From Macrostomum lignano (taxonomy: Eukaryota), in assembly GCA_002269645.1 (NCBI GenBank), contig NIVC01003166.1, positions 75,859-139,858 on the forward strand: DNA of 64,000 nt. Direction: 5' to 3'. The stretch's first letter is position 1, and each line of letters starts with the position of its first letter. Shown in pieces: positions 1 to 64,000 of the stretch. The notes below the pieces were generated by a model. The model did no database searches. It worked only from the letters and a program-made list of their open reading frames with translations, and was not told the origin of the DNA. Both the position numbers and the translations under genes were made by a program.

Positions 1-2092
1 AACATAAAAGAGTTACCATATCAAACATAGAAGAGCCACCATGTCGAACATTAAAGAGCAACCATGTCAAACATAAAGAGCCACCCTGTCAAACATTTAG
101 GAGCCACCATGTCAAACATTAAAGAGCCACCATTTCAAACCTTAAAAAGCCACTATGTCGAACATAAAAGAGCTATACCATGAAGAACATTAAAGAGCCA
201 CCATGTCGAACATAAAAGAGCCACCATGTAGAATATTAAAGAGCCACCATGTCAAACATTTAAGAGCCACCATGTCAAACATTTAAGAGCCACCATGTCA
301 AACATTTAAGAGCCACCATGTCAAACATTTAAGAGCCACCATGTCAAACATTTAAGAGCCACCGTATCAAACATAAAAAAGTTACCATGTAGAACAAAAA
401 AGAGCCACCATGTCGAATAAAAAAGAGCCACCATGAAGAACATTAAGAGCCACCATGTAGAATATTAAAGAGCCACCATGAAGAGCATTAAAGAGCCACC
501 ATGTCAAACATTTAGAAGCCACCATGTCAAAGATTTAAGAGCCACCATGTCAAACATTTAAGAGCCACCATGTCAAACATAAAAGAGCCACCATGTTAAA
601 CATTAAAGAACCACCATGTCGAACATAAAAGAGCCACCATGTCAAACATTAAAGAGCCACCATGTCAAACATATATGTGACTTTATGTCAAACATATATG
701 TGACTTTATGTCAAACATTAAAGAGCCACCATGTTAAACATTAAAGAACCACCATGTCGAACATAAAAGAGCCACCATGTTAAACATTAAAGAACCACCA
801 TGTCGAACATTAGAGAGCCACCATGTAAAACATTAAAGAGCCACATTGTCAAACATTAAAGAGCCGCCATGTCAAAACATAAAAGTGCCATCATGTCAAA
901 CCTAAAAGATACACCATGTCTAACATAAAAGAGCCACCATATGGAACATTAAAGAGCCACCATGTCAAACATTAAAGAGCCATTATGTCAAACCTAAAAG
1001 AGCCACCATGTCGAACATAAAAGAGCCACCATGTAGAATATTAAAGAGCCACCATGTCGAACATAAAAGAGCCACCATGTAGAATATTAAAGAGCCACCA
1101 TGTCAAACATTTAAGAGCCACCATGTCAAACATTTAAGAGCCACCATGTCAAACATTTAAGAGCCACCGTATCAAACATAAAAAAGTTACCATGTAGAAC
1201 AAAAAAGAGCCACCATGTCGAATAAAAAAGAGCCACCATGAAGAACATTAAGAGCCACCATGTAGAATATTAAAGAGCCACCATGAAGAGCATTAAAGAG
1301 CCACCATGTCAAACATTTAGAAGCCACCATGTCAAAGATTTAAGAGCCACCATGTCAAACATTTAAGAGCCACCATGTCAAACATAAAAGAGCCACCATG
1401 TTAAACATTAAAGAACCACCATGTCGAACATAAAAGAGCCACCATGTCAAACATTAAAGAGCCACCATGTCAAACATATATGTGACTTTATGTCAAACAT
1501 ATATGTGACTTTATGTCAAACATTAAAGAGCCACCATGTTAAACATTAAAGAACCACCATGTCGAACATAAAAGAGCCACCATGTTAAACATTAAAGAAC
1601 CACCATGTCGAACATTAGAGAGCCACCATGTAAAACATTAAAGAGCCACATTGTCAAACATTAAAGAGCCGCCATGTCAAAACATAAAAGTGCCATCATG
1701 TCAAACCTAAAAGATACACCATGTCTAACATAAAAGAGCCACCATATGGAACATTAAAGAGCCACCATGTCAAACATTAAAGAGCCATTATGTCAAACCT
1801 AAAAGAGCCACCATGTCGAACATTAAAGAGCCACCATGTCTAATAGTAAAGAGCCACCATGTCGAACATGAAAGGGCCACCATGTAGAACATTAAAGAGC
1901 CACCATGTCGAACATTAAAGAACCACCATGTCAAAAATAGAAGAGCCACCATGTCAAACATAGAAGAGCCACCATGTCAAACATAGAAGAGCCACCATGT
2001 CTAACATTAAAGAGCCACCATGTCGAACATTAAAGAGCCACCATGTCTAACATTAAAGAGCCACCATGTCTAACAGTAAAAAGCCACCATGT
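1..2092. repeat. 23-bp minisatellite (AAAGAGCCACCATGTCAAACATT), about 90 copies, with an 805-bp higher-order duplication
   Basis: Unit period 23 read directly (e.g. 241/264, 1802/1825). Rare variants recur at an 805-bp offset (361/1166, 661/1466), which equals 35 units. The array runs off the window start. Confidence 0.97.
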
Positions 2093-2413
2093 CGCCTGCT
2101 ATCTGGGGGTGCTTGCTATCTGGGAGAGCCTGCTATCTGGGGGTGCTTGCTATCTGGGGGTGCTTGGTATCTGGAGGTGCTTGCTATCTGGGGGTGCCTG
2201 CTATCTGGGGGTGCCTGCTATCTGGGGGTGCTAGCTCTCTGGGGGTGCTTGCTATCTGGGGTGCTTGCTATCTGGGGGTGCCTGCTACCTGGGGGTGCCT
2301 GCTATCTGGGGGTGCTTGCTATCTGGGGGGTGCTTGCTATCTGGGGGGATGCTTGCTATCTGGGGGGTGCTTGCTATCTGGGGGGATGCTTGCTATCTGG
2401 GGGGATGCTTGCT
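2093..2413. repeat. About 17-bp minisatellite (TGCTTGCTATCTGGGGG)
   Basis: Directly abuts the 23-bp array; accounts for the repetitive ORFs at 2043-2682. Confidence 0.95.
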
Positions 2414-3583
2414 GTCTTAGGATGTTTTCTTTTTGCATTGCACTTTATCTGAGTAGTTTTTCTATTGACTATGTGAAGGCTTTGTTTGGCCATCTTATTG
2501 ATACTTGTAGAGAACAGAGATTCTATCTAGATGTCCCCCATTGGGGGGCGAAGATTGCTAGTTTTTTACTAATTCTATATACTTGTCAAAATAGCCTCTT
2601 AGCTAAATTTTTAGCAAAAATATATTTGAATACTTTGCTAAATACTTTGTTGTATGGATACCAATCTATGCTTGGAAGTTGAATACTTAAAAAGAATTAT
2701 TTACTTGACACACACTTGTTATTTATACTTTCCTATACATCTATTGTTACCATACAAGGGATACTCCAAAAGTTTTGCAATTCAACCACTTGTGCAAGTC
2801 GCACATTTTTAAAAAATCAACCCTCTGTACAATAAACATGTATATAGTTCCCATCTCAATTTTCAAGTGAATTTATATATGCCTACACAGCCCCTAGTCA
2901 AAGTCAATGACTCCTAAAACGTATAGCTGCAGCCATGGAATTGAATCGTGAGCAAAATCAGCTACTAATTTGGTACTGCCACAAGCAAAAGCTTATGGCA
3001 CTTGAGACTCATGCCGAGCTACTGGCAACATTAGAGGCTCAAACGCTGTCATATGCTAGGCCTACTGTTCCACACTAGTATTATGAGTTTCAGGCTGGCA
3101 GTGGCAGGACTAGCTTTTCTGACAACCTCTGGCCTAGGAGACCTCCAACAGCAGTAACAGAGGAAAACATCGCTGTAGTGTAGGAGCTAATCTATCAGGA
3201 TCTGCAAATCACCATAGACATATTAGCTATGAATGTTGGCATTGGATTGGCAGTGGCCAATATGATTCTATATGATCACCTGAGAGTCAGAAAGCTTTGT
3301 GCCTGATGGATTCCCCACATCTTAACAGATGGTCAGAAACAGGCCCGCATGGAGTTCTGTCAGTTTCTCATCAATTGATATGAGTAGGAGAGCCATTAGT
3401 GCTACTCTAAAGTCATCACATTGGGGATGAGACATTTCTCTATCATTTTGACATCAAGACAAAGTGCAGCAGTGCAGAGTGGGTGCCAGAAGGTCGGCAA
3501 CAACCCCTGAAAGCAAGGTGGTCCCGGTCCTAGGGCAAGCAAATGTTTGCAATCTTCTTTGACTCACAAGGCATGTTGGCGAT

Positions 3584-3819
3584 CCTGATTGCAGCGCATG
3601 GGCATTTTGGCGGACAGCGAGCGGCGATTAGTACGGCGCGGCGCGGTACTAATTAGATGCCGAGGCATTTAGGCTTGATAAGACAGTCATAGTTACTGCT
3701 GCCGTTTACCCAAAACTGCGTTAATTTTGCTTTAGGGTTTCTTTTACAGGTAAGTCATTTCACAGCGTGGCGCAGGTTGTGTAGGCGTCTGGCGTACTTA
3801 AGCCATGCGCTGCAATAGG
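3584..3819. mobile_element. 236-bp MITE-like insertion nested in the mariner, with inverted termini and a 9-bp target-site duplication
   Basis: GTTGGCGAT at 3575-3583 and 3820-3828. Termini CCT(G)ATTGCAGCGCATGG / CCATGCGCTGCAATAGG share a 14-bp perfect core. Removing the insert and one TSD copy restores the transposase frame MFAIFFDSQGMLAMVKLEGQTIVT. Confidence 0.85.
3641..3711 (-). other. LSU (28S-like) rRNA domain IV fragment (helix 69-71 region) inside the MITE; not a functional rRNA gene
   Basis: The minus strand reads GGGTAAACGGCAGCAGTAACTATGACTGTCTTATCAAGCCTAAATGCCTCGGCATCTAATTAGTACCGCGC. The conserved eukaryotic 28S sequence, recalled from memory, is GGGTAAACGGCGGGAGTAACTATGACTCTCTTAAGGTAGCCAAATGCCTCGTCATCTAATTAGTGACGCGC. 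Confidence 0.8.
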
Positions 3820-5194
3820 GTTGGCGATGGTGAAGCTGGAGGGTCAAACTATAGTCACTGCTTGATGGTACACTGAAGAGTGCTTACCAGTCATGATCCA
3901 AAGGGCACCAGGGAAGGGAATGCAAGGGCAGAAGGAAGTATTTCAATGCTACCACACCTGCCCTATCTGCCCTATTCACCAGACCTTGCCCCTTGCGACT
4001 TCTGGCTCTTTCTAGAAATCAAAAAGTCCAATGAGAAGCTAGAGCTGGTGACAAAGGAGGCAATTGATAGCATCCCAATTGAAGAGATCCAGGGCCCTAT
4101 GACAAGTGGCTCAGATGAACGCACAAGCGTTTGTAGTTCCAAGGAGCCTACTTTGAAGGATTGTAATAGAAAAGTTTGGCTGAATTAACTTTAAATAGTT
4201 GATTTGCAAAACTTTTAGAGTATCCCTTATACATAATATGTATATATATTTATATATAATAATTTCTTAGACCTTTTTTCTAAGTCATTTGGTTGATAAT
4301 ATAGAGGCCTAACAAAAGACAAATTTAACAAACAATTAAGAAAAATATTTGTGAATACTTTTTTGATACTATATATCATAGACCTAATAATTTATATTAT
4401 TGCTTGGAGTATGAAGTGTCAAAATAAAAGTAGTAACAAATATTATTTTAATGAAATGAAATTTAAATATAACTAAATGCAATTATAAAGTGCATTATTT
4501 CATCAATAGAGAGGTTATATAGTATACCATTGATCATGATCTCAAATTCTTACTTACACTTATAATCCTAAGGAAAATTAGATTCCCATAAAATCAAGAT
4601 CTTGACCCTAGAAATAGGAATTTGGAATAGTTCTTTTAAGTGAACTTTTTACTAGTTTTTAGAATTAATGATTACTTGAATGCATTTCATTTTAACTTGT
4701 ACTTTTTATATTATTATTTTATTAGTCTTAAAAATTTGTATTTGTTATAATATATTTTACTTATTCTCTAGTAAGTGTAAATCTAAGTCTATATTATAGA
4801 CCTAAAAACTATAGTATACTAAAATACCTAATCCCAATAGCTATTTTTCCCTATAACTGCATCTTTGATAGTCATGTATGCATAGATTTGAAACAAGCAT
4901 CAATTGATCTCATTGGCTGGAATGCTATCTATTATTTCCTCTTTTTGCTCCTTTATTCTCTTCCTTCTTTTTCTGTCTTACATATAATCTTTCCTAGCAG
5001 TTTTCCTTTGTTCATTTTATTTTTGTACCTAATTTTTTAGCCTCAAGAGTAGTTTTTATATCTCTAGCTTTATATTCTTATTCTATACATACTACTGTTA
5101 GTACCTCTAATGATCATGTCTTATCTCTTGTCAAATTCCAAGTGCTAACTTTACTATGCCTTGGAGGTTGGCCCTCAAATGTGTTAATTGCATA

Positions 5195-5307
5195 AGCAGA
5201 ACCAAGCCAAGATTCCAATTTAGCCCCAAAATTAATGTGACTGCACACTTGTAATCAAGCCTGGGCTGTTTGTACATCAGAGTTTCGTGCTAGGCCACTA
5301 GGTTATT
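5195..5307 (-). mobile_element. tRNA-derived SINE-like repeat, copy A
   Basis: Aligns by eye to 17611-17708 (GATTCCAATTTAnCCCCAAAnTAATnTGACTGCA...CTTGnAATCnAGCCTGGGC). The minus strand has an A-box-like TAACCTAGTGG and a B-box-like GGCTTGATTAC. Confidence 0.5.
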
Positions 5308-5517
5308 GCACCCCTAACTATGGTACAAACAACCTAGCTAGCCAATGTCTGTTTGGGTACTTTAATGCTTTTTTCACTCCTACTTGTTACTAATAAATTA
5401 CATTTCTTGTTATCTATCTTTACTGGTGTAAGAATTGATTTGTTAATCTGCAGCCTAGCAGTTCATTACTGATTATTGTAAGCCAAAGAAAAAACTTTTC
5501 TCTGCAATCAGAAAGCA

Positions 5518-8500
5518 ATGGGCTCAAATGTGAGCACCCTGTCTGAGCTAACAGGCCCAGTCAGAAATCCTCTACTTGAAAGATTCTGCTCAGCGGAGCC
5601 TCTGGTAGCTGTGGCTGACTTAGACGAGACTGAAGCTTTCTGGACAAATTTGTTAAGTCATCAGCTCTGTCCTCCCGTGACCTCTCGCGCCTCTCGCGAC
5701 TTTGACGAATCTCTAGCGCTGCCTTACCTGGCCCACCTGGCTGTCAACAATCGAACTAGCGGCAATCTCAATGCACTACTTCGGAGAATCATTAAACTGA
5801 CTGACGAGCTAGATGATGCTGTGCTGCAGCCGCTGGCTGATAGACAGCGCAGATCCCGGCATCTCAGCCAGCTGGGAGCTGCCCTGTTCATGGCCCGTTG
5901 TTGCATTAAATATCTGTTAGAATCGGAGAATGAGCGAAGCTTACTTGAGCACATGGAATTCTGTCCTGTTGAGGATGACAATCAGGTGATTTGCTTTGTT
6001 ATTGTGCAAACTGGCAGTCTGGTGTCTGTTTCAGATAAAATTGTCTGAAATTAAATCCTGTCAGCTATAAACATCCTACTGACAAGAAATCCTGTCAGCT
6101 ATAAACATCCTACTGACAAGAAATCCTGTCAGCTATAAACATCCTACTGACAAGAAATCCTGTCAGATATAAACATCCTACTGACAAGAAATCCTGTCAG
6201 CTATAGACATCCTACTGACAAGAAATCCTGTCAGATATAAACATCCTACTGACAAGAAATTCTGTCAGCTATAAACATCCTACTGACAGGAAATCCTGTC
6301 AGCTATAAACATCCTACTGACAAGAAATCCTGTCAGCTATAAACATCCTACTGACAAGAAATCCTGTCAGCTATAAACATCCTACTGACAAGAAATCCTG
6401 TCAGCTGTAGACATCCTACTGAAATCCTGTCAGCTATAAACATCCTACTGACAAGAAATCCTGTCAGCTATAAACATCCTACTGACAAGAAATCCTGTCA
6501 GCTATAAAACATCCTACTGACAAGAAATCCTGTCAGCTATAAGCATCCTACTGACAAGAAATCCTGTCAGCTATAGACATCCTACTGACAAGAAATCCTG
6601 TCAGCTATAGACATCCTACTGACAAGAAATCCTGTCAGCTATAGACATCCTACTGACAAGAAATCCTGTCAGCTATAGACATCTTACTGACAAGAAATCC
6701 TGTCAGCTATAGACATCCTACTGAACTGACAAGAAATCCTGTCAGCTGTAGACATCCTACTGACAAGAAATCCTGTCAGCTGTAGACATCCTACTGACAA
6801 GAAATCCTGTCAGCTATGGACATCCCACTAGACTAGAAAAACTCTCATCTAAAATCTTTACAGCGTCATAAATTAACCATCTCAAATTTTCGCAGGACAA
6901 TGACGACAACGCATCCGTCATTGAGAAGAAGTCGTCATCTTCTGACAGCTCGCCGGACGCCTCTCAAAACTCGTCAGACAATGAAGACAATGCCGAGTCA
7001 TCTTCTGCTGCACCGTCCTCGGTCGCTGCCGACTCTGGCACCACAATAGAAGATTACGTTGAAAGTTTAGTCAAATTAGTCATTCTTCTACCTGTTGATG
7101 AGGAAGCATTTCCTGCTCTTCTAGAAGCAATCAACAGCTTGCTAGTACTGCTGAGCCTGAGAATGTACCACGGCTGCAAGTCAAGTGCCCAGCTGGCATT
7201 CTACCAGATTCTCTGTACTGGCAGATGCGCACCTTATGCCAGAAGGTTGGCGGCCACTTTAGTGCAGCAGTTTGTGGCGGCGCCGCCAGCTCCTGATCGA
7301 TTGGTAGCTAGCGCGCCTCAAGCACCTTCTCAGGTAGATTATATAACAGGGGTATTCGTTCGGATAGTCTAATGTTTTGATTTCTCCGCTAAAGTGTTGC
7401 TCTGCGCTGATTGGCTGCTGTATATCTGTGTCTTTTTTAGCTGTGCGCTGATTGGCTGCTGTATATCTGTGTCTTTTGTAGCTGTGCGCTGATTGGCTGC
7501 TGTATATCTGTGTCTTTTGTAGCTGTGCTCTGATTGGCTGCTGTATATGTGTCTTTTGTAGCTGTGCTCTGATTGGCTGCTGTATATCTGTGTCTTTTGT
7601 AGCTGTGCGCTGATTGGCTGCTGTATATCTGTGTCTTTTGTAGCTGTGCGCTGATTGGCTGCTGTATATCTGTGTCTTTTGTAGCTGTGCGCTGATTGGC
7701 TGCTGTATATCTGTCTTTTGTAGCTGTGCGCTGATTGGCTGCTGTATATCTGTGTCTTTTGTAACTGTGCGCTGATTGGCTGCTGTATATGTGTCTTTTG
7801 TAGCTGTGCGCTGATTGGCTGCTGTATATCTGTGTCTTTTGTAACTGTGCGCTGATTGGCTGCTGTATATCTGTGTCTTTTGTAGCTGTGCGCTGATTGG
7901 CTGCTGTATATCTGTGTCTTTTGTAGCTGTGCGCTGATTGGCTGCTGTATATCTGTGTCTTTTGTAGCTGTGCGCTGATTGGCTGCTGTATATCTGTGTC
8001 TTTTGTAGCTGTGCGCTGATTGGCTGCTGTATATCTGTGTCTTTTGTAGCTGTGCGCTGATTGGCTGCTGTATATCTGTGTCTTTTGTAGCTGTGCGCTG
8101 ATTGGCTGCTGTATATATGTGTCTTTTGTAGCTGTGCGCTGATTGGCTGCTGTATATCTGTGTCTTTTGTAACTGTGCGCTGATTGGCTGTTGTATATCT
8201 GTGTCTTTTGTAGCTGTGCGCTGATTGGCTGCTGTATATCTGTGTCTTTTGTAGCTGTGCGCTGATTGGCTGCTGTATATCTGTGTCTTTTGTAACTGTG
8301 CGCTGATTGGCTGCTGTATATCTGTGTCTTTTGTAACTGTGCGCTGATTGACTGCCGCATCTGTCCCTCATGGTACTATCCAGAACTACTATCCAGAATG
8401 CATATTTTAGATATGCTTGAAATTATATACAAAGTTATTATTTACCTGAAATATTATACTCCAATTTATTAAGGTGTACAATGCGGCAGCGTCATTAGCA

Positions 8501-9582
8501 ACCGGTCTATGGTACATGGTGACTCTTGGATACGGAAGTGGCAGTGGTGGCACTTCAGCAGCTTCAACCGTTTCTAAAACAGATGAGCCGGTAAGATGAT
8601 AAGTCACGTGACTCAACACTGATTAAAATAAGTGATTAACTGTTTCCTCTAAATCTTTCCCATTCCCAGACTCGAGCTGAACTCAAACGCAATCTGTTGA
8701 GCCGACAGAGCCTGCTGCTCTGCCTCGCCCTCGCCCTCAGTCCCGGCTACTCTTCCAACGAAGACGAGTTGGACACGCCCTACCGTGACGCTCTGCTCGA
8801 ATGCGACGCCAAGTTGCTAGGGAACTATGCCGGTCTGCTAGGCGCCATAGCAACTAATTTGCCTCAAGATGAAGCTCTGCTGCTGCTCTACCTGCTGCTC
8901 CACCCGGCCGGTTCGCACGCCCTTAGGAACCACCTGGCTTCAGCTGGGGCCAATAATCCTCAACTGTTAGCCTCGCTAACTCTGCCACTGTTGCAGTGCA
9001 TTCACTCGGCTAACACTGAGCCGCAGTCGCATCGCCTGTACATGGCTATGATCAACTTGCTCATGCTCACTGAGCAGCCCGACCTGTGCAGGGCTATGCA
9101 CACCGCTCCCCTGCCTGGCGGGGCGTCGCCTGCTTGGCTAACGGAGAGACAGCTGGGTCCGCAGGGCACTCTGGGCAGCCTACTAGTAGTAGTGCTAGCC
9201 AGATGCGTGCAGCTCAATCTGCATAAACTGGGCAGAGGCGGCGGCGGTGGTTACCTGCCGAGCAACTGCATGGCAGCGCTGGCCAATCAGTCTACTCAGG
9301 CCAGATCGCTGCATCCTTACGCCTGTCAGAAGCTGCTGGGCCTGCTGACTCTCATTGCGACTCGGATTGAGAAGCTGGAGCAGCAGAAATCGGCAACGTA
9401 AGTAGACAGCTTGAATTATTGAATGAGCATGTAGCCGCTAGCTGATAGACACTGACTCAGGCAGACAGGCAGACAGACAGACAGACATGCAGACAGACAG
9501 ACAGACAGACAGACATGCAGACAGACAGATAGACAGGAAGGCAGACAGACAGACAGACAGGCAGACAGACAGACAGACATGC

Positions 9583-9634
<52 letters not shown>

Positions 9635-9672
9635 CGACAGACAGGCAGAGAGACAGACTGACAGACACACAC

Positions 9673-9707
<35 letters not shown>

Positions 9708-9709
9708 GG

Positions 9710-9740
<31 letters not shown>

Positions 9741-9954
9741 GAAGGCAGGCAGGCAGGCAGGCAGACAGACAGACAGACATGCAGACAGACGGACATGCAG
9801 ACAGACATCCAGACAGATAGACAGACAGACAGACAGACAGGCAGACAGGCAGACAGACAGGCAGACAGACATCCAGACAGACAGACAGACAGACAGACAG
9901 GCAGACAGGCAGGCAGACAGGCAGACAGACAGGCAGACAGACAGACAGACATGC

Positions 9955-9987
<33 letters not shown>

Positions 9988-9994
9988 GCCAGAC

Positions 9995-10029
<35 letters not shown>

Positions 10030-10316
10030 GGCATGCAGACAGACAGATAGACAGACAGACAGACAGGCAGACAGACAGGCAGACAGACAGGCAGACATGC
10101 AGACAGGCAGACATGCAGACAGACGGACATGCAGACAGACATCCAGACAGACAGACAGATAGACAGACAGACAGACAGACAGGCAGACAGGCAGACAGAC
10201 AGGCAGACAGACATCCAGACAGACAGACAGACAGACAGGCAGACAGGCAGACAGACAGGCAGACAGACAGACAGACATGCAGACAGACAGACAGACAGAC
10301 AGACAGACAGCCAGAC

Positions 10317-10366
<50 letters not shown>

Positions 10367-10404
10367 CGACAGACAGGCAGAGAGACAGACTGACAGACAC
10401 ACAC

Positions 10405-10455
<51 letters not shown>

Positions 10456-10457
10456 GG

Positions 10458-10488
<31 letters not shown>

Positions 10489-10714
10489 GAAGGCAGGCAG
10501 GCAGGCAGGCAGACAGACAGACAGACAGACAGACATGCAGACAGACGGACATGCAGACAGACATCCAGACAGACAGACAGATAGACAGACAGACAGACAG
10601 ACAGGCAGACAGGCAGACAGACAGGCAGACAGACATCCAGACAGACAGACAGACAGACAGGCAGACAGGCAGGCAGACAGGCAGACAGACAGGCAGACAG
10701 ACAGACAGACATGC

Positions 10715-10747
<33 letters not shown>

Positions 10748-10750
10748 GCC

Positions 10751-10810
<60 letters not shown>

Positions 10811-10824
10811 TGACAGACACACAC

Positions 10825-10867
<43 letters not shown>

Positions 10868-10869
10868 GG

Positions 10870-10900
<31 letters not shown>

Positions 10901-10990
10901 GAAGGCAGGCAGGCAGGCAGGCAGACAGACAGACAGACAGGCAGACAGGCAGGCAGACAGACAGACAGGCAGACAGACAGGCAGACAGGC

Positions 10991-11027
<37 letters not shown>

Positions 11028-12825
11028 GGAAGGCAGGCAGGCAGACAGACAGACAGACAGACAGACAGGCAGGCAGACAGACAGGCAGACAGACAGACAG
11101 ACTGGCAGACAGACAGACAGACAGACAGACACAGACGGACAGGCCGCACCCCTCCCCAGCCCGCAGCAGTCCCCAAACGAGCTGGCAGCCCTAGAGGCGG
11201 CCAGCCGCAGCATCCTGGAGGTGGTTAACGGCACCCTGAGCCGGGTGAGCCTGGCCGCTAACCCGCACCTGGTGTACACCATGCTGCACCAGCGAGCCGC
11301 TCTGTTCAACAAGCGACTGCTGCAGAACCGCACAGAGCTGGCTGAGCTGGCGGCAAACCTGCTGACGGTGTCGCAGCACTTCGCCGCCGCTGTGGCGAGA
11401 GACTCGGCGGCCGGGTCAGCGGCAGCTCAGCAGCAGCAGCAGGCGGCGGATGGTGGCGAACTTGCCGCCCTGCCGCCGCCTTCGCAACTGTCCGAGGCTC
11501 GGATTATGCAGGTGAGAGGGAGAGCTCTGGTTTATTATGATGATGTGGGCACTCAAAAGTCGGTGGATTATGTTCAGGCTTTATGTTTCGGTATTGCATT
11601 TTACGATCCCTCCTCTAATTGGCGTCGGTCAGTGTAATTAGTCACTGAGTTGAATTTTAGTCTGGGAAATCTTAGTTGTTGATACCGATATCCTAATTAG
11701 GAAAAAAACTCACGCTAGAGAAATCCCAGTTAAAGCAAACCCCAGTAATGGAAATCACAGCTAGGAAAATCCCAGTTAGGGAAATGTCGTTTAGAAGAAC
11801 CACAGTTAAGGAAATCAGTTTTTTAATGAAATCCCGGATAGGTAACTTATAGTTAGGAAATTCCCGTTATGGATTTCCCAGTTAGGGAAATCCCAGTCAG
11901 GGAAACCCCAGTTATAGATATCCCAGTTAGGGAAACCCCATTGTTGTAAATTTCAGATTCGTAACTCCCAGTCAGGGAAATCCCATTGTTGTAAATCTCA
12001 GATAGGTAACTCCCAATACGAAAATTCTCGTTATGGAAATCCCAGTTCTGGAAATTACAGTTAGGGAAATCCCAATCAGGGAAATCCCAGTTAGGGAAAT
12101 CCCAGTTAGGGAAATCCCAGTTAGGGAAATCCCAGTTAGGGAAATCCCAGTTAGTGAAATCCCATTGTAAATTTCAGATTCGTAACTCCCAGTTAGGGAA
12201 ATCGCAGTTAGGGAAATTCCAATTAGGTAAATCCTTTTAGGGAAATTCCATTCAGAGAAACCCATCTAAAGAAATCATATTTAAGGAAATCCCAGTTAGA
12301 AAAATCCTTTTTAGGGGAATCATATTTGTAACAGTTCCAGTTGTTTGCGACATTTGAAATTATTGATAAAAAAGCATGGGTGCAAATGCTAGCTTAAAAC
12401 CTTGCTTCAATCGCCTCACCAATTCGCAGGTAATCTCCTCAAGCTGCGCCAGCTTCAAACGCGAACGACTCCGCCAGTTCCCGGAGCCACGATTTAAATA
12501 CGTTGAAGAGGCCAAGCCGGACGATTTTTTTGTGCCTTACATCTGGGCTCTGGTCTACAAGCACTCGGGACTGTACTTTAACCCCGCTAGAATCACCTTA
12601 TTGAAGCCGGCGGCGTCTGCTGCTTCTGCTTCCGCGTCTGCTTCCGCGTCTGCTTCCGCGCCTGCTTCCGCGCCTGCTTCTGCGTCTGCTTCCGCGTCTG
12701 CTTCTGCGTCTGCTTCCGCCGCCCGGTCTGGGACAGCAGCAACAACAGCAGTAGCAAAAGCAGCCAAAGCCGCCACTTCCGCCTCAGTTGTTGCTTCCGC
12801 TCCAATGGAAACCACTGTTGTTTAA
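5518..12825 (+). CDS. DYM: Dymeclin, 6 exons, 832 aa, reading frame intact
   Basis: Exons 5518-5985, 6896-7333, 8474-8590, 8670-9397, 11160-11511, 12430-12825; all GT-AG with compatible phases, summing to 2499 nt. Dymeclin hallmarks: myristoylation-type start MGSN, FWxxLLS, NNxxSGNLxAL, ASLATGLW, NPHLVYxxL, and FPEPRFKYVEEAKPDDFFVPYIWALVY. Confidence 0.93.
6053..6828. repeat. 34-bp minisatellite (CTGACAAGAAATCCTGTCAGCTATAAACATCCTA) in DYM intron 1
   Basis: Period 34 (6061/6095); each unit has a CTGACA...TGTCAG inverted repeat. Confidence 0.96.
7400..8362. repeat. 41-bp minisatellite (GCTGTGCGCTGATTGGCTGCTGTATATCTGTGTCTTTTGTA) in DYM intron 2
   Basis: Period 41 (7441/7482); accounts for the minus-strand repetitive ORFs at 7259-8371. 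Confidence 0.96.
9440..11141. repeat. (GACA)n compound microsatellite in DYM intron 4
   Basis: About 1.7 kb of GACA/GGCA units; source of the long QTDR and LSVC pseudo-ORFs. Confidence 0.97.
11720..12320. repeat. Degenerate 15-bp minisatellite (GGGAAATCCCAGTTA) in DYM intron 5
   Basis: Near-perfect units at about 12060-12165, degenerate flanks. Confidence 0.9.
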
Positions 12826-12944
12826 ATTTTTATAGGAAATGTTATGGTAAACAAATTAGTAAGACTGACCCGTACAATGAAACTGGCTAATTGATGATAG
12901 TAATGTTTTTTGTCAACGTTGGTTTTGGTCAAAACTGACTGTAC

Positions 12945-13760
12945 TCAAGTGTACACAGACATGTTTAGCTTCAGTATCTAGTACAGGTGTACACATTTAG
13001 CTTCAGTATCTAGTACAGGTGTACACATTTAGCTTCAGTATCTAGTACAGGTGTACACATTTAGCTTCAGTATCTAGTACAGGTGTACACATTTAGCTTC
13101 AGTATCTAGTACAGGTGTACACATTTAGCTTCAGTATCTAGTACAGGTGTACACATTTAGCTTCAGTATCTAGTACAGGTGTACACTGACATTTTTAGCT
13201 TCAGTATCTAGTACAGGTGTACACATTTAGCTTCAGGATCTAGTACAGGTGTACACATTTAGCTTCAGTATCTAGTACAGGTGTACACATTTAGCTTCAG
13301 TATCTAGTACAGGTGTACACATTTAACTTCAGTATCTAGTGCAGGTGTACACTGACATGTTCAGCTTCAGTATCTAGTACAGGTGTACACATTTAGCTTC
13401 AGTATCTAGTACAGGTGTACACTGACATGTTCAGCTTCAGTATCTAGTACAGGTGTACACTGACATGTTCAGCTTCAGTATCTAGTACAGGTGTACACTG
13501 ACATGTTCAGCTTCAGTATCTAGTACAGGTGTACACTGACATGTTCAGCTTCAGTATCTAGTACAGGTGTACACTGACATGTTCAGCTTCGGTATCTAGT
13601 ACAGGTGTACACATTTAGCTTCAGTATCTAGTACAGGTGTACACTGACATGTTCAGCTTCAGTATCTAGTACAGGTGTACACTGACATGTTCAGCTTCAG
13701 TATCTAGTACAGGTGTACACTGACATGTTCAGCTTCAGTATCTAGTACAGGTGTACACAG
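12945..13760. repeat. 32/38-bp minisatellite (TTTAGCTTCAGTATCTAGTACAGGTGTACACA)
   Basis: Period 32 (12964/12996); a longer variant containing CTGACATG dominates the 3' half. Confidence 0.96.
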
Positions 13761-14169
13761 ATGCGCTGATTTTCTCCACATTAGTGTACACGTGTGTAAA
13801 ATAAGTTGAACATCAAAAAATCCATTCCTTTATATTATTTGATTTGCAGATATAATTTCGCTGCAGTTTCCATTTGTTTATTTACATTTATTGCTTTATT
13901 ATCAGCTAGCTTTTTTGCAGAGCATTACCTGATTGAGACAGCAAATCTTGCTTTACAATTATTTATGTTTATTTTCATTATCCATTGTTAAATATTTGCT
14001 ATTTATCACCTTATATCTCTTGATGTTTTCTGGTGATAGGTGAGCTATAAAACTAATATATTACTCATTCACGTATATTCTATCAGCGAGTTTCTGGCTA
14101 CTACTGTGAGTAGGATTTTGTATGTTTTCATTATTCATCGGTTTTTTATTTAGGCTTTGTGAACTGTTT

Positions 14170-14995
14170 TGTAGGTTGTTATTGCAGTTTCCGATTATCT
14201 ATTGTCGATTGTAATGCATTGTGAGTTGTTGGTTTTGTCCATTGGGAGTTGTGGCTTTTGTGGATTGTGAGTTGCTGGTTTTGTCCATTGGGAAATGTGG
14301 CTTTTGTGGATTGTGAGTTGTGGGTTTTGTCCATTGGGAGTTGTGGCTTTTGTGGATTGTGAGTTGCTGGTTTTGTCCATTGGGAGTTGTGGCTTTTGTG
14401 GATTGTGAGTTGCGGGTTTTGTCCATTGGGAGTTGTGGCTTTTGTGGATTGTGAGTTGTTGGTTTTGTCCATTGGGAGTTGTGGCTTTTGTGGATTTTAA
14501 GTTGTGGGTTTTGAGGATTTTAAGTTGTGGGTTTTGAGGATTGTGAGTTGTGGGTTTTGAGGATTGGGAGTTGTGGGTTTTGAGGTTTGGGAGTTGTGGG
14601 TTTTGTGGTTTGGGAGTTGTGGGTTTTGAGGTTTGGGAGTTGTGGGTTTTGTGGATTGTGAGTTGTGGGTTTTGTGGTTTGGGAGTTGTGGGTTTTGTCC
14701 ATTGGGAGTTGTTGGTTTTGTCCATTGGGAGTTGTGGCTTTTGTGGATTGTGAGTTGTTGGTTTTGTCCATTGGGAGTTGTGACTTTTGTGGATTTTGAG
14801 TTGTGGGTTTTGAGGATTGGGAGTTGTGGGTTTTGAGGTTTGGGAGTTGTGGGTTTTGTGGTTTGGGAGTTGTGGGTTTTGAGGTTTGGGAGTTGTGGGT
14901 TTTGAGGTTTGGGAGTTGTGGGTTTTGAGGTTTGGGAGTTGTGGGTTTTGTGGTTTGGGAGTTGTGGGTTTTGTGGTTTGGGAGTTGTGGATTCG
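14170..14995. repeat. 23-bp G/T-rich minisatellite (GGGAGTTGTGGGTTTTGAGGTTT and variants)
   Basis: Direct reading; accounts for ORFs at 14179-15016. Confidence 0.93.
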
Positions 14996-15344
14996 TGGAA
15001 TTTGAGAACTTAACAATCAAATTTGTTTTACTATGAAATGTTTCAATGGTTTCAATTTGTGCCTTAGCCTCCATTTTTGATCCAAAATAAAGCATTAACA
15101 AAGTTTTCACGGTTTTCTTGTTGCAAAAATTACCTAACATTATTCTTTTTGCCTCATTAGATTTAGCGAATTCACCTTCGGACATTAACGACTTTTGTTG
15201 AAGTTTTCAATTTTTATTCTGAAATTTCGCACCTGAAAAAAATAAATAAACTGTTTAATTGCTGACCAGCAGCGTCGCTTCTGTTGAAGCCGTTTCATTT
15301 TTTCGTATGAAAAACTGTGGGTTTTTTTGCTTTTTATTGCTACA

Positions 15345-15995
15345 GGTTAGGGTCAGGTTTGGGTTAGATTAGGGTAGGGTTTAAGGCATTTTAGGTTCAG
15401 GGTTAAGGTCAGGTTTGTTTTAGGGTTTAGGTCTGGTTAGGTTTAGGGTTTAGGTCAGGTTAGGTTTAGGGTTTAGATCAGATTAGGTTTATGGTTTAGG
15501 TCAAATAATGTTTCGGGTTTAGGAAAGGTTAGGTTTAGGGTTTAGGTTAGGTTTAGGGTTTAGGTTAGGTTAGGTTTAGGGTTTAGGGTCTAGCTCAGGT
15601 AAGGCTTAGGGTTTAGGTCAGGTTAGGTTTATGGTTTAGGTCAGGTTAGGTTTAGAGTTTAGGTCTGCTTAGGTTTAGGGTTTAGGTCAGGTTAGGTTTA
15701 GGGTTTAGGTCAGGTTAGGTTTAGGGTTTCGGCCTGGTTAGGTTTAGGGTTTAGGTCAGGTTAGGTTTACGGCTTAGGTCAGGTTAGGTTTAGGGTTTAG
15801 GTCAGGTTAGGTTTAGGGTTTAGGTCAGGTTAGGTTTGGGGTGTAGGTCAGGTTAGGTTTAGGGTTTAGGTCAGGTTAGGTTTAGGGTTTAGGTCAGGTT
15901 AGGTTTAGGGTTTAAGTCAGGTTAGGTTTACGGCTTAGGTCAGGTTAGGTTTAGGGTTTAGGTCAGGTTAGGTTTAGGGTTTAGGTCAGGTTAGA
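15345..15995. repeat. Telomere-like 23-bp repeat (GGTTTAGGGTTTAGGTCAGGTTA), interstitial
   Basis: Built from TTTAGGG, TTAGG and TCAGG sub-motifs; the 5' part is degenerate. Confidence 0.9.
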
Positions 15996-17610
15996 GTTTG
16001 CATTGAATTAGTACGCACTTGAAGTCTTGGCTAGCAAAGGTCGCAGCCCCAACCAAAATATTCATGTAGTGCAGTCCCAGAGCAACTACTTTTTCAGGCA
16101 TGAGGTGCTTGGGTGAGTATCTGTATTCCCTTGGCCCTAATTAATTATTAACTGGTTTGTTAGATTAGATATATAGAGTGGCCCACTTCGTGGATATTGT
16201 TCGCCTTTATCTAAGGCACTAATGCATTATGGATAGTAGTTAGTGCCAGTGGTGGGTAGGCGTGACAGACAAGACAGCTCTTGCTGCTTTTGTTTTTGGT
16301 TGTTTAGCCTTCTTCTGACAGCTTTGCAGTTACTTCTGCTGGGCGGGCGGCTTCTCGGTCTGGTGCGAGATGTAATGCTGTAAAGCATTAGTGGCGCATG
16401 CTGAATTCCCTGCTGCTATTTTTCTGCTGTCGTGGGCTGAATTTGTTTTCATCTCGTCAGCCTGAAATATCCCGCAGTTTGCCATCCGTCCCTGTCTCTG
16501 CGTTTGCCCTCCGACTTGCTTTTTGCGTGTAATCTGTTTTCCCTTCTAGTTCCCTCTTCTCACTGCCTGCTCTTCCTCTCAACCTTCTCCACCTTTTCAC
16601 CCTCTACCCTCCCACATCTCTACCCTTTCCCTATCTACCTTCTCCTCTCTCTGCCAATCTTGTCTCCACCGTCTCCCCTCTAGCCTCTCCTTTACTTTCT
16701 TCCCTCAACCTTGACCCTTCAAGCCTAATCCTCTACCATCTTATCTCTACTTCCCGGCCCCTATCTACTGTCTATTCTTTCATCGCTCTCGCTCTTCCTA
16801 ATTCTTTCATTTTCCAGCCTGTCTCATTTTTAATTATGCATTGTATCAGTCTGTTGAAGCAATTGCAGAATCTCTTGATCCATTTATAAGTCACGGCTGC
16901 ATCAGATATTCAACAGGCTTATTTATTGCCCAAGTCGCATCGGGACAAGCAGCTTACGTATCTTGTATCCTTACGAATTTAGTCCCGCATTTTCTCAATT
17001 TCTCAGTTCGTGACGATTTTGTAGCAGAGGGCCCCGGATACTGTTCCCCGATTGCGCTCTCAACGGCTCTCGAGGATTAGATGACTCTCCCCGACTGTTA
17101 ATGGAGCAAGGCTTATTTTATGCTCGGCAAGAAGTTTATAATTGCGCAGTCACGAGAGAAGCATTTTAAGTGCCTAAATATACACAGCAAAGAGAAGATC
17201 GGCTCAGTACTAATGCATTAGGCTGCGACCCCATTAATATTCAGTCAAGAATTGTGCGCGCGCGCGCGCTTCAGATTCGCATGGGTGAAGCGCGATCTTA
17301 ATCTCTTTCTGTATTCCCTATTTGCACACGGAATCCACCATGCGCTGGACTGAGCCGAAGACTCCCCGAGTCAATAACTGGAGTACTTGTAGCAACTCAC
17401 TCACCAAAATGCATTTCTGCGGATCATCTCTTAGTTAGAAGATACTTATAGTCAGGCGAGGGGCTGTGTGCACCCTGGCGTACTTTAAGCGACATTGTCA
17501 CACAATCGGTGAGAGGGATTACTGCCCATTCTGCCGACTCCCCTGAGCAGGCATACAAGCTATGCACAATCGCACACTTACACTTACGGCCCTAACGTTA
17601 AACAACACGA

Positions 17611-17708
17611 GCAGAGCCAGGCTGAGATTCCAATTTATCCCCAAACTAATCTGACTGCACTTGGAATCGAGCCTGGGCCGCTGACACATCAGCGCGCTGG
17701 GCTATTAG
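17611..17708 (-). mobile_element. tRNA-derived SINE-like repeat, copy B
   Basis: Homologous to 5195-5307; B-box-like GGCTCGATTCC on the minus strand. Confidence 0.5.
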
Positions 17709-18354
17709 AACTTCAAGACTTCTATCAATTGTCGAATGTGAGTAATCTGTAAAGCATGGAGTCTGCAGATGACCTGCAACTTCTGTGGGTCATAGAGGCT
17801 CGGAACTGTAAAGGCTTGTAAACTAACTATAGGCTTGTAAAAGACGCTTCCAATCCAGATTCTACTTTAAGGAGGCCTTGACAGGGACAGCTGGGAGCAG
17901 CGTATCTAACGAATTCCGTTCCCTGATTTGCCGTCCCTCCCCGTTTCTACTTTCGTCTCCCTCCAACCCTCGCCCACCCCTCCCACAGCCGTCCAGATGC
18001 AGATATAAAATCCCTTGGAGAGAGAGATATATCATCAATTCAGAAAGCATTCTTCTTTATTTTCTTCCCATTTCCTTCATCATTTCCCAGTATATAACAG
18101 CTAAAGGAATCTTATAGTTTAGCAACCCGTATCCATATATTTATCCATATTTAGCCAATGAAATATATCAGCGTCTATTTAACCAAAATTCTTCGTAGAA
18201 GCAGGTGGCTGAATTAAAGATTCAACTATTTTCATTAAATTGTGCGCCTTTAAAGGTGAGGAAATATTGAGGTTTTTTCTAGCACTTGCTTCGTCAAGTT
18301 TTTCATTTGCTGCTTAGCTCTCATTTAAGTATTCAAAGTAACAACAGAGACGTT

Positions 18355-18645
18355 AAGGGAGAGGAGATAGAAATGAAAGAGGGGAAAGAGAGATAGAGAT
18401 GAGAGAGGAGAGAGATGAGATACCTTAAGAGAGGGGAGAGAGAGGGATAGAGATGAGAAAGGGGGAGAGAGATGAGACAGGGGAAGAGAGATGAGACAGG
18501 GGAAGAGAGATGAGACAGGGGGAGAGAGATGAGACAGTGGGAGAGAGGGATAGAGATAAAACAGGAGAGAGAGGGATAGAGATGAGACAGGGGGGGGGAG
18601 CGACAGAGATGAGACACAGGAGAGAGAGAGAGAGGGATAGAGGAT
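18355..18645. repeat. GA-rich low-complexity repeat (GAGATGAGACAGGGG-like)
   Basis: Direct reading. Confidence 0.85.
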
Positions 18646-19627
18646 GAATAACAAAAAACAACTCGAAATGAATATCTAGATATCCGCACCAATCCATTCT
18701 GAGCACTGCAAATTTCTCTAGTGTGGTATTCAATCCAATCAAGGATTGCCATAATTAATCTGGGAATTGCATATTTCCCAACGGGTGTAATCTGATCCTA
18801 GACAAAAAAAAATAATCAAAGCGGGAAAAACTGATTGAATCTATAAGCGTCGGACGCACGACGAAATCCTTGAATCTGATTTGTACTTTTAAGAATTTGG
18901 ATAGTAAGATAAAAAATAGTCTTGTTCTCGAAAATAATTATAAAATTGGCTTACAATCACAGTTTCAGCAAGAATTTTTTTACAAGAGATGCTTATATGT
19001 TAAGACAATTAGGAAATTCACGCCACATTGCGTGCTCTGAGACTCGCTCTATCTGTGTAGGATATTTGGGGTGGGACAGGCCGATGTCGGCAATCTATGC
19101 TCTACTCTGTCTACATTTTTGTAGAACTGTAATACGAGTATATGCAATTCTAAAAATAGCCTTGCCGAAATGCAATCGCTAAATCCCGGTGGCTAACTGC
19201 AGGGACGGACAGTACTGCGACTGTTGGGTTAGCAGTGTGAGATTCGTGGATCGATATAAGAAGAGTAGCATCTGGGGCAGTTGCATGGCATCTTCGCGCA
19301 CGCAGCATCCGCCCTGTCGCGCGCAAGAGAGAGAGAGAAAGAGAGAAGGGACAAGAATAGAGAATGGGTAAAAACCAAGCTTGGGATAGAATGTTGTGCA
19401 GAGTGGGAGGGAGGGAGAGAAGAGGCTTGGTGGTCTAGAATAGGAGTTTCGACAGTTTACATGTACCTGATTGCGTACTTTCATGCTCTAATGTTTCTTA
19501 GATGCAAGTGGCTCTCACTGATTATTTGCTTGTAACGATTTACGATTTACATTTTTACTTTGTTTTGACCGATTCGAACCGCTAAGTTACCCAAATCCCA
19601 TGCCAGTGAATTTTGAAAACAAACTTT

Positions 19628-19840
19628 TCACCAACCCCCCACACAGCCAGTTCAGACCCCTCACTATCGCACCAACCCCCCACAAAACCAGTTCAGACCC
19701 CTCACTATCGCACCAACCCCCCACACAGCCAGTTCAGACCCCTCACTATCGCACCAACCCCCCACACAGCCAGTTCAGACCCCTCACTATCGCACCAACC
19801 CCCCACAGCCAGTTCAGACCCCTCACTATCGCACCAACTA
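19628..19840. repeat. 41-bp tandem repeat, about 5 copies (ACCAACCCCCCACACAGCCAGTTCAGACCCCTCACTATCGC)
   Basis: Direct reading; ends about 80 nt upstream of the ATG at 19918. Confidence 0.93.
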
Positions 19841-19917
19841 CCCGCAGCATTCTCCTACTCCAATCAACCAAACGTTGCTGCATCCGGCAGCCCTAGCCGG
19901 CCTGCACAATAGCCGGA

Positions 19918-22900
19918 ATGGGCAACCGAGCTAGCAGTGGTGTCGCAAATCGTCAGAATCACCATCGGGGTCGTCGGCGTCGCGGCGGCCACACCGGACC
20001 TCTAGGCGACACGACACCGGCTGACTGGCTGATGATGCTGAGTCTGCGCGGCAGCAGCGGCCTCCAAGCCTGCAACTGCGACCCGGACACCGCGGCGCTG
20101 ATGCAATCAGCTTTGGCTCAGAGCTACCGGCCCGGACTGAAGTGGTGCAATCACGATGGTCGACTGTGGACAGCGAAACTGCAGGGCCAGCCGTGGCACA
20201 GTCAGTGCCCCCGCGAGATCGACCAGATGGCTAAGCACGCTCTTAGTCAATTGTTGCAATCTTTATTTAGAGCCGGCTGGCGTCATCCAGTTGCTATGGA
20301 GACGTTGAGACGCTCGCAATTGTGCATCTGGTTATTGACGAAGCAATCGCCTCTGCCGGAGACTGAAGTGTTTTGCCTGGCGCCGAGCTGCTCTGATCGA
20401 CTTACTTTGCTGGGCAGACCGCCGCCTGGGGCGTACGATGCTGTGGTTGGGGCTGTGCAGCGGTGTTGGCCAAAGGGACTCAGACCTGCGGCTGCTGGGG
20501 CCCCCGGCTGCTCTCACGGTGGGTTGAGAGTGTGAGAGACGTTGTGATTTAGACTGTGGTAGAGTGAGGCTGTGGTAGAGTGAGGCTGTGGTAGAGTGAT
20601 GCTGTGGTAGAGTGAGGATGTGGTAGAGTGATGCTGTGGTAGAGTGATGCTGTGGTAGAGTGAGACTGGTAGAGTGAGGCTGTGGTAGAGTGAGGCTGTG
20701 GTAAAGTGAGGCTGTGGTAGAGTGAGGCTGTGGTAGAGTGAGACTGGTAGAGTGAGGCTGTGGTAGAGTGAGGCTGTGGTAGAGTGATGCTGTGGTAGAG
20801 TGAGACTGTGGTAGAGTGAGGCTGTGGTAGAGTGAGACTGTGGTAGATTGAGACTGTGGTAGAGTGAGGCTGTGGTAGAGTGAGGCTGTGGTGGACTAAG
20901 ACTGTGGTAGAGTGAGGCTGTGGTAGAGTGAGACTGTGGTAGAGTGAGGCTGTGGTAGAGTGAGGCTGTGGTGGACTAAGACTGTGGTAGAGTGAGGCTG
21001 TGGTAGAGTGAGGCTGTGGTGGACTAAGACTGTGGTAGAGTGAGGCTGTGGTGGACTAAGACTGTGGTAGAGTGAGGCTGTGGTAGGGTGAGGCTGTGGT
21101 GGACTAAGACTGTGGTAGAGTGAGGCTGTGGTAGAGTGAGGCTGTGGTAGAGTGAGACTGTGGTAGAGTGAGACTGTGGTAGAGTGAGGCTGTGGTAGAG
21201 TGAGACTGTGGTGGACTAAGACTGTGGTAGAGTGAGGCTGTGGTAGAGTGAGGCTGTGGTGGACTAAGACTGTGGTAGAGTGAGGCTGTGGTAGAGTGAG
21301 GCTGTGGTGGACTAAGACTGTGGTAGAGTGAGGCTGTGGTAGAGTGAGGCTGTGGTAGAGTGAGGCTGTGGTAGAGTGAGACTGTGGTAGATTGAGGCTG
21401 TGGTAGAGTGAGACTGTGGTAGATTGAGACTGTGGTAGAGTGAGGCTGTGGTAGAGTGAGGCTGTGATGGACTAAGACTGTGGTAGAGTGAGGCTGTGGT
21501 AGAGTGAGGCTGTGGTGGACTAAGACTGTGGTAGAGTGAGGCTGTGGTAGAGTGAGGCTGTGGTGGACTAAGACTGTGGTAGAGTGAGGCTGTGATAGAG
21601 TGAGGCTGTGGTGGACTAAGACTGTGGTAGAGTGAGGCTGTGGTAGAGTGAGGCTGTGGTGGACTAAGACTGTGGTAGAGTGAGGCTGTGGTGGACTAAG
21701 ACTGTGGTAGAGTGAGGCTGTGGTAGAGTGAGACTGTGGTAGAGTGAGGCTGTGGTAGAGTGAGACTGTGGTAGATTGAGACTGTGGTAGAGTGAGGCTG
21801 TGGTAGAGTGAGGCTGTGGTAGAGTGAGGCTGTGGTGGACTAAGACTGTGGTAGAGTGAGGCTGTGGTAGAGTGAGGCTGTGGTGGACTAAGACTGTGGT
21901 AGAGTGAGGCTGTGGTAGAGTGAGGCTGTGGTAGAGTGAGACTGTGGTAGAGTGAGACTGGTAGAGTGAGGCTGTGGTAGAGTGAGACTGTGGTAGATTG
22001 AGACTGTGGTAGAGTGAGGCTGTGGTAGAGTGAGGCTGTGGTGGACTAAGACTGTGGTAGAGTGAGGCTGTGGTAGAGTGAGGCTGTGGTGGACTAAGAC
22101 TGTGGTAGAGTGAGGCTGTGGTAGAGTGAGGCTGTGGTAGAGTGAGACTGTGGTAGATTGAGGCTGTGGTAGAGTGAGACTGTGGTAGATTGAGACTGTG
22201 GTAGAGTGAGGCTGTGGTAGAGTGAGGCTGTGGTGGACTAAGACTGTGGTAGAGTGAGGCTGTGGTAGAGTGAGGCTGTGGTGGACTAAGACTGTGGTAG
22301 AGTGAGGCTGTGGTAGAGTGAGGCTGTGGTAGAGTGAGACTGTGGTAGAGTGAGGCTGTGGTAGAGTGAGGCTGTGGTGGACTAAGACTGTGGTAGAGTG
22401 AGGCTGTGGTAGAGTGAGGCTGTGGTGGACTAAGACTGTGGTAGAGTGAGGCTGTGGTGGACTAAGACTGTGGTAGAGTGAGGCTGTGGTAGAGTGAGGC
22501 TGTGGTAGACTAAGACTGTGGTAGAGTGAGGCTGTGGTAGAGTGAGGCTGTGGTGGACTAAGACTCTGGTAGAGTGAGGCTGTGGTGGACTAAGACTGTG
22601 GTAGAGTGAGGCTGTGGTAGAGTGAGGCTGTGGTAGAGTGAGACTGTGCTATAGTAAGGCTGAGACAATGGTGAGGCATTTTGAGAAGCTGACAGTACAC
22701 TGTGGAATAGACAGACATGCACCTGCAACTTATAGAATAAATTGTTTTATGGAAGACGGCCGCACCGTGTGAAATTTCCCCTACTCAGACAATCAGCTCA
22801 ATGAGCAGCAGCAGGGAACTACCGAGCTGCGTCTTCGAGGTAATCCGTGGAACGCCTACGAACGCGAACTGCGTGACGCGTCGCAGTGTCTGGCCGCCTG

Positions 22901-24506
22901 CGCAGCCGCCATTGGCGATATTAAAGAAGTCAGAGACGACAGAGCCGATGGAGTGAGATGGCGGCTGGCCATGGCCTGCTGCGTGAGAGCGAGCCAGCCC
23001 AGCTGTCTGTTTTTCTACTCGCGTTCGGTCAGGGGTGAACTTCTGGTTCGCAAGAATGGAGGAGAAAACGACGGCGAGATTGGAAATATTCATCAATCCA
23101 ACAAAGGCGAAGGCGAGGGCGAGAGCAATGGGACTAGTGTGGCTACTAAGTTGGATTATCGCTATCGATTGTTGGGATTTTCGCCGCCAGATTATGTGCG
23201 ACTGTTGCCGTGTAGGTTGCCTATCGAGCAGTACCTAGTGGGAGATGCGATAGGAGGATCGGGTGTAGAGGGAGAGGGGATCGAGAAAGTCGAGGGAGAT
23301 GGGGTAGAGAGGAGAGGGGGTAGAAAGGGAAAGGGGGTAGAGAGGGAGAAGGGGATAGCGAGGGAGAGGGGGTAGAGAGGGGGATGGGGTAGAGAGGGAG
23401 AGGGGGAAAGAGAGGGAGAGGAGAAAGAGAGGGAGAGGGTGTAGAGAGGGAGAGGGTGTAGAGAGGGAGAGGGTGTAGAGAGGGAGAGGGGGAAACAGAG
23501 GGAGAGGGGGAAAGAGAGGGAGAGGGGAAAGAGAGGGAGAGGGGGAAAGAGAGGGAGAGGGTGTAGAGAGGGAGAGGGGGGAAGATGGAAGGTCAGGGAC
23601 AGCTAGGGAGAGGGAAAGGGGTGTTAGTTAGAAAGAAAGAAGATATATAAAGGTAGAGAGAGGCAGTTTTGGACAGTAGCTAATGTAAGAAGACTGCAAG
23701 TTGCACAAGGAAGAATAGAGACGGAAAGACAGTAAGAACAAGAGTGAAAGTCAAGGCCATAAGGCAGAAAAAAAACAGATTATAAAAATGCAGTAATTCA
23801 ATTCCAATTACTTGCAGCGGACCAAGCCCTGCTTTCGGCCATGTACCACCGACTCACCAAGTCTTCAAGGTCACCTTGCCAACAACAGCAACAACAGGAG
23901 CAGCTCCTAGAAGAGCAGCAGCGGCAGCCGCTTCAACAGCAGCACAAGCACCTTCGCCTTGGCGGGTCTCCATGGCGACCAGACACGCCTGTTGCTGCCC
24001 GCTCCGCCCGCCTAGCGGTTCTTGAACTGTTGAACGCGGCTGCATGGTCAGTTGGCGTCCCGGAATGCTGGCTACCCAGCCAGCCAATCAGAGCGTCTGG
24101 TCGGGTAACCGAGAAGCCCTATCTGCTGCTTAGCAGTGATTCCAAGCGCTCAGAATACGACAGTTCGCAGCGGCGTCAGCGTTTCGTCTGTCTGGCACCC
24201 TCCGGTAGCAGCGCCCTGATGTTGGCTGGAGCAACAAGAGCTGAGTCTCGATTGGTCCGCGACACCTTGGAGTCTGCTGGCGCCCTGGCAGACGAGGAAG
24301 AGTTTACTAACGCTAAAGCCTCGCTTGTTGTTGTCGGTTTCCAGTTGAATCGTCGGTTTTGGTCTACCGGAGGGTCCGGCGGCGGCGGCGGAGGCTTGGC
24401 TTCCGCCACGACCTGCTGCTGCTGCTGTTGCTGTTGCTGCGTGGCGGCGGAGGAGGTCAGGGAACAGCCGGTCATTGGCTTCTGCTTGCTTTGCTCACTA
24501 GACTGA
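19918..24506 (+). CDS. Uncharacterised protein of about 570 aa with four internal LxGxPW-type repeat domains; 3 exons; C-terminus possibly frameshifted (alternative end 24661)
   Basis: Exons 19918-20518, 22789-23211, 23818-24506; GT-AG, both introns phase 1. Repeated motifs AKLQGQPW, LRLRGNPW, LRLGGSPW, FQLNRRFW, with upstream motifs such as FCLAPSCSDRLTLL, FSPPDYVRLL and VCLAPSGSSALML. Start MGNRAS fits a myristoylation consensus. Confidence 0.75.
20552..22655. repeat. 16-bp minisatellite (GTGGTAGAGTGAGGCT / GTGGTGGACTAAGACT) filling intron 1 of the LxGxPW gene
   Basis: Direct reading, about 130 units. Confidence 0.97.
23270..23620. repeat. GA-rich low-complexity tract in intron 2 of the LxGxPW gene
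   Basis: Direct reading. Confidence 0.85.
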
Positions 24507-25744
24507 CTAGGAGCGAGTGCGGTTTCCGCCTGCTGTGCGCTTCAGATGTGGCGTCGCGTTTAGTGAGCAGATCGGACACGGTGCCTGAGGACTGGCCGAC
24601 ACTGTGGCTGGCTGCACCGGCTGTTGAGTCAGCCGATGAGGCCCGGCAAGATTTTGTTTGAAGTGTTTTTTGTTTAACTGTGTAGCTGGAGAGGGTGAGG
24701 CTGAGTTTGATTTGCGAGCGCCGTAGCCTAATGGATTCCCAATGCTTGTGCAATCAAGGCCCTTGAGGGCCAACCCCCAAGGCACAGTGAAGTGTACATG
24801 CCTAACGATAAATAAAGTTAGGGCCGCTGTACACTCCTGTGTGAGTGTGTGCCTGCGCGTATCCGCGCGCTTGTGTGCCTGCTCAGGTGATTGCCAAACC
24901 CATTTATTTGGCTTTGAACGCCAAGCCCCCAAGGTCCTTGTGTACTTCCCTGAGCATGAGATGTTTTTTGCTGCTTTGTGATTGTCTCGTTGATTTTCCT
25001 TTCATTGCGAAAAAAAACTACAACATTGATTTTTGCGTGACGAAAATACTCCAATAAAGATTTTATTTCATTGTTCTTGTTTATGCTGCTTCTGATTGGA
25101 TTTACCAATCGGTGGCATTGCGAGTCATCGGAAGTGTCTTGTCTTGTACTTATTGCTGACGTTGTAGTTATTTTTTAGTGCCATAGATAGAATATCAGGT
25201 ATGTTTATTCGTCTCTATCTGCCTGTTTGTGATCTGATTATGCCCTATTTTTTCATCGCTAAAGTGTGAGCTGGAGCCGTTAAATGGATTTGAATTTATA
25301 GAAGTCTAATTTTCTAACCCTCCAACCGCGCTTCAGTAAGCTGCACTTTGGAATATAAAGCTTCCGTTTCCTATAGTATTGGACAACCACTTTATCAACT
25401 TGCTGCTGTTCTTCCTTCCTTTCCATCCTTATCGGCGATCTCCCTCCATCAAATCTTCAATTGACAATCCTGCCTCACCTTTATCCTAGGCAGCTGAAGC
25501 ACTACTGTATAAGCGCTTCTATGCCGTGTTTATAGTAAAGTACAATGGGGGGCTTACAGACCAGTTCTAGCCCTTGGCTCCTAAGCAAATACGAGCTATT
25601 TGAAGAATAAATTCTAAAGCAGCTTTTTAGTAAGTGCTTCAGTGCGCTGACAAATTCTAAAGAGAATTTGCTCAGGACTTTAAATTGGATTGACTCAAAC
25701 ACGACTCAAGATGGAGGGCTATTCACACGTGACTCTGAATAAAG

Positions 25745-27165
25745 CGATTCGGACACGACTCTAAATGGGGTGATTCAGACACGAGTCTAAATGGAGTGAT
25801 TTAGACACGAGTCTAAATGGGGCGATTTAGACACGAGTCTAAATGGGGTGATTTAGACACGAGTCTAAATGGGGCGATTTAGACACGAGTCTAAATAGGG
25901 CGATTCAGACACGAGTCTAAATAGGGCGATTCAGACACGAGTCTAAATAACGCGATTCAGACACGAGTCTAAATGGGGTGATTTAGACACGAGTCTAAAT
26001 GGGGCGATTTAGACACGAGTCTAAATGGGGTGATTTAGACACGAGTCAAAATGGAGCGATTCAGACACGAGACTAAATAGGGCGATTCAGACACGAGTCT
26101 AAATGGGGTGATTCAGACACGAGTCTAAGCGGGGTGATTCAGACACGAGTCTAAATAGGGCGATTCAGACACGAGTCTAAATAGGGCGATTCAGACACGA
26201 GTCTAAATAACGCGATTCAGACACGAGTCTAAATAACGCGATTCAGACACGAGTCTAAATGGGGTGATTTAGACACGAGTCTAAATGGGGCGATTTAGAC
26301 ACGAGTCTAAATGGGGTGATTTAGACACGAGTCTAAGCGGGGTGATTCAGACACGAGTCTAAATAGGGCGATTCAGACACGAGTCTAAATGGGGCGATTT
26401 AGACACGAGTCTAAATGGGGTGATTCAGACACGAGTCTAAATGGGGTGATTCAGACACGAGTCTAAGCGGGGTGATTCAGACACGAGTCTAAATAGGGCG
26501 ATTCAGACACGAGTCTAAATAGGGCGCTTCGGACACGAATCTAAATGGGGCGATTCAGACACGAGTCTAAATAGGGCGATTCAGACACGAGTCTAAATAA
26601 CGCGATTCAGACACGAGTCTAAGTGGGGCGATTCAGGCACGAGTCTAAATAGGGCGATTCAGACACGAGTCTAAATAACGCGATTCAGACACGAGTCTAA
26701 ATGAGGCGATTCAGGCACGAGTCTAAATGGGGCGATTCAGACACGAGTCTAAATAACGCGATTCAGACACGAGTCTAAATAGGGCACTTCGGACACGAGT
26801 CTAAATGGGCGATTCAGACACGAGTCAAAATGGAGCGATTCAGACACGAGACTAAATAGGGCGATTCAGACACGAGTCTAAATAGGGCGATTCAGACACG
26901 AGTCTAAATAGGGCGATTCAGACACGAGTCTAAATAGGGCGATTCAGACACGAGTCTAAATAGGGCGCTTCGGACACGAGTCTAAATAGGGCGCTTCGGA
27001 CACGAGTCTAAATAGGGCGATTCAGACACGAGTCAAAATGGAGCGATTCAGACACGAGACTAAATAGGGCGATTCAGACACGAGTCTAAATAGGGCGATT
27101 CAGACACGAGTCTAAATAGGGCGATTCAGACACGAGTCTAAATAGGGCGCTTCGGACACGAGTCT
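25745..27165. repeat. 26-bp minisatellite with a palindromic core (GATTYAGACACGAGTCTAAATRGGGC), about 54 copies
   Basis: Unit contains ATTTAGAC-ACGA-GTCTAAAT; variation is concentrated in the 5 nt between hairpins. Confidence 0.96.
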
Positions 27166-28604
27166 ATTTTTTTCGTAAACGTTACTACTAAATTTGAAGC
27201 ATTTTTGTGTAAAGCCGAAACTACGCTCGTGGTTCACTTTTTAATATATTTTCCAATCTCTTGGTGAGTGTGTAGTGCAGTGCAGTGTGTCATGTAAGTG
27301 AAGGCATATCAACTATTGTTGAAGTAGGTGTCTAGCAATAAACAAGGCAATGTCCATAAAATTCCAAGAGGAACTGTTTAGAGAGGGATAGAGATGAGGC
27401 CATACTTATGTGGGGGCCACCATATAAGCCACTCAGCTTTCGTGCTTGGCGTGTGTTATAGACTGCCGTGCGACACCTTATTTTTCCGGCTTCGTTGCAC
27501 TTTTATAACTGCCGGGCAATATTGGCCGTGCAGCAATTCTGTCGGTTGTGTGCACTCGCTCAAGTCTTCTCTCGTCTCTTTCTATCTTTTAGTCTCCCGC
27601 CATCTCTGCATGGTGCTCAATCAATACCAGCTAGCTAGGCCGCAACCCGATCCCCAGCCAAAAGACTTATGCTAAAAAAATTCTTTCAAAGCTGCATTTA
27701 TGAGCCAATCTATCGTGCAGTGAAACATCTTTTTTTCAATTTAAGTCTCAATTAAGTATATGGCTGAGTGTATTCCCTTAGCTCGCAGCAGTTAAAACCT
27801 ATGCTTTTAAATTTATTTATACTTGAAAGTCTCCAGGGACTCGAATTCATTTAAATTTTATTATTTAACCTCGCGTAACGCTGGGTGTTCAATCCGGAGG
27901 TTTTTTCCTTTCTTAATCAAGCTAAAATCATGTAAATTTATTCGATCCTCAATTTATTAAAATGCTACTATGAGTTACAACTTTGGGGCTTTGTACCTCA
28001 GTGCCTTGTGTCTCAGTGCCTTCCTCAGGTTCTGGCCCCCATGAGGGGATCAATTGTCCCTCATGAGGGGGACGTGTTTACCGGCTCTCTACTACCCCCC
28101 CCCCCTAAACAAGAAATTGAGTTTGCCTTGTTCTTTCTCTTCTCCTTTGACCTGCATTTCGTGCTTCCGATACATATAGGCAGCTATATTTAGCTACCCC
28201 GGAAGTGCAAGCTGATTACGGGCAGAGGGAGACGTTGGCATCTCTGTCGGGAACGAATACAGCTGCTCGCTTTTTATCTTGTGTGTCCTAAAGCTCTCCT
28301 GCTTTTCTTACATTCATTTCCTGCTGTATAGCGGCGTCTTTGCTGCGACCCTATCGTTTCGCTGTCGGCAGGATTTCAGGAAATGAGATCAGTTGGGATA
28401 ATTAAGCAGTAATTTCACCGACTCAATTGATCTATCTATGCTCAAGATTGAAGCTTCTGCATGTGCTAAGAAAAATCGAACTGTTTTCTTTTGCTGACTA
28501 GGTATAATCATAAATCATGTATTGTACTTCAGTTTTTTAAAGCCATTTCTCCTGTTTTTATTCCAGCCGATATATTGTCGTTTATTAACGAAACGGTCTT
28601 GCCA

Positions 28605-31600
28605 ATGAGTTCCTACTTTAGTCGTCTAACTAAACTGCTATTCGAACTCGAATCTGTTGGGGGAAATGTCTACAGGTCTATATTGATACCTGGGTGAGTG
28701 TCTTTGCCGTTGTCAAACATACGTGTCCTTAATGGCTATTATTGAAGTGAGGTTAAAATGACGTTTCTGTCGAATTCTGTCGAAGGCCCACAAAGCATCT
28801 CTATCCGGCCCTCGGGTCCTTTTGAAACTTCTCAGAAGCAATCCGGCCCCGCTCAGGGTTTGTGTCTCTTCTTAGCTCTCTTCTCTCACCTCTCTCTTCT
28901 CCTCTCCTCTCCTCTCCTCTTCTCTCTTCTCCTCTCCTCTCCTCTCCTCTCCTCTCCTCTCCTCTCCTCTCCTCTCCTCTCCTCTCCTCTCCTCTCCTCT
29001 CTTCTCCTCTCCTTTCGACTCCTCTCTCCTCTCCTCTCCTCTCCTCTCCTCTCCTCTTCTCTCTTCTCCTCTCCTCTCCTCTCCTCTCCTCTCCTCTCTC
29101 TCTTCTCTTCTCCTCTCCTCTCCTCTCCTCTCCTCTCCTCTCCTCTCCTCTCCTCTCCTCTCCTCTCCTCTCCTCTCCTCTCCTCTCCTCTTCTCTCTTC
29201 TCCTCTCCTCTCCTCTCCTCTCCTCTCCTCTCCTCTCCTCTCCTCTCCTCTCCTCTCCTCTCCTCTCCTCTCTTCTCCTCTCCTTTCGACTCCTCTCTCC
29301 TCTCCTCTCCTCTCCTCTCCTCTTCTCTCTTCTCCTCTCCTCTCCTCTCCTCTCTCTCCTCTCCTCTTCTCTCTTCTCCTCTCTCTCTCCTCTCCTCTCC
29401 TCTCCTCTCCTCTCCTCTCCTCTCCTCTCCTCTCTCCTCTCCTCTCCTCTCCTCTCCTCTCCTCTCCTCTCCTCTCCTCTCTCTCCTCTCCTCTCCTCTC
29501 CTCTCCTCTCCTCTCCTCTCCTCTCCTCTCCTCTTCTCTCCTCTCCTCTCCTCTCCTCTCCTCTCCTCTCTTCTCCTCTCCTTTCGACTCCTCTCTCCTC
29601 TCCTCTCATTTGGACTCCCCTCTCCTCTCATCTCCATTTTCCTCTCCCTTTCCTCCTCTCTCCTCTCCTCTCCTCTCCTCTCCTCTTCTCTCTTCTCCTC
29701 ACCTCTCCTCTCTTCTCCTCTTCTCTTCTCTCCTCTCCTCTTCTCTCCTCTCCTCTCCTTTATTTCTTCGCCTCTCCTTTCTCCTATTTCATTTCTCTAT
29801 TCTCTCTCTATCCTGTCTCCCCTCTTCTGGCCCGCAGTCCTGCTCTGGGTTCTCTATCTGGCCCTGGAGGTAAAAAGTTTGCCGACCCCTGAGTTAAATG
29901 ATTAAATTTCTGTAGATTTAAATGATACATTAGAAATTTATATAATATTTTATTAAATAAAGCAGTACAGATACAGATTTTTACTATCGCGACTTTTACA
30001 GATTTTTGACAAATTTAGAAAATAAATATACTTACACTCTACTTATTTTAGTAGAGCATTGAGCTCGCATCGCACTCCCCACCCATTGACATTTCAGCAG
30101 CCAGCCGCTTTGGCAGGGCACTAGACGCGGCTTATTCGGCGGCCAAGTAGCCGCTCAGTGCCTCTCGGCTGCCTATAAAACCGTGCCAGAGGATCGGCTG
30201 TGTCACAGTTTTCACAGCTATTTTATCTCGCTTGGTAAAGCTTTATATCTTTTTTAAGTTGAAAAACATTTCGAGGGGGGTAGACAATTGTGAAACTAAT
30301 AGAACGTTTGGTTAGGTGGCTGGGGTGGCTGCGAGACTGGATATTTTATTGCCGGCTAGCTTGTTGTACTCGTAAAATGTACGTTTGAGCGGGCTATAAA
30401 ATTTATTGCCGCGGAGTGGGGTGGGCGCTGCCGCGTAGAATGTACACTGTGGTTTAGCTTTCGCAAAGGCCCAAACAACCTAATATGCAGGATCCGAAAA
30501 GCCTGTTGCTATTTTTAGAATAGGTAATTCCGTTTTCAATTTAATGACCTTCGGGGAACCCCTTGGGTAATAGAAGCATAAAAATCTACGGTTTTGGTTT
30601 AACAATCCGCCTCAGGAGATACAAATGTATGCGATTTTCATCAGTTTGCTAATGTTACTACTTGAACATTATATTAGTAGTAGTAGTAGTAGTGTAACAT
30701 TTACTTATTCCTATAATGTTTAGGCGACCAAGCTCTGCCAGTGTACTATCACGTTAGTCAAATCCGCGACGGCCGCTCCTACACTAGTCGCATGATTGAA
30801 GGCGTTCAAAAGGACAAAACAATCTTCTCAATGATTGCTTCATTCTCGAAACCCGAGGCCGATATAGTGCATATTACTCAACCGATGCCAAAGACTTTGC
30901 AGCCTGAGGACCTAGATCTGATGGGATTCTTGGCGGCCCTTATTGCGTAAGTGATTATTTTCTGTGATAAATATACTTGTGAGTTTGGCACATTTAATTG
31001 AATTTTAATTCAATAAATTGACCGTTTTTTGTAAATTTGTAAATTTCTCCACTTCAGCAATGAGGATCTGTCTCCAAATCTGCGCAAAGCTGTCAAACAG
31101 CGCGTGGAACAGTTCACCCATGTGCCAGTGGAGCTGCAGCCCACTGATCCGCTGGTGTACTTTCGCGTCCGGCCGTCAGACGAGCCGACCGTCCATTCCT
31201 GGGTTCGGTTTCGAGAAGCTCAGGAGACTGAAGCTCAGGTGAGTAATATTTATTGCTCTAAATGCATGTCTCCGTGTGCTTTATTCTCAGATACCCAGTT
31301 CCAGATCCTCAGTTTCTGAGACGCCAGCCTCCCAGATCCTCAGTTGCTGAGACGCCAGCCTCCCAGATCCTCAGTTGCTGAGACGCCAGCCTCCCAGATC
31401 CTCAGTTGCTGAGACGCCAGCCTCCCAGATCCTCAGTTGCTGAGACGCCAGCCTCCCAGATCCTCAGTTTCTGAGACACCAGCCTCCCAGATCCTCAGTT
31501 GCTGGGCCAGCCTCCCAGATCCCCAGTTTCTGGGTCAGCCTCCCACATCCTCAGTTGCTGGGCCAGCCTCCCAGATCCTCAGTTGCTGGGCCAGCCTCCC

Positions 31601-32519
31601 AGATCCTCAGTTGCTGGGCCAGCCTCCCAAATCCTCATTTACTATGCCATCAGTCTCCCAGATCCTCAGTAGCTGAGCCAGCCTCCCAGATCCTCAGTAG
31701 CTGAGCCAGCCTCCCAGAGTGTCAGTTGCTGGGCCAGCCTCTCAGATCCTCAGTTGCCGGGCCAGCCTCCCAGATCCTCAGTTGCTGGGCCAGCCTCCCA
31801 GATCCTCAGTAGCTGAGCCAGCCTCCCAGATCCTCAGTTGCCGGGCCAGCCTCCCAGATCCTCAGTTGCTGAGCCAGCCTCTCAGATCCTCAGTTGCCGG
31901 GCCAGCCTCCCAGATCCTCAGTTGCTGGGCCAACCTCCCAGATACTCAGTAGCTGAGCCAGCCTCCCAGATCTTCAGTTTCTGAGACACCAGCCTCCCAG
32001 ATCCTCAGTTGCTATGCCAGCCTCCCAAATCCTGGGCCACCAGCCTCCCAGATCCTCATTTACTATGCCATCAGCCTCCCAGATCCTCAGTTACTATGCC
32101 ACCAGCCTCCCAGATCCTCATTTACTATGCCATCAGCCTCCCAGCTCCCCACCTGTTTCAACCTGCAGCTCAGCAGTCAGCAGAGCCACATCCTCACGAC
32201 CTACCTGGCCGATATGGGCATCCTGGTCGCCGGTCTAAGCAGCGTTCGATTGCACAAAGCATTCGTCACCTCGCTGGATCATTCCGTGTACTTCCACGAG
32301 CCGATGCTTTCGCCCAGCGACTATCTTCTATCCGAGTCGCACTGCCTCTATGGCGGCCGGGGCCGAACCAGCAACAAAGGCAACCTGTGGCGCAGAGACG
32401 GCTCTCTGGTGGCTACAATCTTTCAGGAGGGCCTGGTGCGAATGCAAAGGCCAACGGAAAAAGAGCGGGCTAGCGGTGCTGCCAATGTTAGTGTCGGTGA
32501 CGCTGGCGTGAAAGCTTAG
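28605..32519 (+). CDS. ACOT8: Acyl-CoA thioesterase 8 / TesB-like, paralog 1 (5 exons, 326 aa, intact)
   Basis: Exons 28605-28693, 30098-30234, 30724-30946, 31058-31238, 32169-32519, total 981 nt with compatible phases. Motifs [39 protein letters not shown] and IFQEGLVR retain the catalytic D/S/Q. Ends -VKA, with no canonical PTS1. Confidence 0.9.
28865..29830. repeat. (CTCCT)n microsatellite in ACOT8 paralog 1 intron 1
   Basis: Direct reading. Confidence 0.97.
31295..32145. repeat. 28-31-bp minisatellite (CAGCCTCCCAGATCCTCAGTTGCTGGGC) in ACOT8 paralog 1 intron 4
   Basis: Periods of 31 (31321/31352) and 28 (31561/31589). Confidence 0.95.
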
Positions 32520-32549
32520 TGAAATGTTAATAATTAGTTCTATATTGAC

Positions 32550-33452
32550 AATTGACGCTGAGATTAGATATACTGATGAGGTGAGAGATGCTGAGATTAG
32601 ATACACTAATGATGAGGTGAGAGATGCTGAGATTAGATATACTGATAAGGTGAGAGATGCTGAGATTAGATACACTGGTGATGAGGTGAGAGATGATGAT
32701 ATTAGATACACTGGTGATGAGGTGAGAGATGATGATATTAGATACACTGGTGATGAGGTGAGAGATGATGATATTAGATACACTGGTGATGAGGTGAGAG
32801 ATGCTGAGATTAGATACACTGGTGATGAGGTGAGAGATGCTGAGATTAGATACACTGGTGATGAGGTGAGAGATGCTGAGATTAGATATACTGATGAGGT
32901 GAGAGATGCTGAGATTAGATACACTGGTGATGAGGTGAGAGATGCTGAGATTAGATACACTGGTGATGAGGTGAGAGATGCTGAGATTAGATACACTGGT
33001 GATGAGGTGAGAGATGCTGAGATTAGATACACTGGTGATGAGGTGAGAGATGCTGAGATTAGATACACTGGTGATGAGGTGAGAGATGCTGAGATTAGAT
33101 ATACTGATGAGGTGAGAGATGCTGATATTAGATACACTGGTGATGAGGTCAGAGATGCTGAGATTAGATACACTGATAAGGTGAAAGATGATGAGATTAG
33201 ATACACTAATGATGAGGTCAGAGATGCTGAGATTAGATACACTGATAAGGTGAAAGATGATGAGATTAGATACACTAATGATGAGGTCAGAGATGCTGAG
33301 ATTAGATACACTGATAAGGTGAAAGATGATGAGATTAGATACACTAATGATGAGGTCAGAGATGCTGAGATTAGATATACTGATGAGGTGAGAGATGCTG
33401 AGATTAGATACACTGGTTTTAAGGTGAGAGATGCTGATATTAGATACACTTG
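32550..33452. repeat. 36/33-bp minisatellite (GATGAGGTGAGAGATGCTGAGATTAGATACACTGGT)
   Basis: Starts about 30 nt after the ACOT8 paralog 1 stop codon; unit length is a multiple of 3, which explains the open frames. Confidence 0.95.
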
Positions 33453-35053
33453 TGAGAGATCCTATGGTGACGCAAATCCAAGATTCAATTTTCTGAGATA
33501 AAAGACAAAGTAAGATGCAAGCTAAAGTTTATTGAAATTAGCGCTGTGCAATCATTTTTTACCTTTTTAAAAGATACGTTAATCCTTAAGTAGTTACCTT
33601 TGTGTGTTTAGAAGTCTTCTCATACTTTTGCAGCGATGTTGTACTTTAATATAATAAAGTTTTAGATTTCTTATTTTACAGTAGTAATGCGTTTAGTGAA
33701 ATTATTATTTAATGCTCTTATAGTATTTAGTTTAAAATGTGATCAATAAAGTTCTGCTTTTTAGTCTCGTGTTGTCTAAAATGCTTCGTCAGGGTATTGT
33801 CCTGTGCTCAATGACTTAAGCTACTTTTTTTCATTTTTTATACTACTGACAATCTTCTCATTGTTAGTAGTAGCGCGTTTTTTATTTCAGCTTGATTTTT
33901 TTGTTTTTTGACGGTCTAATTTAAAACTGGGCTTTGAGAAATCTCAATAAAATACACATGTCACACTTAGGATAAAACAAAATATTAAAAGTGTGACAAA
34001 GCCTCCATACCATCGCGCCATGGCTCTAAGCTTCTGTTTTGGAATTTAGTTTTCAAAAAAATCATTTAAAGCTTTTTTGACTTGACGTTAATTTTTAATT
34101 TAAAGTAATTCTAGAAAATTGTAAGAACTATAAATTGCCGATATGTACATGATCAAAATAGTCTTTTTATCTGAAGCTTTATGATTGATAGTTTCATAAA
34201 ATTTACTTAAAAGCTCCGTCAATATGTATTTTTTCGATATTGTCTAATCCTTTAATTATCAACTATTTGCTAGTTGGGCCACTCTTCAACCATCTTTATG
34301 CATTTTTTTTCAGCGGAAACCATTGCTGTAGGGACAACAGAGACAGGAAAAGATTTCTCACAATTTCTCACAAACGCCATGTCCTCTATTGTCAAAGTAC
34401 CCACTGTTCTTAATTAGTGTCGCTTGTTTTAAGTACAAACACAGTCTCTGTCTCGAGACAAAGAATTCTCCAGACAAAGGATTCTCATAGCTAATAAAAG
34501 AAACAACGAACGGAAACTTGTTAACAGAGATCACATTAGCGATGCTTTGTCGAAGCTTTTCATTTCCTCAAAATTTATGATATTGAGATTGAAACGAAAT
34601 CACTCCTGTCTGGTCTGTGTGATGACTTCTTCTCTAGCGGAAGACAGTGAGCCAAGACTTCTTAATTCTTAATATTTGCTCTCTTAACCGAGCGTCTTAT
34701 TTCATGTTATCGTAACGTTCTTTTTTATTTTCCAACCTGGAAGCATTGCTTTTTTAGCTCATGGATGTGTGCGACTGAATCGTCTATGGCCACACCCAAC
34801 AGTCTGTACATCCGTATGTATGAGTGCGTGACTGCGTTAAGTATTGGCGAGCTAGTACATGTATGTGCTCAGGGTCAGCTAAATGGGCAGAATTGCCGTC
34901 AGAGCCGGTTCTGGGACCAAGTCGCCAGGATGCCCTCTGCCCTCCCCTGAATATAGGCCCAGCCTAGGTCTCAGGTGTCTTTGAAAAAGATCGATTTTAA
35001 TAATGGATTTGCTTTTATAAGTAAAAATTAGCGGCTAAATTCATTCCAGTCGC

Positions 35054-38000
35054 ATGCAAGCGTGGATGAAGGCCGCAGGGGCGCCGCTGTGGCGGGCAAT
35101 CTTCGGTCTGACTCGTCAGGCTGATGGAGTTTTCCGTTCCTCAATTCTCAGTCGGTGAGTTGTTAAAATTAAATCCCAACAAATCTTCCCGGGTGGCTTA
35201 GCCCCGACATTAATTTCCGGGCTAAGCCTGATTTTTACGGAGTCTCACTTTTGCTTCATTGTTTTTCACCGATTATTTTCTGTTTCAAAAGCAATCAAAC
35301 AAAATTGTTTTGTGTGACTAGTGGAATGCCATTGACGTTCTGCGTTTTTTCATCACATTTTTTAGTCCGATTTGTTTAATTTCATCTGTCTGCGTTCTAT
35401 ACAACGTTACAACGTTTACAACGTTTTAATTGAACTCTGTACTTATTCAATTTAGTACACGTGTACTAATGTTTCTACCTACTTAATTTATAAATTTTTA
35501 GTGCTGAACTCAGCCAAGTGTGGCTGGGAGACAGCGAAGGCAGGTCAATGTACGGCGGTCTTCTTCTAGCTCAGGCGATGTCTGCCGCAGCTGCAAGTGC
35601 CGTCTCCGATGCCGAATGTCTCGCAGACTCCGGCTTGCGTTTCGACTCATTGAGTGCCTACTTTCTTAGAGCAGGTCTGGCTCTCTGTTTTTTTCACTGT
35701 TTTCCCGGAAAATTCAGTTGCTAACTGGTGTAAATTTTTCTTGAATAGCAAAAACTTGCATTTTTGTGTTCTTAACTGTCTGCCTAAATGTTTCTTAGCT
35801 CTTAGCGTGGGAATCTGCGCATTACTAATCAGAAAAAAGGATCGTTTTCAAAGTTCGAAGGCTGTTTAAAAATTTTCCAAACTGTGTTTACCACAAGTCC
35901 TTGCGCATCTGCTGTATCGAATGGTAAGACCACCGAATATTTCACCCAGAATATGCTTATTCGGTCTCTCAGCATGAAAATCGCAGAGCAAAAAAGATAC
36001 GCATTTAGCCTACTCTTCGGATGAAGAAAGCAAGTAGTACAAACCATAGATAATCTAAAAGTAGCTACTTGCTCAATGCTTATTCGTTCATCGCTTATAC
36101 TGAGTGACACTGAAAAATCAATCAGTAAGTTTTCTGATTCTGTGGTTTTGTCTCGCATAGAGGCGCCTAACCGCAGTACCTCTGTGAAACTTGTCTCTGC
36201 CTGGCCGAAAGCTTGTAATGAGTTAGTAGGCTGGGTTGGAGGGTAATAGTGGATCAGGAAGGGCTGTGGGTAGCTGTATAGGAAGGCAGGCCTATACCTG
36301 TTCCAGTTGGTGCTCTGACGGTCCCCCTCGGAGTGCCCTCTGAGCGAACAGCCAGCGACCCTATTAAAGCTGGAGTGTGCCAGAACCAGGACTGAGTCTG
36401 AGCAGGACGGGACCGTTGGCACGGTCACTATAGAAATGGTGGGTTGGCGAAGCAAAGGGTGAAACAGTCCCAGCGATTAGCCATCCTGCCGCTTTAATGA
36501 TAAGAGACTGTCTTGGCAAGAGTACCCGGGGTCTGGTAGGTGGGGAGGCTCCTCCGGGTGGCCACGGCCGTGGGGAGGTCCTCGGACCACTTTTTGGCAT
36601 ATTCTAACCCAGGAGAAGGCACGGGCTGCCCCCGAGGTTCGGCGCCTAAGCCAATTGGGTTTGGGGTAGGCGTACGCTCTGAGGGTCGGGGGTAGGGCCC
36701 GCTCTCGGCCTGACTGGCGCCGCTTGCTCGGCTCGATGTACAGTCCTCTTAGCTCTAATTAGGATCTTAGTGTACATTAGTACACTCCCAACCTGGAATC
36801 TATATATCTCTAGTGGCGTAAGAGCCTGATCAATGGCTGAGGCGCCGAAAACACTTATCTCTCTCTCTCTCTCAATCAGTAAGTTTTCTGATTCTGAAAA
36901 AATGCCCATTTTTTCTAAATCTTTTTACAAAACGAATGCGTACGTGTCTAAAATTGTTATAAGCTTTGCTCAGCATTTCGAATAATAGATAATAAAACGT
37001 GATAAAACTTGTTTATTGCAGGATAGTTTCTAGCTCTAAAAATGCACAACAACAGTTCAACATATGGATCGTAAATAACACTCATAGAGTTCAGATCTAT
37101 CTCGACTGATGAAAAGACATACAATAAATTGCGTTCGGGTACTTAGTTCAAAACAAAGTTCACGCGCAGAATTCAATTAACACATGCATCGGTGTCGCTT
37201 CAGACCACGGAAACGTCAAATACGGGAAGTTGAATGAAAATTAGCATATGATTGACAATTCAGTGAAAGGTATAAGCTTGAGCTTTTAGTCGAACAAGCT
37301 ATGAATTCAGTTGAAGTTAATCTGGCTACGAATACTTAATTGTTAGTTCTTACTTTAGTGCCCATCAGCCTCGACCCCTGCAACATACAGTTTTTTTACA
37401 TTTTAAAGTTTCTATTTTCGAAGAGACGGTTAACTCGCAGAAAAGTTGAGTGCTTTAGCTTGTACTTTACCGAATTATGTATGCAAATTTACGGGATATG
37501 CAACAATTATGAATTATATTACACGACAATTACCAATTTTTGCAGCCGTTTTATCTAATACAAAGTAATAAGCCAGATAAAGCAATTATACCCATAGTCG
37601 AAAAGTGTTACAGAGGTGTGCTATGAGTAATCAGATGTCGAATATCGTCTTCGTTCCCAGCCCAGTTGTCGCTGGGCGAGGACAAGGTGCAGCGCCCATT
37701 TAGGTGTAATAAATTTTCATTGCTATTGTTTGACTCGTCGCTTTCTTGTTCCGCGTCGTTTTGACTTCGCTGCCGGTGCCTCCGGGAGGCCACGTTGTTG
37801 CTGGATGCCAGCAGCGTCGCCGCTACTGTCGCGCTGCGCACGGCGGCCGTTTCTCCTACGCCTGTCGCTGCCGTCAGCGCGCCGCCGACATCTGCCCCGC
37901 TGCTTCGCTGGAATTTCTGTTTGAAGCCAAACAGCACGTGACGATAGCTTTTGCGAACTTCTCGCATTCGGTGTAGAGAATGATTGGACTGGCCACTGCA

Positions 38001-41000
38001 TAGCAGGTCGTTAGCGCATCTAAATACGGCTGGACCCACATGAAGTGGTACACCTCGTCGCGAATTATTTCACTGCCAGTGTGCAGCACCACCTGCACAA
38101 GCATGTACAGTTCAGTGAGCAGTCCGGTAGCATTGTTATGATGAATGTCAGCAACAGTAGAAATATTGTGCAGGCGCCTCTGCGTCTGCTGGCGATTACG
38201 CGTCTTTGACCGCAAACCGGACGCAGGATGCGTCGAAATATAAGGGCCAAGAAAGTGCTGATTAGTAGCAAGCCAATCGCTGTGACAACAGTCTGCGTAG
38301 CATACCCGAAATATCTCGACATGTGCATCAGTATTGTGCCATTCGATTGAGGCTGCGCTGGAGAACGTGGCGTAGAAATTGATAGCAGGTCATTGCCATG
38401 CAGCGGCACTGGTGGCAGCGGCGGGATGGTCACGGGAGTCCAATTATTCCGCGTAGATGACGAGTCACGCGAACGTGGCAGGTACAACGGCGCCGAGATT
38501 TCCACGTAATTTGATGGAAGTGGCGGCAGGGTTATGTAGTTTACCAGCTTCCAATTCTGCGGCGTGAATTTCAGAGGCGTTGCAAGTCCCGCTGATGTGT
38601 TGGAATGTTTTGTTACAAGTAGTTTGTCAATGTTACACTGGGCTCGCGCCTCTTGTACACTGTTTTCAGACTTGGCTAGTTTTACTAAAAACGACAATGC
38701 GCCAAGAAAGATGCCCAAAATCCAGTTGCTAGCGATGGTTACACTGGTAATTGGTCGCGAGTGGATCTGATACTGCAGGGAATGGTTCACTGTCAGGTAC
38801 AAATCCAGGCTCAAGCTGCACAGGCCGAGTGTAATCAGGATGGTACCGCTTATCCTGATGTCTTCCACTAGCATGTCTGTCCATTTATAGCAGAACATGT
38901 TCGTTGCTGGCCTGTAGACAGCGGCTAGTAGACTTATCACGACGCCTATAGCTGCTACGAGATTCGCTGCCGTGATGCTTACTAACAATCGCGCTCGGTT
39001 GGTGAGCTTTCGTTTGCCCCAGCTGCACAGCGCTACCATGGTGATCGAGTTGATGATCAGGCCATCACTGTGGCCACTAGTTCGATGATTTTGTCCTTTG
39101 TTAGCAGCATGGTCAGCCGATCTGAAACGAAGCAACATTATAAAAAGTACTAGTATCGCCTTGCAAGTGATGTTTTTGAAGCTCATTAGCGACTGACTGG
39201 GGCGATTTTGGCGTCACTCCTCGTAATCCCTTGTTGCACATTTTTGTCTTGCTTTATTCCTCGCTTCCCATCCCTTCGGCAAGGATAGGGAAAGGGAAAA
39301 CGCGAGTGGGTGGGCTGTCACGCGACATGGCCGGAAGTTCGACGCAGCTGTCACCGCAGTGGGAAACTTCTCCCCCGCCTCAATTTGTAGAGGGATACAC
39401 ACGACATTTCCAAAGCCAGATTTTTATTTCCACAATTCGTTCAAGATTCTGGACACGTGGGCGGTCCTGCTATGAAGGGTATCGCTGAATTATCATTTGT
39501 TATACTTTGTTCCTAATAAATTGCCTTGTTTAGTTCGAACCCGGCAAAGTATTTCCTTTCTCTTTTCTACCCCTTTTTAACTGACCTTTAAAAAGCCTCG
39601 GAACTCGGAATTCTTCAAAAGTTCAATTGGAACTTTTAGAAATTGGAAAAAGAAATGGTATTCGAACTTTCCTATGCACTATCGGAAAAGAATTGCTTTC
39701 AGCTCAAGATTCTGAGTCGGTGGACTATCTAAAAGATATAATTTCCGTTGATCTGCTTTGCACATCCTGCCATGCCGTCCTCTGGGGAATCTCTCGGTCC
39801 TCGATTTTTCTGCCTCTAACTGTATCAATATTGGGTCGCTACCAGCACGGATAAAGAAGGAATTTCGCATGAAATCATAGCCGTAGCTTACCCAGTGATA
39901 AAGAAGTCGCTATCGCGTTAATAAAAGCGCCACTTTTTAGTGTTTTCTTCGAAAACAATTGTGGAAATTTCTTTGCTGCAAGCGAACCTTGACTTGACTT
40001 GCCAGCAACTTTATACGGCCTTGTTATATAGCTTGGCAGTCGCTATTGGATGGCATATTTTTGCCAATATTTCTACCGGCTCGGCTACCGACCAATAGCT
40101 AAAGTAGTCATGCCTCTGATTTCGGCTTTTCTACGCCAGCCTGTCTTATCTTGTTTTCGAATTCTGAGTATCGAATCGAATCGTTCATTATTATCTTCTT
40201 GATGCAGTCAGTCCTGGTCCGGTATTGTTATTTTTTCTCATTTAGCCTATCGCTTGTCTGTCTGTCTTTTCTTTGTGTCTAAATGCCTGCCTGCTTGTCT
40301 GTCTGTCTGTCTAAAAGTACAACAGTGCGATGTTCTAACAAATTATATAACTTTTAGTCCATGTATTCGTCTCCGGAAAAAATTGCTAATTATACTAAAT
40401 GAATTTTCTGTCCAAATCACCCAGGCGAGCGGCTCCCGTTTCGACGAAATTACCAAAATAACTGTGGCTTTGCGGTTGCAGCAGCAGCCTGTCTGTCTGC
40501 TCGTCAAAGCAGATGCTTGTTCCAAGCTAATTTGCTTTTGTGCGTTGCAATTCCGATTCAGAATACTGTAGGTTTAGAGATTAGCATGGAGCCTATTTGT
40601 TGGCTACTGGGTCCTATGATGTACTTTTATGTCCATCTGCTCTGGTCACGGTCAGTAGATTATCATATTAGCTCGCCAGAGACATATGGATCCGCATTGA
40701 TATAATACTGTGTGCCATCATGCTTACCAATTTATTTTATTTGGCTATCTTTTATACCCGAAATTGAACTGTATCTGCGGGATTGATGAACTGAGGCGTG
40801 ACAGCTGCGGCAGTTGCCAGGTGATCTGTTGCTGAAATATTTAATAAAAAGGCCAGACTGTTGAGTTCAGCCGGACTATATAGAGAATTCTAGAAAAAAA
40901 TGTGCTAACTTGGACTTTTGGGAGACGGTGTGGTCCTATAACGGAATATGAGGCTGTGCGATGCGGGGAAAAAGGGCCGATGTACACCATGTTTGAGCGT

Positions 41001-44000
41001 GTCCTCAGTAGTCGGCGGAGTTGACGTCAGCAGCGCTGGATTGTATGACGATCTCGCCGAAGACTTTGCGCCTGGGTGCCCGCAGCCCTCCTGCAAATAT
41101 CTATTAATTTTTAAAGGAGGGAAATGAATAAAAGGGATTTGAGATTAAAGCAGGTTGAGCTGCTTCGAAAATTGAATACGAAGCGACCTAAGAAAGGGTT
41201 TGCGTGCGGCCTACAAAGGCAGATTAAAAAAATGCATTGACTTCAAAAAGTGCTAAATTTAGACGATTAATTATGAAGGAAACCATATTTCATATTTATA
41301 AAGGAAAATATGAAGATTAGCACTAGTTGGGACTGCGCGTTGAGCATCACATGTTGAAACCTCGCTGCCATTCTGCAAACAGTCTGCTTCAAATATTCTC
41401 CTCTACTTATCTGGAAGCTCGCAACGTTTTCTGCACTTAACGATTTTGTTTATAGCCTGCAAACATTGCCTGTCTCTGTTGAGTGCTTTTCAATATCTGT
41501 ATTGCCCGAGGAAAATTTGGTTTTCTACAATGCGTCTTAGCGAGCTTGGCAAATGTAATTTTGATAGCTGTCTTCGGCAAAAAGACAGTTCAAGTTTCGC
41601 TCTGAGAGCCTTTAACTCCGATTGGTTTGCTACAGTACATGTACATGTGTATGATACTGCCATATTTACTACACGTGCACATTGCTGTTTCAGGTGCGCA
41701 CACGGAGTCTGTTAGATACCTGGTTGAATCACTGTCTCGTTCATCCGGTTATAACGGCTGTCACGTTCTCAGGGTGACCGCTTTTCAAGCTGGGCCCACG
41801 TCGCCTATCCTTCTCTGCCAGATTGCTTTCACTCGCAGCCAGCCAATCAGCGCCTTCGGGGCAATAGACCCTCAGGATGAGTCATCTAGCAGCCAGCCAA
41901 TCAGCCCCGTCGGGGCAATAGACCCTCAGGATGAGTCATCTAGCAGCCAGCCAATCAGCGCCTGCCCACTACCAGAAGTGCTTCCCAAACAAGAGTCATT
42001 TCTTGCAGCCCAGCTCCACTCTACTAATCTGCTCAGCCAGAAGCAGCGCAACTACATCGAGAAACGACTTTGCGAAGCTCGCACCTCAGCCATCGAACTT
42101 CGACCTTGCAATCCATTCGAGTTTTTTCGCTTATCTCCTGCAGCTCAACCTTCTGTAGAGTTTTGGATCCGATTAAAAGCAGAATTTTTGCCAACAAACA
42201 CGCTGCACTAACGCCGCTGCAAAAGCAGATTTTAATGGTATTCCTAAGCGACAAGGGTCTGCTTAGAGGCGGCGAGGTGACGCGACCGGACGAGCGATTC
42301 CATCGGAAGGTTTCTCTGGATCATAGAATTGCGTTTCACGAACTGGACGTTGATCCGTTCGAGTGGAGTTTGTACAGGGCGAGCTGCATCAGAGCTGGTG
42401 AGCGCTGGCTGGGCTGGGACGGTGGGACGATGATGCGAGGCTACAACACCAGGACTCTAAGACATCAAGACAATATGACACTAGGACAATAGGACACTTG
42501 GACACCAGGACACCAGGACACTAGGACACCAGGACACTAGGACACTGGGACACAAGGACACCAGGACAATAGGAAATCAGGACACCAGGACACTAGGACA
42601 CCAGGACAATAGGAAATCAGGACACTAGGACACCAGGACACTAGGACACCAGGACACTAGGACACCAGGACAATAGGACATCAAGACAATAGGACACTAG
42701 GACAATAGGACACTAGGACACCAGGACAATAGGAAATCAGGACACCAGGACACTAGGACACCAGGACACTAGGACACCAGGACAATAGGACATCAAGACA
42801 ATAGGACACTAGGACAATAGGACACTAGGACACCAGGACAATAGGAAATCAGGACACCAGGACACTAGGACACCAGGACACTAGGACAACAGGACACTAG
42901 GACACCAGGACACTAGGACACTGGGACACTAGGACAATAGAACACCAGGACAATAGGAAATCAGGACACTAGGACACCAGGACACTAGGACACCAGGACA
43001 CTAGGACACCAGGACAATAGGACATCAAGACAATAGGACACTAGGACAATAGGACACTAGGACACCAGGACAATAGGAAATCAGGACACCAGGACACTAG
43101 GACACCAGGACACTAGGACACCAGGACAATAGGACATCAAGACAATAGGACACTAGGACAATAAGACACTAGGACACCAGGACAATAGGAAATCAGGACA
43201 CCAGGACACTAGGACACCAGGACACTAGGACAACAGGACACTAGGACACCAGGACACTAGGACACTGGGACACTAGGACAATAGAACACCAGGACAATAG
43301 GAAATCAGGACACTAGGACACCAGGACACTAGGACACCAGGACACTAGGACACCAGGACAATAGGACATCAAGACAATAGGACACTAGGACAATAGGACA
43401 CTAGGACACCAGGACAATAGGAAATCAGGACACCAGGACACTAGGACACCAGGACACTAGGACACCAGGACACTAGGACACCAGGACACTAGGACACCAG
43501 GACACTAGGACACTGGGACACTAGGACAATAGAACACCAGGACAATAGGACACCAGGACACTAGGACACCAGGACACTAGGACACCAGGACACTAGGACA
43601 CCAGGACAATAGGACACCAGGACACTAGGACACCAGGACAATAGGACACTAGGACACCAGGATACTAGGACACCAGGACACTAGGACACCAGGACAATAG
43701 GACACCAGGACACTAGGACACCAGGACAATAGGACACTAGGACACCAGGACACTAGGACACCAGGACACTAGGACACCAGGACACTAGGACACCAGGACA
43801 ATAGGACACCAGGAAAATAGGACACCAGAAAAATAGGACACCAGGACAATAGGACACCAGGAAAATAGGACACCAGGAAAATAGGACACCAGGACAATAG
43901 GACACCAGGACACTAGGACACCAGGACAATAGGACACCAGGACAATAGGACACCAGGACACTAGGACACCAGGACAATAGGAAATCAGGACACTTGGACA

Positions 44001-47000
44001 CCAGGACACTAGGACACCAGGACAATAGGAAATCAGGACACTTGGACACCAGGACACTAGGACACCAGGACAATAACTCTAAGACAACAGGCGACAAAGT
44101 AAATGATTAAATTAATGCAAAAGTTTTTGAGTTCAATAAATTTTATTTAATTTATTTAATGGACTCAGTCAGTGCCTCAGACTATCACTCCACTTTCGTG
44201 CTTGTCACGGTAACGAATGTTAGTTTTTTTCTGGTTAGCGCAGTATTGAACTTCAATACTGCGGTCTGGTTCTGCAGTTTATTGTCTCTAATTAAAGACC
44301 TTTTAAACTACTTTTCTCAAATCCTCACGTTTTCAACTGTGGCAGCTTCTCAGGTTTTTTAGTTTTAATGAGCGCCCGCCATGTTTCTTGAGTAAGACTG
44401 GCTGGAAGTTCAGGGTAGAAGGCAGGGAGAGAGGCGGGGTCGGATGCAGAGAGAGAGGCAAGGAGAGAGACAGGGTCGGATGCAGAGAGAGAGGCGAGGA
44501 GAGAGGCAGGGTCGGATGCAGAGAGAGAGGCAGGGTCGAAGGGAGGGAGAGAGGCAGGGTCGAAGGGAGGAGAGAGGCAGAGTCGAAGGGAGGGAGAGAG
44601 GCAGGGTCGAAGGGAGGGAGAGAGGCAGGGTCGAAGGGAGGGAGAGAGGCAGGGTCGAAGGGAGGGAGAGAGGCAGGGTCGAAGGGAGGGAGAGAGGCAG
44701 GGTCAAAGGGAGGGAGAGGGAGGCGGGGTCAAATGGGGAGAGAGAGGCAGGGTCGAAGGGAGAGAGAGAGGCAGGGTCAAATGCAGGAGAGAGGCAGGGT
44801 CAAAGGGAGGGAGAGGGAGGCGGGGTCAAATGGAGAGAGAGAGGCAGGGTCGAAGGGAGGGAGAGAGGCAGGGTCGAAGGGAGGGAGAGAGGCAGGGTCG
44901 AAGGGAGGGAGAGAGGCAGGGTCAAAGGGAGGGAGAGAGGCAGGGTCAAATGGAGAGAGAGAGAGGCAGGGTCAAAGGGAGGGAGAGGGAGGCAGGGTCA
45001 AATGGAGAGAGAGAGGCAGGGTCAAAGGGAGGGAGAGGGAGGCAGGGTCAAATGGAGGGAGAGAGGCAGAGTCGAAGGGAGAGAGAGAGGCAGGGTCGAA
45101 TGCAGGAGAGAGGCAGAGTCGAAGGGAGAGAGAGAGGCAGGGTCAAATGCAGGGAGAGAGGCAGGGTCGAAGGGAGAGAGAGAGGCAGGGTCAAAGGGAG
45201 GGATAGGGAGGCAGGGTCAAATGGAGAGAGAGAGGCAGGGTCGAAGGGAGGGAGAGAGGCAGGGTCAAATGGAGAGAGAGAGAGGCAGGGTCGAAGGGAG
45301 GGAGAGAGGCAGGGTCAAATGGGGAGAGAGAAGCAGGGTCGAAGGGAGAGAGAGAGGCAGGGTCAAAGGAGGGAGAGGGAGGCGGGGTCAAATGGGGAGA
45401 GAGAGGCAGGGTCGAAGGGAGGGAGAGGGAGGCGGGGTCAAATGGAGAGAGAGAGCAGGGTCGAAGGGAGGGAGAGAGGCAGGGTCGAAGGGAGGGAGAG
45501 AGGCAGGGTCGAAGGGAGGGAGAGAGGCAGGGTCAAAGGGAGGGATAGGGAGGCAGGGTCAAATGGAGAGAGAGAGGCAGGGTCGAAGGGAGGGAGAGAG
45601 GCAGGGTCGAAGGGAGGGAGAGAGGCAGGGTCAAAGGGAGGGAGAGGGAGGCGGGGTCAAATGGAGAGAGAGAGGCAGGGTCGAAGGGAGGGAGAGAGGC
45701 AGGGTCGAAGGGAGGGAGAGAGGCAGGGTCGAAGGGAGGGAGAGAGGCAGGGTCAAAGGGAGGGAGAGGGAGGCAGGGTCAAATGGAGAGAGAGAGGCAG
45801 GGTCAAAGGGAGGGAGAGGGAGGCAGGGTCAAATGGAGGGAGAGAGGCAGAGTCGAAGGGAGAGAGAGAGGCAGGGTCGAATGCAGGGAGAGAGGCAGAG
45901 TCGAAGGGAGAGAGAGAGGCAGGGTCAAATGCAGGGAGAGAGGCAGGGTCGAAGGAGAGAGAGAGCAGGGTCGAATGCAGGGAGAGAGGCAGGGTCGAAG
46001 GGAGAGAGAGAGAGGCAGGGTCGAATGCAGGGAGAGAGGCAGAGTCGAAGGGAGAGAGAGAGGCAGGGTCGAATGCAGGGAGAGAGGCAGGGTCGAAGGG
46101 AGAGAGAGAGAGGCAGGGTCGAATGCAGGGAGAGAGCAGAGTCGAAGGGAGAGAGAGAGGCAGGGTCGACTAACTAACAGCTTAGCGGGGCGTACAGCCA
46201 ATCCGCACAAGTCTATCAATATTTACCAAAGTGAAAGCAAATCTCCTATTGAATACAAACAACCAGCAAGATATGAATTAATTAATCATAAATCGCTGGG
46301 GCGGCTTCCGAGACACAGAGCAGAGTTTGATGCGAAGCGACTCCGCTCTATCCACATAGCCGAGGAGGTGTAGAGTACACGTAAATATTTTTGCGTGCCG
46401 GATTTTTTCTTCAAATAAGATACCCCTAATCTGATAATCCCTACCCCCCCATTCTCATCTGAAGCTTCCTAGTGCACCGTGAAATCTGCTTCTCAGTTAA
46501 GCTCAAGGCACTTCCGTAGAAACACGTGATAAATAAAAGATAAAAGTACTCGATTTATAGTACTAGTGGGAGTGGGTACTATTTCCCTGTTCAGAAATAT
46601 TTTGACTTTATGAACAGATCCGTCATTCCCCATCTCCCACTGACTCTCCTCTCCCACTGCCATCTCCCACTGACTCTCCTCTCCCACTGCCATCTCCCAC
46701 TGACTCTCCTCTCTCACTGCCATCTCCCACTGACTCTCCTCTCCCACTGCCATCTCTCACTGACACTCCTCTCCCACTGCCATCTCCCACTGACTCTCCT
46801 CTCTCACTGCCATCTCCCACTGACACTCCTCTCCCACTGCCATCTCCCACTGACTCTCCTCTCCCACTGCCATCTCCCACTGACTCTCCTCTCCCACTGC
46901 CATCTCCCACTGACTCTCCTCTCTCACTGCCATCTCCCACTGACTCTCCTCTCCCACTGCCATCTCCCACTGACTCTCCTCTCTCACTGCCATCTCCCAC

Positions 47001-47887
47001 TGACTCTCCTCTCCCACTGCCATCTCCCACTGACTCTCCTCTCTCACTGCCATCTCCCACTGACTCTCCTCTCTCACTGCCATCTCCCACTGACTCTCCT
47101 CTCCCACTGCCATCTCCCACTGACTCTCCTCTCTCACTGCCATCTCCCACTGACTCTCCTCTCTCACTGCCATCTCCCACTGACACTCCTCTCCCACTGC
47201 CATCTCCCACTGACTCTCCTCTCTCACTGCCATCTCCACTGACTCTCCTCTCCCACTGCCATCTCCCACTGACACTCCTCTCCCACTGCCATCTCCCACT
47301 CTCCTCTCCACTGCCATCTCCCACTCTCATCTCACACTCTCATCTCCCACTCTCATTCCCACTCTCATCTCCCACTCTCATCTCCCACTCTCATCTCACA
47401 CTCTCATCTCCCACTCTCATTCCCACTCTCATCTCCCACTCTCATCTCCCACTCTCATCTCACACTCTCATCTCCCACTCTCATCTCACACTCTCATCTC
47501 ACACTCTCATCTCCCACTCTCATCTCACACTCTCATCTCCCACTCTCATCTCACACTCTCATCTCCCACTATCCATTCTCCTTTCCCTTTTCGCTCCTCC
47601 CCCACCTCTCCTACCGCTTCCATCATCTCTCTATTCTATTTTTCAGTACCCTCTCGTCCTTCATGCGCCCAGCTATTTCCTGCAGCAGTCCAGCTTTGCC
47701 TTATCCAACTTTGGAACTCCATCCGCCATTTTCAGTCATCACCTCTTCCCGCTCGCGGCCCACGCCCCCGTTCCACTTTCCTTCACAATCCCCCTTCTAT
47801 CCCCCAGCTGCTTTCAGCTGACCCCGTTTTTATTATTTTCTTCTAGAAGTAACTTTTCAGCTTGCTAATTTGAAATTTGGATCCCTT

Positions 47888-47947
<60 letters not shown>

Positions 47948-48403
47948 GCTACGCTTTTGGCTGTCAACTCACTGTCAACAGGAAGTCATCTGATATTTGA
48001 TTTGCATAAAAATATCATATAGCTCTAAGAGAGAATTATTTATAATTTAAAGGTTTATAATTACATCACGCGATCAAGGTTAGGGCACTTTTTTGTCATC
48101 AATTTTCGATTGTTGACTGACAGAGCAAATTGCTGAGTAAATGTACTTTTAACCTACTAGTAGTAGTTCAGGCTTGGGAAATGTTAGTGTTTGGAATATA
48201 ACAAGTCGTTTTGGAAGTTTCTAAACAACGCAATTATTGACTATTTTAACACCTCTGCTTCAGCTCGGTCGCATCGTCTCAATGTTGGTCGACTTTGGTC
48301 GTTGACTGGTCGGCAGATTATAACGGCCAGTCAGCAGAGTTTCACTGCTACTACTGCTGCTGATGCTGTACGCAATTCATCTACTGAAAGTAGCAAGCTG
48401 TGA
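35054..48403 (+). CDS. ACOT8: Acyl-CoA thioesterase 8-like, paralog 2 (4 exons, about 372 aa, C-terminal SKL; one apparent 1-nt frameshift near 42200)
   Basis: Exons 35054-35154, 35502-35674, 41694-42397, 48264-48403; first two intron positions and phases match paralog 1. Motifs [52 protein letters not shown] and terminal -SSKL*. Exons sum to 1118 nt, one short of a multiple of 3, so this is either a pseudogene or a consensus error. Confidence 0.75.
36143..36871. mobile_element. 729-bp GC-rich insertion between 25-bp direct repeats, with a (TC)n tail; probable retroposed element
   Basis: TCAATCAGTAAGTTTTCTGATTCTG at 36118-36142 and 36872-36896; the right end is TTATCTCTCTCTCTCTC. No recognisable ORF. 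Confidence 0.6.
37608..39110 (-). CDS. Rhodopsin-like (class A) GPCR with an intronless coding region of about 500 aa, nested antisense in intron 2 of ACOT8 paralog 2; three apparent frameshifts
   Basis: Seven hydrophobic segments across three frames: TM1 [17 protein letters not shown]2 [10 protein letters not shown]3 [10 protein letters not shown] (DRY-like), TM4 SNWILG, TM6 [22 protein letters not shown]7 CYAVASPII, helix 8 [12 protein letters not shown]. Frame switches near 39062, 38125 and 37980. The likely ATG is at 39110, just after a pyrimidine-rich AG. Confidence 0.72.
42475..44075. repeat. 8/16-bp minisatellite (GGACACCAGGACACTA) in ACOT8 paralog 2 intron 3
   Basis: Direct reading. 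Confidence 0.96.
44415..46168. repeat. About 24-bp purine-rich minisatellite (GAGAGAGGCAGGGTCGAAGGGAGG)
   Basis: Period 24 (44583/44607) with variants. Confidence 0.95.
46630..47570. repeat. 30-bp pyrimidine-rich minisatellite (CTGCCATCTCCCACTGACTCTCCTCTCCCA) grading into a 13-bp unit (CTCTCATCTCCCA)
   Basis: Direct reading; the transition is near 47300. Confidence 0.95.
47890..47944. repeat. (CT)n microsatellite
   Basis: Direct reading. Confidence 0.95.
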
Positions 48404-48465
48404 ATTTTAGTAACATTTTTGACAAATGTATATTTAATATTTTTGAAGGTGTACGTATAGCGCTG

Positions 48466-49460
48466 GGTGTGGGATAGGACAGGGTGTGGCAAAGGACAGG
48501 GTGTGGAAAAGGACAGTGTGTGGGATAGGACAGGGTGTGGGATAGGACAGGGTGTGGGAAAGGACAGGGTGTGGGATAGGACAGGGTGTGGGAAAGGACA
48601 GGGTGTAGGATAGGACAGGGTGTGGGATATGACAGGGTGTGGGATACGACAGGGTGTGGGATAGGACAGGGTGTGGGATAGGGCAGGGTGTGGGATATGA
48701 CAGGGTGTAGAAAAGGACAGGGTGTGGGAAAGGACAGGGTGTGGGATAGGACAGGGTGTTTGATAGGACAGGGTGTGGGATAGGACAGGGTGTGGGATAG
48801 CACAGGGTGTGGGATAGGACAGGGTGTGGGATAGGACAGGGTGTGGGAAAGGACAGGGTGTAGGATAGGACAGGGTGTGGAATAGGACAGGGTGTGAGAT
48901 AGGACAGGGTGTAGGATAGGACAGGGTGTGGGATAGGACAGGGTGTGGGATAGGACAGGGTGTGGGATAGGACAGGGTGTGGGATAGGACAGGGTGTGGG
49001 ATAGGACAGGGTGTGGGATAGGACAGGGTGTGGGAAAGGACAGGGTGTGGGATAGGACAGGGTGTGGGATAGGACAGGGTGTGGGATAGGACAGGGTGTG
49101 GGATAGGACAGGGTGTGGGATAGCACAGGGTGTGGGATAGGACAGGGTGTGGGATAGGACAGGGTGTGGGAAAGGACAGGGTGTAGGATAGGACAGGGTG
49201 TGGAATAGGACAGGGTGTGAGATAGGACAGGGTGTAGGATAGGACAGGGTGTGGGATAGGACAGGGTGTGGGATAGGACAGGGTGTGGGATAGGACAGGG
49301 TGTGGGATAGGACAGGGTGTGGGATAGGACAGGGTGTGGGATAGGACAGGGTGTGGGAAAGGACAGGGTGTGGGATAGGACAGGGTGTGGGATAGGACAG
49401 GGTGTGGGATAGGACAGGGTGTGGGATAGGACAGGGTGTGGGATAGCACAGGGTGTGGGA
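48466..49460. repeat. 17-bp minisatellite (GGGTGTGGGATAGGACA) with a 323-bp higher-order period
   Basis: The TAGCAC variant recurs at 48798, 49121 and 49444 (323 = 19 units). Confidence 0.96.
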
Positions 49461-49728
49461 AGGAGCGATAACGCTACTTATAATGCAGGTATGATTTAAT
49501 GTTTTTATGAAATTCATTAAAACCCAGTGTACTAACTTTTCTCATCATATAAGCTCACTAAGAGGTAGAAATTCAGCACAAGAAGCATCTCAAAGCAAAT
49601 AAAATGATTAAAAGTCAATATTTGAGTAAATCTGGGCGGCTCGTAATGCTTATGAGCCGAAGCAGTGGAAGGTAGCATCTGAGTTTGTTTGCTTAATTAT
49701 CGGGCTTAAGATTCTCGGTGGGTTGATG

Positions 49729-52700
49729 ATGACTCGTGACTTTAAAAGAAGCTTTCGCAGCAGCGAGAAAGACAACAGAAACCCACGTGAGGCTGAGTCA
49801 GGAAACCATGCTGAAGCTGCACGCGGTTGAGAGGAACTGGCGCACCCTGCTGGAGGCGCTGGACTCCATCGGTGAACACCTGCGAGATAATTTCGCTCAC
49901 TATGACACCGTGTTCAAGCGCTGCGACCGCTACTTCATGCAGAAGCATGGGAGAAAAGCTGACACCCTGCATGACATTATTGTCATTCTCAACTGCAGGT
50001 GAGCTGTTGCTGGGTGAGGGGTGAATTGGAATAGAATGGATTGCTAATCTAGCCAATCACAAATCAATTGGAATAGAATGGATTGCTAATCTAGCCAATC
50101 ACAGATCAATTGGAATAGAATGGGTTGTCAATCTAGCCAATCACAGGTCAATTGGAATAGAATGGATTGCTAATCTAGCCAATCACGGATTATTTGGAAT
50201 AGAATGGATTGCTAATCTAGCCAATCACAGATCAATTGGAATAGAATGGATTGCTAATCTAGCCAATCACAAATCAATTGGAATAGAATGGATTGCTAAT
50301 CTAGCCAATCACAGATCAATTGGAATAGAATGGATTGCTAATCTAGCCAATCACAGATCAATTGGAATAGAATGGATTGCTAATCTAGCCAATCACAGAT
50401 CAATTGGAATAGAATGGATTGCTAATCTAGCCAATCACAGATCAATTGAAATAGAATGGATTGCTAACCTAGCCAATCACAGATCAATTGGAATAGAATG
50501 GATTGCTAATCTAGCCAATCACGGATCAATTGGAATAGAATGGATTGCTAATCTAGCCAATCACAAATCAATTGGAATAGAATGGATTGCTAATCTAGCC
50601 AATCACAGATCAATTGGAATAGAATGGATTGCTAATCTAGCCAATCACAGATCAATTGGAATAGAATGGATTGCTAATCTAGCCAATCACAGATCAATTG
50701 GAATAGAATGGATTGCTAACCTAGCCAATCACAGATCAATAAGAATAGAATGGATTGCTAATCTAGCCAATCACAGATCAATTGGAATAGAATTGATTGC
50801 TAATCTAGCCAATCACAGATCAATTGGAATAGAATGGATTGCTAATCTATCCAATCACAGATCAATTGGAATAGAATGGATTGCTAATCTAGCCAATCAC
50901 GGATCAATTGGAATAGAATGGATTGCTAATCTAGCCAATCACAGATCAATTGGAATAGAATGGCTTGCTAATCTAGCCAATCACAAATCAATTGGAATAG
51001 AATGGATTGCTAATCTAGCCAATCACGGATCATTTCAGAGGCCAAGCCAGAGCTCAAGTATTTCTAAACGACTCCGATTTCGACAGCCTCATAGTCCTGC
51101 TCAACCAGTTCTACCGTCTCCGTGACGTGCACAACGCCATCACGTCCGAGATTCTGAAGCCGATCTACAGGTATTATTACCTGTACTTCAGCCAGGACAA
51201 GCAGCACCAGCGGCAGCTGGAATCCGTTATCAACGCCGCCAACACCGCGAAGATCTTCATCAACTCCGTACAGGAGGAGGGCGACCAGAGGCGATTCGCT
51301 CCGAAGCCATTCGGCAAAGAGGAGGTGAAGCCGCATCGCAAGGTCTGGCACGTGCTCAGCTTCTTAGAAAACTCCCTGCTCGGACTGCGGCCGATTCTGG
51401 AGCAGCTGGAGGACTGGCAGCTGGAGCACCGGGTGCACCTGGACGGCCAGGAAATCGACTTCTTGCAGCCTCTGCTTTCGTACCGGTACGGCAGGGTGAC
51501 GGAGGCCAAGCCTACTGCCCCTGCTGATGATGATGAAGACGGCGGGATGCTGAGAGGTCGGAGGCTGCGCGGCAGTCAGCGGCAGCGACAGCGACAGCAG
51601 CAGGAGCCGAGACGGTGGGAGGACCAGCTCAGGGTTCACGGAGAGCCAATCAAGGTCTTTTTGACCCACAGATTTGTTGTACATCCGTTCACTGCTTTAG
51701 TGACTAATTTACTACTTCAGTCACTCATTCACTACTTCAGTCACTCATTCACTACTTCAGTCACTCATTCACTACTTCAGTCACTCATTCACTACTTCAG
51801 TCACTCATTCACTACTTCAGTCACTCATTCACTACTTCAGTCACTCATTCACTACTTCAGTCACTCATTCACTACTTCAGTCACTCATTCACTACTTCAG
51901 TCACTCATTCACTACTTCAGTCACTCATTCACTACTTCAGTCACTCATTCACTACTTCAGTCACTCATTCACTACTTCAGTCACTCATTCACTACTTAAG
52001 TCGCTCATTCACTACTTTAGTTCGCTCATTCACTACTTAAGTCGCTAATTCACTACTTTAGTCGCTCATTCACTACTTCAGTCACTCATTCACTACTTCA
52101 GTCACTCATTCACTACTTCAGTCACTCATTCACTACTTCAGTCACTCATTCACTACTTCAGTCACTCATTCACTACTTCAGTCACTTATTCACTACTTCA
52201 GTCACTCATTCACTACTTAAGTCGCTCATTCACTACTTTAGTTCGCTCATTCACTACTTAAGTCGCTCATTCACTACTTTAGTTCGCTCATTCACAACTT
52301 TAGTCGCTAATTCACTACTTTAGTCGCTCATTCACTACTTTAGTCACTCATTCACTACTCCAATCACTCATCATTGTTCCAGTCACTCATTCACATTTTA
52401 GTCACTCGTTTACTGTTTCAGCCACTCATTCACTATTTTAGCAACTCATTCACAGCTTCATTTACTCATTTACACTTTCAGTCACTCATTCACTACTTTT
52501 GTCACTCATTCACTGCTTCAGTCACCCATTCACTACTTTTGTCACTCATTCACTGCTTCAGTCACCCATTCACTGCTTCAGTCACTCATTCACTGCTTCA
52601 TTCACTCATTCACAGATTAATCACTCATTTAGTCACTTAAGTCACCCAAATACTACTCCATTCACTTATTCATTTTTCTATTTGATAGTTCACGGCTCAA

Positions 52701-55357
52701 TAACCTAATAAGCGATTTAATTATCACCTTTACCAATTCCTAATTTCGCCCTGAAACAGGTGGCCCCAGCATTTCCCAAACGCTTCGGCGGCATGGTAAA
52801 CAACTACCTGTCAGCCAGGGACGATCACTACCTGCAGCAGCGAGTTGACAGCTACTGGGAGCAGGAGGCCGCTCTAGACGAGTGGCGCAGACGACCCGTG
52901 GTCCGGCAAGAGAAACAGCAGCAGAAGCAGCAGCCCCTACTGGCCATTGCCGCACCCCCAATTGCCAGCTCAAGGTTCCAAGAGGCATCCAGCGGACGCT
53001 ATCTTGAGCAGATCGTGGTGCCCGCACGGCCACCGTCTGCGAGCTACGGAACCGATCGTGGGTTTGAAGTAAGTCTTGGAGTTACCGATGGTTGGAATGG
53101 GTAGTAGTATCATAGTGTACGAGTAGTAACTGAATGAGTGACTGAAACGGTGAAAAAGTGACTGAAGCTGTGAATGAGTGACTGAAGCTGTGAATGAGTG
53201 ACAGAAGCAGTGAATGAGTGATAGAAGCAGTGAATGAGTGACAGCAGTGAATGAGTGACTAAAGCAGTGAATGAGTGACTGAAGTAGTGAATGAGTGACT
53301 GAAGCAGTGAATGAGTGACAGCAGTGAATGAGTGACTGAAGCAGTGAATGAGTGACAGAAGCAGCGAATGAGTGACAGAAGCAGTGAATGAGTGACAGAA
53401 GCAGTGAATGAGTAACAGAAGCAGCGAATGAGTGACAGAAGTAGTGAATAAGTGACTGAAGCAGTGAATGAGTGACTGAAACAGTGAATGAGTGACTGAA
53501 GCAGTGTGAATGAGCGACAGAAGCAGTGAATGAGTGACTGAAGCAGTGAATGAGTGACTGAAACAGTGAATTAGTGACTGAAACAGTGAATGAGTGACTG
53601 AAACAGTGAATGAGTGACTGAAGCAGTGAATAAGTGACTGAAACAGTGAATGAGTGACTGAAGCAGTGAATGAGTGACTGACAGAGTTAATTAGTGACTG
53701 AAACAGTGAATGAGTGACTGAAGCAGTGAATGAGTGACTGAAACAGTGAATGAGTGACTGAAACAGTGAATGAGTGACTGAAGCAGTGAATGAGTGACTG
53801 ACAGAGTTAATTAGTGACTGAAACAGTGAATGAGTGACTGAAGCAGTGAATGAGTGACTGGAACGATGATGAGTGACTGGAGTAGTGAATGAGTGACTAA
53901 AGTAGTGAATAAGCGACTAAAGTAGTGAATGAGTGACTGAAGCAGTGAATGAGTGACTGAAGTAGTGAATGAGTGACTGAAACAGTGAATGCGTGATTTT
54001 GAGAGTTATCAAGATAATACGCAGATCTTCCAGATCTTCAACCACCCATCGCAGTCATCACGCCACGGGCCGCCAGCGTTCATCACCGAGGACGCTGCAG
54101 CTGGTGGCAGCGACCCGGGTAGCAACGGCGAAACGCCCCGAGCTGGCACGAGGCTCCCACCGTTGGGTCAGCCGCTGCCGCGTGTTTCGGCGGACGCGCC
54201 TGTCCGAGCTGTCCGAGGATTTGATCCGGACACCTACTTGGAGGAGCTGCGCGGCACTGAAGCGAAATTGCAGGTGGTGACGGCGGCTCTGAAGCAGCAG
54301 GAAGCTGAGTCAGCTGATCTCCTAGCCAAGATGTCCGGAGCCGGCCGGGGCGGCGGAGGAGGAAATGGTAACCACGGGTGATGAAGATTGATAAGAGAAG
54401 ATTGTAGTTGAAAAATGAAAGTTGCGCAGCCAGGACAAGCAGAGGAACTGAGATGAGTGGTTTAGGGATGGATATTATATGGAGAGGGAAGCGGTGGCAA
54501 AATTAATAGATTGGATTTTAACACGTTAAGAGATATTATTGATACGGAGCTGGGAATGTTAAATAAAGATAGAGACAGAGAGGCTGAGAGAGGATAGTGA
54601 CAGAAAAAGAGTAAAAGACTGAGAGAATAAAGACCGTAGAGGGTACAGAGGCTAGCGACTGATAGCGGGTGGAGAGGGTAGAGGGTAGAGGCAGAGAGAG
54701 GATAGATGAGAGAGGTTGGAGACTGAGAGAAGATAGATGAGAGAGGTTGGAGACTGAGAGAGGATAGATGAGAGAGGTTGGAGACTGAGAGAAGATAGAT
54801 GAGAGAGGTTGGAGACTGAGAGAAGATAGATGAGAGAGGTTGGAGACTGAGAGAGGATAGATGAGAGGAGGTTGGAGACTGAGAGACGGTAGAGACCGAG
54901 AAAAGGTAGATGAGACAGGGTAGAGACAGAGAGACGGTAGAGACCGAGAAAAGGTAGATGAGACAGGGTAGAGACAGAGAGACGGTAGAGACCGAGAAAA
55001 GGTATGAGATGAGACAGGGTAGAGACAGAGAGACGGTAGAGACCGAGAAAAGGTAGATGAGACAGGGTAGAGACAGAGAGACGGTAGAGACCGAGAAAAG
55101 GTAGATGAGACAGGGTAGAGACAGAGAGAGGGAGATTGGAGTTAATTTCTATTAAACAGCCAGTCCCAATCGACCATTCGACGCCCCACAGTTGGCACAG
55201 GCCAGGAGCAGCAGCAGCAGAGCAGCTTCGACTGGCTGCAGGTGCTCCGCCAAGAGAAGAGGCGAGCATTCACAGCCTGAAGCAGCGCATCGATTTGCTC
55301 AACTTTCAAAAGAAGCTCATCCTGAGCCGATTGCAAGCTCCAATGTTTACATATTAA
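49729..55357 (+). CDS. Uncharacterised protein of about 576 aa with a C-terminal coiled-coil-like segment; 5 exons; one apparent extra A near 49743
   Basis: Exons 49729-49998, 51039-51654, 52760-53068, 54025-54367, 55164-55357; GT-AG with compatible phases and GC-rich coding style. MTRDF-KEAFAAARK becomes in frame if TTTAAAAG loses one A. No family recognised. Confidence 0.7.
50024..51032. repeat. 42-bp minisatellite (AATTGGAATAGAATGGATTGCTAATCTAGCCAATCACAGATC) filling intron 1 of the uncharacterised gene
   Basis: About 24 units; the last unit runs into the 3' splice site at 51038. Confidence 0.96.
51711..52650 (+). repeat. 20-bp minisatellite (CACTCATTCACTACTTCAGT), left arm
   Basis: Direct reading; degenerates towards the exon at 52760. 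Confidence 0.96.
53128..53995 (-). repeat. Same 20-bp minisatellite in inverted orientation (ACTGAAGYAGTGAATGAGTG), right arm
   Basis: Reverse complement of the 51711-52650 unit, including shared variants such as GACTAAAGTAGTGAAT. Confidence 0.96.
54665..55135. repeat. GA-rich compound minisatellite in the last intron of the uncharacterised gene
   Basis: GAGAGGTTGGAGACTGAGAGAAGATAGAT units followed by GAGACGGTAGAGACCGAGAAAAGGTAGATGAGACAGGGTAGAGACA units. Confidence 0.9.
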
Positions 55358-55879
55358 TGTGATCGGTCAAGCTACTAAATTTTGATTGAATATCTTAAAC
55401 ACTCTATTTTCTTAATACGCTTATTTTACTCGCTATTTTTATGCCGGGTTACGAAGTACACAGTGAAGGCAGGTCTGCTTAATGACAAAATATTTTGTTA
55501 CTAACCGGAGGCAAGCAGTGCCCATATAGCTCGTAATAAAATACATTTTTGCATGATGTTAATTACAACAATCGGCAACTTAAATTTAACAGTCCAGTCT
55601 TTATCGAACCAGAGTTTGACCTTTATTGTTCCCTAGCGCGAGCATTCTCTCGTGATCAACCGCTCGAGCGACGACAAGCGTTGTAAAAGAAACTATAGCG
55701 ATTTCGAGTTTTCCTAGTTAATCAATTCCCGCGTATCAGAACCCGGATGTTTAGCAGCCAACATGGAATCATAAGACACTATGATTCCATGTCGGATTTG
55801 TCGGATTTCTCAACAGCCTACCGTTCCAGCCTTCTCAGTGTTCTTCATCGTAAATTTCATAAGCTCAAAAAAATGAAAA

Positions 55880-56330
55880 TTAAACCTATCAGCCCACTCT
55901 TGGTGTGAGTAAAATCCCGAAAAGCATGCTTAAGATTTCTACCAGGTGTCAATATCAAGTCCTGAAAGACCAGGTCGCTTGTTCAGTAGCTCTATCAGGA
56001 TCTTGACAAACTGACTGGCACTTGACCTGGCTTGAAAGTCATTCCATACAGCGCAATATCCCAGCTGCTGAACCTGCATCAACTTCCCCAATGCATGGGA
56101 TGAGATGCATCCCTCCAAAAAGCTCTGACTAGCACAATCGTTGCTTTGGTGACGGTCCTATACAAAAAAATCCCACAAGGGACTATCACAGAGCTAGTGC
56201 GACCTGTTTACCTATTCACATTCTACACCCTGTGTGTTTTATGCTGAGTTCAAGAGCTGCCACTTTCAAATTTGGCCTACCACGAGTTTGAGATGCAGAA
56301 GCAAAGAAAGACGTTAAGCGAAAAAATGAT
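55880..56330 (+). mobile_element. Heavily decayed non-LTR (LINE) reverse-transcriptase remnant
   Basis: Broken-frame traces of RT motifs in the expected order: KPISPLL (RPISLL), LDLx-KSFHT (DLSKAFD), IPQGTI (GVPQGS). A homologous stretch recurs at about 62155-62330. Confidence 0.5.
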
Positions 56331-56550
56331 GGCTTGAAGCTAAAAGCCTCAGCTTTGAGCACACTAAAGTTGTTAGACTTAAGGCCATTGAAGATAAAAA
56401 TATTAGCTGTTTGCCCATCCTGGAGGAGACATGGATCGAGCCAATAATCACAAGCGTCGCCCATCACGAGAAAACCTCAACTCTATAAAGCAACCGTTTG
56501 CTTCCGCTTATGTTGGGCACTGAAACACAGACTAGCTTCTGCTAGCAAAA

Positions 56551-59500
56551 ATGAAGCTCATTCTTCTGCTGCTGTGCACTATATTAGAAGTTCCGCTTGC
56601 CATGACCGTCCACATCCAGTTCATGGCAGTCGAACTGCGCAGCATCTCGACTCCAGCTGCCATGGAGTCGGCGCCAGGACTCGGCAGGATGAAGTGCGCC
56701 GAGCTCTGCTCTGTGAGGCCCGCCTGCTTCGGCTTCAGCTGGCTGCAGGGTCTGTGCCGGCTCTTTGACTGGCTGGCGTTCAGCAGCACGGATGGCTGGC
56801 AGTTCTCGGAGTCATGCGATGTGTACGCCAGGATTGACGGTAAGACGGCATGCACCCAGTATTAAGAAATTTACTAATTTACTTTTACGATTTCATATTG
56901 TTGATGTAACCGCCCTTGTCGCCTGTCCGCTCCTATTGAGAGACGAACGCTTGGCTAGAGGGGGCAATGACCGTAGGCTGCCTATGACCGGGCAACGACC
57001 TGACGGACCTCCAGCACCAGACTGTCCCGCCCACATGATTAGTAGCTTTGGTAGCGCTTCGTGACCAGAGGGCCAAGGACCCACATGGACCCCACCTGTA
57101 GCCAAGGTGCATTAGTTGGTCACTCGGTCATGATATGACCGAGTGGCTGCCACCACTCTATGTGACCTGGCGCACCTGGATCTTTCTACCAGACCTCTCG
57201 AGGCTAGAGCCCCGCCTGGATTGGTTACCAGGGGATTTAGGCTAACAGGGGAGACACATGCAGCCGAGTACAGGGACTCTGCTTGGGGCATGATCGGGAA
57301 CTCTGGGCTCAATCCTGGAGGATTTCTCAGCAGGGGATCCTTTGTGGCTGTGAGCGAGGCTGACTTGCGACTTTGATTACTAAAAGTAGTATGAGTCGAA
57401 CATATACTGTCTATAGTTTAGATTGCTCAGGGCGAAGGGACGCGTTAGCATGGGGTTGCAACCTTCCTACTGCCATTCTGTGCCAAGACTCGCTAATCCA
57501 TCGACTGCACGCACACGCGGCCCCGCAGCACGCACTCACAGGCGGGCGTTGCACGGGGAGAGGCCATTAGCTTACCCAGACTTCCTTATGCTTTGCCACC
57601 CCGGGAGAAAGGCTTAGCAAGCCATGAGTTAAATGATGGTGAAAGATTGAATAATGATGGAGTTAGTTAATAGTTAATAATTAGGCCCTTAGGCGAACAA
57701 TTAGGCAATTAGGCGGCTTCACTATTGAGTAAAATACAGCAAGAGATACGGTATCACAATTGGCTCAGCTCTCTAATCAGACAAAGGGAAATAGGCAAAC
57801 CCCGGATAAGCAAAGGCAATTAGAGCACAAATTAGTAACAGGAACTTACCGGCAGCTGCACAGAGAGAGAGAGAGGCGTAGTGACCGGTGGCGGCTGTAG
57901 GCTGCAGTCAGGCAGACAGTGAAGCGGCGATGCGCTGGAGCGACGAGGCGCTGATGTAGATCAGGCGATGCTGATGATGCTGGGCGGGATCAGACCGCTG
58001 GCCGATAGGCGAGCTCACTTGGGGAGCTAAGGATAACTTGGCGGTAACAGACCGCGGACCGGCAGGGATTCGCCTTATAGACGAATAGGTCAGAACTCAG
58101 TCTGACAACAAGTCCCGGAAAGGGGGAAACGAAGAAAGTGTGAGGATTCTCATGCCGAAATCGCTTCCTTTTTTAGAACTCACAGCCGCCTCCTCAAGGT
58201 CGTTACCATGGCTCCCTCTCTCTGATTGGCTGCCGGCAAAATGACGTCAGAATGAGTCATGATGAGAAGCATGAGACCGGCATAGCAACATGAGAAATCG
58301 GGAAATTGCGCAATCCGGAGGTGGGGTGGGGGGGATAATTGGCGCAGCGAAGGGGTCGCGAAAGTGTTGCGCAAGCAAACATTGAGAACAATAGGGCTGG
58401 GGTCGAGAACAAAGGAATTGGAAAACGGGGATAATTGGGGAGAACTAAGAACAATGGAAAAGTAAACATTGGGGAAAAGGTGATAATTAGGTGCGAAAAC
58501 GAGAACAAAAGAAAGAGAAAATCGGAGAAAATGTGATAATTGGTGGGGGTCGAGAGAACAAAAGAATCAAAAACGAGAACAATAGAAGCGGAGGTGGGGT
58601 GGGTGTCGCATGAGAAATTTGGGAAGGAGAACAATAGCGTGAGAAAAGGTTGCGCAAGAGAGGGGGATGAGTCATCGATGAGTCATCGGGAGGAAGAAGG
58701 GGTCACACGACTTGCGTCACCGTTTGGGAGTTTGGGAGGGGATGGGGAGACGGTGAGCACACAAAATACTGTAAGTAGACACAGGGAAAGAGGGGACAGC
58801 GCAGGAAAAGAGTGCAGAGGCAGACAAAAAGAGGGGAGATAGGGAAAGTACAGGAAGAATAGGGCGGAAAACAGAAGAGATAGGGTAGAGGGGGAGGTAC
58901 AGAAAGAGGTAGGGGGCTCCGGAAAGGCAGGTGTGGCGGCAGGGGAGACGGGACCAAGGCAGCAGGGGGGTGCAGCAGAGCGGGAGTCTCCAGGCCCGGT
59001 CGGAGACCTGGCCGAGTCTCGACAGCTCTGCGCAGAGGGTGCACGGGATAGGAGGCACTTTCGAAAAAGTTCCCATGCCCTATCCCGCGACCAGAGCGTC
59101 GTTACATCATTGTGCAATATTGCTTCAGCTTCAGATGGAAAGCTTGTGGAACAGGTACTTTGACCGCAAATAATTTCCAGACTCGCAGCCGCCTACTCAG
59201 CTAAAACTCGAAAGCTGCTCGCAGAGTTCAACGTACGGGTCGAACGTTTGCGGACGAGCAATTGACGGAAACCGGAACCAAAAATACGGTGCAGGCTCCT
59301 GCGCTCACACCGGAATAAAGCCGTTCGAATGGTGGGAGGGGCAGCTGGCCGCTCCATCGCTTGTCTCTTACGTCACCATCTACAACAGGCAGGACTGCTG
59401 CGCTGAGCGACTCAACAAATTCTCGCTGCAGGTGGACGGCGTCGAGTGCAACCGAGTGAGCCTGACGGTGCCGTTCTCCGTGGCCAACTTCAGCTGCAAC

Positions 59501-59581
59501 GCCTTCGGCAGCCGAGTTCGGGTGACAAACCTGCTCAGCGAGTACCTTACCATTTGCGAGATCGAGGCTTACAGGCTGTAG
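56551..59581 (+). CDS. Secreted PAN/apple-like + F-type lectin (fucolectin) protein, copy 1, intact, 229 aa
   Basis: Exons 56551-56839 and 59181-59581 (phase 1, 690 nt). Signal peptide MKLILLLLC; PAN-like CAELC...CFGF...CRLF; F-type lectin domain with QSS, AIDGN, the fucose-binding signature H-X26-R-Q-D-CCAE-R, and ICEIEAY. Confidence 0.85.
56902..59109. mobile_element. 2.2-kb probable solo LTR (Gypsy-like) in the intron of lectin copy 1
   Basis: Ends TGATGTAAC (56902) and GTTACATCA (59109) form a 9-bp inverted repeat with TG...CA; 4-bp TSD TTGT at 56898-56901 and 59110-59113. Absent from the homologous introns of copies 2 and 3. Confidence 0.78.
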
Positions 59582-60287
59582 CTGAGCTGGTGGTTGCGAG
59601 TGGCCTCGGCAACCTCGACTGCAACTGCAGAATGGAACTGAAAGCAGTGAATTTGAGAAACTGAACTGCTGCAATGAAAACCGGAGCAATCAATAAAACT
59701 TTCAGTCTTCTGTAGGAACCTTCAAGCATTCGAAAATGAATATGTCTTGCGGCTTGGAAGTTTCGATTTTTGTTGCTTTACGTATGGGACCTCAGAAAGC
59801 AGTTGGCTAGTCATGACTTATTTTAGATGAAAAAAGCACAGACAATTTATAAATAGTTGGAAGTCCTTAGTCCCAAGGTTCTGTGTGAACATAGCGACAA
59901 CAAGCCTACACACGGCTGTCACAGTTAATATTTACAGTTAAAATCTTGCTAGGTTTTGCCTAAAAGCTGAGACATCGAAATTGTGTACACATTTGATGTT
60001 TCCAGCATCAAGATATTTTTCGCGCGGCTTGTTTACACAGCAAAACAGCCCGCCAATCACACTCACTAGCTTTGTATCTTCCTTCATTGTTGATGAGAAA
60101 ACTAACGGCTATGCTTCCACAGGCAAAGTCGAAATGAAGCAAGCGGTTTCTCCAGTCTGGAAAAGCGAAATATAGTGTCAATAATCAATAAAGTTGTCGC
60201 TCCTTGCGGAAAAGTCTAAGCTCTATAAATCAACCGTTTGCTTCCGCTGAAACACTGACAAGCTGGCACTAGCTTCTGCTAGCTAAG

Positions 60288-61095
60288 ATGAAGCTAATTC
60301 TGCTGGTTTTGCTTTGCTCTGCGTTGGAATTTTAATTGGCCATGAGCGTTCAACTCCAATTCAAGGTGGTCAAACTGCGCAGCACCTCGACTCCAGTTGC
60401 CATGGCGACCCTGCCTGGCAGAGATTCAATGAACTGCGCCACGCTGGGTGCTTTGAGGCCCGCCAGCTTCGGCTTCAGCTGGCTGCAGGGTCTGTGCCGG
60501 CTCTTTGACTGGCTGGCGTTCAGCAGCACGGATGGCTGGCAGGCCTCGGAGTCATGCGATGTGTACGCCAGGATTGTCGGTAAGAGGTCATGCACCAGTA
60601 TTAGGAACTTGACTAATTCACTCGGTGTAAATTATTTATGAGCATTAATAATCCTATAGTTTAGTGACAAGCTCCTGGTGCAATTAGTAGTACTTTGGCC
60701 GCAAATAATTTCCAGACTCAGCCCTAAACTCAGCTAAAATTCGAAAGCAGCAAGCAGAGCTCAACGATCGTCTCGTGCGTTTGCGGACGAGCAATTGACG
60801 GAAACAGGAACCAAGATTACATGCACTTGTCCTGAACCCATACCGAAAACAACCCGTTCGAATGGTGGGAGGGGCAGCTGGCAGCTCCATCGCTTGTCTC
60901 TTTCATCACTGCTGCGCTGAACTACTCAACAAATTCTCGCTGCAGGTGGACGGCGTCGAGTGCAACCGAGTGAGCCGGACAAAGTCGTTCTTCGTGGCCA
61001 ACTTCAGCTGCAACGCCTTCGGCAGCCGAGTTCGATTCAGCGTGCTCAGCCAGTACCTGGTCATTTGCGAGATCGAGGCTTACAGGCTTAGCTGA
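60288..61095 (+). pseudogene. PAN + F-type lectin copy 2 (pseudogene)
   Basis: Exons 60288-60579 and 60716-61095. In-frame TAA at 60333-35, two PAN cysteines lost, a frameshift at the start of exon 2, and a deletion removing the YNRQD fucose-binding residues. Confidence 0.82.
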
Positions 61096-61574
61096 GGTGG
61101 TGGCGAATCGCCATGGCAACCTCGAGTGCATCTGCACAATGGAACTGCACAAATGTCATCTGAAAAACTGAATGGCTGTGATGTAAACCAGAGCAACCAA
61201 TAAACTTGAAATATTTTTTTAGATCCCTTCAAGCATTCAAAAAATGAGTTATGCTTTGCGATTAGAATGTATTGATTTCTGTTGCTTTGGGTGTGAGACC
61301 TCAGAAAGCTTTTGGCTAGCCATGACTCGGTTTTTAATTGAACAGCACTGATATTTATTTATTACTTGGAAGTTCTTAATCCTCAGGCTGTGTGGATGAT
61401 TACAATTTCATCCATAAAGCACAGCTGCTGATGGAGAAGAGCCACGCTCCACTCCAGTGAATCGAGTTACTTCTCATCGGAGAGTTCCAGAGATGTCATC
61501 TCGAGTAAGTCAAATGATCATTATATTTTCATTCTACGCTTTCGACAAAAACATGAGCTAAATTTGAAGGCCAA

Positions 61575-61660
61575 ATCCAAATGGTATGGTGGGAGGGGCA
61601 GCTGGCCGCTCCATCGCTTGTATCTTTTGTCTTCATCTACAACAGGCAGGACTGCATGAT
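61575..61660 (+). pseudogene. Isolated F-type lectin exon fragment
   Basis: TGGTGGGAGGGGCAGCTGGCCGCTCCATCGCTTG...TACAACAGGCAGGACTGC, nearly identical to copy 1. Confidence 0.75.
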
Positions 61661-61884
61661 TTTCATTCGAGTGCAGAGGATTAAATATATTGAAATTAGA
61701 AAATTGAAGCAACATAGATGACAGTTTGAGAATCCTATTGACTCGTGCATAAGTTTCTACCAGTATATAAACCAAAAGACACTACTTCTTAACCAGCCCA
61801 CTTGAGCAAGCAGTGGCCCAGTTCGTTCATAAACAGTTTCTTATACAGATAAACTGACACAGAAATGACTGATAAAATTTGGAT

Positions 61885-61973
61885 TTTCCCATTGAATTCT
61901 TAAACTAATTTAGAGCCTCCGGGAACGCCATCGCACAACCCCTCCAGTTAAAGGTGGGCTCACCAATCATGCT
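61885..61973 (+). mobile_element. Helitron PIF1-type helicase fragment
   Basis: With small frameshifts, translates to FPIEFLN*LEPPGTPSHNLQLKVGSPIML, matching the conserved PxEFLNxLxPxGxPPHxLxLKVGxPIML motif. Confidence 0.68.
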
Positions 61974-62519
61974 AACCTCCTCCCCCCCCAATCGGCTGGC
62001 AAAGCATGTGGCGCCTCCATTCCAGCAGGCTTGCCCCCCCCCCTGAGACGTGTCCCTCAATCAGAAATATTGCCTATTTGCCCCTGATGCTACTGTGCAG
62101 TTTCAATGCCCCCCTCAAAGTTATTTACTGGCGCCAGGCTAATTGTCGTCCCCGAATTCCCACGGGGCTATCACAGAGTCATGACTGAATTTCTGTTCGC
62201 TACCTTGTTTACTTTCTCCTGCCTAAGAATTTGATGCTGAGTGCTAGAGCTGCTAATTTGAATTCAGCCTATCACGAATTTGAGATGCATTGCCGAAAAA
62301 AGAAATGAACGACAATTTGATGCTTGGAAGCAAAAAGCCTCAACTTTCAGCAAGCGGAATTTTTAGACATCTTGGAATAAAGCACGAGTTTCAGTCCAGG
62401 TGTGTAGCCAAGACTCAAGGCCATTGAAGATAAAAGGGAAGATTTTGCAAGTTCCCATAATATAAGAGGAAAGAGAAAAGTAGCCTGTTCCTTACAAACT
62501 AAAGCTTTTCAACTTGGAA

Positions 62520-63336
62520 ATGGGCCAAGAACGCCTACTTTTACTGCTAATTCTCTTTGCGATCGCAGTTTCTGTTGTCATGGCGACGCCGATGGTGTAC
62601 TCGGCAGTTCGAATGCACAGCATCTCGACTCCAGCTGCCATGGAGTCGGCGCCAGGACTCGGCAGGATGAAGTGAGGCCCGCCTGCTTCGGCTTCAGCTG
62701 GCTGCAGGGTCTGTGCCGACTCTTTGACTGGCTGGCGTTCAGCAGCACGGATGGCTGGCAGGTCTCGGAGTCATGCGATGTGTACACCAGGATGGTCGGT
62801 AAGACGGCATACACCTTGTGTTGAGAATTTGACTAATTCACTCTGTGCGAATTCATGGTGTGCATTATTCATATTGCTTAACTTTTTAAAGGTGGCAGTC
62901 GTGGAACAGGTATTTTGACCGCAAATAATTTCCAGACCAGCCCGCCAACTCAGCTAAAACTCGAAAGCTGCTCGTAGAGCTCAACGTCTTGGTTGGCGTT
63001 TGTGAACGAGCAATTGACAGAAACAGGAACCAAAACTACCGTGCAGGCTCCTGCGCCCACACCAGAAAAAATCTGTTCGAATGGTGGGAGGGGCAGCTGG
63101 CCGCTCCATCGCTTGTCTCTTACGTCACCATCTACAACAGGCAGGACTGCTGCGCTGAGCGGCTCAACAAATTCTCGCTGCAGGTGGACGGCGTCGAGTG
63201 CAACCGAGTGAGCCTGACGGTGCCGTTCTCCGTAGCCAACTTCAGCTGCAACGCCTTCGGCAGCCGAGTTCGGGTGACAAACCTGCTCAACGAGTACCTG
63301 GCATCTGCGAGATCGAGGCTTACAGGCTGTAGCTGA
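62520..63336 (+). pseudogene. PAN + F-type lectin copy 3 (pseudogene)
   Basis: Exons 62520-62798 and 62936-63336. A 19-bp deletion between GTG microhomologies creates a TGA stop after GRMK; DG is changed to DR; there is a late frameshift in exon 2. Confidence 0.82.
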
Positions 63337-63671
63337 GCTGGTGGTTGCGAGTGGCCTCGAAACCTCGACTGCAACTGCAGAATGGAACTGCGGCAGTGAA
63401 TTTGAGAAACTGAACTGCTGCAATGAAAACCGGAGCAATCAATAAAACTTTAAGTCTTTGTGACTGAAGGAACCTTTAAGCATTCGAAAATGGATATGTC
63501 TTGCGGCTTGGAAGTTTCGATTTTTGTTGTTTTACGTATGGGACCTCAGAAAGCAATCATGAATCAGTGTAGATGATTGCGATTTCATTCAGAATGCTGA
63601 TTAATCGGGCTTCTCTGAGTCAGGATTTTTTGAGATGTCATCTTGATTAAGTAATAAAGTAGTTTTTTATT

Positions 63672-63950
63672 CTACCCTATTGACACAAACAGGAACCGAA
63701 TCCAAAAATTAAGTCGAAATCGAATTGTGGGAGGTGCAGATCCATCGCTTGTCTCTTACAACAGGCTGGACAGCAGACTGGCCGACTCAACGAGTTCTCC
63801 CTGCAGGTGGACGGCGTCGAGTGCAACCGAGTGAACATGACAGAGTCGTTAATCGTGGCCAACTTCAGATGCAACGCGTTCGGCAGCCGAGTTCGAACTG
63901 TTACCTTCGTAAACTTCCCGTAACAATTTGCCAGCTTGAGGCCTACCTAA
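63672..63950 (+). pseudogene. Degenerate F-type lectin exon fragment (copy 4)
   Basis: Retains CTGCAGGTGGACGGCGTCGAGTGCAACCGAGTG and GTGGCCAACTTCAG...TTCGGCAGCCGAGTTCG, with deletions elsewhere. Confidence 0.78.
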
Positions 63951-64000
63951 CCAATGCAAGGGATAAAATACATTCAAAGTTAGAAAATAATACCAACGTA

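Follow-up and report, generated by a model that had tools for sequence, protein, structure and literature searches.

A 236-bp insertion in Macrostomum lignano DNA, here called e1 (positions 3584–3819 of the window, the whole 64,000-nt stretch that was analysed), and a second element of the same species, e2, have a stretch of large-subunit rRNA gene in common: the same module of 28S origin, with derived mutations that include the scrambled R2/I-PpoI site, is present in at least two mobile elements. We consider it probable that both are Pack-MULE-like miniature elements containing a captured, decaying 28S fragment. This account is built on the two copies examined, e1 and e2.

Across 3575–3828 the layout of e1 and its borders is GTTGGCGAT, CCTGATTGCAGCGCATGG ... 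CCATGCGCTGCAATAGG, GTTGGCGAT. The 9-bp target site duplication GTTGGCGAT that had been claimed in an earlier, sequence-only reading of this DNA was found by mechanical repeat detection on both sides, at 3575–3583 and at 3820–3828. Inverted-repeat detection gave a left terminal inverted repeat CCTGATTGCAGCGCATGG at 3584–3601 (plus strand) and a right one at 3803–3819, which reads CCTATTGCAGCGCATGG on the minus strand. They include the perfect 14-base inverted termini of the same reading, ATTGCAGCGCATGG at 3588–3601 and its exact complement at 3803–3816; the outermost tips, CCTG and CCT-, are one indel apart. An alternative, equally valid parse consists of an 8-bp repeat, TTGGCGAT, and ungapped 18-bp termini with two mismatches. 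By analytic calculation, ~0.01 or fewer combinations of target duplication and termini of this quality are expected by chance per 64 kb. Stops are present in all six reading frames, so e1 has no coding capacity, and both DNA comparison and a profile of the module yielded one copy within the window. Terminal inverted repeats and a target duplication with a demonstrable empty site, as in MITEs, characterize e1 and likewise e2, and both are non-coding and below the ~800 bp of such elements (236 bp and 295 bp, respectively).

The element sits in a decayed mariner copy at 2755–4229 (plus strand), which was recognized by a 39-nt terminal inverted repeat (87% complementary), by Pfam Transposase_1 and by protein and DNA identities. 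This host element is flanked by TA at both ends (2753–2754 and 4230–4231), measures ~1230 bp minus the insert and is full of stops and frameshifts. With the insert in place, the Transposase_1 match reaches 20.1 bits over profile positions 3–43 and ends exactly at the junction; after deletion of the insert and one repeat it reaches 27.1 bits over positions 3–61 and runs uninterrupted across the site. The match is thus broken by the insert and restored on its removal, in agreement with the proposal of a clean insertion into a mariner transposase. The reconstructed mariner protein is 67% identical to M. lignano PAA64652.1, the locus of which lies on contig NIVC01001731.1 of assembly GCA_002269645.1 within a 21-kb stretch that we call L005. 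At the DNA level the host mariner and the L005 mariner are 84.6% identical, and L005 and the window have two satellite families in common. In all four further mariner copies, that of L005 and three copies without interruption (L006, L007 and L008), the e1 target is present as one GGTGGCGAT. Both GTTGGCGAT copies have a T at position 2 that is peculiar to the mariner copy of the window, which shows that e1 inserted after decay of this mariner had begun.

The window as a whole consists of GC-rich exons alternating with minisatellites, and the architecture of L005 is alike. A dymeclin gene at 5518–12560 (plus strand) has introns made up almost wholly of tandem arrays with periods of 34, 41, 4 and 15 bp, the period-4 array being 1.7 kb of CAGA; the best matches of its exons are metazoan dymeclins with up to 38% identity. 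G-rich 23-bp arrays were observed at 14218–15999, and an interstitial telomere-like array (CAGGTTAGGTTTAGGGTTTAGGT, with TTAGGG/TTAGGT variants) at 15343–15999. Paralogous exon copies with an F5/8 type C, F-type-lectin-like domain are found ~3.7 kb apart at 59228–59689 and 62950–63438 (Pfam PF22633 at 62989–63336, E = 7e-10), and the pair looks like a local tandem duplication. Furthermore, an intronless 373-aa ORF at 38065–39186 (minus strand) has a rhodopsin-type 7tm_1 match of 26.3 bits, below the cut-off; this exact GPCR-like protein is not on record, and its relatives among 1.84 billion representative proteins are at most 28–29% identical.

The interior of e1 contains a module resembling domain IV of 28S rRNA, roughly helices 68–70, at 3641–3756 on the minus strand, which was delimited with Rfam, blastn, alignment and a profile. 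In a permissive search, Rfam LSU_rRNA_eukarya (RF02543) matched this interval with 29.8 bits and E = 2e-5 at model positions 2200–2314 of 3401. The minus-strand 28S match that had been noticed beforehand is confirmed by this E-value, but its score stays under the gathering score of 50. No Rfam family attains its gathering score in the whole window, and inside e1 the permissive search detected no family other than LSU. Identity is highest in a core at 3641–3711, which is ~85% identical to the Rfam consensus and includes the perfect blocks GGGUAAACGGC, AGUAACUAUGACU, AAAUGCCUCG and CAUCUAAUUAGU. The stretch that e1 has in common with e2 (3646–3756) coincides with the Rfam match, which argues that the whole module is an rDNA-derived unit, its upstream half included; the apparent divergence of this half may be due in part to variation of H68 between taxa. 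A profile made from the modules of e1 and e2 matches true LSU genes, namely four archaeal ones (L001–L004), and so provides an independent confirmation of the LSU homology. Beyond these borders the resemblance ends. A weaker upstream match, CTGCGCCACGCTGTGAAATGAC at 3757–3778, which had also been proposed, does not differ from shuffles (p = 0.67) and lies outside the common module, and an extension on the downstream side (CTGTCC) gave p = 0.95 against shuffles; the 28S reference in these extension tests was provisional and provides only a lead; the core is covered by the Rfam consensus. Neither element has the properties of an LSU gene: both score below 50 bits, UUAAGGUAGC is scrambled, and H69 and H70 are not intact.

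The second element, e2, occupies 295 bp inside the L005 mariner (L005:10551–10845). It has perfect 13-bp termini (ATACATGCGCAAC/GTTGCGCATGTAT) that differ from those of e1 and a target duplication of 10 bp, GAAGGTGGTC, which is single in L006–L008 and in the window mariner. With single GAAGGTGGTC and single GGTGGCGAT in other mariner copies, empty sites are documented for both elements. Their insertion sites are ~90 bp apart within mariner; the distinct sites and the two empty sites establish that e1 and e2 inserted independently. According to blastn, the elements have only a central part of 111 bp in common (window 3646–3756 = L005:10654–10763), which is 90% identical. As e2 has its own repeat and insertion site and bears the same 28S-like module, the module of e1 is not the single orphan copy that would have spoken against the sequence-only reading. 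Both elements reside in one mariner family, where they are oriented alike with respect to the transposase, and the sole M. lignano mariner locus retrieved by protein match (L005) happened to contain a module-bearing element. This coincidence may point to a preference for such targets or to very many copies.

Outside the module we found no significant similarity between the flanks and termini of e1 and e2, the best candidate being TTTGGCGG.CA with p = 0.07. A sequence search located the termini of either element neither at the other locus nor in the rest of the window, and one copy has been seen per type of end: what e1 and e2 have in common is the module, not the termini. A module that is 90% conserved between ends that cannot be aligned is unusual for simple descent and could reflect module exchange or selection. 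In the case of exchange, unrelated MITE families would have taken an already decayed 28S-like piece from some third sequence (for instance an rDNA orphon or pseudogene, or another repeat) or would have swapped it by template switching. The sharp boundaries of the module, which coincide with the rRNA match, agree with such shuffling, as does the contrast between module and flanks. However, both elements made duplications of 9–10 bp, some weak subterminal resemblances exist (the TTTGGCGG.CA match and, by eye, AAGTC(G)CAT-like repeats), and the module profile revealed no third source and no further module copy in the 85 kb of Macrostomum-type DNA examined. We therefore regard shuffling as rather unlikely, if still worth considering beside capture followed by divergence of the ends. 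In e2 the subterminal motif AAGTCGCA occurs at 10614, 10759 and 10805, with the one-mismatch variant ACGTCGCA close by, and a further motif, GGCCGACCGA, at 10586 and 10814. These repeats could be candidate transposase-binding sites; e1 has loose versions only.

The order of mutations can be read from the two modules with rRNA as outgroup. Derived features common to e1 and e2 are G>A at the first base of H69, C>G on the 3′ side of H69 and GA>AC on the 3′ side of H70. In addition, both have a scrambled R2 block, CUUAU(C/A)AAGCC plus one extra base. In e1 this R2/I-PpoI/Pokey target block (3671–3682, minus strand, from the Rfam alignment) reads CUUAUCAAGCCU where 28S rRNA has CUUAAGGUAGCC; it is the most altered part of the module, just as had been stated for the R2 site. 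The block of e2, CUUAUAAAGCCA, shows a nearly identical scramble, and neither element preserves UUAAGGUAGC, which is conserved universally in rRNA. Because the scrambles are nearly the same, they must be older than the split between e1 and e2, and from the common derived features it follows that the fragment had drifted ~12% from 28S before the lineages separated.

The position of the scramble invites another explanation. DNA transposons aimed at this site exist, for example Pokey (PMC10946416), and the fragment spans the R2/I-PpoI/Pokey target, which is the most altered block in both copies. The elements might accordingly be remnants of an rDNA-targeting transposon, in which ends located near the R2/Pokey hot spot mobilised rDNA and the scrambled site is a scar of insertion or excision. 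This would be difficult to reconcile with the distance of 40–55 bp between the rRNA-like part and either terminus, with repeats of 9–10 bp that are not TTAA, and with the location of both known insertions, which are in mariner copies and not in rDNA, with no rDNA nearby. We consider such an origin very unlikely and favor a captured fragment that was scrambled early.

The module was also compared with the paired regions of the rRNA model. The H69-like hairpin of e1 (3682–3700, minus strand), AGCAGU-AACUAUG-ACUGUC, forms a C-G pair in place of the G-C of rRNA and contains a basal A.C mismatch. The H70-like hairpin (3644–3662, minus strand), CGGCA-UCUAAUUA-GUACCG, has one U-A pair replaced by G-C and one pair broken (C.A). 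Among the 31 model pairs, 15 are unchanged in e1, 4 carry a substitution on one side, 5 carry substitutions on both, and the other 7 are broken. Three of the five two-side changes fall in the upstream part, which is rich in A/U and poorly aligned and in which the alignment was fitted to the structure; the reliable ones are G-C to C-G in H69, the compensatory swap already described in the sequence-only reading, and a second swap, U-A to G-C, in H70. In H69 and H70 together, 3 of 13 pairs are broken in e1, and more are broken in e2. The 71-nt core contains four changes specific to e1, two of which (G>C on the 5′ side of H69 and U>G on the 5′ side of H70) restore pairs. Two or more restorations have a probability of P = 0.016 under random substitution (post hoc, from two sequences and an inferred ancestor), and at least two compensated pairs among seven substitutions, with 26 paired positions, one of P = 0.03 (also post hoc). 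The pair-restoring changes themselves are real; at post hoc p values of about 0.02–0.03 they are suggestive, weak evidence for maintenance of the stems. Since they are specific to e1, they arose after capture and were not inherited from a divergent rRNA.

In e2 the pair corresponding to the H69 swap is G.G and that in H70 is U.C. The 3′ strand of H70 is lost, the H70 loop carries two further changes and the sequence past UUAGUAC is missing; the LSU score of e2 is 12.2 bits (E = 1.3). The covariation that had been held against simple neutral decay is thus present as two pair-restoring changes in e1, but three pairs of its stems are still broken and e2 shows no sign of maintenance. Folding of full-length e1 gave z-scores against shuffles of −2.05 and −3.14, which result from pairing of the termini with each other. 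The interior showed no excess stability over shuffles (z = +1.0 for the rRNA-sense strand, −0.48 for the other strand). A mobile structured rRNA mimic, one of the earlier proposals, thus finds no support: besides this lack of excess stability, 7 of the 31 model pairs are disrupted, UUAAGGUAGC is destroyed and both stems of e2 are broken.

More generally, the module could be kept by selection, as an H69–H70 mimic RNA, as an RNA from the other strand that would be antisense to 28S with perfect blocks of 10–13 nt, or as a DNA feature that aids spreading. It is better conserved than the ends of the elements, and one module recurs in two different elements; the two restored pairs of the e1 lineage point in the same direction. 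These statistics are post hoc and come from two sequences, however, and an RNA under selection would hardly be expected to lack excess folding stability, to lose the functionally universal UUAAGGUAGC in both elements and to tolerate the broken stems and changed H70 loop of e2. Nor does e1 contain any Rfam family but LSU. On balance we judge selection on the module to be unlikely and prefer decay of a captured piece.

The H69 swap also bears on the source of the fragment. A scan of metagenome contigs matched four archaeal LSU genes only (its pattern included an e1-specific base, so that e2-like copies would be missed). Their H69, GGCAGU/ACUGUC, makes them the only real rRNAs found with GCAGU/ACUGU in this helix and indicates that a ribosome with this variant can function. 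A divergent or foreign rRNA with already compensated stems, from a symbiont, a parasite, an organelle or a paralogous functional rDNA, might on this basis have supplied the module. Yet the archaeal genes lack the eukaryote-type downstream sequence AAAUGCCUCG.CAUCUAAUUAGU that is present in the module and are therefore not its source, and among the models of the LSU clan it is the eukaryotic nuclear one that fits the module best. Moreover, the 5′-side changes are specific to e1 relative to the rRNA outgroup, so the compensation postdates the module, and a scrambled UUAAGGUAGC is incompatible with a working ribosome. The suggestion of a symbiont or organelle origin in the sequence-only reading consequently finds no backing, and we regard any foreign source as extremely improbable compared with nuclear 28S rDNA.

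Near the edge of the module lies the internal hairpin ATTAGTAC-N11-GTACTAAT that had been noted at the outset. By inverted-repeat detection and alignment of e1 with e2 it proved to extend to a near-perfect palindrome at 3627–3653, with 13-nt arms (3627–3639 and 3641–3653) that contain one mismatch and enclose a loop of 1 nt. The end of the 28S-like module forms the right arm, and the left arm is an inverted duplicate of it that is missing from e2. Presumably the fragment was duplicated at its edge by a snap-back event.

Target duplications of 9–10 bp are in the range typical of Mutator-like elements (MULEs). The repeats of e1 (9 bp, also parsable at 8 bp) and e2 (10 bp) are within the ~9–11 bp of this superfamily, to which, judging by these lengths only, both elements likely belong. 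Classical MULEs have long terminal inverted repeats, often over 100 bp though not universally, and those of e1 (14–18 bp) and e2 (13 bp) are short; the 64-kb window contains no MURA-type transposase ORF. Elements of the hAT superfamily make 8-bp duplications with a weak nTnnnnAn consensus and have YARNG termini. The 8-bp parse TTGGCGAT of e1 fits nTnnnnAn, yet its termini begin with CC and the repeat of the related e2 has 10 bp. An interior consisting of a captured host gene fragment, as in Pack-MULEs, is present in the form of the 28S-like module. In the earlier proposal of a Pack-MULE or MITE that captured rRNA, the insertion with terminal repeats and target duplication and the occurrence of the module in a second element thus hold, but the Mutator assignment remains one by repeat lengths.

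Taken together, e1 would be a non-autonomous cut-and-paste MITE, most likely mobilised in trans by a transposase of the Mutator-like type with duplications of 9–10 bp, which inserted into an already decaying mariner copy of a Macrostomum-type flatworm genome. About 110 of its 236 bp descend from nuclear 28S rDNA (domain IV, helices 68–70), probably as captured or filler DNA acquired by Pack-MULE-type capture or by template switching in gap repair. Drift of ~12% and the scrambling of the R2/I-PpoI site came first, followed by the split into e1 and the differently ended e2. The insertion, the empty sites, the homology to rRNA, the common module and the sequence of mutations are demonstrated by the data, and the superfamily, the way of capture and the neutrality of the module are deduced. 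Later, inverted copying of the 3′ edge of the fragment in the e1 lineage would have created the palindrome at 3627–3653. Movement would require the termini only, and the rRNA-like module would be presumably neutral passenger DNA without demonstrated function.

Searches for relatives in wider collections returned little. DNA-pattern scans detected no related e1 copies in a viral contig collection and no match in prokaryotic genome contigs. A phage-like contig (L009) was discarded, as it matched by a chance 20-mer only, showed no similarity beyond it and did not reach the gathering score of any Rfam family. The six-frame translation of e1 had no match at E ≤ 1 among 5.8 billion proteins, and the terminal and core sequences of e1 were not found in a literature search.

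Several known systems resemble these elements in part. Pack-MULEs are non-autonomous Mutator-like elements with captured host gene fragments (Jiang et al. 2004, as presented in PMC10946416). The elements described here correspond to them in having terminal inverted repeats, a 9–10-bp duplication, no transposase gene and an interior of host fragment, and in that the captured piece is common to related elements; they differ in their termini of 13–18 bp, in their flatworm instead of plant host and in the capture of rRNA instead of protein-coding sequence. SINE28, according to the account of Longo et al. (2015, PMC4994717), is a mammalian SINE from the 3′ end of 28S rDNA that is transcribed by Pol III and retroposed. 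It is likewise a mobile element whose body derives from a large-subunit rRNA gene. In contrast, e1 contains domain IV (H68–H70), terminal inverted repeats and a target duplication of fixed length, and no poly(A) tail; the terminal repeats and fixed-length duplications indicate that elements of the e1 type move by cut-and-paste, unlike SINE28. The Pokey/mPok piggyBac elements of Daphnia (PMC10946416, PMC4912750) are DNA transposons and MITEs tied to rDNA as well; Pokey uses TTAA sites, contains internal IGS repeats and targets the same 28S region. Here, however, 28S coding sequence takes the place of IGS repeats, and the elements occupy mariner sites with duplications of 9–10 bp. Finally, central domains (CORE, Deu, V and others) are common to different SINE families (PMC4758252), and e1 and e2 similarly have one internal module between different ends. 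Those domains belong to retroposons, are of unknown origin and cross phyla, whereas the present module is found in two elements of DNA-transposon type in one genus and has an identifiable 28S origin.

A further parallel concerns introners, a kind of intron-generating DNA transposon (Gozashti et al. 2022, PMC9860276, a paper without mention of flatworms). In the annotation of the PAA64652.1 mariner gene, the 305 nt at L005:10545–10849, which consist of e2 and one copy of its repeat, form a GT-AG intron, and their removal yields the 353-aa protein exactly. The sole GT..AG choice for e2 uses the duplicated GAAG/GTGGTC, with both splice sites included. As known from annotation and sequence, the insertion of e2 resembles an introner in its geometry, that of a precisely removable GT-AG intron. 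The case of e1 differs, as GT-AG splicing would be off by one base and leave +1 nt. The annotated intron of e2 may also have arisen artificially, if transcripts of mariner copies that lack an insertion were mapped to this locus. A broader idea is that a core domain derived from 28S H68–H70 is common to several flatworm DNA-transposon families and under selection, possibly with a preference for mariner and with AG/GT targets that are spliced as new introns; we think it quite improbable and retain the capture of a decaying fragment as our preferred explanation.

Transposable-element modules derived from rDNA that are known from a 2024 review comprise SINEs with 5S promoters, the TRIMs Cassandra and Ajax, SINE28 and the IGS repeats of Pokey (PMC10946416, Table 2). 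SINE28 is the only 28S case in that table, which contains no cut-and-paste element with a fragment of 28S coding sequence. A terminal-inverted-repeat element with a 28S domain IV fragment is an addition to this list of modest novelty, as the process, capture of fragments by non-autonomous DNA transposons, is known.

With e1 and e2, a 28S fragment travels in two differently ended elements in a flatworm that is used as a model of regeneration and of the germline. Copies of the module can be mis-annotated as rDNA fragments, as "LSU-rRNA" repeats or as introns and can confuse the mapping of rDNA; e2, for one, already figures in the annotation as a mariner intron. If structure-preserving evolution were to prove true across many copies, the module would represent a rare case of an rRNA-derived core that DNA transposons maintain under selection.
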